NCBI GenBank assembly: GCA_010093995.1
Contig: ML992501.1
Coordinates: forward strand, 2,421,320-2,485,319
Source: Elsinoe ampelina
Lineage: Eukaryota
Direction of reading: 5' to 3'
Length of the DNA stretch: 64,000 bases
A model generated the notes under the pieces. It was not told where the DNA came from and did not search any database. It saw only the letters and a program-made list of their open reading frames with translations. The position numbers were made by a program, and so were the translations under genes. The stretch's first letter is position 1; every line of letters starts with the position of its first letter. Positions 1 to 64,000 of this stretch are shown here, one piece after another.

Positions 1-343
1 CCCCCGCGTTGTTCAGGGTGTAACAATCGACGTTAAGAAGGTCGGCTCGGGTGAAGAGGCCAAGAAGGGCGACCGCGTCGGCATGCGCTACATCGGCAAG
101 TTCGTCAAGGACGGCAAAGTCTTCGACTCCAACAAGAAGGGCAAGCCATTCTCCTTCACCCTCGGCACCGGCCAAGTGATCAAGGGCTGGGACATTGGTA
201 TCGCGGGCATCCGCGTCGGCGGCGAGCGTCGCATCACTGTCCCCGGCCACCTCGCCTACGGTTCTAAGGGCACCCCCGGCATCCCACCCAACGCCGCTCT
301 GCAATTCGACGTCAAGGCTGTGTCGATTGACAAGAAGAAATAA
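1..343 (+). CDS. FPR4: C-terminal FKBP-type peptidyl-prolyl isomerase domain, likely nucleolar Fpr3/Fpr4 type (5' part lies outside the window)
   Basis: Frame open from base 2: ...[41 protein letters not shown]...GGERRIT.P.HLAYG...PGIPPNA.LQFDV; TAA at 341-343. Fpr3 versus Fpr4 cannot be resolved. Confidence 0.88.
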
Positions 344-754
344 GCGCGTCGAGGACTGTGGCATTTTCTTAGCTCTGTGTCTTCACCTGGATGTACAGTA
401 CAGATACCCGACTTGCACATTGTCGACCTGGAGGTGGTCGTCTGCACATCACTGCAGGGATGAAAGGTCTCTGTTTCGGCGTTCTCGAATCGAGAGGGTT
501 TGCGATGCGGTCTTCGCTTTGTCGAGATGAGAATGGGGGATCAAGTGAAAAAGTTCTCCTTATGTATGTAGAGTATGGCAAATGCAAGATCTAGGGTCAC
601 TCACGCAGCCTTCTGGAGTTCAGCATGTGTGATTTATCCTTATGCTTCTTGAATTGAATACATGAGCCCTTGAGAGGCTGTGCGTTTGTCATTAATTATT
701 CGCTAAGCTATCCGCCATACTAATACACCGTCCGTGTCCAACGTGTCTCCGCCC

Positions 755-2212
755 TCAGACACCCTCGACCCTCGCTTTCTTCCCGTTCGTGCCATTGCTA
801 TCAGCATCATCTAATTTCCGCTTCGACGATGCTGCCCCCTCAGCAGCCGCTGGCGCTGGCTTTGCTGGCTTCTTCTTTTTGATCAATCCGCTCAGATCAT
901 TCGCACCTTTCGTGGCCTCAGCAATCCTCGCCTTCTGCTCCGCTGCAGACTCGCCGAGCAGCGAGCCGAGTATACCACCTATCGCATCTGCGTCAGGGGC
1001 ACCAGCCGGGCCACCGTTCGGAGCTGTCACTGGGCCTTTGAGATCGGTCAACTGGGATATGTTAGCTTTGCCGCTTAGCACGGGATTGGGAAGTGGACTC
1101 ACCCTCTGCTCGAGGTCTTGCACCATCTCAACGACTTCTTTGATGTTCTTCTCCTTCTTCGCCTTCTCATCACCCGTGGCGGACGCTAGCAGAGCCTTCT
1201 CCTTATCGACGCGCAATCGGCAGCTAGCGATTGCTTTCTCCATGTGCGACGCGGCTTCCTTACGCATCTCCTCGTCGACCTCTGGTGGCTTCTCCGCTCC
1301 TGCTTCGGCTGCTTCGCCTTCCTGTTCTGCCTTTCGTATCGATGCGAATTCCAGAGCCAGAGAGAGCTTGTAGTGTGCTTCTGCTAGTAAGCTGCTTTCT
1401 GGCGGGAACAATTTGAGCTTGAGATCTAGACCGGCTTGGAAGTCAGGGATAGCGTCTGAGAAGCGTTCACTCTCTAACCAGATTTCGGCTTGTAGGTCGT
1501 GGGTATCAGCGAGACGTTCCATGACGGACCGCTTTTCGGGACTGATTGTGTCTGATGCTGCGCTTTTGCCCTTGCCTGCTCCGTCTTGTTCCGCTTGATC
1601 AACGCCTTCCAATTGCCTCGTCAGAAGCACTCTGGCCAGATCCAGTACCTCGTATGCGTTGGCGAAATCGTCCTCCTCATCTTCCTGCTCCTCCTCGCCT
1701 TCGCCGTCTTCCTCTTCGCCTTCACTGTCTGTCCAGTTCTCGTCTCCGGTGATCTGGAAGAATGGTTTGCTTGCGTCGTCCGCCTTCTTCCCATTCGTCT
1801 GTCCTCCTTCTTTCTCCTCCACCACCGCTTCCACCACCTCCTCTGCTGTTTTCTCCTCGCCTGACTTGAGCGCATCGCTGCTCTGACCCTTGTCCACTTT
1901 GCGCTTCTTCTTCTTTGGCTCTTCATTTCCAGAGCCAGCTACTTTGCTCCCGAGCACATCTGATTTGCTGATCGCGACGTGGTACAAGCAGCGGCCGTAA
2001 GCATACAGAAGCTCGGCGTTTTGTGGTGACATCTCGCCATTGACAGTCGCTTGGAGCTCGGTCGCTTCACTGTAGAGGTCTGCGGCGGCAGTGTAGTTCT
2101 TCAATGAGTACTCCTTCGTCGCGGACGCCTTTAGCTGGGAGAGTTTTGCCGCGGCCTCCTCCGGCGAGAGCTCTGGCTCAGTGACCGGTGTCAGATCTGA
2201 TACTTCTGCCAT
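755..2212 (-). CDS. NASP/Sim3/Hif1-family histone chaperone (SHNi-TPR)
   Basis: TPR motifs interrupted by an acidic tract (LLYAYGRCLY..., EDDFANAYEVLDLAR, LAEAHYKLSLALEF) and a basic C-terminal NLS. In-frame 51-nt intron at 1052-1102 (GTGAGT..GCTAAC..CAG). Confidence 0.9.
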   Translation of the reverse strand: MAEVSDLTPVTEPELSPEEAAAKLSQLKASATKEYSLKNYTAAADLYSEATELQATVNGEMSPQNAELLYAYGRCLYHVAISKSDVLGSKVAGSGNEEPKKKKRKVDKGQSSDALKSGEEKTAEEVVEAVVEEKEGGQTNGKKADDASKPFFQITGDENWTDSEGEEEDGEGEEEQEDEEDDFANAYEVLDLARVLLTRQLEGVDQAEQDGAGKGKSAASDTISPEKRSVMERLADTHDLQAEIWLESERFSDAIPDFQAGLDLKLKLFPPESSLLAEAHYKLSLALEFASIRKAEQEGEAAEAGAEKPPEVDEEMRKEAASHMEKAIASCRLRVDKEKALLASATGDEKAKKEKNIKEVVEMVQDLEQRVSPLPNPVLSGKANISQLTDLKGPVTAPNGGPAGAPDADAIGGILGSLLGESAAEQKARIAEATKGANDLSGLIKKKKPAKPAPAAAEGAASSKRKLDDADSNGTNGKKARVEGV

Positions 2213-2325
2213 GTTGATTATGATTCGTTATGATTGGGTTGAATTAGGAAGATGCCTCAAATAAAATCTGAGCAGTGAAGAATCTGTTACCGCGACTTGG
2301 TCAAATCCCGCCGTGAAGCTCTTCC

Positions 2326-2370
2326 GGGTTCCAGCTGGGCCTGACTGGCCCTGAGGCTGAGCCTGACTGG
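2326..2370 (+). repeat. Left terminal inverted repeat
   Basis: GGGTTCCAGCTGGGCCTGACTGGCCCTGAGGCTGAGCCTGACTGG compared with the reverse complement of the right end, GAATTGTAGCTGGGGCTGACTGGCGCTGGGGCTGAGCCTGACTAG. Confidence 0.9.
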
Positions 2371-4269
2371 CAGATTAAGGTTTAGTAGTTGCTTGGCAGC
2401 CTTCGGACTGACTAGCAGAAATATTACTACGCGTGCTATGTTACTTTTGTGTTTTCCTCCTGTATATCAGTCTATAAGCAAGAAAGGTCTACTACTTGAT
2501 TAGTATAGCAGTGTCTATTTTATAGATAGAAGCGTAGATATAGTCTATATATTAACTAGTTAATACTTCTTCTATATCTAGTTAATCTATAACTAGTACC
2601 TAGATCTAAAACACTTAGGATACATTAAGTAATTTAATCTTGTTTAGTATAGGCATAGACCTAGTATATATAGTATCTAGATTATAAATATATAAAGAAT
2701 CTTATTTAAATAGAAATATATCTAAGAATATAGGATTATTATATCTTAAAACAACTATTAAAGAGCAATTACTATAGATAAGCGATAAAATCACCTATTC
2801 TACTAAGACTACCTAGTAATAAGTAAATCTAGCATTATATACTTTATTTATTTAAATAGAAGTATATTACTAATATAGCTTACTAAACTAGAAGATGCTA
2901 TAAAGATTTGCCTTATATTTAGAATTATTATAAGCAGAGTATATATATTTAAAGTATATACTCTAAATAGATTACTAACATATAAGATTTAATTCTTAAC
3001 TAAGTAACAAAAGAAATATAATTTTATAAATATACTTTTCTTAGGCTAATAAGGAAAGAATACTATCTATAAAGTATTTCGATATACTAGAATTTAGTAC
3101 TATAAATATGCTTATTAAGATATACTATTCTATTATCTAGAGTATAGTTACCTAATAGAAGATACTCTTAGATCTCTATATAGAAGATCTTCTTAACTAA
3201 GATATAAGCTTTTAAGTATTAAGTAGTAGAAAAGGAATACTAAAGCATTTCTAAATACTATTAAAATAAACTAGTATTTAGAATAAGACATATATATTAA
3301 TCTACTTAGTAATAGATATTATATAGATAATAAGCTTAAAATACTTATTAAGAATAGAGTATAAACACTCTTATTCTTTAGATTAAAACTATGCTAAATC
3401 TATATAGGAAATATTTATTAGCTACTCTAAGAATGTTTTTACACTATAGTATTAAGCAACATTTATTCCTTAGTAGAGAAGTAAGATTAATATAAAATAC
3501 CTAACTTACCTTATTAGTAAAGGAAGTTAAACTAAAGCAAAGATAGATTATATATATATAAGAAATAAGATAGAGAAGAAGGTTCTCTATAGTAAGTTTA
3601 TATAAGTAGTATTTATAATCTATACTAATAGTAGAAGTATATAATTATCTATAGGAAAGTAGAAGAATTATATAATAGCTAACTAGTAAGATATACTTAG
3701 TAAGTTACTAAGTCTTATTCGATGCCTATATACTATTATAGCTAGTAAAGTATAGCTTTATTATAGTAGTAGCGTAAGGAGAATATAACTATTACTCTTC
3801 TTTACCCCTATATATACTACTTAATTAGAAAAAGCAGATTCTAGAGCTTCTATAATTAATAGACAGAACTACTCTTTAGAGCTATAAGTATATAGACTAT
3901 ATATAGTTTAAGTATATACTAAATTCTCTATAGGCTTATTTATATACTTACCTTAACTTATAGCCCTTACTAAAGAGTATAAGATAATAAACTTACTCTC
4001 CTAGGTTAAGAGTATATCTAATAGATTAAGAGTAGCTATATAGGTTTAGAAAAGTTAACTAATTAAATATCTATTAGGTACTAATATAGTAAGTAAGTAA
4101 AGTATAGAAGTAGTATAGATAATACTTACTCTATATAGCTATTTAGCAAGAATTTAGAAGGGAAAAGAATTTACCTTCTAAATAGAGATAAATTAGAGAC
4201 ATTTATAATATTAATAATATAAGATTTATAATTATTTACTTCTTAGATGCTTAAGTAAAAGCATTTTAA

Positions 4270-5040
4270 AAGGTATAGTATATCGAGATAGATCTTATAT
4301 ATAAACTCTATTACGAGAAGACTAGTCTCTTTACTATCTTAAGCTAGAATATAAATACTTAAAGTATACTTTATATGTCTTATAAGAAGTTACTACTAAC
4401 CTTCTAAAGTAATTATTAACTATATCTATGTTTATATAAACATAGACAAGAAAAAGAACTATATAGTAATATTCTAGTAAGTGTTTTACCTCTTTAATTA
4501 AATTAATTAGAAGCCGATTAGATTTGTAATATTATATAACAAGAAAAATAGAATTAGAATAGTTACTATAGATAGTTATAGGAAATAAGTATATAGTTTA
4601 TATATAGATCTTATATAAATTCCTTTCTAATATTATATAGAATTTAAAAAGTACCTTAAGAGTTTAGATCTAATAATAATATAGTAGTAACACCTTATAA
4701 GAACACTTATTAGCTATATAATATATCTATAACGAAACTTTATAAGTTAATTTCTAAACTATAAAGCTACTAGTAGAGTAATAAAGGTGTTTAAGATATA
4801 GAATAAGTATAATATTATTCGGAAATTAAATAGAATCTATAAAGATTACTCTAAGCTAGAGAGTTAGATTTTCTATTATAAGTATAGTTAGAGACTAGCT
4901 AGTATTATACTAGCTTTCTTAGAAATCCCTAGTAATTAGTAAATTACTATACTAAAGTATACTAGGATAAGTAAGAGTAGTTATAACTAAGACAACTAGA
5001 TAGCTAGTAGGAGAAATACACTTCTAGAAGGTATACTAAA
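4270..5040 (+). pseudogene. Catalytic core of a RIP-mutated Mutator-like DDE transposase (gene probably spans about 2.7-5.7 kb; ends not resolved)
   Basis: Reads YIEIDLIYK (D at 4291), intron, ...KPIRF..LY....IRIVTIDSYRK*VY (D at 4571), ...HLIRTLISYIIYL*RNF and ...YTRISKSSYN. Reverting C>T/G>A gives IE.DLTYK, D.CGKQA.GFGKYL..LDP, SCxxHLQRNF and TGISESSHN, matching a D..D..CxxH..E order. Confidence 0.7.
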
Positions 5041-6316
5041 GTAAGTCTATCTATATATTATCTATTTAACATCTACTTACTATTATAAGAATAAAGAGTT
5101 ATACTTAGAATATATTTATAACATAATAGCTTTAAGAACAATTTAGTATTCTAAATATATAGTAGAATATATCTAAATAGGCTAGAATTATAAAGTCGAT
5201 ACGGAAGAAATATAAGTATATTAAGTATACCTCTAGAGTATATACTAAAACTAGATAGGTAGGCTATAGTAAAAATAAGTTAAATAAAGACGAAGTAGAC
5301 TAGATCTATAGTACCTACGGAATTCCTCTAATCCCTTTAAGGAATAAGATTTAAATATACTTTAGAGAAATAAGTATTCTAATACTAATAGTAATCTAGA
5401 GTCTATCTCTAGAGTATTAAGTTAAGCACTAGAAGATTTACTCTCTATATAGAGTTTACTTATTAATATAATCTATTCGGAAACTATATATAGTTTATTT
5501 ACGAACTAGACTAACTCTTAGTATATAGGAAGTACTTATTCTATAAGTATACTACTACTATTAGTACTAGTAAGTAGAAAGCGCTCTTAATAGTAGAGTT
5601 ATAATCTAGCTAAAGTAAAAGAGTAAAGAAAGTAGATTAAGGCTCTTATTAATAAACAATTAAGGTAGTCTACTATACTTTAGAAGCTTAAGTAATTAAA
5701 AGTAGCTAATAAGTAGAGAGTATAGGCTTTAGGACTCTAATATATATAGATACTATATAGTTTCTATATATCTACTTTGTCTTTTTACCTTAGATTCTAC
5801 TTAATCTTCTTTACTATATAGGAGATATAACAGTAGAAATACTATTTATACTTATGTCTAGAGCGTCTTTAGACACGATAGATACTTTATATATATTAAC
5901 TTTAGAGGCTATTTCTATATTAAGGAGTTTTTCTTAGATTCTTCTTCTCTTCTAGGCTAGTACTATAAGTATAGAACAAATAGAAATAACATAGTTAATA
6001 TACTATTAGACTCTATTTAAAGTTACTATTCTAGACTAATAGAATCTACTTCTTTATTATCTATCTTACGCACCTATACTATTAGACTTCTAATTCTTTT
6101 CTTTTTACTAAATAAACAAGAAATAGGTGCTTACTAAATTAGTACTAGAGAGTAAGGCAATAAGATATATACTCTATAGAACTAGGTCCCCTATTGCTTT
6201 ATAAAGGCTAAGTCTTCTCTACTAAGTGTTATAAGATAATATAATAGTAATTAGAGTATAAATAATACACTTTAGCTTTATACTTAAGTATATACTTTAT
6301 AAGTAAGCTATCCTAA

Positions 6317-6779
6317 TGTTACGAACTAGTAGGATAGCTAGAGCGTAGAGATGTTAGGACTAATTAAACTACTAAGATTATTACGTAACTTAGCTCGATA
6401 TTTACCTAGTTCTCTACCTTCTCTAGTAGCTCTACCTCTAAAACTATAGAGCGTATAGGTTACTAGCGGACAAGTACTCTATACTACTCCTAACTCTTGC
6501 TATAGAGTATATAGAGCACATAGAGAATATAATAGAGAATATATGTATATAGGAATAGTCCTTACCTTATATAAGTACTATAGTTAACCTTATCTAGATA
6601 GCGAACACTAGTATTACTAAGGCTAGCCTTTATAATACTATCTAATTGTACTTTATTATCTATAAGATATACCTTCTTTAACTCTTACCTTAGTACTATA
6701 CTACTATAGAAGTAGAACTACCTCGTTCTTAGCTTAGCTTAGACTACTTACATAGGCTATATTTAGATAGTTTATAACA
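6317..6779 (+). repeat. 5' LTR (463 bp)
   Basis: Starts TGTTACG, ends ATAACA; collinear with 12867-13329. Confidence 0.95.
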
Positions 6780-9700
6780 TTTTAACTACTCTTACTATAG
6801 TATAGCACGCTATAAGGTTAATAAGTAACTCTTGCTCTAAGTTACTATTAGTATCTTCGATCGCTAGTAGGCTAGGAAAGCTTACTATTAACGATATATC
6901 TACTACTAGTTTAACCTTAGGTAAATATAGAAGGTCTCTTAGTATAGAGAAAGGACAGAGTAAGTCTAAGTTAGAGGTAAAACTCTTTTATAAGAACTAC
7001 GCCTACTTAAGGCACTTCCTTATTTAACTTAAAGCCTTCTTTACTCTAGAAGAGAATAAGTATACTAACGACGTAGTAAAGGTTCTCTATGCTAGGATAC
7101 ACCTTAAAGGCGCTACCTTCGGGTAGTTTAAACCTTATATAAGTAGCTACCTAGATAGATAACTAAGCCTAGATATAAAGGCTATCTTTAAGAGCTTTAG
7201 CATCTTCTAGGCAAAGATTAAGTAAGTCTTTAATATATCTAATAAGGAACATATTACTATAATAAAGATCTAATAACTATAACAACGTAGGTCTATAGCC
7301 TAGTACTATTCCTAGTTCTAATAACTCGTAATGTACCTAGACTAGAATAATAGTACTAAACATTTAGTATTCTACTAAGGACTAAGCGACTTAGTTAAAG
7401 ACTAAATAATACTTAAGCTGCCTAATAGCCTCTAGGAGCTAGTAGACACTATAATTGCTATCGATAATAGACTCTATAAACGACATATAGAGCGTTATAG
7501 AGGATATAAGGTAAATACTAGATATACGCGTTTCTCCCGGAACTATAAAGACTTTATAGAACTTAATACTATACGTAAAGGCTGCTTCTTATAGGTATAG
7601 AGCTATAGTTACAAAGGAAAGTTCCTTAGTAGAAAAGAGAGAGAGAAGTATAGATAAGATAATCTATGTTTTAAGTGTAAAAGACCTAGGTATTAGACTA
7701 GAGACTACCGATAAGAGGCACTAGCTAATAGATTATATATAATAGTTGCTAGGCTAGTAGAGAAAAAGGCTAATACTACTATAGAAGACCTAACGACCTT
7801 TAGCGTAGGTAAGGAAACATAGAAGAAGTCTATAATAACTTAAGAGATAATAGAATTCTCTCTAGATATTATACTTAATATCTCTATAACTAATAATAAA
7901 TAATAAAGCTAATACGTAATACTATTATAGATAGTATATTATAATAACTCTTGTTATATTTACTTATTAGACAAGTAGAGATCTAGTTAGTTTCTATATA
8001 AGCTATCTAAGTATAGGTAACTAACGAAATAGCTAGACTAGGAACTCGACCTAGAAGGGCTCTCTATAATTAGTAATAATAGTAACTAACCTTAGAAGGT
8101 AGTTAGTAACAATTACTAATATACAATTATCGAGACGAAGTATTAGAACATAAGCGCTATACAATAATATAGTAGCCTTACCTTTAGCTCTTATAGCGAA
8201 CTATAAGGAAAGACATATTATATATTACTCTAGAAATGTATAAATCTAGATTATAAATAGTACTATACTATCTACTTATATAATGTACTTAGAGAAGACA
8301 CTATTAGTCTTAAATATACTATAGACTTCTTAGTATAGTACTATTCCCTATAGCTAAGTATAAGAGTATACTTAGTGTAGCCTTACTAACTATAACTATA
8401 CTAGAGACAGTAGCGACGAAGAGGAATATAACGAAGAATATACTAAATAACTATAATATAATAACATAGATAAGAACTTATCTAACAATAATAACAATAA
8501 TAATGTACTACTACTAGGCGAACGACTTAAAGTATACCTTATAGAGATATAGAGGAATTATATAATAATATATATCTACTACTAGAATAGGACATAACAA
8601 GACGAATCTATATAACTTACTTTTGTCTTTAATACTAACGCCTAGCTATACCTAGAGGGAATAGTTATACTAATATAGGTATATAACACTACTTAGTACA
8701 ACTAGTAGAGAATTATTAGACTTTATAGTTACTAAGGGACTTAGGCGCTAGAAGTTTACCTTACTATATTAAATAGCGACAAAATACAACTTGCCTAATA
8801 GATATAGTACTAATAGTAGATACGTGTAGAAAGGGATTAGCTACTTATCTAAGGAGCTATAATGACAAAAAACTAGCTAGTTGTCGCCTAGTAAGGTAAG
8901 ACAATAACGCTAGCTAAAGCCTTAACGTAATAAAGATCTATATATTAAATTACTTTATACTAGAAGTCTAAATATAAGGAAATAAGGTAAGAGTAATAAT
9001 AGATTTAGGAGCTAACTATAGCTACGTCTCTGCTATAGTTGCTAATTAGCTTAAACCTTATTAATATTAGAAGGAGTTACCTTACCTACTTACTATAGTA
9101 GATAGAACCTCTATAGGGAAGAATAGGAAAGTTACTTAGGAACTATAAAACGTTATAATCTAAATTAGAATACACACGGAAAAATAATTAATTAATATAG
9201 TTAATATATAGTATAACCTAGTACTTAGTATAGACTAGCTTTAATAATATAATCTAGACGTAGACTAGATTAAAGAAACACTCGAATTTCCTAAGTATAA
9301 TTATAGAACGTAGGGAGTATAATTAGCTCTACGGATACTAACTATAAAGATAGTATAGGTATAACTAATAGTTAGAGCTATCGCTAGTATAAGTAATTAA
9401 GTACTTCCGCTAGAATATAAAGACTTTAAGGACTTATTTAAAGAAAGAGAAGGCATTATAGCCTTACTCTAATATAAATTATAGAATTATAAAATACCTT
9501 TTAAAGAGAGTAAATCCCCGATATACTATTAAGGTCTTATACTACTATTAAAATAAGAGAAGAATATCCTTAAGAACTATATTAATAAGCACTTACTTAA
9601 AGGATTTATACAACTATTAAAATTACCTATTATATATAGAGTACTTTTTACACCTAAAAAGAATAGAATATTATAAGTATATATTAATTACTAGAAACTT

Positions 9701-12249
9701 AATACACTTACTAGAAAGAATTACTATTCCCTACTAAGGATTAATAAACTTTAAGACTAACTACTTAAAGCTAAATAGTTCACTGTAATTAACATTAGGG
9801 ATGCCTATTATTAAGTATAAATAAAGGAGAGTAAGGAGTAGAAAATAGCTTTTAGGACATAATAGAGTCTATATAAGTACCTTGTTATACCCTTTAGGTT
9901 AACTAATACTCCTATAACCTTCTAAGAGTTAATTAATAACACTCTATAAGAATACCTTAACAACTTTATCTTAGTATATCTAGATAATATTATTATCTTC
10001 TTAAAGATATATAATAAACATATAGGACATATTTATAAAGTGCTATAGAAACTAAAAAAGAAAGACCTACTAGTAAAACTCTCTAAGTATAAGTTCTATA
10101 AGTATAAGATATAATTTCTAAGCTATATTATATCTACTAATAGTATTAGACCCGATCTAAAGAAGATTAAATTAGTAAATAACTAGCCGGAACCTATAAT
10201 AGTTAAGGAGGTTTAAGCGCTACTAGAGTTCTTTAACTACTATTATAAGTTTATTAAGAGATTCTCTAAGGTAGCTACGCTAATATTTAACCTTATAAAA
10301 AAGAAAACTAGCTTTGTCTTTAACGAAAAATGTAGATAGGCCTTTAAGGAGCTAAAGCTTAGACTTATAATAGTACCTGTTCTAGTACTCTTTAACTTAG
10401 ACTAATAAGCACTACTAGAAATAGATACCTCAGACTTTGCGATAGAAGCATATCTAGCGTAGAAGAATATAGAAGAATAATACTACCTAATTATATACTA
10501 CTTACGAAAAATAACTAGACCTAAACTTAACTATAATATATATAATAAGGAATTACTTATAATTATAAAAGTGTTCCGTAAATAGAGAGTATACCTAGAA
10601 GAGATAACCTTACTAGTATAAGTCTATACTAACTATAAGAACCTTCTATATTAGACAATAACTAAGGTTCTTAATAGATAATAGGTCCGATAGTTAGAAA
10701 CACTTATAAGCTATAACTTCTAGATCTACTATATTAAGAAATTAGAGAATAGCGAAGTAGACGCTCTTAGCTACTAGCTAGATTACTTAAAAAATATAAC
10801 AATAATAGAGGCCTCTATACTAAAGTAGTAAGACAGCGCTCTAATCTATAAATACCTAAAGGTAGAGTAGTTATATAGCCTTACCTAGGAGCTTACGTAA
10901 GAATAGAAAAAAGAAGTTATTTAAATATACTATAATAACCTAATAGTAGGACATAGCGGGATTAATAAGACTATTAAACTTATTACATAAAACTACCTCT
11001 AGAAAGAACTTTAAAACGATATTAAGACGTATATTACTATATGTAATACATGCTATAAGTCTAAACACTCTCGATATAAACTATATAGCCTACTATAACC
11101 TTTACTACTACTAGACAAACTATAGTAATTAGTTATAATAGACTTTATAGGACCTCTACTACTATTAGAAGAACCTCTTATAGGTGTAAAGTATAATAGC
11201 ATTCTAGTTCTAGTAGATAGATTTATAAAGTATTACTACTTTATACTATATAAGACAATAGTAACTACTAAGGATATAGCCTTTACCTTCCTTCGAATAA
11301 TTGTTTTATAATATAGAGTACTATAAGACCTAATAACTGATAGAGATAAGCTATTTACATTACAATTCTAGTAATTATTTATAGACCTACTAGGAGTTAA
11401 ATATAAGCTATTAATCTTCTTTTATCTATAAATAGACGAATAAACTAAACAGGTAAACTAAGTACTAGAATAGTACCTATAATGCTATCTAAACTATAAG
11501 TAAGACTTATAAGTAACACTATTACTACTCGTAGAGCTTACTATTAATAATAGAAAGTTAGTAAATAGAATTTTACTATTCTATATAAACTATAGAATAT
11601 ACTTAGACCTATACTACGACATACTTAGAATTAAGCTAATATCTAAGGATACTAATATACTAGTAGCTAACATTAAGAAACTATATAACTAGCTATACTA
11701 CGATATAATGTTTATATTATAGAGAATAGTAGACTTTGCTAACTAAAAGAGAATTGCGAGACTAATTCTATAGAAGGGAGAGAAAGTTTACCTCCTTAGT
11801 AAAAATATTAAAACAAAATAACTAAGTAAGAAACTTAACTATACTAAACTAGGACCCTTTAAGATCTTAGAAAAGAAAAACAAAAACGTATATAAACTAG
11901 AACTACCTAGGTATATAAGGATCTACTTAGTCTTTTATATATTACTATTAGAAAAAGCACTATAGGATATAGTACCTAGACCTATTAAACTAGATAAAGA
12001 GATATAGGAACTATAGTATAAGATTAAAAGGGTTTTATATTATAAATTTATAAGGGAAAAACGTTACTATTTTATCTACTAGAAAGGACATTAGTATAGT
12101 AAAGTAACATAGAAACTAGAGGAGTACTTTACCTCGTAAGTAATTCTAGATTACTAGACTAAAAATCTATCCTAAGTAAACTAACTAGGTAGGCCTAACG
12201 CTACTAATACTAAACAAAAATAAGAACGCCTAAGAAAGACTACTTAGCT

Positions 12250-12792
12250 AATAGAAGTACTTTAATTATTGCCGAATAAGGAACCCTAATTAGAGTCGGG
12301 CATAAATAATTACTAATTCTATAGTAGGACGGGATCTACTAACAATAGTATTTCCTCTTACTCTAAGACTTAAATATAAGTCTCCTCTAGAGAGATTACT
12401 TTCTCCGCCTTATTCTTTAACTTTTATATCTCTTTATAGAGCTAAAGCTTATTACCTATAGCTCTTTAACAAGCCTCTTTTACCTTTTTATAAGCTTCTT
12501 TAGCTTCCTTTCTAGTAGCCTTAGCTATAACTAATTCCTTTCGTAAATAAATATACTTAGACTAGAGACGCTACTATTTTAATTTTATTACTTAAATATT
12601 ATAACCTAAGTAGTTACTTATAATATACTAGCTATAAATACTTAACTAAATATAGACTTTATAGTCTAGCCCTTTTAACTTTTAATAAGAGTAAGCTTAT
12701 AGCATGCTAGTTCTAAATAGTTTAATAAACTCTAAGAGATTCTTTCGTACGGATATACTAGATTTACTATGCCTTTAACGACTAGGAGGCAT
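12250..12792 (-). pseudogene. Antisense extra ORF relic between pol and the 3' LTR (Cys-rich motif followed by coiled coil)
   Basis: ATG at 12792 gives MPPSR*RHSKS...KGLDYKVYI*LSIYS*YI......YNI followed by a K/E-rich helix. The TAT/TAC codons revert to a Cys cluster. The 3' end is approximate. Confidence 0.5.
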
Positions 12793-12866
12793 ATTTAGTA
12801 TATAGTATATAAAGACAAGAAAGAATACTTACTTGTTAGAACAATTTAATTAAAGGAAAAGAGTAA

Positions 12867-13329
12867 TGTTATAAACTAGTAGGACAGCTAAAGTATAGAG
12901 ACATTAGGACTAATTAAACTACTAAGATTATTACGTAACCTAGCCTAACATTTACCTAGTTCTCTACCTTCTCTAGTAGCTCTACCTCTAAAACTATAGA
13001 GCGCGTAGGTTACTAGCGGACAAGTACTCTATACTGCCTCTAACTCTTGCTATAGAGTATATAGAGCATATAGAGAACGTAACAGAGAATACATATATAT
13101 AGGAATAGTCCTTACCTTATATAAGTACTATAGTTAACCTTATCTAGATAGCGAATACTAGTATTACTAAGGCTAGCCTTTATAATACTATCTAATTGTA
13201 CTTTATTATCTATAAGACATACCTTCTCTAACTCTTACCTTAGTGCTATACTACTATAGAAGTAGAACTACCTCGTTCTTAGCTTAGCTTAGACTACTCG
13301 CGTAGGCTATATTTAGACGGTTCGTAACA
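12867..13329 (+). repeat. 3' LTR (463 bp)
   Basis: Starts TGTTATA, ends CGTAACA; preceded by the polypurine tract and followed by TSD CCTAA. Confidence 0.95.
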
Positions 13330-14199
13330 CCTAAGCGATAGACCTATAATAATTAGATAGTACATAGATTATAACTAAGTACTAACTCTAGTTTATACTA
13401 ATAGTAAGTATTCTTCTAGCCTCTAGAAAGTACCTATTATCTAATTACTCTCTTACTATTAATTAACTCTCGATCTAGAATTAAACTATAAGGTAGAGAG
13501 GCACCTAAGTAGTTAGTAATTATATAATATCTATTTAAAGTATAGACTTATAATAGAAAGGATACTAATAAGTAATATATCTTCTAAACTATAAAGTAAT
13601 TAGATTTATTAGGATAAGAGTTCTATAATATACTACTAGCTACTTCTAAAAAGCTAAGCTATATATAATAGAACTCTTCTTATCCTTATCTATAACAATA
13701 TTATAAATACTAGTATTTGCTCTTAATAAATAGAGTAGAGAGTTTAGAGGAGCTAGCTAGTTTTAGATTAGTAGGTAACTAGACATTAAACATACTCTAA
13801 GTAAGTAGTATTTAGAAATATTTATCCTTAGAGTTAATCTCTAGAGAAGAAAGTCTCTAGGTTAAGTTTAGATAGTAAATAGGGCCTAATAGAGTAAGAA
13901 CTATTCTAAGTATATACTCTAAATATACTATAATAATAGCTAGAAGGTAAAGGGTTTAGTTAAGTAGTATTTATAATTAGAAGAGTAATAAAAAACAAAA
14001 GAAAGAGAAAAGAAAGAAAGAAGAAAGAGAGAATATTTTAAAAAGAAAAGTAGAAAGAGTAGAGTATAATAACTAACTATTAAAGGAACACTAAGTATAT
14101 ATACTTAGAATAAAGGCTAAATAGATTTTAAATTATAAACGGAAAACTTTATAAGTTTATTTTCTTATAGAGTTTCTATTTTAAAATTAATAAGCTACT

Positions 14200-15660
14200 A
14201 TTTAAGAATAATATATAAAAAATATATACTTAATTAGCTTATATACTTTAAAGGTACTTTAAGCTTAGCTATTAAGCTACTATATAATATAAGTATATAC
14301 TAAGTATATACCTTATTAGGCTTCTACTTTTTAAAAGCCTTTAGTCTAACTATTAAGCTACTATATAATAGTAGTATATACTTAATATATACTCTATTAG
14401 CCTTCTACTCTATAGAAGCCTTTTTAGCTTAACTATTAAGCTACTATATAATAGAAGTATATACTAAGTATATACTCTATTAGCCTTCTACTCTTTAAAA
14501 GCCTTTTTAGCTTAACTATTAGCCTACTATATAATAGAAGTATTCTACTCTTTAGAAGCCTTTTTAGCCTAGCTATTAAGCTACTATATAATAAAAGTAT
14601 ATACTAAGTATATACTTTATTTACTTTTTCCTCTTTAAAAGCCTTTTTAGCTTAATAATTAAGCTACTATATAAGTAATATAAGATAGATATAAACTAGA
14701 TTTAGTTAGGGTCTAGTTTAGATTAGTTATATAATCTTAGTATTATAAACTAGACTTCTAGCTACTCTACTCTTAATATTATATATACTTTATATACTAA
14801 CTTTCTTCTTCTTCTTCTAAGTCTTAATATTTTAATAAATAGATATAATTAACTTCTTATCTTACTAGTTATAATTAATAAGAGAAATATATATTAAATA
14901 TATTTTTTCTTAGCCTCTTAATCTTTAAAAGCCTTTTTAGTTTAACTATTAAGCTTTTATATAATAAAAATATATAATTAATATATACTTTATTAGCTTA
15001 CTACTCTTTAAAAGCCTTTTTGTCTAATAATTAAGCTACTATATTATAATAGTATATATTAAATATATACTTTATTAGCTCTCTATTCTTTAGTAGCTTC
15101 TTTAGTAACTATTAAGCTACTATTTTATACTAGTATATAAGAAATATATACTTTTTTAGCTTTTTACTCTTTTAAAGACTTTTAAGCTTAGCTATTTAAT
15201 ATAAAATAAATATAAACTAGATTTAGTTAAGAGTTAGTTTAGATTAGTTATATAATTTTAGTATTATACTTTAGACTTTTAGCTATTTTACTTTTAATAT
15301 TATATATTAGTTTTTTTCTTCTTCTTCTTCTTTAAAGTTTTAATATTTTAATAAATAAATATAATTAACTTCTTATTTTATTATTTATAATTACTATTAA
15401 GCTACCCTATTATAATAATATATACTTTATTAATTTTTTATTCTTTGTAAAGTCTTTAAGCTTAGCTATTAAGCTATTATATAATAATAAGATATATTAA
15501 ATATATACTTTATTAACTTTCTATTCTTTAAAAGTTTTCTAAGCTTAACTACTAAGCTACTATATACTAGTATTAGCTATAAGCTTAATAGCTAAGCTTA
15601 AAGAACTTTTAAAAGGTAATAAGCTAATAAAATATATATTTAATATATATTATTATTATA
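14200..15660. repeat. Degenerate ~83-bp tandem array inside the MULE, with a higher-order duplication and a terminal inverted unit
   Basis: CTATTAAGCTAC-type core at 14269, 14350, 14433, 14516, 14573 and onward. Block ~14690-14870 recurs at ~15210-15390. Reverse-complement unit at ~15580-15660. Confidence 0.85.
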
Positions 15661-17575
15661 TATTATAGTAGTTCTTTTTAGTTATTTATACTCTAAATAA
15701 GAAACATAATATAAAGTAAAAAGGTTTTATAAGATAATAAGATTAAGTAGGTAAAGAGTTTATTTACTATCTACTCTACTATTGTTCTTACTTCTACTTT
15801 ACTACTAATAGGCTATACTATTAGTCTATTCTCTGTCTATCCTTACTATAGACTTTGCCTAGCTATACTATGTCCTTTCTATGTCTTAACCTTAGAGGGC
15901 GTCTATAAACTATATAAGTAAGCATTAAAAACAATTTAGAATAAATATATACTATAGTAATAAGAAGTATAAGTAGGAGTAGAAGCTTCTCCTAGACTAC
16001 TACTAGTTCTAGGAGTAGAAGAAGAAGAAGTAACAAAGCAAGTCTAAGTAGTATTAGTCTATTCTATATATAGTTATTATATAGTAAATATCTCTTATAC
16101 GATAAGAAGAAGTAGTAGTAGGAGATATACTCTATCTAGTCTATAAGTAGAGTTAGTATATCTATATAATAAACAATCTATAAATGTTTAATATATATAG
16201 AATAGTAGAACTAGTAACTATAAGTATTATAAAACTAAATATTATTTGTACTTTAAATAGTATTAATACTAAGGGAATCTATATAGAAAAGACATTTAAA
16301 CTAAGTATATACGCGATAGTCTCTAGATTATTTATATACTAGATAATATAAGGTCTAGGGAAGCTATATAGACTTAGCGCAAACTCTAAATAGTTAGTAA
16401 TTAGACAAGAACTTACTTAGGTTTATACTAAAAGTTTATATTATACTATTCCTAACTATGTATATAACGCTTAAGAGCTCTATAATAATTAGATAAAGTA
16501 TATTTAATAAATAGACTCTAGATATACAGGATAGCAGTAATAGACTTATTAGAATAAATCCTGCCTAGCTTAGAGTTATTAACTATAATATATAGTTAGT
16601 CTAGATTTTATATAGATAGAGTATACTTATAAGTCTTACTATACTTAGTACGTAAATAACAATAGAACTATAACTAATTAGTAAGAATCTAGATACGTTT
16701 AAGAAATTAAATAACTTCTATAGAAGAAATAAAGGATTTACTACACTATATATTCTCTCTAGTACCTATATAGAGAGGATAGCTATTATACTATTAGTAT
16801 AGATTCTATATAGTTAATATCTAGATTATTAATCTTACATATATAGAGCTATTTTACTTAAGTTATATATATTATTAGTTTATTCTCTATCCCTAGGAGC
16901 TTCTTCCTCTAGATTTGTATAAGTTAAAATTATAAATAGATAAGGTCTAATATACTCTTATACTATTTTATAGAAATAGTAGAAGTACCTTTATTATTAG
17001 TTAAGACAATAACTAGGCAAAGAATAGACTTACTAAAGCTACTACTTAGAGGGTTCTAATAAACTAAAGAATATAAATAGAAGTTCTAAATGTATAAACT
17101 TTAAAGTCTTACTAGGTGTAACTTAAGTAGAATTAGAATTATTAATAGAACCTAAGTAGTATTAATTTATAGCTAGTATATACTTACATTAATTGTAGTA
17201 TATACTAATAATGTATATAGAAAGCTAATTTAGTCCCTTAGTCTACTAGATAGAAGCTCTAGTATTATTAATATTATAACTTTTATAGTTTCTACGTAAT
17301 TTAGCAATGTTTACTATAGGGTTTAAATTAGGTATAGCTATAATATAGATAAAGAGTATATAGAGAATAGACTATAATAAGACATAAAGATTATAATTAA
17401 ATTAAGTATATACTTAATTGTTATATTATTAAGGAAGGAATTAGAAAAGCAAGAGTCGAGAGATGTTTAAAGTATAGACTCGGTATAAACAAAAAACGCA
17501 TTATGGAATGCAGGGTCAGCCGCTACCCTGTGATTGGCTGAATTTTAAATTACAGAATGACTGGCAGTGCCGAGA

Positions 17576-17620
17576 CTAGTCAGGCTCAGCCCCAGCGCCA
17601 GTCAGCCCCAGCTACAATTC
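17576..17620 (-). repeat. Right terminal inverted repeat
   Basis: Reverse complement of 2326-2370; immediately followed by the TSD copy. Confidence 0.9.
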
Positions 17621-17695
17621 GAAGCTCTTCCAACCAAACGGAATGAAGCTCAAGAGCGTGCCAGCGCGACAAAAAATTGCTTATGTAAGCACTTT

Positions 17696-17713
17696 ACGCG
17701 TGCCTCGACGCGT
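17696..17713. promoter_or_regulatory. Paired MCB (MluI cell-cycle) boxes upstream of DPB2
   Basis: ACGCGT at 17696-17701 and 17708-17713, 70-90 bp before the ATG of a replication gene. Confidence 0.7.
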
Positions 17714-17785
17714 CTCCCCAGTCTTGTCAATCAAAGGTTCTATATACCAGTGCACCAATCCTTCAGTCTACACTCAACACAACCT

Positions 17786-20098
17786 ATGGCGGCTACAGCA
17801 AGGATCGCAGACAATGCTCTGCCCTCTTCGTCGCCTGCATTTGGAACACCAGTCCATCCATTCAATCCTGGTCGACCTATAGCACAGCCCGCGTTCAAGC
17901 CATCGATCCCCACAATTATACAGATACTATTGCCGCCAGCCTCATTACGACCTCTCGCGTTTCGCACATTCACCAAGAAGCACAATCTGACACTTGGATC
18001 ATCGGCATTACAAGCACTCGCAACTTTCGTAGGACGACATTGCGGCTCTGGATGGCGAGAGGACGGGACGGCCGAGAAAGTGCTGGAGGAAATTGCTCAG
18101 CAATGGAAGCGAAATTCTGGCCCGGTGATCGTGGAGGACTCACAGCTACTCAAGGAGCTACTGAAGACGCTTGAAGGATGCATGGTCTCTGGTCGCATTG
18201 ATCCCGCAAAGTCGACGCTGTCACGGCAGTCTTCCGTCTTCGATCCCAATTGCTCGGCTGTTCCGCCACCTCTCACACATCAAACCTCCTTCGGCCTCTC
18301 CAAGCTTGAGGTAGACGATGAAAGCGAGGCTATAGCTCGGGATCCTCGAACATGGCTCAGCGTGCTTCCTCCAGGCCAACACCCACGCTTCACCTTCTCC
18401 GCTCAGAAGTCCCACTTCCTACCGATCAACACCAAGCCTTCCCTCCTTCCACCTCCTTCGGCGCGAACCAATTCTCTTCTCTCCCGATACCATATCATAC
18501 ATGCTCTCACCCTTCGCAACCCAGCTTTCCAGGCACCCACAGTATCAACAACGCGCCACTTGTCACGCTCCGCTTCTTCCCTCACTCCGAGCCAGACATA
18601 TCGTCTCACCCCAATCGCAAATCTGCTCGGACGCACTGGCACCACACATCTACTGCTCGGCATGCTGTCAGTCTCGCCAGCTGGCTCACTTCTCCTCCAA
18701 GATCCTACAGGCGCCATCGCACTTGACCTTGCACACGCCCGGCCACTCGGCGCGACCTTTGCCACCGCTCCATGGATCTACCCAGGGGCTATTGTGCTTC
18801 TCGAAGGTGTCTATCAAGAGGACTTCTCTGGCGCAGGCTCGAGCGGTCTTGGTGGTGGCAGTGGCGTGGGCGGCACGATAGGTGGCAAGTTCATCGGGTT
18901 CAGCATCGGAGTGCCACCAGTCGAGCGTCGTAATTCTGCATTAGGTGTCGTTGACGACAGCGTCAAGACCGAAAAGGGGGAAGAGTCAATAGGCGGGGGA
19001 TTCGGTTGGACGAGCTTCCTTCCTGCTGGTAGCGAGAAGGCAACTGGCGCTAGGATGAGACGGATCGAACGAGGAGTGATGGGACGCCTGGCGCCAGAGC
19101 GGAGAAAGGTAGTGCTGCTGGGTGAAGTCAATTGCGATGTCCCTGAGTGTTTAGAAGGCCTGAAGCGGGTTCTCAACCACTACTCACGCGAAAAGGACGA
19201 GGACAAACTCCCGCTTGCCTTTGTCCTAATCGGAAGCTTCGTCTCCTCAGCGGCCATGTGCGAGGGCAAAGCCGGCGGCAGCATCGAGTACAAAGAAGGC
19301 TACAACGCCCTCGCAGCCGTACTGGCTGACTTTCCCGCCCTCCTCCGAGCAAGCAAATGGCTCTTCGTGCCCGGCGACAACGACGCCTGGCCCTCTGCTT
19401 TCGGAATGGGCAGCAGCGTCGCTTTACCGCAGGACGGCGTCCCCGAAGTCTTCACCAGCCGGATAAAGCGTGTCTTCCGCGAAGCACGAAGCGAGGGACC
19501 CAAAAAAGACGGCGTCGAGGAAGAATGGTGCAGCAACCCAGCCCGCGTCACGCTCTTCGGCACCGCTCACGAAATGGTCGTTCTCCGCGACGACATCTCC
19601 GGGCGGATGCGAAGATCAGCCATCAACTACGGCCGGGAAGCCAAGGAGGAAGACCGTGCCTCTCAAGACGACACCGCGGCGGCGACAGAAGACGTAGTCA
19701 TGAGCGGCGCTCTGGACGCAGACGACAGCCAACCGAATAACGACTCCACCCCTGCCCCAGCCGCTCAACCAGATGAAGTCGACCCCACCACTGCCTTTGC
19801 TCGGAAACTCGTCCTGTCCATGCTTCCTCAGGGGCATCTTTCCCCTTTCCCCTTGGCCACGAGACCGGTACATTGGGCCTACAACACCGGTGCGGGGCCA
19901 ATGTCGCTTTACCCCTTGCCACACACGCTGGTGTTGGCAGACGCAGAGGCGCCGGCGTTTGCGGTCACGTATGAAGGGTGTCATGTGGTGAATCCGGGAC
20001 GGCTGGTCAAGGGGGAGGGGAGTAGGAAGAAGAAGGTGGGATGGGTGGAGTATGATGCTGTGAGTAAGAGGGGGGAGGTGAGGGAGATGTGGATATGA
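17786..20098 (+). CDS. DPB2: DNA polymerase epsilon subunit B
   Basis: LRPLAFRTFTKKHNLTL, TPIANLLGR, FVPGDND.W and LYPLPH.LVLAD motifs. Likely start MAATAR at 17786; the ORF track's upstream extension runs into the TIR. Confidence 0.93.
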   Translation: MAATARIADNALPSSSPAFGTPVHPFNPGRPIAQPAFKPSIPTIIQILLPPASLRPLAFRTFTKKHNLTLGSSALQALATFVGRHCGSGWREDGTAEKVLEEIAQQWKRNSGPVIVEDSQLLKELLKTLEGCMVSGRIDPAKSTLSRQSSVFDPNCSAVPPPLTHQTSFGLSKLEVDDESEAIARDPRTWLSVLPPGQHPRFTFSAQKSHFLPINTKPSLLPPPSARTNSLLSRYHIIHALTLRNPAFQAPTVSTTRHLSRSASSLTPSQTYRLTPIANLLGRTGTTHLLLGMLSVSPAGSLLLQDPTGAIALDLAHARPLGATFATAPWIYPGAIVLLEGVYQEDFSGAGSSGLGGGSGVGGTIGGKFIGFSIGVPPVERRNSALGVVDDSVKTEKGEESIGGGFGWTSFLPAGSEKATGARMRRIERGVMGRLAPERRKVVLLGEVNCDVPECLEGLKRVLNHYSREKDEDKLPLAFVLIGSFVSSAAMCEGKAGGSIEYKEGYNALAAVLADFPALLRASKWLFVPGDNDAWPSAFGMGSSVALPQDGVPEVFTSRIKRVFREARSEGPKKDGVEEEWCSNPARVTLFGTAHEMVVLRDDISGRMRRSAINYGREAKEEDRASQDDTAAATEDVVMSGALDADDSQPNNDSTPAPAAQPDEVDPTTAFARKLVLSMLPQGHLSPFPLATRPVHWAYNTGAGPMSLYPLPHTLVLADAEAPAFAVTYEGCHVVNPGRLVKGEGSRKKKVGWVEYDAVSKRGEVREMWI

Positions 20099-20284
20099 TG
20101 ATATACTGCGGGGTTGCATGCGGGTGGCGTTGTGCGGGTAGGTGCATGGCGTCGGAAATGTTACAGAAGACTTGAGAAGGAAGGATTGGGGATGAAACTT
20201 TGTTCATGATACTGTATCATATTACCATGCATGCGATGATGCTCCCCATCCACCTCTGAGACTTCCTCGACTCATACTCGACAC

Positions 20285-21382
20285 CTACGCCTGCCCCCCC
20301 GGCACCTCATAAGGCCCATACCCCGGCCTCGGAAACCTCGGCGTCCCATCCTCATTCCACCCAAACCTCTGCACCCTAATATCCCTCTCACTCCACCCAT
20401 TCCTATAACTCCTCATCCCATGATACACCACCCAATCCTCTTCCCCGTCTAAACTCTTCACGAAACTCGCATGGCCCACCCCGTACGCACTCTCCCTCTT
20501 ATTCTGGTAAAACACACACCCATCGTTCTTCTTCACCCAATCCTGCGCGTTCATCGGGTCCTCCCCCACCAGCTCCAGCTGCGCGAGGCAGTAGTTCGGG
20601 TTATCGCTGCGTGCGGCCGAGTAGACGACGAACTCGCGGCCGGTGGGGCCGGTGAGTTGCTGGGGCCCTTCGTTGGAGGAGAGACGGTCTGAATTCAGCG
20701 TGTCGGGGCGGCCGTAGGGGGTTTTCTCCCACGGGTTGGTCGGGACGGAGATGATGGTTCGTTCGGTGAAATCGGACTCGACCGTCCAGGGGTTGGTGAG
20801 TTTGGTGATGCAGAGGTTGGCGGGCCAGCCGTCGAAGCCCCGGTGCCAGCACGAGTAGATGTGGTAGAGCCCCGTGGTGTGGCGGAAGTAGGTCCCGTCG
20901 ATGGCGAATTGGTCGTATGTGTCGAGTTGGGATTTGAGAGTGTAGTTGGACGTCCACGGGTCTGGGCCAGAGGATTCGAGGACGAACATGCGGTGGTTGA
21001 CGGCCGGGCAGTCGAAGTTGCAGAACATGGAGGTGGTCGGGGGTGGTTGGTCGTTGTTGGGGTCGCCGGTGAAGATGAAGTACCAGCGGTCATTGAATTG
21101 GTGGATCTCCGGGGCCCAGAGGTTGGTGCTGTAGTTTGTGCCCGGGGGAGGGTCGAAGACGAGTTTGGTTTCGGCAGAGTTCCAGTCGGTGAGGGAGGAG
21201 CTTCGGAGCAGGGTGATGTTGGTCGAGGTGGTGTAGGTCATGAGATATTGGCCATTGTATTGGATGGCGAATGGATCTGCACCTCCTCTGTTCAGGACTG
21301 GGTTTGTATATGTGCTCGCGTTTTGACCCAATGCTACAGTGGCAAGGCCTGCCAGACCTGTCAAGACACGTGATATCCTCAT
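20285..21382 (-). CDS. Secreted GH43 glycoside hydrolase (alpha-L-arabinofuranosidase-like)
   Basis: Signal peptide MRISRVLTGLAGLATVALG; ADP, WAPEIH, AIDG, NEGP and GVGHASF motifs. Confidence 0.92.
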   Translation of the reverse strand: MRISRVLTGLAGLATVALGQNASTYTNPVLNRGGADPFAIQYNGQYLMTYTTSTNITLLRSSSLTDWNSAETKLVFDPPPGTNYSTNLWAPEIHQFNDRWYFIFTGDPNNDQPPPTTSMFCNFDCPAVNHRMFVLESSGPDPWTSNYTLKSQLDTYDQFAIDGTYFRHTTGLYHIYSCWHRGFDGWPANLCITKLTNPWTVESDFTERTIISVPTNPWEKTPYGRPDTLNSDRLSSNEGPQQLTGPTGREFVVYSAARSDNPNYCLAQLELVGEDPMNAQDWVKKNDGCVFYQNKRESAYGVGHASFVKSLDGEEDWVVYHGMRSYRNGWSERDIRVQRFGWNEDGTPRFPRPGYGPYEVPGGQA

Positions 21383-21867
21383 GTTTACAGGGGGAGGTGT
21401 TTCTTGAGACAAAGGAGGTCCGAGGATAATCTGACGAAGGTAACCAAGTAGCTTTGTACTGTCAAAGGAGTCCAGCATGGTCTCACGCGCTAAGCATATT
21501 TGAGCGCCGCTATATTGCTTGAAAGAGGGGATGCTGCATCATGATGGCACAGGTGGTGATGATCCTTGCGGAAATGACAAGACCCGACTGCATTTTGATG
21601 GCGGGGAAGTGAAGATCTGCACGACCTGTATCCATGGTCACCCGTGTCTGTAAACAAGGCACGATGCGACGTCAAATGCATGATTGGATCTCACGAGGCA
21701 TAGACAGGCTCTTGAGTAGTCGGGCTTCGACCTTGTTTGAATGATATACATATGGTCGAGTTGAGAATGCTTTAATAATAATGAGAGGGCCACCCCACCC
21801 CCACCGGAGTAATAATAAGCCAGCCATCTGCCATTCTGCTATTCTCTACAATTCATACCTCCTTCAT

Positions 21868-22179
21868 TCATCCTTGAGCAACAACCTCTCCTACCACGAT
21901 GGTAGGTTCGACAGGACTGAAATTTGCCAGATCTGCCATCAACTCCTTCCCAGCATCACCCCCGATTGCCGCCTCCCACTTCTCCTTGCTTTCGAAGAAC
22001 ATGGTCGAAATAATATAAACGCCAGTCGCTGGATCGAGCTTGGTGACATAATAGTCTAGAAGACCATGATCGCGGAAGGCTGCCCTGGACTTCTCGCCGT
22101 GTTCGTTGATATAGTAGTCGAGGTTGAATTTGTCGGCCACTGAGGCAGGGTATGAGACTTGTATGAAGATCTTGGTCAT
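21868..22179 (-). CDS. EthD-like dimeric alpha/beta-barrel protein
   Basis: V.YP.....FNLDYY...H ... LMADLANFS...P pattern, 103 aa. Confidence 0.8.
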   Translation of the reverse strand: MTKIFIQVSYPASVADKFNLDYYINEHGEKSRAAFRDHGLLDYYVTKLDPATGVYIISTMFFESKEKWEAAIGGDAGKELMADLANFSPVEPTIVVGEVVAQG

Positions 22180-22400
22180 TGTGGCTTGCTTGGTTCAAGT
22201 GGATGATGTTGATTGCAATTCAGTCGAGGTGAGGCACGAATGTGGTTTATATTGACAAGTAACACTGATCAGGCCTCCTATTGATACCAAATCAACCCTG
22301 AGGAATTCCGAGCTCTGATTAAATGACGGCCTTATTTGCTGATGACTTGCTAGTGCTGACCCAACATCGGAGCTCTCCTCTACTGGTTCATCGCCATGAA

Positions 22401-22751
22401 TCAATGCTCCCGCACCACCACTCCGGAAACCACCGTAGGTGTCGCAGGGCTGAAGTTGGCCACGTCCGCGAATAGTGCTTGTCCTTCCGGACTGTCGATT
22501 GCTTTCCGGAATCTTTTCTCGTCGCTGAAGATGAACGTCGCAACAACCAGAAAATCTGTTGTGGGATCGGCTCTGGTGATCAAGGTCTGGATCAGACTTG
22601 CAGGCTTGAAAACATCGTTTGTCTTCTGGAGGTGGACATTAAAGAAGTAGTCAAAGTTGAAATTACCCTCTGCTGAACGAGGATGGAGGAGCTGGAAAAC
22701 GTAGTCGTCACGTGACTTGGTCGTCCAGTGAGAGGCATCGTGGGTTGGCAT
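22401..22751 (-). CDS. Second EthD-like protein (tandem paralog)
   Basis: FNFDYFFNVH ... LFADVANFS...PT.V.G.V, similar to the neighbour. Confidence 0.7.
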   Translation of the reverse strand: MPTHDASHWTTKSRDDYVFQLLHPRSAEGNFNFDYFFNVHLQKTNDVFKPASLIQTLITRADPTTDFLVVATFIFSDEKRFRKAIDSPEGQALFADVANFSPATPTVVSGVVVREH

Positions 22752-23035
22752 TGCGATAAAGGGTATGACGGAATCAAGGTCGAGTCATTATCGTTCCATT
22801 ACGTTCCATTCCGTGCTACTTATACCAATTCCTCATTATTGTCGTCCGTATGCCCGCTGACTGCTTGAATATCCGAGATGCTGACATGATGTGGTAGCGC
22901 TGACCAGCCTTGCCACGCCGCAGCGAGTATACCATCATAATCCAAACAAGCTGAAAGAACAAGCCGCAAACACCCATCCATGCATAGCCGAAAAGGAGAC
23001 CCTCGCCATCCTGACACCCCCCCTGCTCGTCCTTT

Positions 23036-23756
23036 TCACCCCTTGTGCAACACCAACCAAACCGGTCCCAGTTCCTTCCCCCTCCTCTCATTCCACCCAA
23101 AACTCCCCATCGTCCCCTTGGCCTTGTCATCACCCAGCTTGATATTGGTTCCCTACAATCCAATCAGCGCAAGTCCTCTCACCCCTCTCCCGGCCCCTCA
23201 CGACAGATGAACAGAAACATACCTTGCTCCACTCCCCATCCCCCAACTCCTCCACCTCGGTAACCTCCCACTCCCCCACCTTCTCTTCCTCCCCCAACAC
23301 CGCCTCCCCAAACTCCACCACCGACAACACAACCGGCACCCGATGGATCTTAAACCCCCAGTCCTTCTTCCCGTCCCCGTCCTCCCACACCTTCGTCTCG
23401 CGGATCAAGTGCACGTACGTGTTGTTCCTGGGGTAGATGAAGGTCGCGCCCGCTTTCAAGGAGGGAGGGGCGGAGATTTTGGCTTTTTTGGCGGGAGGAG
23501 GGCCCGCGGGTTTGGTTTCCTTGGGGGCGGCGGGCGGGGCGGGTGCCTCGAGGGGCTTGGGGCCGGTGGGTTTGCGGATGACGATGGGTGGGGGTGGGAT
23601 TAGTTGGAGTTGGTTGGAGGGGTAGCATGAGTAGGACTCTGGATTGGCGGTGGGGTAGCAGGAGTAGGCTTCGTAGGCGTTGGTTGGGGTGAAGCGGACT
23701 GATTTGATGGGTTGGGGTGGGGGGAGGATGGCGGTGGGGTAGCAGGCTTGACACAT
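23036..23756 (-). CDS. Hypothetical fungal protein with Pro-rich N-terminus and compact C-terminal domain
   Basis: ATG at 23756 (MCQACYP). Intron 23153-23222 (GTATGT..CTGAT..TAG) joins ..GDGEWSK to GTNIKLG..GW...PVWLVLHKG*. TATA-like element at ~23883. Confidence 0.75.
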
Positions 23757-24207
23757 GGTTGTGGTGGTGGTGTTGTGTTGTTGTTTGTGTCTGAGATTGG
23801 TTTGTGTTGGACGATAGCGACGGAGAGCTGGCAATGTGGGTGGAAGAGGAGGGGAGAGGACAGGCAGGGAGGGAGGAGTCCTTTATACCCTGGACGAGGG
23901 CGGCGTGATCTTCTGGCGGAGGGCATGTGGGTGTCTGAATTGTCTTGGAGGAAGTACATGTGAAGGTCTTGGTTCAGATACGCTCCCCACAGCTGGTTGG
24001 ACAGACACAGGACACGCCGGGTAGTGGTGACACGACAGCGTCCCTCGCACAAGGACGATTCCGCATGCTTCAAAATCCCTGGACCATCGACTCGCACGAG
24101 CTCGCTCAGCAGAATTGTGTGATTACCATGTTCGACCAGTATGCCGCACATGCTTCGCTGTCTACATCCCTACCCATGCTATCCAGGCACGGAATGGGTC
24201 CGCCCCC

Positions 24208-27057
24208 TTATCCGCCCGCCACAACTGCCAATCCCTCGTAAATTCTTCGTCTCACGTCCTGGAAGCTCAGCGTTGGATCATACCTGCCTGCGCCCATGTA
24301 CGCTCCGCCCTCAACATCGATTCTGCCTCCCGCCGTCTTGCGCACGATCACCGTCCCATCAATCAGGAGCGTTCCTTCGCCGCGGAATTCTGCGACGTGG
24401 CCGCCAGCCTGCATGAGCCTGCGCAGATCCGCAAGACGCAGGTCGCCGACGTGGATTGGTTGGGTGACCTTTGCGGAGCCGAATGAGGCAGTTGCCGGGA
24501 GGATGTCGAGGACTGGTTCGCGTTCGACTTTCTCGTCGTTCGGCTCATCGGCATCGGCTTCGCCCAGCTTGAGCTTCTTCCGCTTCTGCTCTTCTGCGTC
24601 GTCGTGCTTGGCAGCATCTTCCTTGCTCCTGACGGCCAGTCGGGCTGTGACCGCTACTACCCCCAGACCTTTGACGCTTTGCCAGGTGAGCTTCTTCACA
24701 AGATCCCTGGTGAGCTTCACGCTCCAAGCATTGGTGTCGACACTGACGTCCACGGTCTCACCAATCTTGGGCGTGAAGACGATCTGCCCTTTACCTGAGT
24801 CGTCTTCCTCCCCGAGGAGCATTCGGCAGTCATCCGCGAGGCTCATGACCTCGTGCTTTGTCCCGCTTGTGATGATCAGCTTCCTGGGCTTAATCAGGGG
24901 TATGAGCATTTGCAAGTCTCTCTTCTCGTGCAAGGCGGAAAAGTCCACGTGAGTGATGCTGATCTTCATATCCAGCGTCACGTCCTGGAAGACGACCTTT
25001 CTCGGTCCGCTGACCTCCGCTTCGTCCGGGCCCTCTTCTTCCTCACTGTCGCTGCCCTCTCCCATTTCCTCATCCTTTGCTGTTTCCCCGTTCATCCCTC
25101 TGGTACTACTAGTCAGACCTGCCCTCTCAGTCCTGCCCTTCTTCGCACCCTTCTTGACCTCTTTTCCAGCGTCATCCCACTTTCTCTTCTCCCCCACCTC
25201 TCTCTTCGCACCCTCCTGTACTTTCGACTCTTCAGCTTCCTGGTCAATCTCTTCTGCTCGCCTGTATTCTTCTGTCCTGATAGCCTCACCGTAGTCATCC
25301 TCCCTACCTCTCTTTGCAGCAAAGGGAAACATCTTTTCTCTACCTCTTTTGCCCCGGACATCATAATCGTACACATTCTTCTTGCGGATGAGAATGTTCA
25401 CACCTAGATCTGCGTCGGTGAGATTGACCTTGCGCTTGTTCTGCTGCAGAGCGGCTGTGACATTCAATGCACGGCCCTGTTTGTCGTCATCTTCATCTTC
25501 GGATGATGAGGAGGACGCGGACGAGGCGCCATCATCTTCGGCAGCTTCAGCGTTGAGGACAGTGGATGATTGGCCTTGGCTTGTCGACTGGACTTGACGG
25601 CGGCGGGCAAGATATTGTTGGTAGATAGGTAGTTCGCTTTCGTTGAGAGGCTGGGTGGTAGGCTGACGAGTGCTGATGGACGTGTTCGATGGGATGATCC
25701 GGGTTGAGGCGGACGAAGCGTTACCAGCTGAAGCTCTGTATATCTTCCACAGAGATGAGGAGAGAGTCTGATGCGATTCAGACGCAGTGGGTTCTGAGGT
25801 CATAATGACAAGGTTCTTGGGGTTTGCGCAGAGACGCTGGAGACTTGACTTGGAGAAGCCCCAGTCCAACGAGGTATCGCTCGCGAGAATCACTCCAGGT
25901 CGACCGGTTGAAAGAACTTTCTCGAGCCTAGCCGCACGTTCAACCAGCTTGACGTGCTTAAAGTCGAATGGTGTCTGATCTGCTCGGTCGTCACCTGATC
26001 GTTGTCCTCTCCGAGAGTCATTGGCGGCTTCCATGTCTCGAACCAGACTGTCGTCCATCCACTCCACCATACTTCGCGCGAACCTCAACGTCGACCCAGC
26101 TGTCCTGCTTGCCAGGTGTATCTTCGCATTCCTATATGTGTCGTCATTGCCGCCGACCTTTTTGCGCCAGAATTGTTCCATGATATATGCTAGCTCGAGA
26201 ACTCGAGCGCTCGAATCGGAAGGTATGAGCACTGTGCCTCCCGCACCGATGGTCTTGTCGATGGCTTCCAATAGACGCTCATCTCGTCGCTTTCTACCAC
26301 CAGCTGCATGAGGTCGTTCGATTCCCTTGCTGCTGCAGACGAGAGCTGTAGGCCTCCGCAGGGGCTCAAGGATGTCTGCACCACCACCTCCTCCACTAAG
26401 CCATGCTGCACCACTTAAGATGTTTTCCTTGGCCTGGTTCCAGTCTACAGCATAGACAATGGATTCTAGTCCATGCTGAATATGCCAGATCGTGCCACCG
26501 AGAGTGTGCCCGGCTCCGTACGCTGTGATGGTCAAACCGTTCAGCGATGGGGAAAATGGCGATGCGATTGGTTGAGTGGGTTGTGAGTATTTGAGCGGAT
26601 TGATCAGTGAAAAGTAGCCAGCGATATCTTCGGTGGTTGGAGGTTGTAATAAGATCGATGGAGCACCGTTAGTTGCGCCATTCGAGAGGTAAGTAGCCTC
26701 GACAAGGGCTGACTCAGGGACAATGGTTGAAGCTAGCGGCGAAGACGCATATAGATCCTGTAGCAGTGTTCTCCCCAACGAGATGACTGGGGATGTGGCG
26801 TATACTGGGATGCTCTTGAATTGTGGAACATGCTTGCACAAATGGGCAAATGCGCCTAGATGATCAAGGGTCGGATGAGTCAAGAGGATGACCGACAACG
26901 AGGGTATTTGTTCTTCCAGCGCCCTCAATGCATCTGTGCTGAACGACTCGTCCCAGCCTACATCGATGAGCACCTTGATACCTCCATCGAGCTCAAGCAG
27001 AGATTGGCTGGCTCGAGACTCTGCTTGCGCACCAAGCAAAGGTGTGAATGTGAACAT
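24208..27057 (-). CDS. CFT2: Cleavage and polyadenylation factor CPSF100/Cft2
   Basis: MFTFTPLLG start, metallo-beta-lactamase/beta-CASP motifs (LIDVGWDE, AGHTLGGTIW, YAVDWN) and C-terminal IHVGDLRLADL..AEFRGEGTL. Confidence 0.95.
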   Translation of the reverse strand: MFTFTPLLGAQAESRASQSLLELDGGIKVLIDVGWDESFSTDALRALEEQIPSLSVILLTHPTLDHLGAFAHLCKHVPQFKSIPVYATSPVISLGRTLLQDLYASSPLASTIVPESALVEATYLSNGATNGAPSILLQPPTTEDIAGYFSLINPLKYSQPTQPIASPFSPSLNGLTITAYGAGHTLGGTIWHIQHGLESIVYAVDWNQAKENILSGAAWLSGGGGGADILEPLRRPTALVCSSKGIERPHAAGGRKRRDERLLEAIDKTIGAGGTVLIPSDSSARVLELAYIMEQFWRKKVGGNDDTYRNAKIHLASRTAGSTLRFARSMVEWMDDSLVRDMEAANDSRRGQRSGDDRADQTPFDFKHVKLVERAARLEKVLSTGRPGVILASDTSLDWGFSKSSLQRLCANPKNLVIMTSEPTASESHQTLSSSLWKIYRASAGNASSASTRIIPSNTSISTRQPTTQPLNESELPIYQQYLARRRQVQSTSQGQSSTVLNAEAAEDDGASSASSSSSEDEDDDKQGRALNVTAALQQNKRKVNLTDADLGVNILIRKKNVYDYDVRGKRGREKMFPFAAKRGREDDYGEAIRTEEYRRAEEIDQEAEESKVQEGAKREVGEKRKWDDAGKEVKKGAKKGRTERAGLTSSTRGMNGETAKDEEMGEGSDSEEEEGPDEAEVSGPRKVVFQDVTLDMKISITHVDFSALHEKRDLQMLIPLIKPRKLIITSGTKHEVMSLADDCRMLLGEEDDSGKGQIVFTPKIGETVDVSVDTNAWSVKLTRDLVKKLTWQSVKGLGVVAVTARLAVRSKEDAAKHDDAEEQKRKKLKLGEADADEPNDEKVEREPVLDILPATASFGSAKVTQPIHVGDLRLADLRRLMQAGGHVAEFRGEGTLLIDGTVIVRKTAGGRIDVEGGAYMGAGRYDPTLSFQDVRRRIYEGLAVVAGG

Positions 27058-28010
27058 GACCGTGTCTGCTACCGTCTTATTTTGTTCATCGTGATATTGA
27101 TTTCGCTGCGCTCCCTCCACATGAGCATGACATTTGATACCGGAGACGTCTCACTCGCGTTGGATTGCAGGCCGCGCCAAGCATATCACGTGATGACACG
27201 GCCGCTGACTAAGCGGTACCACCTTTCACCATTCTATCCTTCCCGAGCAAATCTGTCTTCGACTTCACCTGTCATAAATGTTGCTACACCGGACTTAGTA
27301 ATGAGTTCAAATGAACTGTCCCCCACGTGACGCCTACATTGGCTCCCCCCACATGTTCACCATGTTCCACTACGATCCGATTCAGCCACTGGACGCCTCC
27401 ATGGGGAACCTCTGCGAAGACCAACATGGGGTTGTGGGGCTCTCTTGCGGGGTCGTCATGATCCCAAGCCTTCTCTTGGTGCGCATGATGCAGCCATGTC
27501 TTCCCCAGGATCTCAAGGTTTGGTCAGGGAACTGTCAATAGAGCGCCCGATTGACTACCCCGGACTTGGTCAGTCTTGAGAGCATCTCGATCGACAGGCA
27601 CCTGTTCTTCCACCTTCTGGCTTGTCTAAATACCCGGATACTCAACGCGAGCAACAACGTGGTCTATGAATGGTGTGGCATATCTATTCGATGTCTCCAT
27701 GGTGCAGATATACTGTCCTGATTCACTCGCGGGCTAAATTAATTTCGAGACTGGCTCTGGCGAGACTTTCACACGTGTTGTGGCTGTAGTTCTAGCCTGG
27801 GCATACCACAGCCCCACTTTCATTGTTCGGACAGCGAGGCTTGCGCTTTCATGGCACTATTCGCTTGGGAAAAGTACCCATGACTTGTGTTTGGAAGGCG
27901 GGTCAGACCATGCGCGGTGGGTAGGTACAAGATGGCCGGGTATTCCGCGTGGTTGAATCGCACCGCGCTCGACTCCTCTTCCACAATCCAGCACAGTGAC
28001 AGCCGCAGCC

Positions 28011-29001
28011 ATGTCGTCCTCAGATCTTCGTCGTGCAGAGTCGTCGGAAGACATTGATGTGGAGAAGGGAATCAATGGCAATGGTCTACAGCACACCATG
28101 ACAGCAGGCACAATTACCATGAGTGAAGCCATGTTCGAGAAGGTCAGTCATGTGCTGTGCCGACTCATATGCTCCACTGACATTGCACAGCTGTACTTGA
28201 CCCCAAAGACAGAACGCCGTGGCGACAACATCAAGCGATTTGCCAATCCTACGCCTCTCGGACTGGTCGGCTTCGTGATCAGCACCTTCACTTTCAGCAT
28301 GGTCCTTATGGGCTGGGGAGGCGCAAATGGTCTATACGGTGTCGCGTAGGTCCCAGGAACATACAATCTCCTCCAGAACATTCTAACATTTCACCAGTGG
28401 CATCTTCTTCTTCACTGGTCCTGTCCTTCTTATCCTTGCTTTGATCTTCGAATGGATCATGGGCAACTTCTTCTCCATGATGGTCATGGGTCTCTTCGCC
28501 GTCTTCTGGCTCTCCTTCGGCTTGATCCAGCTTCCGACGTTGGGTCTTGCCGCAGCTTATTCTGCATCTGGTGACAACTTTGCCGAAGGAATGGCCTCGC
28601 CGGCCTTCAACGCAGTCCTCGCAATCTATCTGCTAGTCTGGGGTTTCGCCTTGTTTACCTTCTTCATCTTCACCCTGAGGACGAACGCCATCTTCGCCAG
28701 CATCTTCCTCTTCGTGACCATCGGAGCCTTCATTCTGTCGGGAGCATACTGGAAGGTCTCCACTGCTGACTATGCCATGGCAATGACGCTGCAGAAGGTG
28801 AGCAAGACAAGTCCTACGACCCGGCCCATGTGCTGACCTGACTAGACTGGTGCTGCGTTCCTCTTCGTCGTTGCTATCCTCGGCTGGTACATGACCTTCG
28901 TCATCATGTCCTACGAGATGGGCCTCGGTCTCTCCCTACCTGTCGGAGACCTCACTCGATTCTGGCCAAAGAAGAAGGCCGCAGACGCAAAGCAAGAGTA
29001 G
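28011..29001 (+). CDS. GPR1/FUN34/YaaH (Ato/AcpA-like) acetate/carboxylate transporter
   Basis: FANPTPLGL signature and hydrophobic helices; three introns (~28144-28190, ~28346-28397, ~28798-28844). Confidence 0.9.
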
Positions 29002-29435
29002 GATCGAGATGTTGTCTTTAGTTCAAAACGTACATCAATTCATCAGGGACACGGATCGTGCTTAGTATTAATTGCGAAAGCTGAATACACAGACTCCCTC
29101 CTCCTTGCATCCATGGTGCTGCTTTGTAACTAAACCCAATCCGCATCCATTTCCTCAAGGTAAGAAGATGACAACGTCGTCTTGGAAGCAAAAACGATCA
29201 TACAACGACTTTACAATCCCCATTGCCTCTCCTTGCAGTCACCCCCTGGCCCGAACGAAAGATACGATCAAGACCTCCCAAAGCCAGCATGTCTGAAATA
29301 AAAGGTATATATCGAATCAAACTCGGGCCTAAGCCTCTACGCCATCAATGCTCATTAGAGACGTCTTCCCACAACAACAACAGCAACAGACCGATCGTTA
29401 CCATTCCCCACCCTCGTCTCCTCACTTCAAACCGA

Positions 29436-31508
29436 TCAACGAGCCCTCATCTCCTCCAACCTCTGCACCAACGCCGCGTACGCCTCGCTATCCCTGTACG
29501 ACCCCCCACTGACTCCTCCACTCCCGCTGCCACTGCCACTGCCGTACCCACCTCCACTGCCGCTCCCACTCCCACTTCCAGCCCCTGTCCCGGCCCGCGC
29601 CCTCTGTCCCCTCCCAGCTCTATACCACCAAGGCCTCCTCCTGTGCCCACCGGGTCGTCCCGGCCGCGGCGCACCTGTCGGTTGTGCCGACCCTCTTGTA
29701 CGGGTAGGGTAGACACCGCCCGTAGGGAAAGGAACGATGGGTTCAGCAGGTGAGTCGGCGTCGGGGTTGGCGCCTGGTGCGGTCGGAGAGGGGTAAGACG
29801 CGGTCATGGTTGTCGTGCAGGGTTCTTCTCCCTCTGAACCGGAACCGGAATCCGAGCCGGAGTCGGAACCAGAGCCAGAATTGGACCCGGCGTCAGGAGA
29901 ACCGGGGTAGTTCGGCTTCGGCGCATCAGAGGGCAGAGGCACGACAGGTGTCGGGCCGGGGGCGGTGCCATCGTAGCCGGCTGACGGAGCGGAGATGATG
30001 AGCGTTGAGAAGGAAGCGGAAGCGGAAGCGGAAGCGCCAAAGGAGACGGAGAAGGAGGAGGAGAAGGTAAAGACCGATGAGATCTCGGTGAGGGCGGGGC
30101 CGTCGAAGCTGTCCAGTGTGGTGGTGGCTGGTGGTGGGGAGAGAGTGACTGCTGGGACGGTGGAGTTGGTGGGGAGGGGGACGGCTGAGGGTTGGGGTAG
30201 GGGAGTGTTGGACGGATTTGGGACGGAGAGGGTCGAGGTCTCTGTGCAGCTTGTTGATGGAACGGGAGCTGGGGCCGAGGCGTAGTCGCTTGTAGGAGCT
30301 GGAGTCGATGAAGGAGCATCGGGGGCAGGTAGCGTGGATGGCTGAATTGACGTCTTGTCGGTGATGCTGATTCCGTCTGTGATGCTGGAGGGTGCAGCCC
30401 CGGTGGTGACTGGAATCGGGGCGTAGGTGTAGTCCTTGGCAGTGACGACAGCATTGACAGAGGTCAACGCCGGGCCTTCAAAGTACGACAGAGTGGTTGT
30501 TGGTTGGACCTCTATCACCGAAGACGAGCTTGGTAGCTGGCCGTAAGCAGGCACTTGAGGTGCTGCGGCACCGGAGCTCGATCCACCGGGACTGGCGACC
30601 TTTGTGTTTAGAGGCCCAGACTCGACGTAGACACCTGAGAAGTACCAATCTTCGGTTGCGCCGGTGGAGGTAGAGCCGGGGAGACGGAGCACACCGAGAT
30701 GCCAGTCCTGACCATTCTGTGACGTGTCAGCTATTGCAACAGTGCATGTCATTGATGGCCCATACCGATGACGTAGATGCGGACACTGGTCCAGCTGCGA
30801 GAGCCAGATCAGCATCACCAGTAGAGTGGTAGAAGGCAACAGTGTTTGCTGAAAAGTCGACTTCGTAGGCGACATTGTGCCATTCATCAGCCTTTAATTC
30901 GGTTGCCCACTTCGCCTGTCCGTTCGTCGCAAAGCGGAGTGTGTTGTTGCTTCCTCCATTTTGACCATACATCAACTCAACGAAGTGACTCTCGAAGAAA
31001 CAGATCTGATGCTCCTCGGTCGGACTTGGTGGGTTGATGGCTTTGGTGGAGAGAGAGAAGTGATAGTAGACTTTGCCCGAGTTAATGGCGGCCTTGGTCT
31101 GAGGGATCAGCTCTGTCCGGAACATGGGCTGACCATTCCAGTGAGCAGTGTCGTCGATGGTGAGCTTGGCACCTTTTGATGATCCAGTGTCGGCAGCATT
31201 CTTAAAGTCTGGTGAGAGGTTGACATAGGATTTGACTGGACCGGAGCCGTGGATGTAGTATTGGTAAGGTCCGACTTGGTTGGCCCAGCTCCCTTGATGA
31301 TGTTAGTTGTAATCCAGTATACTGATCAGTGATGATGGCATACACTTGTCTAGATCAGCACTGGTGGTGAGGTCGTTGAAGCGGCCATCCCATAGGATAT
31401 CACCTAGCATGTTAGTACATGATTGGATATTCGCAGACATGGCGATCGTTTCTTACCCGCCGCAACAGTGCCGACCAGGGCACTCAACAAGACTGCAGCA
31501 TTCAACAT
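29436..31508 (-). CDS. Secreted GH131 beta-glucanase with a long Ser/Thr/Pro-rich tail
   Basis: Signal peptide, then ILWDGRFND, WSWANQVGPYQYYIHG, FRTELIPQ, EHQICFFESHF and DWHLGVLRLP; three short introns. Confidence 0.88.
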
Positions 31509-32388
31509 GACGGAAACGAAAGTACAGCAAGCACAGCTTGCAAGAGGCTAAGGAGCGACAGTCGTAAAGGTTGGTAGGACTTGAAGGTGTTGCACTGCAA
31601 CAAAACAAGGAAACAAGAAGCAGCACACTTGCCTGTGAGGAGCGCCCAGAGAAAGACGTCTGGCGCAGAGTATTGGTTTATCCAGTCTCACATTGTGAAG
31701 CACACGCACGGTGGTGAACGATGCTCGACTCAGGGCTGTTTGGCGGGAAGGACAGAGGGGAAAAATTGGCTCGTGGATGGGGAGATGAAGGACTGGCTGG
31801 AGCAGAGCAGGAGTTCGGGCGCTTGCATGGGAGAGTCTAGCGTAGGCGCTTCGAAAATGCTTGACACATGAGCTTGGTGGGGAGATGGAGGAGATTCGCA
31901 GAGAGAGGAGGAGAGGCGAAGCAACGTGAAACGCGGTGGCGTTTCTTGTTTCGCCCCTTCCCGCCGCGGGAGTGCCACTTTAGCCACGCGATCCACTGGT
32001 GAGAGTCCCTACACCCAGTTTTCATCAAAACGGACAATTTCCCGATACATCATCAGTATTTTATCATTACATCACATCAGTCTCCACATAGATAGAATAT
32101 GCATCGTCGACATGCACGACATGTCCTCATGTTCTTCGATCGTCTTAGCCCTCACCATGTGGCCAGAAGTGCACCGGACGACGACACTGCTCACAAACTC
32201 TCTCACCGCGCCCCGTCTGTGCCCCGGACTCTCAAACACTGGTTGTTTGCCCCTCATCCGTGGTCTGCCTGACCTGGATGAGACAAGCTATCACCTCCAC
32301 ACCCAGGCCGGACATCGTATTCACTGCTTATGATACAATATATACACTTTTGTCTACTACATACACTTTCATCGCAGCCACAGGATGC

Positions 32389-34502
32389 TCACAACTTTGC
32401 CCTGAGCTCTCTGCCCTGCCCAGCTTCAAAGAACTGCTTGACAACTTTTCGAGCATTGTCGACCACGGTCGCGTCCTCGACTGTCGCCGGCACGTTTACT
32501 TCCTTGTCAAAGTCGCCCTTGACACCATTGTCGAGCAGTTCACGCAGTACACGTCTCAGCGTCTTGCCCGACCGCGTTTTTGGTATCGTGCCTGGTGCAA
32601 CGATGATCCCTCCTAGTACTGCGATTCCACCAATCTGCTTTCGTATCCGTCCGTTGATGTCCTTGAGGAGATCAGGTGGTGAAAGTGTGTCCACGTTTGC
32701 TGACGAGGACGCGAATGCGAATGGCATATGCCCCTTTAAGTGGTCTGGTATGGGTACCACTGCCACCTCCGTGATGTCCGGATGCGACGATATGGCCTGC
32801 TCTATAGATCCTGTTCCTTGTCAGCGGCTGTCTTGCCATCACCAAGATGATTTCTACCTGTGCTCAAACGATGCGCCGCCACATTGATGATGTCGTCTGT
32901 CCTCGCCATGATGTGAACATATCCATCGTCATCTATGATACCAGCATCTCCTGTATCTAGCCATTTACCATTGAATCGCTTCAAATAGCTCTTGTAAAAT
33001 CTTTCCTCGTCATTCCATAATGTCACGAGACCGCTGGGTGCAAATGGAAGACCCAGAACGATGTTTCCAATCTCGCCGTCCTTGACCTCATCACCGTCGT
33101 CGTCGACTATCCGGATGTTGAATCCCGGCATGGGCTTTCCGGCACTGCCTGGCTTGATCTTGAACGGTGTAACCACCTCTCGACTAGTGGGGTCTTGCCC
33201 GACTGCTGGGAGCTGAGCAAGACCTGTCATGGGACTTCCACTCTCGGATGACCACCAGTTGTCGACCACATTCGCTCCCGGCGCGCAGTATTCTGACAGT
33301 AGATCCTGGTACATTGACACAATACATGGCTCGCTTCTCTCTCCCGCAAGAAACAATGCTCTCAATTTGCGAAGCCCACCTCTCTTCCCTCTCTTGCTGA
33401 ATAATTCGTTCTTCGGGTCCTCCTTCCTGATCGCTCTTAACGCTGTCGGTGCCGTAAACATCACATTGACCTTGTGCTCCTCGACCACTCTCCAAAACGT
33501 GTCCGCAGTCGGTAAAATCGGCTTGCCCTCGAAGAGCACCGTTGTCGCTCCAGCCAGGAGTGGTGCGTAGAGAATGTAGCAATGCCCCACAACCCATCCA
33601 ATGTCGCTTGCGCAGAACATGACGTCCCCAGGCTGTATCCCAAACAAGTACTTCATCGTAAAGTTCAATTGTACCGCATTCCCACCCACCTCCCTCAACA
33701 CCCCCTTCGGACTCCCCGTCGTCCCACTCGTATAAATAATATACAACGGATCATTCGCACCCGTCTCCACCGGCCCCGCCCTCAGTCCTCTATTCCTCGC
33801 ACTCTTCACCAACCTCTGCCAATTCCTCTCCCCGTCCTCCTTCCTCACCGGATCCCACCTCATCTCCTCCCTCTGCCACACCAACACCCTCCGCGGCTTA
33901 TGCCCACTCATCCCCACCGCCTCCTGCACCATCGGCCTATAGCTCAACGGGCCCTTATTCCCCTCAATCCCACAACTCGCCGTCAACACCGCCACCGCAC
34001 CACTCGCCTCGATGCGTTGCGCCAGACTCCCCGCCGAGAAACCCCCAAACACAACCGCGTGCACGGCCCCCAGTTGCGCGACCGCGAGGATCCCGACCAG
34101 CGCCGCCGGTATCATGGGCATGTACACCAGCACCACGTCCCCCTTTTTCACGCCCTCCTCGCGTAACACGCCGGCGAGAATGGCGACTTCGTCCTGCAGC
34201 TCGGCGTACGTGAGGGTTTCCTTGCGGCCGCTGACGGGGCTGTCCCAGATGATGGCCGGGCGGGAGCCGGCGCCCGACGCTACGTGGCGGTCGATGCAGT
34301 TGTAGGTCGTGGATAGGCGGCCGTCGGGGAACCATTGCCATGTTGGGTGCGTGGTGCCGGAGGGGAGGGTTTTGGTGGTTTCGCGGAGGATGGTGCGGGG
34401 TGGTTGGGTCCAGGTCAGTTGGGAGGCGGGGCCGGCCCAGAAGGTGGAGGGGGAGGTGATGGAGGCGGTGTAGGTGGCGTCTTGGGGGTGGGTGGGTGGC
34501 AT
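32389..34502 (-). CDS. Short-chain acyl-CoA synthetase (propionate-CoA ligase/ACSS3 type)
   Basis: YTSGTTGSPKG, SDIGWVVGH, DNWWSSE, DTGD and PKTRSGK motifs; intron 32811-32857. Confidence 0.92.
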
Positions 34503-34883
34503 TGTTGAGATGTGGAGGAGGAAGGAAGAGTTACATTGTGAGGTTATGAGGAGAGCAATGGATGCATTTATTGGCGAGACGTCATGGGTTTACCGAGCTC
34601 TGGGGTTGGAGCTGCTCGGGCTTGCGGAGAAGATTGTGGGGTTGATCGAAGCTCTCAGGGGTCAATTTGCTCGCCATGAAAACACCATGAAGAATCGACG
34701 ACGTCTTCGAAACATACAGATTTCGAGCAGCCCTTTAGCTGAAGCATCATGGTCAAAAAAGAAGTTGTCGTCCTAGTTTGAGGACTAATCAACTTCCATT
34801 ATCGCCGACAGTTCTGGGTTATGCCAAGAAGTCTGCCAGGTCGTGGAGTGGTACGAAAAATTCTCAGACATTTATCCAAATGC

Positions 34884-34889
34884 AAAAAA
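34884..34889 (-). terminator. Pol III-type T6 terminator of the tRNA gene
   Basis: TTTTTT on the minus strand, 4 nt after the discriminator base. Confidence 0.7.
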
Positions 34890-34893
34890 TGGC

Positions 34894-35026
34894 CGACTAG
34901 CATGGGAGTCGAACCCACAACCTTCCGCTGCCATCGTAGGAGGCGGACGCGCTACCATTGCGCCAACCTTTGAAAGGAGTCAGGACTAGGAACCGCGAGC
35001 AAAGCGGGAAATGTCACTTACCAGCC
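34894..35026 (-). tRNA. tRNA-Arg(CCT) split by a 54-nt GT-AG intron in the acceptor stem (34968-35021) and a 7-nt intron at position 37/38 (34930-34936)
   Basis: Spliced sequence: GGCTG|GT TG GCGC AATGGTA GCGC G TCCGC CT CCT A|A GCGGA AGGTT GTGGG TTCGACT CCCAT GCTAGTC G. All four stems pair, and the A and B boxes are intact. Confidence 0.85.
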
Positions 35027-35524
35027 ACACATTGAAAAAACATCGGATTGAACCAAGTTTCGTAACTCAGCCGAGCGCATGCTGTTATATAATGTCATAG
35101 ACAAAAAAAGCCGCTTCGAGAGCAAATTCGGAAGACCTGAGTCGATCTTTCCAAGTGGTCTGCCAGATCAGTTCTGCAAAAATAGACAATTCCTACCAGC
35201 AGGAGCTACATGAGATGCTTAGCCACCCTCAAAAGGTGCCTTATAGTGTGCATCTTCCACGGGCATGGATCATTGAACCACCATCGATCCGATAGTCCAC
35301 TGTCTTCTTGGGAGACCAGTGCCACTTCATTCCCGAGAGTCAAGCCAGATAGAGCTTTTCAATACTATCCCAGTAGAAACCTTTAAACTCGTCTTACGTA
35401 CCTACATATCTCTGCATTCTAGGCTTACGCCCCCGTGGAATCAATCTTTCATCAAGTGCTAATCTTCGGCTACCGTCTACAGGACGCCATGGAATGACTT
35501 CGAGTCATCTTCCGCGATGACACC

Positions 35525-36627
35525 CTATGGTCCTCTCTGAGTCCCTCCCTGTGTTCCTCCCTGTGTTCCTCCCTGTGTTCCTCCCTGTGTTCCTCCCTGT
35601 GTTCCTCCCTGTGTTCCTCCCTGTGTTCCTCCCTGTGTNNNNNNNNNNNNNNNNNNNNNNNNNNNNNNNNNNNNNNNNNNNNNNNNNNNNNNNNNNNNNN
35701 NNNNNNNNNNNNNNNNNNNNNNNNNNNNNNNNNNNNNNCCTGTGTTCCTCCCTGTGTTCCTCCCTGTGTTCCTCCCTGTGTTCCTCCCTGTGTTCCTCCC
35801 TGTGTTCCTCCCTGTGTTCCTCCCTGTGTTCCTTCCTGTGTTCCTCCCTGTGTTCCTCCCTGTGTTCCTCCTTGTGCACCTTGTCCCCGAGGAGGCCCCC
35901 TTTGAGTGCCTCCAAATTTGCGTCTGCCGAATGACCCTCCCGGAGGATCGATGAGCTTCCCGCTTGGGTCACCAGTGTAAAGTGGGATCTGCCCTTCGTA
36001 ACGTAGCTTTGAAAACACTTCATGGGGTTCCAGACCCTTCAGATCCGAATACAATGTCTTCAACGATGTAGCCACAACTTGTGACCAACCGAGATAAGCG
36101 CCCCTCTCAGCTATGCTCTCGCTCCAATATCCATCCACAGCTTTGACTACAACCGCTTCCGAGCCTATGATGAGGTCCCAATTCTCCATGGTCGCCTCGG
36201 GAGACTCCAGTATCGAGGTCAGACTTTCTTCGTCAATCACAAGACATACCGCATTGCTGAACATAGTAGGAAGCTCCGGATCATCATGCTCGTCAACCCA
36301 TGCTCGGAACTTGTCCCGCACAGTAGCTTCGACAATATGGTCCAGCGTTTGTTCGTCTTGTTGTACGTGTAGATCGAGCTTTTCTTCGATAATTTGTTCT
36401 GGTTCGGGGTCTAGAGAAGGGTCTAAATGGCGGCTACGCTTGAAGGTGATCACCATAAGTGTTCGAAGCTTATTGATTGCTTCTTGCCATCTTGCGTCCG
36501 ATTCAGGCGTATACACTGTCCGATAGACCACGTAGCCCCATCTCTTCCCCCGGCGTTGTAGTTGGGACTCTTTAATAAACCTGACGCTGGGTCGATTTTC
36601 TGACCACCAGGCGGGGATGCTTGCCAT
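35525..36627 (-). CDS. Hypothetical fungal protein with a C-terminal (GGTQ)n repeat; spans an assembly gap
   Basis: WGYVVYRTVY...W and CLVIDEESL.SI motifs. Keeping the GGTQ frame across the 100-N gap ends ...GGTQRGP* at 35525. Confidence 0.7.
35546..35870. repeat. 12-bp coding minisatellite (CCCTGTGTTCCT)n with an unsized gap at 35639-35738
   Basis: Near-perfect 12-mers on both sides of the N run. Confidence 0.95.
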
Positions 36628-36827
36628 GGACTCAGTCGTATAGATTGCTATGCGACAAGATGCGTTGACGTGAAGTATAGTTGCACCGTGAAGATTTTGA
36701 CTCCAATTTGTAGTGCGAGAGCACGGTGTGGTTTGTTGATGCCAACTGTGCAGGACGCCTTGCCGCCTCCCAAGCCGATAATTTCCCTCGGTACCAGAAT
36801 TCCTTCATGGTCATTTCTCAGCTCGAC

Positions 36828-37391
36828 CTAAAGCAAATCAAAATCATCCAGCTTGTCACGATACTTCAGGATATTCCTCTTGATCTTCGACGAGTCCACC
36901 CAAGTCACAAAGTCTTCCAAGTTCCTCGTCACCAAGAACGCCGGGTCTGTCACCACTTCTGTCCCTACCCTCACGTGCCCCTGTTCGATGAATTTGTTTG
37001 CAGCACTGACCGTCTCCGCCATCCTCAGTCTCGTCATCAACACCCCCAATCGTCTTCTGCAGAACGCGGACACAGTGACTTTGTGCTCGACGTCGCTTAG
37101 TTTGCCCTTGCCCCCACCTCCGGTGCCCAAGATGCCGATATCCCATAGCTTTTCCATGAGTAGATCTTCTTGTTTTCGACGAAATGCAGATTCTGGTGGT
37201 AGGAGGGAGAGGCGGTGTGCGAGGTGTCGTAGCTTGCCGCATAATCTGTTGTATGAGGTGTAGTCTGCTGGGTTGCTGACGGAGTATCGGCGGAGGACTG
37301 CTGATGCTCGGTGTTGCTCGTCTTTGGGATAGTTGACAAAGTCGACTTTGCGGAGGAGCCGCTGCTCATGGTGCTTGAGTTTGCGAACCAT
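36828..37391 (-). CDS. IMP3: U3 snoRNP protein Imp3 (S4 domain)
   Basis: [18 protein letters not shown]...[11 protein letters not shown]...EQGHVRVG...[22 protein letters not shown]. Confidence 0.97.
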
Positions 37392-37399
37392 TCCAGCGA

Positions 37400-37549
37400 T
37401 GAGTCAAAGTATTGAAAGTCGAGAATTGCTTGAAGTCGAAAGACATGTTAGACTGTGAGAGACGGTCTCTTGAAATTTTTGGACGAGTCATGCTTTTCTC
37501 CGCCATGACTCAAGCAAGAATAATTTCATGGCGGCGGGGCATTGACTCA
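37400..37549. promoter_or_regulatory. Cluster of Gcn4/CpcA sites in the IMP3-HIS7 divergent promoter
   Basis: TGAGTCA at 37400, GAGTCA at 37485, TGACTCA at 37506 and 37543; RRPE-like TGAAATTTTT at 37471. Confidence 0.75.
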
Positions 37550-37623
37550 CCACCGCAGTGTGTCCTGACATTGGAATCTAGGATCGCCCTGAGTATGGCT
37601 TGAAAGAAATCAGGAATACCGTC

Positions 37624-39335
37624 ATGCCGACTGTACACCTCCTCGACTATGTTGCGGGCAACATTCGCTCCCTGGTAAATGCCATTGAAAGGGTGGGGTA
37701 CCAGGTTGAGTGGGTGAAGAGCCCAGAAGACGTTCAAAAAGCAGAGGTAGGCCGGGCATGGCTGCTATGTGCTTGCTAGCTGATTACTGACAGATCATGT
37801 AGAGATTGATCATTCCCGGAGTCGGGCACTTTGGCCACTGCTTATCACAACTTGCCAAAGCTGGCTATGTCGAACCTATCAAAGCACATATTGCTGCTGG
37901 TAAACCATTCATGGGCATATGTGTAGGTCTTCAGGCTTTGTTCGAAGGTTCATCAGAAAGCCTGGATGTTCCCGGGCTGGGTGTCATTCCAGTGAAGCTG
38001 CAGAGATTCAACGATACCTCCAAATCAGTCCCACACATCGGCTGGAACTCTGCCAACCCAGCAACATCTTCGAACATATCCTCGGACCAGAGTCTGTACG
38101 GCCTTCGACCAGATAGCAAGTACTACTACGTTCATTCGTACTTTGCTCCTTACACGCCTGACCAGCTCGAATCGGCTGGATGGTCGATAGCCACGGCACA
38201 GTATGGCGATGAGACCTTCATTGGTGCAGTCGCCAAAGACAACATCCTTGCCACCCAGTTCCACCCCGAGAAGAGTGGTGCTGCTGGTCTCCGAGTCCTC
38301 AAAGCCTTCCTCTCATCACAACGCCTCTCTTCCCTCGCAGCATCAGACGCAGCATCCTCCAGTCCAGGCCTGACCCGCCGCATCATCGCCTGCCTTGACG
38401 TCCGTACCAACGACTCCGGCGACCTCGTCGTCACAAAGGGCGATCAATACGACGTCCGCGAAAAGTCCTCGAAGTCCGTCCGTAACCTTGGCAAACCCGT
38501 CGAGCTCGCCCAGCGCTACTACCAACAAGGCGCCGACGAAGTCACCTTTCTCAACATCACTTCCTTCCGGGACACCCCGATCCGTGACCAGCCCATGCTT
38601 GAAATCCTCCGCCAAACATCCACCACCGTCTTCGTCCCCCTCACCATCGGCGGCGGCATCCGCGACACCGTCGACCCCGAAACCAATGCCACTGTACCAG
38701 CCCTCGAAGTTGCGACACTCTATTTCAAATCCGGCGCGGACAAAGTCAGCATCGGCTCAGACGCTGTGGTGGCAGCACAGGAGTACTACACGAACAAGCA
38801 GATCAAGACAGGCAAGACAGCCATCGAAACCATCAGCCAAGCCTACGGGAATCAAGCCGTCGTTGTCTCCGTCGACCCGAAGAGAGTATGGGTGCAGACC
38901 CGCGAAGAAGCCGGGAGCCACGAAGTCATCTCCACCCGCGAGCCAGGGCCGAAAGGCGAGCGATTTGCGTGGTACGCATGCACCATCCACGGCGGACGGA
39001 CCACCACCGACCTCGACGTGATCCAGCTCGTCAAAGCCGTAGAGGACCTCGGTGCAGGTGAGATCCTGCTGAACTGCATCGACAAGGACGGGACGAACAG
39101 CGGATTCGATCTCGAGCTTGTGCGCAGCGTAAAAGCCGCGATCAAGATCCCTGTGATCGCGAGTTCAGGGGCAGGCAACGCGGGGCATTTCAAGGAAGTT
39201 TTCGAGGAGACATCTGTCGATGCCGCTCTCGGAGCAGGCATGTTCCACCGAGGAGAGTGGACAGTCCGACAAGTCAAGGAAGAGCTGGGCAAAGACGGGC
39301 TTCTAGTGAGGAAGTTCGAGGAAGAAGATTATTGA
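37624..39335 (+). CDS. HIS7: Bifunctional imidazole glycerol phosphate synthase HisHF
   Basis: [11 protein letters not shown], intron 37747-37802, [23 protein letters not shown] and [10 protein letters not shown] motifs. Confidence 0.97.
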
Positions 39336-39421
39336 TTACACATTGATATCATAGAATGTACATGGAAATTTACACGCCCCTCATCTCCACCAACACCCTG
39401 GCATCTTGTCCCCCCCGAGTC

Positions 39422-42400
39422 CTATGACCCCCCCAACCCCTCCAACCCCATCCCCTGCAACTTCAGCGGCAAACACCCCTCCACCACACCCCCCGTGAGC
39501 ACAGTCTGCAACCCCTTACCCTCCAAAACCCCCGACCCCACCGTCGTATTGCCATACAAATACAACTTCGTAATACTGCTCCCCACATAATTACACCCCG
39601 CGAAGAAACTGGTCCTGCCCGACGAATCCACCGCGACCAACGTATTCGTCCCATCCGGCATGCCAACGGGCGTGACGAACAACAAATTCGCCGACTTCGG
39701 CACGTGGGTAGCGTTCACGGCTCGGATGCGCGATGCGCCGTACAGGGCCATCTCGTCGGGGTAGTACACCAGGTAGCGCCCTTGGCGATCCACGGAGATT
39801 AGGCCATTGGTGGCGATGAAGCTGTTCGCGGACGTCGAGGAGGACTCGGAGAGGTAGAGGTTCCCATCGGGCCCCGTGGTGAGGAACAAGGTGGTGGAGC
39901 CGGGGAGGGAGAGGGTGATGGAGACGAAGCTCGGGTTGATCGTGGTGGGGTCGGCGCGGGGGGCGAGGGAGCGCTTGTTGAGGCTGTCCGAGGCGAGGAA
40001 GGCCGAGTCGACTTGGTAGGTGAGTGTGGAGTTGGCGGTGGCGGATGTCATGGCTGTTTTGCCGCGGCAGACGGGCGTGGAGAGGGTCCCGTTGTAGCTG
40101 AAGGAGATACCACGGCAGGAGTTGTTGAGGTCGCAGGCGGCCATGCAGGAGGTCATGTTGGGGGTGTTGGGGAAGATACCGAGGTCGCCCGCTGGCTGGT
40201 AGTCGAAACCGCAGAGGATTTTGTAAGAGACGCCGTTGCTGTTGCGATAGAACGTGCCGTTGGCTTGTGGGCACTGTGGAGTTTGGCGCGCTACGCAGGA
40301 CGTGCCTATCGCTCTTTCGGCTCCGTAGGCTGTGATGGTCGTTGGGAACGGACCACGTCCACGATCCTGAGTGTTGCTCAGGTAGCAGGTCCCGTTGGCA
40401 CCGTTCTTTACCCAGACCGCTGCTAGACACTCCTTGCCGGTACCATAAGTGGAGCACAAGTTGATGCAGTCGCGCATAGTAGTCGTGGTCGTGAACCCCA
40501 GGCCGCCCCAGTAGTTTTGGGTGTCGGAAAGTCTCCATAGCTGTCCATCGGGCGAAACATATGTGTAATTATTGTTGCTACCAACGCATGTAGGGGACGG
40601 AGTCTCTGAAGTAGTGGTGGTTGAGGAGGTAGAAGTTGTCAAGCTTGTAGAACCTGTGTTGGTTGAGGAGGTAGAAGTTGTCAAGCTTGTAGAACCAGTC
40701 GTCATGGCTGTGCTCGTGCTAGGAGGCGACGACGGCAATGAGTATGTTGTGATCACCGACGTTGACGTGGAAATTAGAGCAGTGGAGGTCGATATTGATG
40801 ACGCTTGGAATATCGAGGTGCTGGAACTGGTCGTGGTCGGACTGGACATTGACTTTGATGTTGAAGTGGGGCTTGAAGCGCTGGAACTGGTCGTGGTCGG
40901 ACTGGACATTGGCTTTGACGTTGAAGTTGGGCTTGAAGAACTGTAAGTACTGGGACTGCTTGGTAGATTGGTCATAGTTGTAGTCGGAAGCCTCGAGATC
41001 GTGGTCATAGTAGCTGTGGCAGACAGACTTGTGGTAGTCGCCGTACTCGTCACGGTCGTCGTAGAAGGTCTCAAAGTAGTTATAGACGTAGTAGTGGGCG
41101 AGGAAGACGATAGGCCAGTCGCGAGACAAGTAGCTGGTATACCAGTGCGAGTTTGTGTTACTCCTGAAAATGATGAACTAAAGAAGGGGGAGTCCGAGAC
41201 CACGGCGGCCATTGACCACACCCTGCCAGAGCATGCAGGTGCTGACGAGACGGGCTGAGCTTGAATCATTTGGACATCCTCGAAATAGGCTATTGAACTG
41301 CCGTAACCGTCGTAGGATAGTGTAGATCTGACCTTGGCCTTGAAAGATCCCGTCACATTTGAGTAAGTCCTCAGACGAAAGTCGGTAGTCGACCAGCCGT
41401 TAAAGTCGTTCAGGCTGGTGGTGGTCACCCTCCTCCTGTCGGCTCCATACCCAATAAGGCGAGTACTTTCCATCCACCAGGTCTTAAAAGCGGCGTAATT
41501 CATGGTCGTACCGAAGACGACCTGACCGGGCGTCGCGATTGACATGTCGAGGTCGATATCAATCTTGAGCTTCGGTGCAAGCAGATACGAATGGGGGAAT
41601 GCCCACGTTTGTAGGCCAATCGTCACTGTTGGAATCTTCACCGTGAAAGTCTTGTTGCGAGTGAAAGCATTCACGCCGAACGTGAAGTTGTAAGAGAGTG
41701 GCCCGTCGAGATTGAGTGTCAATTGAGTGCTCTCTCCTAAGAACGACTCGCCAGCTACTCGGAATTTACCTGTCGCAGCGCAGTCGACACAGAAGACCTG
41801 TGTGCCAGATGTGATATTACTGTAGTCCGAGCCAGGCGCCAGATCTTTCCTGATGTTCAAGAGTTGAGTCTGAAGCCCGGCATCTCTAGTCGAATCTGTT
41901 GAGGAATACAACAGAACTTGGTTGCCCCAGGGCGAAGATGCCAAAGTCGAGCCTGTAATATTGTTTAGCCGAGTATCCACGTTTAGATAGCCCGTGGTAT
42001 AGTCGTGGTCCCCAAAGATGTCAAACTACAAGCGTTAGTCCCGTCTCTCGGGCAGCCATGGCAACCTAACTTACCTTGACCGGCATAGAGATATCGCTTG
42101 GCACGGCAGGCAATCTGGAGAGGTCCAGGGAGAATGGTGAGACTCCACCTAGGACTGTGTTGAGTGATGTCATTTGTGAGGCGCCAAGTGAGCCAAAGTC
42201 GAAGGTAGGAAAGGTTGGGGGTGTGAAGCGAGGCAGCCACGATGTGTCGATGGTTGGAAAGCTGAATGTGGGTATGGTGATCGTAAACATAGAGGGGTCG
42301 AACCGCATGACGGGCGTTTTCATATTCGTTGTCCTGGTTGGGGCAATTTTAGCCAACAGCGCAGAAGAATCGGTTGTCGTCTCGTCGATGTATCCGATGA

Positions 42401-43637
42401 CGGCGTCCAACTCTGCATCGAAGTTACTGCCACACGGCCTCGCGAGTGGTGATCTGACCGCAGATACATCGCAGTCATAACTGCTTGCGTTCGAGCTGAC
42501 AAATGTGTCTGGTGGTGGAGATCCTGTGACGTCGAATGTCATGCTCGAATTGACGATTGAGTCCGTCCAGGAAGTCGTCGTGCCACTGACCTGGGCGAGC
42601 ATCGATCCAAAAACGAAGGACTGCGCAAGGAGGATGTATTCCGTACCGTTCAACGGACAGCTCGAAGAAGTTGTGATGAGCAGCAACGGTATCTGAGCGG
42701 GCCAGTCCTTCTTGGACACGCCAAAGGCAGCATCGTCATTGAAGCGGATTGTCATGCCGCCACTATCGCAAGTGACATCCGACACAAATGCACTATGATC
42801 GAGCATCACACTTGGGTACTTGAATGTCGCATTCATTTGAAGTTTCGTGCCGGCGACAGCTGCGTCTGGGGAGCCTGCACCACCGTAGGAGAAGGAATTA
42901 CCCTCAGCCGGCTCAAGATTTGACAAAGCGTTGGGGTCCATGCCTGGAGGTGTAAGAGCTGCAAAAGCAATCGAGGTCTTGGCAGCAACGCTGATCGCCT
43001 CCAAGGTCTGTTGAGATGCTTGCATTGCGGTGGTCGACATGACAGCGACGGTCGTGGTCGAAGATGTGCTTCCCGATGTCTTAGGTTGGGCTGATTTGGA
43101 TGTCACCTCTGAAGGCTTTGTTCTGGTGGTTGTCGATGACATGGTGGTGGCTACCGCAGAGCTGAGTATCGATGGAGTCTTTGCAGCACATTTGCAGATG
43201 CTCGATATCTTGGCTGCCGGTACTTGGGGAACTGGAGCACCGTCTCTGCTGCGTCTCATCCAAAACGAGCAGAATGCCTTGGGGCTGTTGAAACCATTGC
43301 GCAGGGCGATCGCAGCAGGATCGTTCCTAGAGCACTTTCCGGAGGGCTGAGCAGTAGGACGAGCCGTACCCTTAGATGCTGTGACAAAGCCGGGGTGGGC
43401 ACGAAGGCAGACGCATGCCTTGGTGACGGCTTCTGCAGAAAGCCGTGGAAAGGGCGAATACCTTCTCGTTGCAGTAGTATCGAGCCAGAAGCGGCAAAAG
43501 CCGGTGGGGTTGCTGACTTCATCGCGCAAGGTGACCAGTGCCGGCAGATTTTTAGAGCACTGTGATGCTGCGTGAACGCTGGTCGCTGCAAGTAACAGGC
43601 ACAAGGCCCTCGTGAGGAAGAGAACGAATTGAAACAT
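39422..43637 (-). CDS. Large (~1388 aa) secreted modular protein: two Cys-rich N-terminal repeats, beta-rich region, S/T stalk and two PAN/apple-like domains
   Basis: Signal peptide MFQFVLFL..VHA. Intron 42026-42074 (GTAAGT..CTAAC..TAG) joins the 537- and 852-aa ORFs in frame. C...C......C...CY/CR apple-type spacing. Confidence 0.82.
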
Positions 43638-44591
43638 GTCAACGCGCAGGCAAATGTGGCAGACTGTGTCGCCTGACAAGCCACACTATTTATGTTTAGC
43701 CATAATCTAACCCACCTCCACGAGATCGATCAAATAGATTAAGTCGTTTCCCTTGCGAAAGTGTACACACCGGATAGACTGCACGGCCTGTCGGATTCCA
43801 ACGTGCTGTGTCTGGAAGTCATATGAGAAGGCCGCTCGCGAACGAAACTGTTACAAGTTCACGGCTTCATTGAGGCTTGTGACAAGGTGGAGATGGAGCT
43901 GCCAACGGTCGAGAACGACGGTTGAACAGAGCTCCTGCTGCGCGAGTCGATGGACGACCCAGAACGTACAAATAAAACCAGTCATCGGTCAGCGTGCTGC
44001 TGTAGCCGATATGTGTCTGATAGTTGGTGCACGAGGGTCTGTTGTGAACCGGTATTAGAACCGCATAGGTGTGGCTTGCCCGCGTATGGCCCCGGGCTAC
44101 AGAGTCCCTCTAGTCTTCTGCCCATGCTGGATTATTAGACAGAGCCATAAGGGTCTGGACAGCTTGCAAATATTGGAAGAAATGATGCTAAAGGTTGTAA
44201 AGACAGAACTTGTGTGATTAAATGTTGGCTCGCGTGCGGGACAGATGCATTACCTCTGCATCGAATATCTGCGGGCGAAAGCGGACGGGCGGGTGTAAAC
44301 CATGTTCGATCCTTGCACTGATGTTGATTTCGACGACGGAGAAGCTGATGATAAGCGAAGATGCGAGTGCAACATGAGAAGGAAAGCTGTGAGGTGCGAG
44401 ATGTGAGATATTGGCAAATGAAGGAGACAACGGATACACGGTCCGATCTCCCAAAGCTCGCCCGCCAGAGCCGCAAAAACTTGATAGAGCTGTGCAACTT
44501 GACAAGCAAACAAGCGGACCAGCATGAGGTCGCGCTGAAGGAAGACGCTATCAGCAGCTACCTGCAGCTCTATCCTGCCTGATCATCTGAC

Positions 44592-47500
44592 ATGGATCTC
44601 TCAGTCTACGTGTCGGACAACCTGATCAAGTTGGTCGGGGAGTCGGACCCCATGATCAACGAATTTGTGCTCTCGACCGCAAAGTCGGCTAAATCGTCGT
44701 CGCAACTGTTTGAGAAGCTGTCGGCCATGATCGATACTCAAGAGAGTGACCTCAGAAAGTTCAGCGATCATCTTTACAATCAAATACCACGATCCTCGGA
44801 GAAGAGCAAACCGAAATCGAACGGGACGACTCATGAGGCGAAGGAGTCGAAGAAGCGCTACGCACTTGTTGATATGGGAGAGGACGTGGCGCCCGAGCCT
44901 GTGTCTTCGCGCAAGTCAGAGAGGAATGGCGACAGCGAACGGCGACGCAGGAAGGACAGAGACGAGAGGCCGAAAGAGAAGAAGCTCAGGCAGCGCAAGG
45001 AGACCTTCGACGACAGATGGGGCGATGAAGAGGAGCAAGATGATGAGGAAGAATTCAAGACGTCGGCGCCAAAGCGTGTGCGTCTCGAGAATGGCGACGC
45101 CTCACCTAGAGACGCAGATGGTGAGCCAGCGGATCTCGAGAACGAAGAGGAGCGAGACCGACGAGAACGAATCGAATTCGAAAAACGTCTACGGGACAAG
45201 GACAATAAGAACACAAAGCAGGTGGCTGGTACGAAGTCAAGCAAGGAGGACAAGGAGGCAGCGAGACGAAGAGAATTGGCCGACGACAAGGAGCAGCGCG
45301 AGCGAGAATTGCAAGACATTCGACTACGCTCGAGGGAGGATTACCTCAAGAAGCGAGAGGCACAACAACTGGCTCTACTCAGGAAGCAGGTCGCGGAGCA
45401 AGACGATGAGGAGCGTAACAATCCTGCCCTGACCCAGGCGGAAAAGGACAGGTTCGCTCTAGATCGAGAAACGCTACGCCTTGCGGAAGAACGACTAGGT
45501 ATTGACGATCATGTCGGAGGGTACGCTATGCCGGAAGACTATATCACGGAGAAGGGGAAGATGGACATGAAACGGAAGAAAGATGCTCTGTACAGTCGCT
45601 ACATCGACCGGGATGATCAAGGCCGCGAGCGCTATGTCACAGAACACGAAGAGTGGGAGAAGGAGCAGCTGGCGAAGACTCGTGCTCAGATCCAAGTATC
45701 GGATCGGGTTAACGAGGGAGACTATGAATATGTCTTTGACGAGGCTCAGCAAATACAATGGGTGACTGACAGGGCAATGGCTGGAACACTGGACGAGCAG
45801 ACGGCTGAGCAGAGAATGATGGCCGAGCAGCTCATGGCTGCAGAAAGAAAAGCCAAAACGATAGAGGAGAAGCGAAAGTCGTTACCAGTGTACCTGTACC
45901 GCGATCAATTCCTCCAAGCAATCGACAAATATCAGATTCTGATCGTTGTTGGCGAGACGGGATCAGGCAAAACCACGCAGCTTCCTCAATACCTCCACGA
46001 GCATGGGTATACGAAAAATGGTCAAATGGTCGGATGTACGCAACCGCGTCGTGTCGCCGCAATGAGTGTCGCAGCTCGTGTAGCTGAAGAGATGGGTGTC
46101 AAGCTTGGAAACGAGGTCGGATACTCTATCAGGTTCGAAAACAACACCAGCGACAAGACCAAGCTGAAGTATTTGACCGATGGTATGCTGCTACGAGAGT
46201 TTCTCACAGAGCCTGATCTGGGAGCTTACTCTGCCATGATGATCGACGAAGCCCACGAACGTACCCTTCATACGGATATCCTCTTTGGGCTCCTCAAGGA
46301 TATAGCTCGTGGTAGGCCTGATCTAAAGCTGCTCATCAGTTCGGCTACTTTGGACGCTCAAAAGTTCTCGGCTTTCTTCGACGATGCACCAATCTTGAAC
46401 ATACCCGGACGAACCTTTAGCGTTGACATGAATTATTCTATGCAGCCGGAAGCCAATTACTTGTCAGCAGCCATCACCACTGTCTTTCAAATCCACCTGT
46501 CGCAGCCGCTACCAGGAGATATCTTGGTCTTCCTGACAGGACAGGATGAGATTGAACAAGCTCAAGAATCCCTCGAACAGACAGCACGCAAACTCGGTTC
46601 AGCCATGAAAGAGCTCATGATCTGTCCCATCTACGCCAACCTCCCCACCGACCTTCAGAACAAGATATTCGAAACCACTCCTCCCGGCGTCCGCAAAGTC
46701 GTCCTCGCTACCAACATTGCCGAGACCTCCCTCACCATCGACAATATCGTCTACGTAATCGACCCCGGCTACGTCAAAGAAAACCGCTACACCCCAGCCA
46801 CCAACATGGAATCCCTCGTCGCAGTCCCCATCTCCCGCGCCTCCGCCAACCAACGCGCCGGCCGCGCCGGCCGCACGGGACCAGGCAAAGCCTTCCGGCT
46901 CTTCACCAAATGGGCCTACTACAACGACCTCCCCGAATCCACCACCCCGGAAATCCAACGCACAAACCTCACCTCGGTCGTCCTCCTCCTCAAATCCCTC
47001 GGCATCAACGACCTCATCAACTTCGACTTCATGGACCCCCCCTCACCGGACATGCTCATCCGCAGCCTCGAACAACTCTACGCCCTCGGCGCCCTCAACG
47101 ACAAGGGCGAGTTGACCAAAATCGGGCGCCAAATGGCCGAATTCCCCACGGACCCCATGCTGGCCAAGGCCGTCCTCGCGGCCGACAGGGAAGGCTGCGT
47201 CGAAGAAGTCCTCTCCACCATCGCCATGCTGGGCGAAGCATCGGCCCTGTTCCACCGGCCCAAAGACAAGAAACTCCAGGCCGACGCGGCCCGCGCGCGC
47301 TTCACGGTCAAAGAAGGCGGCGACCACGCCACCTACCTCAACATCTGGGATCAGTGGGTCGATTCGGATTTCAGCTTCGTCTGGGCGAGGGAAAATTTCC
47401 TCCAGCAGCGCAGTCTGACGAGGGCGAGGGACGTGAGGGATCAGCTTGCCAAGCTGTGCGAGAGGGTCGAGGTGCGGTTGAGTTCGTGCGGGAGTGGCAA

Positions 47501-47828
47501 TTTGGCGCCCGTGCAGAGGAGTTTGACGGCGGGGTTTTTCCCCAATGCGGCGAGGTTGCAGAGGGGGGGGGACTCGTATCGGACGGTGAAGAATAATTTG
47601 ACGGTGCATTTGCATCCGAGCTCGGTTTTGTTGGAGAGTAAGCCCAAGTGGGTTATATTCTACGAGTTGGTGTTGACGAGTAAGGAGTTTATGAGGAGTG
47701 TTATGCCTATAAAGCCCGAGTGGTTGAATGAGGTGGCGCCGCATTATTATACAAAGGAGGCGGTCGAGGCGCTTGGAGTGGATAAGAAGATGCCAAAGGG
47801 CAAGGGGATGGGGGAGAGCAGATTGTAG
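44592..47828 (+). CDS. PRP2: DEAH-box splicing helicase Prp2/Cdc28/DHX16
   Basis: GETGSGKTTQ, DEAHER, SAT and QRAGRAGR motifs; PWI-like N-terminus and DHX16-type Y.MPEDY linker. Confidence 0.93.
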   Translation: MDLSVYVSDNLIKLVGESDPMINEFVLSTAKSAKSSSQLFEKLSAMIDTQESDLRKFSDHLYNQIPRSSEKSKPKSNGTTHEAKESKKRYALVDMGEDVAPEPVSSRKSERNGDSERRRRKDRDERPKEKKLRQRKETFDDRWGDEEEQDDEEEFKTSAPKRVRLENGDASPRDADGEPADLENEEERDRRERIEFEKRLRDKDNKNTKQVAGTKSSKEDKEAARRRELADDKEQRERELQDIRLRSREDYLKKREAQQLALLRKQVAEQDDEERNNPALTQAEKDRFALDRETLRLAEERLGIDDHVGGYAMPEDYITEKGKMDMKRKKDALYSRYIDRDDQGRERYVTEHEEWEKEQLAKTRAQIQVSDRVNEGDYEYVFDEAQQIQWVTDRAMAGTLDEQTAEQRMMAEQLMAAERKAKTIEEKRKSLPVYLYRDQFLQAIDKYQILIVVGETGSGKTTQLPQYLHEHGYTKNGQMVGCTQPRRVAAMSVAARVAEEMGVKLGNEVGYSIRFENNTSDKTKLKYLTDGMLLREFLTEPDLGAYSAMMIDEAHERTLHTDILFGLLKDIARGRPDLKLLISSATLDAQKFSAFFDDAPILNIPGRTFSVDMNYSMQPEANYLSAAITTVFQIHLSQPLPGDILVFLTGQDEIEQAQESLEQTARKLGSAMKELMICPIYANLPTDLQNKIFETTPPGVRKVVLATNIAETSLTIDNIVYVIDPGYVKENRYTPATNMESLVAVPISRASANQRAGRAGRTGPGKAFRLFTKWAYYNDLPESTTPEIQRTNLTSVVLLLKSLGINDLINFDFMDPPSPDMLIRSLEQLYALGALNDKGELTKIGRQMAEFPTDPMLAKAVLAADREGCVEEVLSTIAMLGEASALFHRPKDKKLQADAARARFTVKEGGDHATYLNIWDQWVDSDFSFVWARENFLQQRSLTRARDVRDQLAKLCERVEVRLSSCGSGNLAPVQRSLTAGFFPNAARLQRGGDSYRTVKNNLTVHLHPSSVLLESKPKWVIFYELVLTSKEFMRSVMPIKPEWLNEVAPHYYTKEAVEALGVDKKMPKGKGMGESRL

Positions 47829-48345
47829 ATATCACACATTGCAGAAATGTTCAAGAGAGTATTTGATCAGAATACATTGATGCAAAAGATTCTCAGGGAA
47901 GCTCGCTGCCCCTGCAAGCATGTGATGATGCTGTTTCCCTCCCCTGCAGATAGTGTGCCGCTTCTAGTATACAATATCCTTGTCTGCATTTGTAGCACCA
48001 GCAGACCCGATAAGCAAGTACTTGCCCATCCGCCATGTCCGCACCCATCCGAAAGCATCCCATTTTGAACTCCATCATCAGTGCGTGAGCACGTGCGTTT
48101 ATCATTTCGCAGCCAGGTCCGAGAGAAAGTCCCACCAGCAAGAGAGGAAAGTGGATTGAAAGTCTTCGGTACGTCCAGGAGAGATTCAGTCCAGCCGTCC
48201 AGAGTCCGACAAGCCGAGAGCCCAGTAGCAGGTGCTAGTGTCGTGATCCGAAAGAAGAGGGACGTAATTTGACGACGCAACAGCAGCGGCAGCACAGCAA
48301 CGCAAAAGCCAGAGGGAAAGGGGGAATGTACCTCTAAGTCTGATC

Positions 48346-50096
48346 TCAAAGGTGAGGAGTGTCTACAGCCTTCTTCTGTGGCGTGGACTTCTTGCGGGGA
48401 ACGTGCGGGATCGAACCCTTCTCCCTGTCAATGGCCTCAATGATGAGCTTGCGGGACATGTCCATGGGGTGAATCTCGAGCTCGCCAGAAGCCTGGGCGG
48501 TGACCTCGTCGAGCATGGCCAGGAACTCGCGGCCCCACCATTTGCTATTGATCATGTAAGTGCCGAGCTTTCAAAAGCTGCTCGCCCTCTCACCTTGTGT
48601 ATCTGTGGATATAGTTCCACAGGCATTGGTGGCGTTCGCTCTTCTCTGCGTCGTTCATCTGAATGGCTTCTAGCAAGGCATCGGCGAGCTGCCCGGTGTT
48701 CCAGGGGTTGCACACGATGGCACCGCCGGCAAAGCTTTGAGCACACCCAGCGAATTCCGAAAGGACAAGGACACCATGATTCTCGGCCTGGCAGGCGACG
48801 TATTCGTAAGCGACAAGATTCATGCCGTCACGTGTGGAGGACACGAGACATATATCGCTGGCAGCGAAGAGGGCTGTGAGCTCCTCCTGACCGCAGCTGG
48901 TGTGCTTTAGGTGGACGGGATTGAAGTCGATGGTGCCTGCATCTTTGCGTCAGCGAGGATAGACGATCTGTGCGCAGCACTGACCGTAAGTTGCGTTGAT
49001 GAGACCAGCAAGCTCGTTGATTCTACGTTTTAGAGCTTGGTACTCGGGAACGTCCTCACGAGAGGGAACAGCAATCTGCACCAACTTGACCTTGCCAATC
49101 AGCTCGGGATTGGTTTCGAGAAGATACTGGAAGGCATGAAGTTTGTGCGGGATACCCTTGATGTAGTCGAGACGATCACAACCGATGATGGTGGTAACCC
49201 CTTTGAAATGCTCCTGGTAGCGTGCCAGGTACATTTCGGTCTTCGGATCGACCAAGCTCTTAGCAAACTTTTCCGGGTCAATACCTATCGGGAACGAACC
49301 AATAGCAGTCTTGCGGTTGTTGTGTTCGACGAACTTGGTTCCCATTGTTGCTTTGAGAAGCAGGTGGCAGGCGTAGATGAAGTGCTTTGCATAGTCGTGG
49401 GTGTGGAAACCGACCAGGTCGGCAGCTAGCAGGCCCTCTAGCACCAGGACACGACAAGGAAGGTTGCGATACGCCTCCGCGCTTGGAAAGGGCGTATGAA
49501 GGAAGAAGCCAATCTTGATGTTCAGCCCCTTCTCGACAGCCTTCTCCCTTAGGAACAGAGGAAGCAGCATCAGATGATAGTCGTGAACCCAGACTGTGTC
49601 GCCGTCCTCCAACCCACCAACAATGCGCTCGGCGAAGATGTGGTTGACTGTCTCGTACGCTTCATAGTTCGACTGCTCGAAAGTCGCTTCGCCTGGGTGA
49701 TAATGAACCAGAGGCCAGAGAATCTCGTCTGCATAAAGTATCAGCAACAGTGCTTGTGAGAATGAGCTCCCACTCACTTGAGAAGCCGTTGTAGTGCAGA
49801 TCTGCCAGCTTGTCTGGGAGGAAGATTGGACGGGCGTTGTGTTTCTCCTCGAGCTGAGCGGAGACAGCGTTGACCTCTTCCGGAGGGAGCTGCAGACCCG
49901 GCCAGCCATACCACTTGTACTTCCTGTCTTTCAGACAGCCCGCCATACCACTCACGAGACCTCCGGAGGATGCAGTTAAGGTGTAACCTTTGCCCTTCGA
50001 GTCTTTTTTGATGGTGATAGGAAGGCGGTTGGAGACCACTATCAAGCGTGGTTCTGCAGGCTCCTGGGGGTTCTCGGCTTTTTTGTGAGTCTCCAT
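48346..50096 (-). CDS. Trehalose-6-phosphate synthase (GT20), divergent TPS1-like
   Basis: VVSNRLP, SSGGLV, WVHDYHL, FLHTPFPS, DRLDYIKG and RDGMNLV motifs; introns 49729-49777, 48937-48984 and 48545-48593. Confidence 0.9.
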
Positions 50097-51782
50097 GATG
50101 TAATGTGAATTTCGGTGCGTTGCGAGATTGGAGCGTATTCTGAAGGATTGGTGTCGTCGCAATAATGGTAAGAACAAAGGATGGACTTCTGGAGAGCTGT
50201 GTCGAGAGTGCTCGAGACAGAAGATGTCGCGGGATGGATGGTAAATCGAATTGGTCGTCGGAACCAAGTCTGGAAGTGAGGTTGAAGTGCCGCTGGTCAG
50301 TGCAGCTTTTAACCTGTTTCGTATACCACTGTCACATGTCAAAGGCTCCAATGGTCCCTTGTGCAATTTGTCACGGCAGGGACAGTATCAAGAATGAATG
50401 GCTCAGGATGCAGGTCAATGCTCAAGATCAGCAATCTGCAATGTCCCAGGAGATACATGAAACTGCTTTGTTCGAGATCGTGGGCTGTCAGTGGTGGGCG
50501 ACTGGTGGCAAGAGCGAGCAGGGAGGAGTCTAATGAAGCAGGAGCGAACCCACCAAGGGAAAGAGCGACACTCGGACGCTCAGCTTCATTGTCACTTGCA
50601 GCACAATCACACGACACAGAGTCATCTCATTCCATGGCATAGGCATTGATGCCCATCGAGTATGGCACAGTTAGAAGAACAAGCGCCGTCACGAGAGTGG
50701 TTTTCATGTTGTGGCGGGTCTGCTTCTCGACGAGCTCAAAAAACTGTGTTCGATAGTGACACAGGAATGAAATCCGTCGCTCGGGGGTGTCGGGACCTTC
50801 ATGTATGGATGCGCTGACATGTCACACGTGCTGTTACCGCTGAAGAGTGGTACTGTGTGCATGATGTGTCCAACCAGGAGCGCCAGGATGTCGAGCGTCG
50901 GGGAGTGGATCCGACACGGTTAGGGCCAGAGGCTCGGTAAAGTAGATGAGTGGTGTGAAGTGTTTGCTGGCAGTGTTACAGACCGATCACAAAGAATTGT
51001 CAAAGGAAATTGCCAGATGAAGTCAACCTCAACATCCCAACAAAGGATGATTTTATGACTAAGCCTGAGTAGAAGGTCACGTGCATGTTTCGGTGCTTTC
51101 GGCTGTGCGGGCGCGGGCGCGGGCTCGGGCGCAAACTTACTTCAAAGCCCGGAGCCGTGTCCTTCTTCTCCTCTTCTTCCTCTATCTCTCACACTCTCAC
51201 CACGTTTGCACCACAAACTTGTCACATCTTTCTCTTCACCCGTCTTGTGCTCATCAATCTCCTCTGCATTCTCGTAACGTGCAGTAGCGTTGCTTGCGAC
51301 TGCATTAGCAGAAATACGATTACAGAGACTTGCAGATCTTGCTGGCGCCTGGGGGAATCCGGCACGGCCTGGTCAGGTCCAGCCTCTGTTACACACCGAC
51401 AACGCACTACTTGTGATTTGGGAGAAAGAGATCGGCGTGCATTTCAAGGCAATAGCTCTGTTGTGGAAAGAGTTGGGCAAAGGTGCTGAGAGACAATTTT
51501 ACCTCGGTCTGAAGAGTGGAAGAAAAAACAAGTCAAAGACCAAGTTGAGGTCGATCAGAAGAGTCGCTCTACCTAGCCCACCTGAAGAATCACAATAGGA
51601 CTTTCTTTGACCATTGTGTTGTTGTCGGTCCTGCTCTTTCGAAACTAATTCTTACATTCTCGCTTGTCTTTCCGTCTTACTGGCCACGATCAGCGCCACT
51701 GGTCCACAGAGGAGCTCGAATTCGAGTACAATTACTTCAGCATCAATCGTCATCTACCGATCTAGCTCACTCAACCGCCACC

Positions 51783-53748
51783 ATGTCGTCAGCAGTCTTC
51801 TTCCGCTTCAAGTCCCAAAAGCAAGCACAGAAGATACCCTTTGATGGCGCCAGCATCAGCGTCTTTGAACTCAAGCGCGACATTATTAATGCTAGTCGAC
51901 TTGGCGACGGTACTGATTTTGATTTTGCCATCTACCATGAAGATAGCAATGAAGGTTTGTTTTTCATATCCGAATGCAAAATCACGTGACTGACATTGTG
52001 AAGAATATGATGATGACACGACTCTGGTCCCCAAGGGCGTTACTGTCATCGCGAGACGACTGCCCGCTGTCAGACCGGGTGCCGGAAGGGCCGCTCGTTA
52101 TGTATCTGGCAAAGCTCCAATCATGGCCAAGAATCAGCATCGCATAGAATCAACCAAAGGTGGAGCGTTGGCCAAAGGATCCACCACGAACTCGACCATC
52201 CTCGACAATAACGCCAGCGAGGAGGACAGGATTGCTGCCATGTTAAATCAGGGCAGCGAGCAGTGGGAGCAGCAGCAACAGCAAATGGCAAAGTAAGTAC
52301 TGCATACCGACAATACCATGGACTTGTGCTGACAGAGATGCAGTCAAAAAGCCATTCACAGAACAGGCTACGTCAAGCCTCAAGCAGTGCCTGACAAGCC
52401 ACTGCCCGTGGGCTACACTTGCCACCGATGTGGTGAAAAGGGTAAGTCAACATATCTCGGCCCATGCTGCAATGTTGGACTAACAAGTACAGGCCACTGG
52501 ATTCAAGCGTGCCCTACGAACAACGATCCGACCTTTGACAATCGACCAAAGTTCAAGAAGACCACTGGGATCCCACGATCTATGCTCAAGGTGGTGGAAA
52601 AGCCACCGACTGTGGGTGAAGATGGAGCTGTGGATCCAACACAAGTGCCTCAGGGTCTCATGTACACAGCGAACGGAGAGTGGGTTGTGGCAGTCGAAGA
52701 CAGCGCAGCATGGGAGCAGTACAAAGAAAAGGCGAAGGGTGCAGCGGAGAAGGCAGAGGCGGTAAGCAACGATCAGTCCTTGCAGGAATGGGGAATCGAA
52801 TGCCCGATAGACAAGCGGATGCTGGTGGATCCCGTCAAGACTCCTTGCTGTGGAAAGACCTACTGCCGTGAATGCATCGAGAACGCCCTACTATCGAGTG
52901 ACTTTGTCTGTCCTGGTTGTTCTACCGATGGTGTTCTGGTCGACAATCTCATCGAAGACGGAGAAGCTGTTGAGAAAGTCAAAGAGTATGAGACTGCAAA
53001 GAAGGAAAAGATTGAAAAGGCAAAATCTGCCAGTCCTCCACCAGAAGAGGTTTCGACACCTCAGAAAGGGGCCAGCACTCCCGCCGTAAATGGAACACCT
53101 GCCAAGGAGATCAAAGAGCAGACCAAGTCACCATCACAGAAGCCTGCTGCACCAGTCGCGAATGGCACGCCAGCACCGGGTACACCAAAATCAACCAATT
53201 CCTCAACATCCAAGAAGCGACCTGCTGAGGACGAGCTCGAGAACAAGCGCATTCCGACTGGACCCAAAGCCATGGCCAATCAACAGCAGAGGCCAAATCA
53301 GCAAGTACCGCAGAACATGAACGACTTTGTCAACCAAATGAATGCCATGGCTGGGATGCCTCCGATGGGTCCCATGGCTCAGATGGGGCCAATGGGCTTT
53401 AATCCGATGATGAACCCAATGATGGGCATGCCGAACCCGATGATGATGAACGGCATGAATGGCATGAACATGGGCTTCGGGAATATGGGCATGATGAATG
53501 GCAACTTCAACCCCAACATGGGAGGCAATCAGGGATGGCAGCAGGGTGGTGGCCATGGTCGAGGAAGAGGCCGCGGCAATTGGCAGCAGAACAACAATTT
53601 CAACAATGGTAACTTCAACAATCAGCAACAGCAGAACGGAGCAGATGGCGCGTACATGCGTCAACCTGTCAACCCAAACAGGTTCCAGAACAGAAACCGG
53701 AATCAACAACAGAGGTCAGTCGACTACCGAGAGCTGGGGTCTTCTTAG
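51783..53748 (+). CDS. MPE1: Mpe1/RBBP6 (DWNN ubiquitin-like domain, zinc knuckle, RING/U-box)
   Basis: VFFRFKSQK, CHRCGEKGHWIQACP, KTTGIPRS and TPCC.KTYC..CI motifs; three introns. Confidence 0.93.
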
Positions 53749-54479
53749 GGCTTTTGAGGATGTGGCGTCAGCTCGCCGGATGGTATTGAGCTTTACAGCT
53801 CCATTTGCGAGCTCCTTCTGGGATACATTTGTCTTGAATAGCGAGGCGTTGGTGGAGTTTCCGAGACAGCAGATGGGGCTGCATAGTGTATATTCAGCGT
53901 GGCACATGAAGAGGCAAACATGAGTCGAGTCTCTTCTCAGTATAAATTAGCATGCATGAATGAACCCTAGGATACTAAGCCCCTTGACCACATGTTCTGC
54001 AGGTGTGCCTGTCCTTGTGCATATGCAAATGCAGCTGCAAGCCGGCGACATGCATCTTCTATTCGATATTGCAGGTGAAATGCTGCTGCTATCCCGTTGC
54101 GTCGCCTTCCAGAAGCAGGACGCGGCATGGAGAAACGTCGTGCCGTGATTGGTCGAAAAGTCGGGTCGTTGCCCAGGACTTCTCCAATTCTGAGACGATC
54201 CCGCTTTGGCCGTCGGATTCCTTCCTCGACCACCTCGAACCGCAACTCCCTCACTTCGCTTTTCCATCCTGTTCCACAAGGCCACGTCAACGATATATAT
54301 CCACTCCTACGCCCGTCTCACTCGTCCGACCAAATCTGTCATCACCTGCAAGCACTAGGCGACACCGTCGAGCACATTCTGAGCCAACAAAGACTCACAC
54401 AAACCTCTCAAAATCCAAAAGTCTCATTTCCGGCGCCCATCCGTCCAGTCACGCACGCAGCCGTGGCATACCCGAACAA

Positions 54480-55508
54480 ATGGCGATTTTATCCAGTAGT
54501 AATCACCAGAATATGAGTAGTAATTTCGTCAAGAGGAACGCCAGCAGGGCCAACATCCAGGCCAGCGCCTACGCCGTCGACGCCATGACCCAAGACCTCA
54601 AGGGCATGCACTACTCCTCCACCACTAGCGGGGCAGGAGGGGCCGGGTGGTGGGTTTGAGGTAAGCACGGGCATACCTTCACCACCAGCATCACCGCGCC
54701 GATCTGCTGCATCACCTGCTGTATCTCCCACGACTGCCGTCAAGCCGACATCCATCCGTCGTGTCTCGACCGACTCGACCGGGAGCAACAACAGCAGTCT
54801 GAGCAGCAGCAGCAGCAGATACGGCGCCGCGCACACCATCACGGAAGAATGTGAGAGACTCTTCTGCGGGACACTGCGTTCTGTCTTCCTTGGTGAGGGG
54901 AAGACGGAGGAGCAGGACTCGCTTGTGGCGGGTGCGCTTTATTCCCACCGGGACCTCGTCGATGGCAAGACGGGCTCGGTGGCGATCGGGAGGAAGGACT
55001 CTGCGATGCAAAGGACGGGTCCGACGGCACTACCCACACCTCCTTCTAGCTTGACCAGTCAGGAGGTTCAAGTAGGTGGTCCAGTCGGGGAACCAACCTT
55101 TGGTCTCGTGAGAGAGTTCGTCGAGGTCTGGACCTATCACTCCGGTTTGAGGTTCAGGGGTTTCGTCGCAGAAAAGGACGAGGGGAAGGCTCTCTTTGTC
55201 TTCTTCGAAAAGGACGCAGTGGGCAAGGATCTGAAGAAGCCGTACGTCACCCATCCATTCATGCCCCGAAATCCGATCCACTAACATCTCCCAGTCTCAT
55301 GGCGCTCCTCGAACTCGCCGCTTCCCCCGAATTCGACTGCGAGAAACTCGTCGCTTGCCTCGACCGCGAAACCGAAAAGTCAGACCACGACGACCTCGTC
55401 CACGATCTTGGCTGGGTGGGCTTCGAGCCTACCACGCTTGAGCCTTGGACGCCTGGTGCGGTCGATATTACCAGCCCGAGATGGCTGATGTTGAGCATGG
55501 AGGTGTGA
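54480..55508 (+). CDS. OAZ1: Ornithine decarboxylase antizyme, +1 programmed frameshift at 54654-54659
   Basis: ORF1 ends GGG TGG TGG GTT TGA. The +1 frame continues EVSTGIPSPPASP...ITEECERLFC..LRSVFLGE...LMALLELA...LGWVGFE. Intron 55242-55294. Confidence 0.92.
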
Positions 55509-56614
55509 TCCATCATGCTTAATGACTTTGTCTAGGGGACGTTTTTCCATTTCACTTCACGACTGTGTCTACCTGTGGCTAGGGCAAGTTTGGTTGGGGG
55601 CAAAGGGTTTGCTGGTATTTGGCAATCAGCGTGCGTTCTGGTCAGTCTATCGCTGGGAGTCTGCAAAAGCGTTTCTGAAGGGTCGTTGGAACAGGCAAGG
55701 TGTCGGCGTTGATAGTGATCGAATCAAAACATCCCCTCGTCCTCCCTCATCTGCCTCCTCCTCGTGTCGTCATCTTGTGAATGTACAATCTGACCCTAGT
55801 CAAGAAGGCCCTTTCACCCGGACCTTGCAGGATTCATCTCTGTGCCAGTAAACCAGAGGCACCATGGACTGACTGTTCAAGTGGTCATGGCACATGGTGA
55901 ACGAACCACCAGTTCAACAGGACGTCTAGATCCGGGAAGGACATACGGAGACACAGCAGGACGCAGTGCATAACCCACCGGCCAGCCACAAAAACTTCAC
56001 ATCACACACGCACCACCAGCGAGGAGAAATCTAGAAGACATCTTTTTTCATTTCCGCGCGACCCGCCCCCTTTTTTGTCCCAGGGGAAGATCAGCGCACA
56101 TCGTAAAGGGGTCGTTACATCGCACTCTACACTATGCTAGTAGCTACCAAGGAGACAAGATGCGGTTTGCGGTGGGAACCAGGACAAGTGGAAGCTTCCA
56201 CGACATGACCTTGCCCTCAAGGCAGTGGGTGGCGATGAGGACAGGAGACGTAGCGTGACAGGTCGTTGTGCTTGTACAGCTCGTGACATCCGTGCCTCGT
56301 CTCGCCAGATGCCGGGTGCAAGCGGTGGGGACGTATCCTGGTCCAATCGTGGGGGTAAGAATGCTGTCGCGAATGCCAATGCGAACGCTCGTCGAAAGGA
56401 AGTTTTTCTGGTGTGGAAAGGACAGGTGGGAAATGCGGTTCGTTCCGGGTCGTTACATATCCGGCGATAAAGGTAAAGGGAGAAGCTGTCTCCATTGAAG
56501 AAGAAAGTAAGTTCGTGGCGTCATGTCGTCAAAAAGAGAAATCGCTGCAAATATGGCGAGCCTGGCGAAGGCCAGACTCGTGATGTGCTGGAAAATGGAG
56601 GGACCTCGTCGTCA

Positions 56615-58547
56615 TCATCTCTTCTTTTGCGAAACCATTTGTCGTGAAGCGTCTTCGTGAGGGTTCATTCGTTGACGTTTGTAGTTTTGTTCGTCATCGT
56701 CGATTTCGTGGCCGCGCTTGTTCGATGGAGGGAGGCTTGAAGGTGAGGAGTAGTTTTGTGCCTGGTAGCTTCCAGGGTACATGCTGCTGCCATTTGGCAT
56801 ACTTCGGGGGTCGTTCCCGATCGCACTGTACAGATTACTGGCAGGGAGATCGGGTCGTTGAGAAGGGTTGTAAGGAGGGTAGTTGCCAGTAGTGCGAGGA
56901 GTTGCCCGACCTGTGGGCTTGTGCGGCGAGCCAGTCATATCTTGTGATTCCGCGCTGATCGGCGTTTGAATCTGGCCGCCGTAAGCGTAGTTGCCGCGAT
57001 GTTGACCGTATGGTCCGGCAGAGTGTGTGTAGTCATTTTCATGCTCGCCCTCTCCCGCCTCGCTTGATGGAGGATGCTCGTGACCATGTGGAGCATACTT
57101 GTCCTCGCTTTCGTGACCAACTCTCGCAGGTGGACCCATCTCGGTCTTAGCAGCTGGGCTGGACTGGAGAGGGTTGTAGCGAGCAACGCTGCCACCATAC
57201 GCCGAGCTGTAAGATGGATGCGCAGAGTGATATCCTCGTGGAGGCTCGTACGCTCCGCTTGTTTGGTAGCCAGAGATGGAGGAGAGACCGTTGGTGGGTG
57301 GGGAGCTGACCGGGTTGGCAGGCGTGCTGGGAACCGAACGAGTGCCGTTGATTCCAGTGTCGACATGCAGAGGTGCAGACATTGGCCCACTAGTCGTAGG
57401 ACCGTTCTGCCAGTGGTTTGAGTAACCAGAGTCACTCATGCCCAAACTGGAGGTAGGAGCAGTGAAGGTGTGTGCTCTGTCGATACCAGGTCGATTAGAA
57501 GAGTGGGAAGAAGGGTGACCGCTTTGGCCTCCTTGCGAGCTAACGGAGCCAGACATGGAGTGGTGATGTTGAAGCGGTGGTGCTTGAGAAGAGTAAGACG
57601 AGCGCAAGTGATCACTCTCACCCTCCATGGATGTCCGCGTCCTGTCTGTTGTGGCCATGGCAGTACTGATGCCAGGGCGAGCCCCAACGCCTGGCGGGTG
57701 GTAGAGGAGTTGACCAATCTGGTGAACAAACAATGGGTAGAGCTGCTCAGTGATTTTCTCCTTGTTGGCGAAATCCAGCGCCCTCTCAAAAGGAATCCTG
57801 GTACAAGTTAGTGGAAGAATTGGGTGAAATGGTGCTTGCAACTCACCAAACACCTTTTAGGTGCATAGGTCCTATCTTGACAACGTGACGTGTCTTCTCG
57901 CTCTTCAGAATGCCGTCTCGTCGACCACGCGTCATACCAGCGACGTTCAAAAGCTTTGTTCCGTTAATCATGTGGTTATCTTCTCTGCGTGCAACGCAAA
58001 TGCCGCTTGATTCGACCTGGAAGCAAAGGCTGCCTTCGTCTTCCCACAATGTCGCAGTCACGCGAGGCTTCACCCCAGGAGGTGCGACTTGACCAGTCGT
58101 GTCCATCGGTCGATCGCTTTGCGAGTTGTTCGTTGAGGAGCTTGGACCGGTGGTCGTAGCCAGCGATGGCAGCGGGCCGGGGCTCTGATGCATGCCCATG
58201 TGACTGGACATGGGACCACTGGAACTGCTGACCGGAGTCATGGGGGCCATAGCACCGCCAGCATAAGCGCTGTATTGAGGTAACGACATGCCACCATAAG
58301 AAGGAAGTCCCGAAGGTATGGGTGGATGTGTCGAGTAGTTCGAGCTGTAGTAGGATGGCCCTGATGCAGCCGAGCTGACCGAAGAATGCGGGCCGTGACC
58401 CGACACGTGTGGGTGCGAGTCAGGTCCATACTGGCTGTGAGGCATGGATGGTGCATGCATGGACGGCCCGTGATTCATAGTGTGCTGGCCAGCTGCGGCT
58501 GTGTATGCGGAGGTGGCCATTGAGTTCGGAGCAAAAGGATTGCGCAT
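56615..58547 (-). CDS. stuA: APSES transcription factor StuA (start codon uncertain)
   Basis: DTTGQVAPPGVKPRVTATLWEDEGSLCFQV...INGTKLLNVAGMTRGRRDGILKSEK..HLKGVW|IPFERAL; intron 57798-57846. Confidence 0.95.
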
Positions 58548-61500
58548 CAAAGGCCGTCCTTGCAGATCTTGATGTACGCTGTCCTGCCTCTTATGCTCGG
58601 GAACGTCGGAAGGAGGAGTCTTCAACCCCGTGTCGAATGACCCGCCCGTGGAAGACGGGCCACTGATGTTGGAGTTGTGAGATGCCAGAGCGGGCGAACG
58701 TGGGGGTTGAGAGTAGTATACACTGTTCTGTTGATAAGGAACACTGTTGTAGACGTCCGAGACTGGAGCAGCCAGCTTCGCGACTTATGTGTAGGATACC
58801 AGCTTCACTTGTCCTTGCTTTTGACCAGGTACTTGTATAGGTACCTCTCGAAGACCAAGTGGATGTTCGGTGGAGACCGGTGCAGTGCTCGTGAAATAGT
58901 GGTGGTCAGAATGAAGACTTCAACGAATGACCAGACCAGATGTGGAGCAGACGGAAGACAGCAGTACTGGAGCGCGTCTGAGCTAGCAGACAGAAGGTTG
59001 AGGTGGTAGAGGATAGTTTTGAGTGTGCGGGGAGAGTTGTTTGCTTGTTGCCGTTACTGTGACAAGAATTGGAGCAAGCTTTGTGGAAGCTCTCGGAGCT
59101 GCCCAACAGAAGAAGAATGAGTTTCGTGAGTCGGATGGACAGTCGAGTATCTCGTGAGTCGTTACAGGTAGGTGGGTGGTCGTCGAAGCTCCAAGCTGTC
59201 TGAGGTGTACCACGGAGAAGCTGCTCGACAGCGGATCTGACTCGTGACAGGCCGGGATGAATGAAGTGGATGAAGAGGAATATCGTCTCCAAATCAATTC
59301 GATCAATTCAATTCGTCAACAACTCAATGCCCCCGTGGTCGTCAAGAAGTCGTTGCAAGTCGTGCAGTCGTGAGCGGCGTCAATTGTATAGGCGTCTGCG
59401 TTCGTCCAACAGCAACCACAGTACCAGCTGCAAGACAGATTCAGAGTCAGTGGGAAGAACTGCTGTGAGGGACAACGGGATGCATGATGCATCAAGGGGG
59501 TACACGCTTTTTGACGCACCTCGTGTTAGCGCAACGATTGGAAAAAGGAGACGCGCATCAAGCTTCTTCACCTGGCACCGGCGGCGGCGGGGGGGAAGTT
59601 TTTTTGAACAGAACGATGGGCGATGGAAGCTGTCCAACGGTCGGCGGAGGACACAGACACGACACACACGAAGAGGTGGAGAGGCTGGGACGTTGACTAG
59701 CTTCGCGCCGATAAGCAAGCCTAAGCAGTCTCGGAAAGGATGTCCTTTCTGCCCTGGTCGCTCGCTCCTCGCTCCCTTTAGTCAAGGCCCGGAACACCTT
59801 TCTCTGCTGCCAATCAGGCGCGAGTCGATACCCGTCTTTGGGACGGGCGAGGCGCGGACGGGCGAAACGTGCCGGGGGCGATCAGAGAGGAGAGGAGGAG
59901 AGCACAGAGCACGGAGCCTGCAGGGGTTCAGACAAGAGTCAACAATCGGAGGCGATGGATGAGAAATGGAGACCAGGCTTGGGGAATGGGCCCAGCTATT
60001 GCAAGCACGAGCGCAGCAGAATCCGCTGTCTCTGACGATGAGAACCTTAGCACCCTCTTCGACCTCTGGCGCTGCCTATTCGAGATTACAGGGCGCGCCG
60101 CACACACCTTCCCCTACTGCAGCTGTACTTTTGCTGCTGTCAAATGCAAGATGCCATTTCCCGGATGAATAGGGATCAGATCTAGGTCAGGGATCGCAGC
60201 AGCTTGCAGCGGCAGAGCGACATCGTGCAGCGGGCCAGGCAAACCTCCACGCCAGAAACCCAAATCGCCTGCACGACAAGGCGAGGCGAAGACACGGCCC
60301 GAGGCGGCGCATCAAGCCCGGCTTAGCCCGCTGGTGGGCACCTGGGCAGATGAGGTGCAAGGGACCAGAGTGGTTGGGACGGCGAGCGCGACTGTAACAC
60401 GACACAAGATCCCAATAACTCCCACGCTTACGTCGTGGCCGGAGTGATCCCCCTTCAGGCGAGAAATGCGCCAGCAAAAAGACGTTAGAAAAGCCCCCTC
60501 AGTCGCGTCGACCGTTAGCGCCCATGGGGAATGTAGACGCGAGGACCGGACTACGCCTCCACGAATATGTACAGTATCAGCGTGGCTCTTCGCCAGCGCG
60601 ACCAGCTCGACCCGACAGACGACCTTCCGGTACAGTCACAGAGGCGCACGGGATGTTTGTGGTTGACAACAAGGTAGGCTACGGCCTCCAGGCGTTTGTC
60701 TTTGGACCACTCACGCCGCTTGTCCATCCACACACTCTTTCTCAGCATGTCGCTCTTCTACTTCGTGCCGCGGTTGGACCCACAGTGCAATCTATTCCAC
60801 AGCCAATCGGGGTGGATCAGAAGACTGTACAGTCGATCACCGCGCCGGTTCTTTGCAGCTCGCCAACTTCCGAGTGACCCAACTCGTTCTTGAAGAGGTA
60901 GCGGTGTGGAACCTGCCAGCAAATCAAATCCACCATTTGACTGTCGTATGTCATGGATAGCTTGTCAACTGCGGTAGGACGTGTTCCCGAACGTTTGCTC
61001 ACATGCGAATCGCAGTTCACAAAGACAGTCGACGCGAGTCGGTTGGCTACTCGCGGCAGATCGTCGCGACTTCGCTGCAACGTCCTTACTCCTGAAGCCC
61101 TGACGCCTCCAACGCTCGAGCAAAAATTCTGGAGCATCATGCCAATGTTTTTCAATGTGTCTGCGAGGCGGCTGCATAACGGGTGAGTTCGCACGAACCT
61201 TGATCGCTGGATTAGCCAGCATCATCCGGCTTCTTGTGTCCGTCAGCCACGAAAACGAATCGTTGGTCCTCTTTGGCGGCTACTGGGGCTTTGGACGGAT
61301 CGATGCTAGCTCAGTGTCGATCGATTCCCTCGCGCCAAGTTTCGCGAATAGCCTAGGAAAGACGTCTTCTGGCGAAAAGTCCACGCTCGAATCTCGGTGC
61401 GATGTGCTTCTGATGATGATAATGATGTGTGGTTGCACATGAGGCGGCCTACATACAGCAATCATGTCGGCACCACGCTCGACCTGCTTCTGAAACACAA

Positions 61501-64000
61501 CCGTCTTCGTGACCTTGCATGCTTTAGGTGCCACCGCTTTTCCAGTCAGGAGCCTCGCATGGGCGTGACAGGGAGCAAAAAGAAAATCGCAGGTACAACG
61601 CGAGCGGACTGGGATCCTCCAAGCAAAAAAGCTTTGACATCTGCCAGGGGGTGTTGATTCTCCACAGAACGACAACGATGTCTCCACAAATAATGATGCT
61701 CATCTAGCAAATCCATCATAGACCTCAAACGATAATCGCAAAAGCCCTCGTCCTGTCTGTGCGGCATGGTTCCAAACGAGAAGCTGGGCGCATGCTGTCA
61801 ATTATCGTGAGTTTGGTCAGAGGGAACCTAGCGACGCCGAGAAAGCGCCACTCGGCTGCACTCCCACGCCCATTGCCCCTAATTCGACAGCGCCGAATCC
61901 TCTTCATCGGGCTCTCGATAACTACAGTAGATGATGCTCACTGTCGATCGCTGTCGAAAATGCAACAAGCACTGATGTTCTAGTTTCGGTTTTACGCGCC
62001 CAAGGCTTCGGTCTTGGTTGTGATAATCCACAAATGGGCAAGCGATATTTTCAGCTCGTCAAGATGGTTTGGATAGCCTGAAGCCATGCCAATATTCATG
62101 TCGGAAATAGCGGGACATCTCGACCGAACTGTCAACAAGGCGATCTTCCTCTTCCGGAGGATGAGCAAAGTATACAGTAGCGGGCACCATCATCCGTGCT
62201 TCAGAATTTGATGGATGCAGGTCCAGCGATCCGGCCGAGGTGCGTCTTGCTTGCATAACCAAAGTCTGTCCATGAGTCGCGACAAGTTCCCTGGTTCGCA
62301 ACAGACAAGGGTGGGTAAAGCTTAAAGCGGATATCCCGCCCTGCAGCATGCGTGTGATGCGACTCGAAAGGAAATCTGGGAGAGCAAGCGGCTGATGCGT
62401 AGATCTTCCGTCCCCGCCTTGCCTCAGGTGAAGCACAAGGACATCCATCTCGCAGCTTTCCTTTGTTCTCTCGTGGGCAGCTGAACACAACCCACGCGCC
62501 ACCTTGCGAGTACAGACAATTGCTCACGAGGATCGAGGCCCAGAAACTCAGGTTGCCCACCATCAATTGATCTTCCGTCCAAGACGGATACCTATTACTC
62601 CATTCGTGCAACCGAGCGGGATGTGCATAGCCTACGAGTCAACACCTGCCACGTAGAATGCTCTGCCTCGCACGCCATGCTGAATCCGACCAGTAGCGCA
62701 AGCCACACTCTTCGCAGGACAAAGTCCAAGACTAGGGCGTAGCTTGCAACGCCGACCAGTCGCGGCCCTCCAAAAACAAACTTCAACGACAGGGATGAGA
62801 CGGAAGAAATCCAGCTCGGCGGAGTACTTGATGACCTGTAGACTTTTCCCACCATCGCAACCGGGACGGACTATCACCCAATTGCGGGCCCCACAGCCCA
62901 CCGTGTCATGTCCGTTGATTGGATCTTCCCTGATCCTCCTTTACCACTCTGTCGGGATTCTAGTAGCGCCAAAATTGCCTTTTTCTCACCGCTCCTTATT
63001 GCAATATCGTCTCGGAGCCTCATTCCCTCCCAAATCGACACCCCCATCGAGCAAGAAAAGGGCCGAGGACTTGCCAAATCTACCCCGAGCCGATGGACAG
63101 GGGGAGCCAGTGACGACTTCTCGTTGAGGCGAACACTGGCCCAACCAACTCCTCTCGCTAGCCGGGATCACGCAAGGGTCGTGGGAGCCCGTGACACATG
63201 ATTCTGCTTCCCGGTCCGACAAAGCAAACATGGGAAGAACTCGATTGATCACGGAAAGGGGGTCAAGTTGAAGCGAAGCAATCGATGGGCGGAAAAGACG
63301 AAGCTATCATCAATGGCGCTCCATCATGTCGCCAGTCTGTACGTAAGCGTCGACGGTTCGTGAAATTGGGGCCCTATATGTCCACTGAAAATCCTGCATC
63401 TTCCCTTGTCATGGTCCGCTACGCAGGTGTGCTGGAAGCTGCAGGCAGAGTAGTGGTTCGGCACGGTGCGAGATGCAGGCAGACTTGCATTGTGCAGCCC
63501 CGGCCTTTTGGAGGTGTGGGAAATCCATGGGCTGCTAGGCTGGTTGCGCCCCGAGAGGTTTCCACCGCCCAGGTCGAGACGGTCTTTTTGCTTGCCTTGT
63601 GATTGCCCCCTTTGTGGTCTTGGGTCGTGGCGGTCTGCATGAGTTGTGGTCGGGCGGTCTGCAATGCACGTTTGCTGGAGTCCCTTGCCATGTTCGAAAC
63701 ATCATGCATGTTTCAGATCGATGTCTCGGGGTGCTGGTTCGTCCCTTGCGGCGGCCGCCAGCGTTACTCGTGCAGCGGTTTGACATGTGTCAGATGCGTG
63801 GTCGTGAAGATGATCGGCATCTGGCGGTGGACGAGTCAAGGACTATCTGAAACGATGTCTTGCATATATCACGCTTGACACAAAACGAATGGCAACGTCA
63901 TTTGCCTATAGTGATGAGTGACGGCCCGGTATAGCACGTGTAGGTACAGCTGCGCATTTCATTATATGGCTATTCATAGGGCCTTTTGCTCGAATAGGTG

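Follow-up and report, generated by a model that had tools for sequence, protein, structure and literature searches.

A tRNA-Arg(CCT) gene of Elsinoe ampelina carries in its acceptor stem a 54-nt insert with the marks of a spliceosomal intron

The window analyzed in this study is a 64-kb stretch (64,000 nt) of contig ML992501.1 of Elsinoe ampelina. On its minus strand, at 34894-35026, lies a tRNA-Arg(CCT) gene whose 5' acceptor strand is split by a 54-nt insert. The elements of the gene are as follows.

35022-35026, minus strand: exon 1, GGCTG, tRNA positions 1-5; identical to positions 1-5 of the metagenomic relative L002 and pairing with positions 68-72
34968-35021, minus strand: 54-nt insert with spliceosomal-intron signals; read directly, its removal leading to an ARAGORN call
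34894-34967, minus strand: exon 2, tRNA positions 6-73 (D, anticodon and T arms, GCTAGTC, discriminator G); Rfam match of 37.5 bits and ARAGORN cloverleaf
34955-34965, minus strand: box A, TGGCGCAATGG; read directly
34938-34940, minus strand: anticodon CCT (Arg, reads AGG); Rfam and ARAGORN
34930-34936, minus strand: canonical 37/38 tRNA intron of 7 nt, CGATGGC; ARAGORN and the intron-less relative L001
34905-34915, minus strand: box B, GGTTCGACTCC; read directly
34884-34889, minus strand: T6 terminator of Pol III, 4 nt past the discriminator (GCCA between); read directly and by a terminator scan

Exon 2 opens with GT and continues with U8 and the complete tRNA body up to the discriminator G at 34894. 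The two internal promoter boxes are those that we take to be boxes A and B from their consensus; together with the T-run terminator, they complete the set of Pol III type 2 elements. A scan for bacterial-type promoters and terminators, which is irrelevant to a eukaryote, re-found only the T arm and the T6 run. The tRNA lies about 390 nt upstream of the first ATG (near 34505) of the downstream gene (32802-34589, minus strand), which encodes an AMP-binding acyl/acetyl-CoA synthetase-like protein according to a protein search. Upstream, the tandem GGTQ and HREE repeats of an open frame at 35470-36804 (minus strand) are broken by a stretch of N, shown as X in translation. In both X3 and X5, which come from two studies, the RNA-type contigs end at 35842, a stop that is probably due to this repeat or gap.

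The first-pass annotation had described a tRNA-Arg(CCT) with an interrupted acceptor stem that tRNA scanners would miss, and both statements held. The Rfam tRNA model (RF00005) matched 34902-34965 on the minus strand with 37.5 bits (gathering score 29); the match covered only model positions 8-63 of 71, and thus the acceptor stem lay outside it. ARAGORN found no tRNA in the 64-kb window and none in the unspliced 181-nt piece, whereas the comparison of spliced and unspliced sequence suggested in that annotation gave a clear difference: after scripted removal of 34968-35021, a tRNA-Arg(cct) with a 7-nt anticodon-loop intron was called. Counted back from U8, the unspliced gene offers no uninterrupted acceptor stem of 7 bp. 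Signs of decay were not found, as every stem is paired in the sequence without the insert and the body is conserved in three metagenomic relatives.

Read 5' to 3' on the minus strand, the region consists of TATATAA, a T6 run, CAATGTGT, GGCTG, the insert (GTAAGT, then CTGAC, ending in TTTCAAAG), and finally GT with the tRNA body. The marks of the insert are listed below.

35016-35021, minus strand: donor GTAAGT, preceded by G and agreeing with the 5' splice site GTRNGT; read directly
34979-34983, minus strand: branch-site-like CTGAC, agreeing with CTRAC, whose A (34980) precedes the insert's 3' end by 12 nt; read directly
34968-34970, minus strand: acceptor AAG, the first AG past the branch site; read directly
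35020-35022 and 34966-34968, minus strand: upstream and second copy of a GGT direct repeat; read directly

The length of 54 nt, the GTAAGT donor, the branch A 12 nt from the end and the AAG acceptor are all as first annotated. So is the likeness to local spliceosomal introns: the one RNA-validated intron nearby (32810-32856, minus strand; GTAGAA, CTGAC, CAG), which is skipped in the X3 and X5 contigs, shares CTGAC and measures 47 nt. Both the CTGAC and the size class of the insert fit local intron usage as judged from this single intron. It had also been stated that the insert contains no run of four or more T, and this is true; it is uninformative, however, since 80 of 86 intron-like segments in the window, a crude and unvalidated set, likewise have none. 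We therefore discarded the absence of T runs as a sign of Pol III compatibility. A feature not described before is the GGT repeat at the two ends of the insert. Because of this repeat, the boundary is ambiguous over four registers that all give one product, and the DNA contains an unbroken GGCTGGT; the insert can be placed at 5/6 or, equivalently, anywhere up to 7/8. The insert is almost certainly intron-derived.

Recomputation of the acceptor stem gave the same result as the earlier annotation: the unspliced CAAAGGT forms three mismatches with GCTAGTC, whereas GGCTGGT pairs fully with it (four Watson-Crick and three G-U pairs). The spliced junction made in silico reads GGCTG followed directly by GTTGGCGC. 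To judge these features against chance, we used a first-order Markov model to produce 200,000 upstream sequences of 259 nt each and tried deletions of 30-200 nt. Full pairing (Watson-Crick or G-U) was restored by some deletion in 149,601 of the 200,000, and thus restored pairing by itself is not significant; the real sequence also has a second pairing-restoring deletion, at 100 nt. Pairing together with a GT start occurred in 15,927 sequences, pairing with GT and AG ends in 1,187, and pairing with GTRNGT and AG in 37, the position of CTGAC 12 nt from the end not being part of this count. These numbers bear on the idea that the 54 nt are some other insertion, or filler left by break repair at GGT microhomologies, which came to look like an intron by accident and left a dead gene. 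The ease of pairing would suit such an event, the GGT at both ends fits microhomology-mediated repair, and the insert had no further copy in the 64-kb window (best other match 13 nt; a weak test for a multi-copy introner). The frequency of 37 in 200,000, however, is reached before the CTGAC distance or the match of GGCTG to relatives is counted, and we consider an accident of this kind improbable. Still harder to accept is an artefact of assembly, which we regard as exceedingly unlikely: X1 and X2 (possibly the source sample) contain the full stretch, and X3, from a different sample and study, contains 34732-35042 with one changed letter.

The original 5' end of the gene can be read from its relatives. 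The 29 nt of the tRNA body from U8 to A37, a query picked to avoid acceptor-stem bias, were searched against metagenomes and yielded three loci (L001, L002 and L003; L001 and L003 are apparently the same sequence), none of them a close ortholog; the same query had no match in genome contigs. ARAGORN called tRNA-Arg(cct) in all three. Their 29-nt 5' body is identical to that of the present gene, and in the 3' half there is a single difference, in the T loop. Each has an uninterrupted 5' strand, pairing as GGTTGTT/GATGATC at two loci and as GGCTGTT/GATGGTC in L002, with GGYTG at positions 1-5 throughout. The pairs G1-C72, G2.U71, Y3-R70, G5.U68 and U7.G66 are common to the three relatives and the spliced stem, and G6-C67 here is a compensatory variant of their U6-A67. 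On this comparison, the three G-U pairs are a family trait rather than a weakness. The agreement of GGCTG at 35022-35026 with the uninterrupted strands of the relatives (GGCTGTT or GGTTGTT, G-U pairs at the same places) identifies it as the ancestral 5' end and the 54 nt as an insertion into it.

Folding of the unspliced 141-nt precursor (minimum free energy -41.8 kcal/mol) gave the acceptor, D, anticodon and T arms, the insert forming a domain of its own between positions 7 and 8. The 5' acceptor strand in this fold consists of GGCTG and the donor GT; the unspliced precursor can form the stem because the GGT repeat leaves GGCTGGT contiguous. Such a fold might suggest that the tRNA tolerates the insert as an additional arm at this place, or that the insert is removed without the spliceosome, by TSEN acting on a bulge-helix-bulge as in archaea or Cyanidioschyzon; tRNA introns at non-canonical positions are described for C. 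merolae (PMC3978253; PMC9602550). No bulge-helix-bulge was present at the insert junctions in either free or constrained folds, however: the acceptor helix encloses the 5' junction, and the 3' junction falls within an unpaired tail. We therefore rejected TSEN removal of the 54 nt from the acceptor stem after folding. Moreover, the GTAAGT, CTGAC and AG signals would be left unexplained, and both variants, removal and toleration, appear very unlikely.

Whether the gene can still be expressed depends on where its transcripts start. The elements and the contig that bear on this question are the following.

35035-35040, minus strand: T6 run, 8 nt upstream of exon 1; read directly, its role only presumed
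35085-35091, minus strand: TATATAA, 59-65 nt upstream of tRNA position 1; read directly, its role likewise presumed
34732-35042, strand not given: X3 contig (record 3), 311 nt, depth 4.37; unspliced from exon 1 through the insert and the tRNA, with both T6 runs included

In a functional tRNA gene, we expected transcription to start about 10-20 bp upstream of box A, with position 1 included. Position 1 in exon 1 is about 60-61 nt upstream of box A. The TFIIIC ruler sets the Pol III start by its distance from box A (PMC11724288), and with exon 1 displaced by about 60 nt the predicted start therefore falls inside the insert. Furthermore, given the T6 run at 35035-35040, a Pol III transcript containing exon 1 would be limited to starts within 35027-35034. 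TATATAA is too distant for a Pol III TATA at -30; it is a possible Pol II-type promoter element.

The public runs used here are not recorded as RNA, and X3 was treated as RNA-type since its contig skips the 47-nt intron at 32810-32856. Its contig across the tRNA was the sole RNA-type contig at the locus. Coverage by X3 was absent from the flanking 34488-34731 and 35043-35841, which makes pervasive DNA carry-over unlikely. Pol III should stop at T6 tracts, and a contig running through both of them thus looks like a transcript of another polymerase. X5 and X6, which bear the same species label, had no coverage over 34614-35821 and are uninformative. The first-pass annotation had proposed maturation through the spliceosome. 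No spliced product was seen among these contigs, which show the dominant form only, and the X3 contig keeps the insert. The unspliced contig neither proves nor excludes splicing, because contigs represent the dominant form and a spliced molecule, soon cleaved by RNase P and RNase Z, would drop out of long-RNA libraries.

A functional gene would thus be one from which the spliceosome removes the 54 nt, the first nuclear tRNA with a working spliceosomal intron. Its precursor would start at 35027-35034 if made by Pol III or, more plausibly, near 35042 or upstream from a Pol II-type start with TATATAA at 35085-35091. The spliceosome would cut between GGCTG and GT, RNase P and RNase Z would release the tRNA, and TSEN would take out the 7-nt intron at 37/38. 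The full set of intron signals, the return of a family-typical acceptor stem on removal, and the intact tRNA body, boxes A and B and terminator all speak for it, and so does the X3 contig, whose course from exon 1 through the insert and the tRNA and across both T6 runs suggests a polymerase other than Pol III. As the unspliced precursor can already form an acceptor stem through the GGT repeat, end processing need not await splicing, and fungal U6, U1, U2, U5, U3 and rRNA genes offer precedents (PMC5855946; PMC5832005). Set against this are the absence of a spliced junction in the only contig across the locus, the low depth of that contig (4.37) together with its lack of strand information, and the distance of about 60 bp between exon 1 and box A, which is contrary to the TFIIIC ruler (PMC11724288). 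The ortholog in X4 is probably intron-free and gives no sign of conservation. There is also the acceptor itself, AAG. The usual 3' splice site is YAG. On balance, we regard a working, spliced tRNA gene as plausible but somewhat less likely than a crippled one.

The evidence on the age of the insert comes from X4, a relative in which all nine aligned pieces are less than 95% identical to the window. A 1,058-nt contig of X4 (record 9) carries both 34567-34632, the upstream region of the downstream gene, and 34890-34968; the tRNA is therefore syntenic with that gene. The distance between the tRNA and this upstream region is about 679 nt in X4 vs 258 nt here, and the rest of the intergenic sequence is unalignable at 85%. 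Within 34890-34968 there are two changed letters and one gap, the differences shown (at 34930 and an insertion behind 34932) being located in the 7-nt intron. The alignment includes the G at 34968 and excludes the A at 34969 that an AG acceptor requires, and a contiguous GGCTGGT in X4 would give exactly this end. Where the alignment stops, one base before the acceptor A, thus hints at an X4 ortholog that is intron-free at this site and at an insert that is probably young and lineage-specific. The expectation that orthologs would conserve donor, branch site and acceptor received no support, the X4 ortholog probably being without the intron. Another X4 contig contains a different, uninterrupted tRNA-Arg-like gene with the 5' strand GGCCGTT, which may belong to another organism.

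Taken together, the unspliced X3 contig and the hint of intron absence in X4 make an inactivated gene at least as likely as a spliced one. Our preferred reading, with a probability of roughly one half, is that a spliceosomal-type intron was recently inserted and probably crippled the gene, leaving a young and undecayed tRNA pseudogene that bears an intron. According to this reading, a syntenic and otherwise intact tRNA-Arg(CCT) gene would have gained the 54-nt intron in its acceptor stem, probably recently in this lineage. The intron might have entered by way of RNA, reverse-spliced into a Pol II-type transcript that was longer than the tRNA, extended across it and was then copied back to DNA, or at the DNA level as an intron-like element with a 3-nt duplication. 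With exon 1 shifted to about 60 bp upstream of box A, TFIIIC would direct Pol III to a start inside the insert, and the resulting 5'-truncated RNA would be unable to pair with GCTAGTC. Function as a Pol III gene would presumably be lost, and the unspliced RNA would be a by-product of read-through or upstream transcription.

Several observations favor a recently crippled gene. First, GTAAGT, CTGAC 12 nt from the end and AG are all present, in a combination with pairing that is at most as frequent as the 37 in 200,000 random upstream sequences. Second, the ancestral 5' end is contiguous in all three metagenomic loci with the identical 29-nt body, and the X4 alignment of 34890-34968, ending one base before the acceptor A, fits a young age. 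Third, X3 contains spliced RNA, with the 47-nt intron skipped, yet keeps the insert at this locus. Finally, redundancy is plausible in view of the second tRNA-Arg-like gene (GGCCGTT) in X4, if it is not another organism's. On the other hand, the tRNA body has not decayed: the 29 nt are identical, one T-loop base is changed and G6-C67 is compensatory. An insert that arrived by reverse splicing should also be spliceable in the forward direction, and since a transcript-like contig covers exon 1 and the whole tRNA, a spliceable precursor may exist, the spliced form of which would leave long-RNA libraries while contigs show the dominant form. The young age, too, is read from the end of one alignment.

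In a literature search that included full texts, with most subscription journals outside its coverage, no tRNA gene with a spliceosomal intron came to light. The U1, U2 and U5 snRNA genes and the U3 genes are Pol II genes in fungi. Spliceosomal introns occur in these three snRNA genes, in the Pol III gene U6 and in ascomycete rRNA genes (PMC5855946), and in fungal U3 snoRNA genes (PMC5832005). The closest parallel is U6, for instance that of Schizosaccharomyces pombe, which is likewise a small, normally Pol III-transcribed non-coding RNA gene with a spliceosomal-type intron; many U6 introns look like species-specific insertions (PMC5855946). Here, however, a tRNA gene is the host, the internal promoter is displaced from the 5' exon by an insert located upstream of box A, and splicing is putative. 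In addition, U6 sits at the catalytic center of the spliceosome, unlike a tRNA, and this explains reverse splicing into U6. The introns of U1, U2, U5, U3 and ascomycete rRNA genes resemble the present insert as GT-AG introns in fungal structural RNA genes and are often lineage-specific (PMC5855946 and PMC5832005, where Bhattacharya 2000 and Canzler 2016 are cited); none of these genes is a tRNA gene.

Canonical nuclear tRNA introns lie at 37/38 and are handled by TSEN and tRNA ligase. The present gene has one such intron of its own, the 7 nt at 34930-34936, whereas the 54-nt insert is located in the acceptor stem, has GT-AG ends and a branch motif, and lacks a bulge-helix-bulge. The non-canonical, multiple or permuted tRNA genes of C. 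merolae and archaea are also interrupted outside 37/38 and missed by scanners; in contrast with the spliceosomal signals found here, their introns rely on bulge-helix-bulge motifs and the tRNA endonuclease (PMC3978253). The insert also has something in common with introner-like elements of fungi and algae, which are non-coding, newly inserted and shorter than 200 nt and, in fungi, are possibly transposed by the spliceosome (PMC11146597): it is short, and its direct repeat resembles a target duplication. Those elements were described in protein-coding genes, however, and here the 64-kb window holds no second copy.

The meaning of the locus depends on its fate. If the insert is spliced, tRNA supply would be tied to the spliceosome, two unrelated eukaryotic splicing machineries would act on one 73-nt RNA, and tRNA precursors that are Pol II-derived or unusually initiated would be implied. 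It would also reveal a blind spot of tRNAscan- and ARAGORN-type annotation, and fungal genomes may contain more such genes. A dead gene would still represent a young, datable intron gain outside mRNA, flanked by a 3-nt repeat and accompanied by an ortholog that apparently lacks the intron, and would bear on the route of intron insertion, that is, reverse splicing vs a DNA-level event.

Two smaller observations concern the surroundings of the exons. The 7-nt intron at 34930-34936 was missing from the first-pass annotation; L001, which has no intron and the loop CTCCTAA (ending in CCTAA), fixes A38 and thereby the position at 37/38. At this site, L001 and L003 have no intron, L002 has one of about 32-34 nt, the X4 ortholog apparently one of 8 nt and the present gene one of 7 nt; as far as these sequences tell, the site evolves fast and the exons stay fixed. 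Upstream of exon 1, TTCAAT (within 35027-35040, minus strand) is found 5-10 nt before position 1 and resembles TTCAAAAT before position 1 of L001; it may be a retained ancestral context of the Pol III start.
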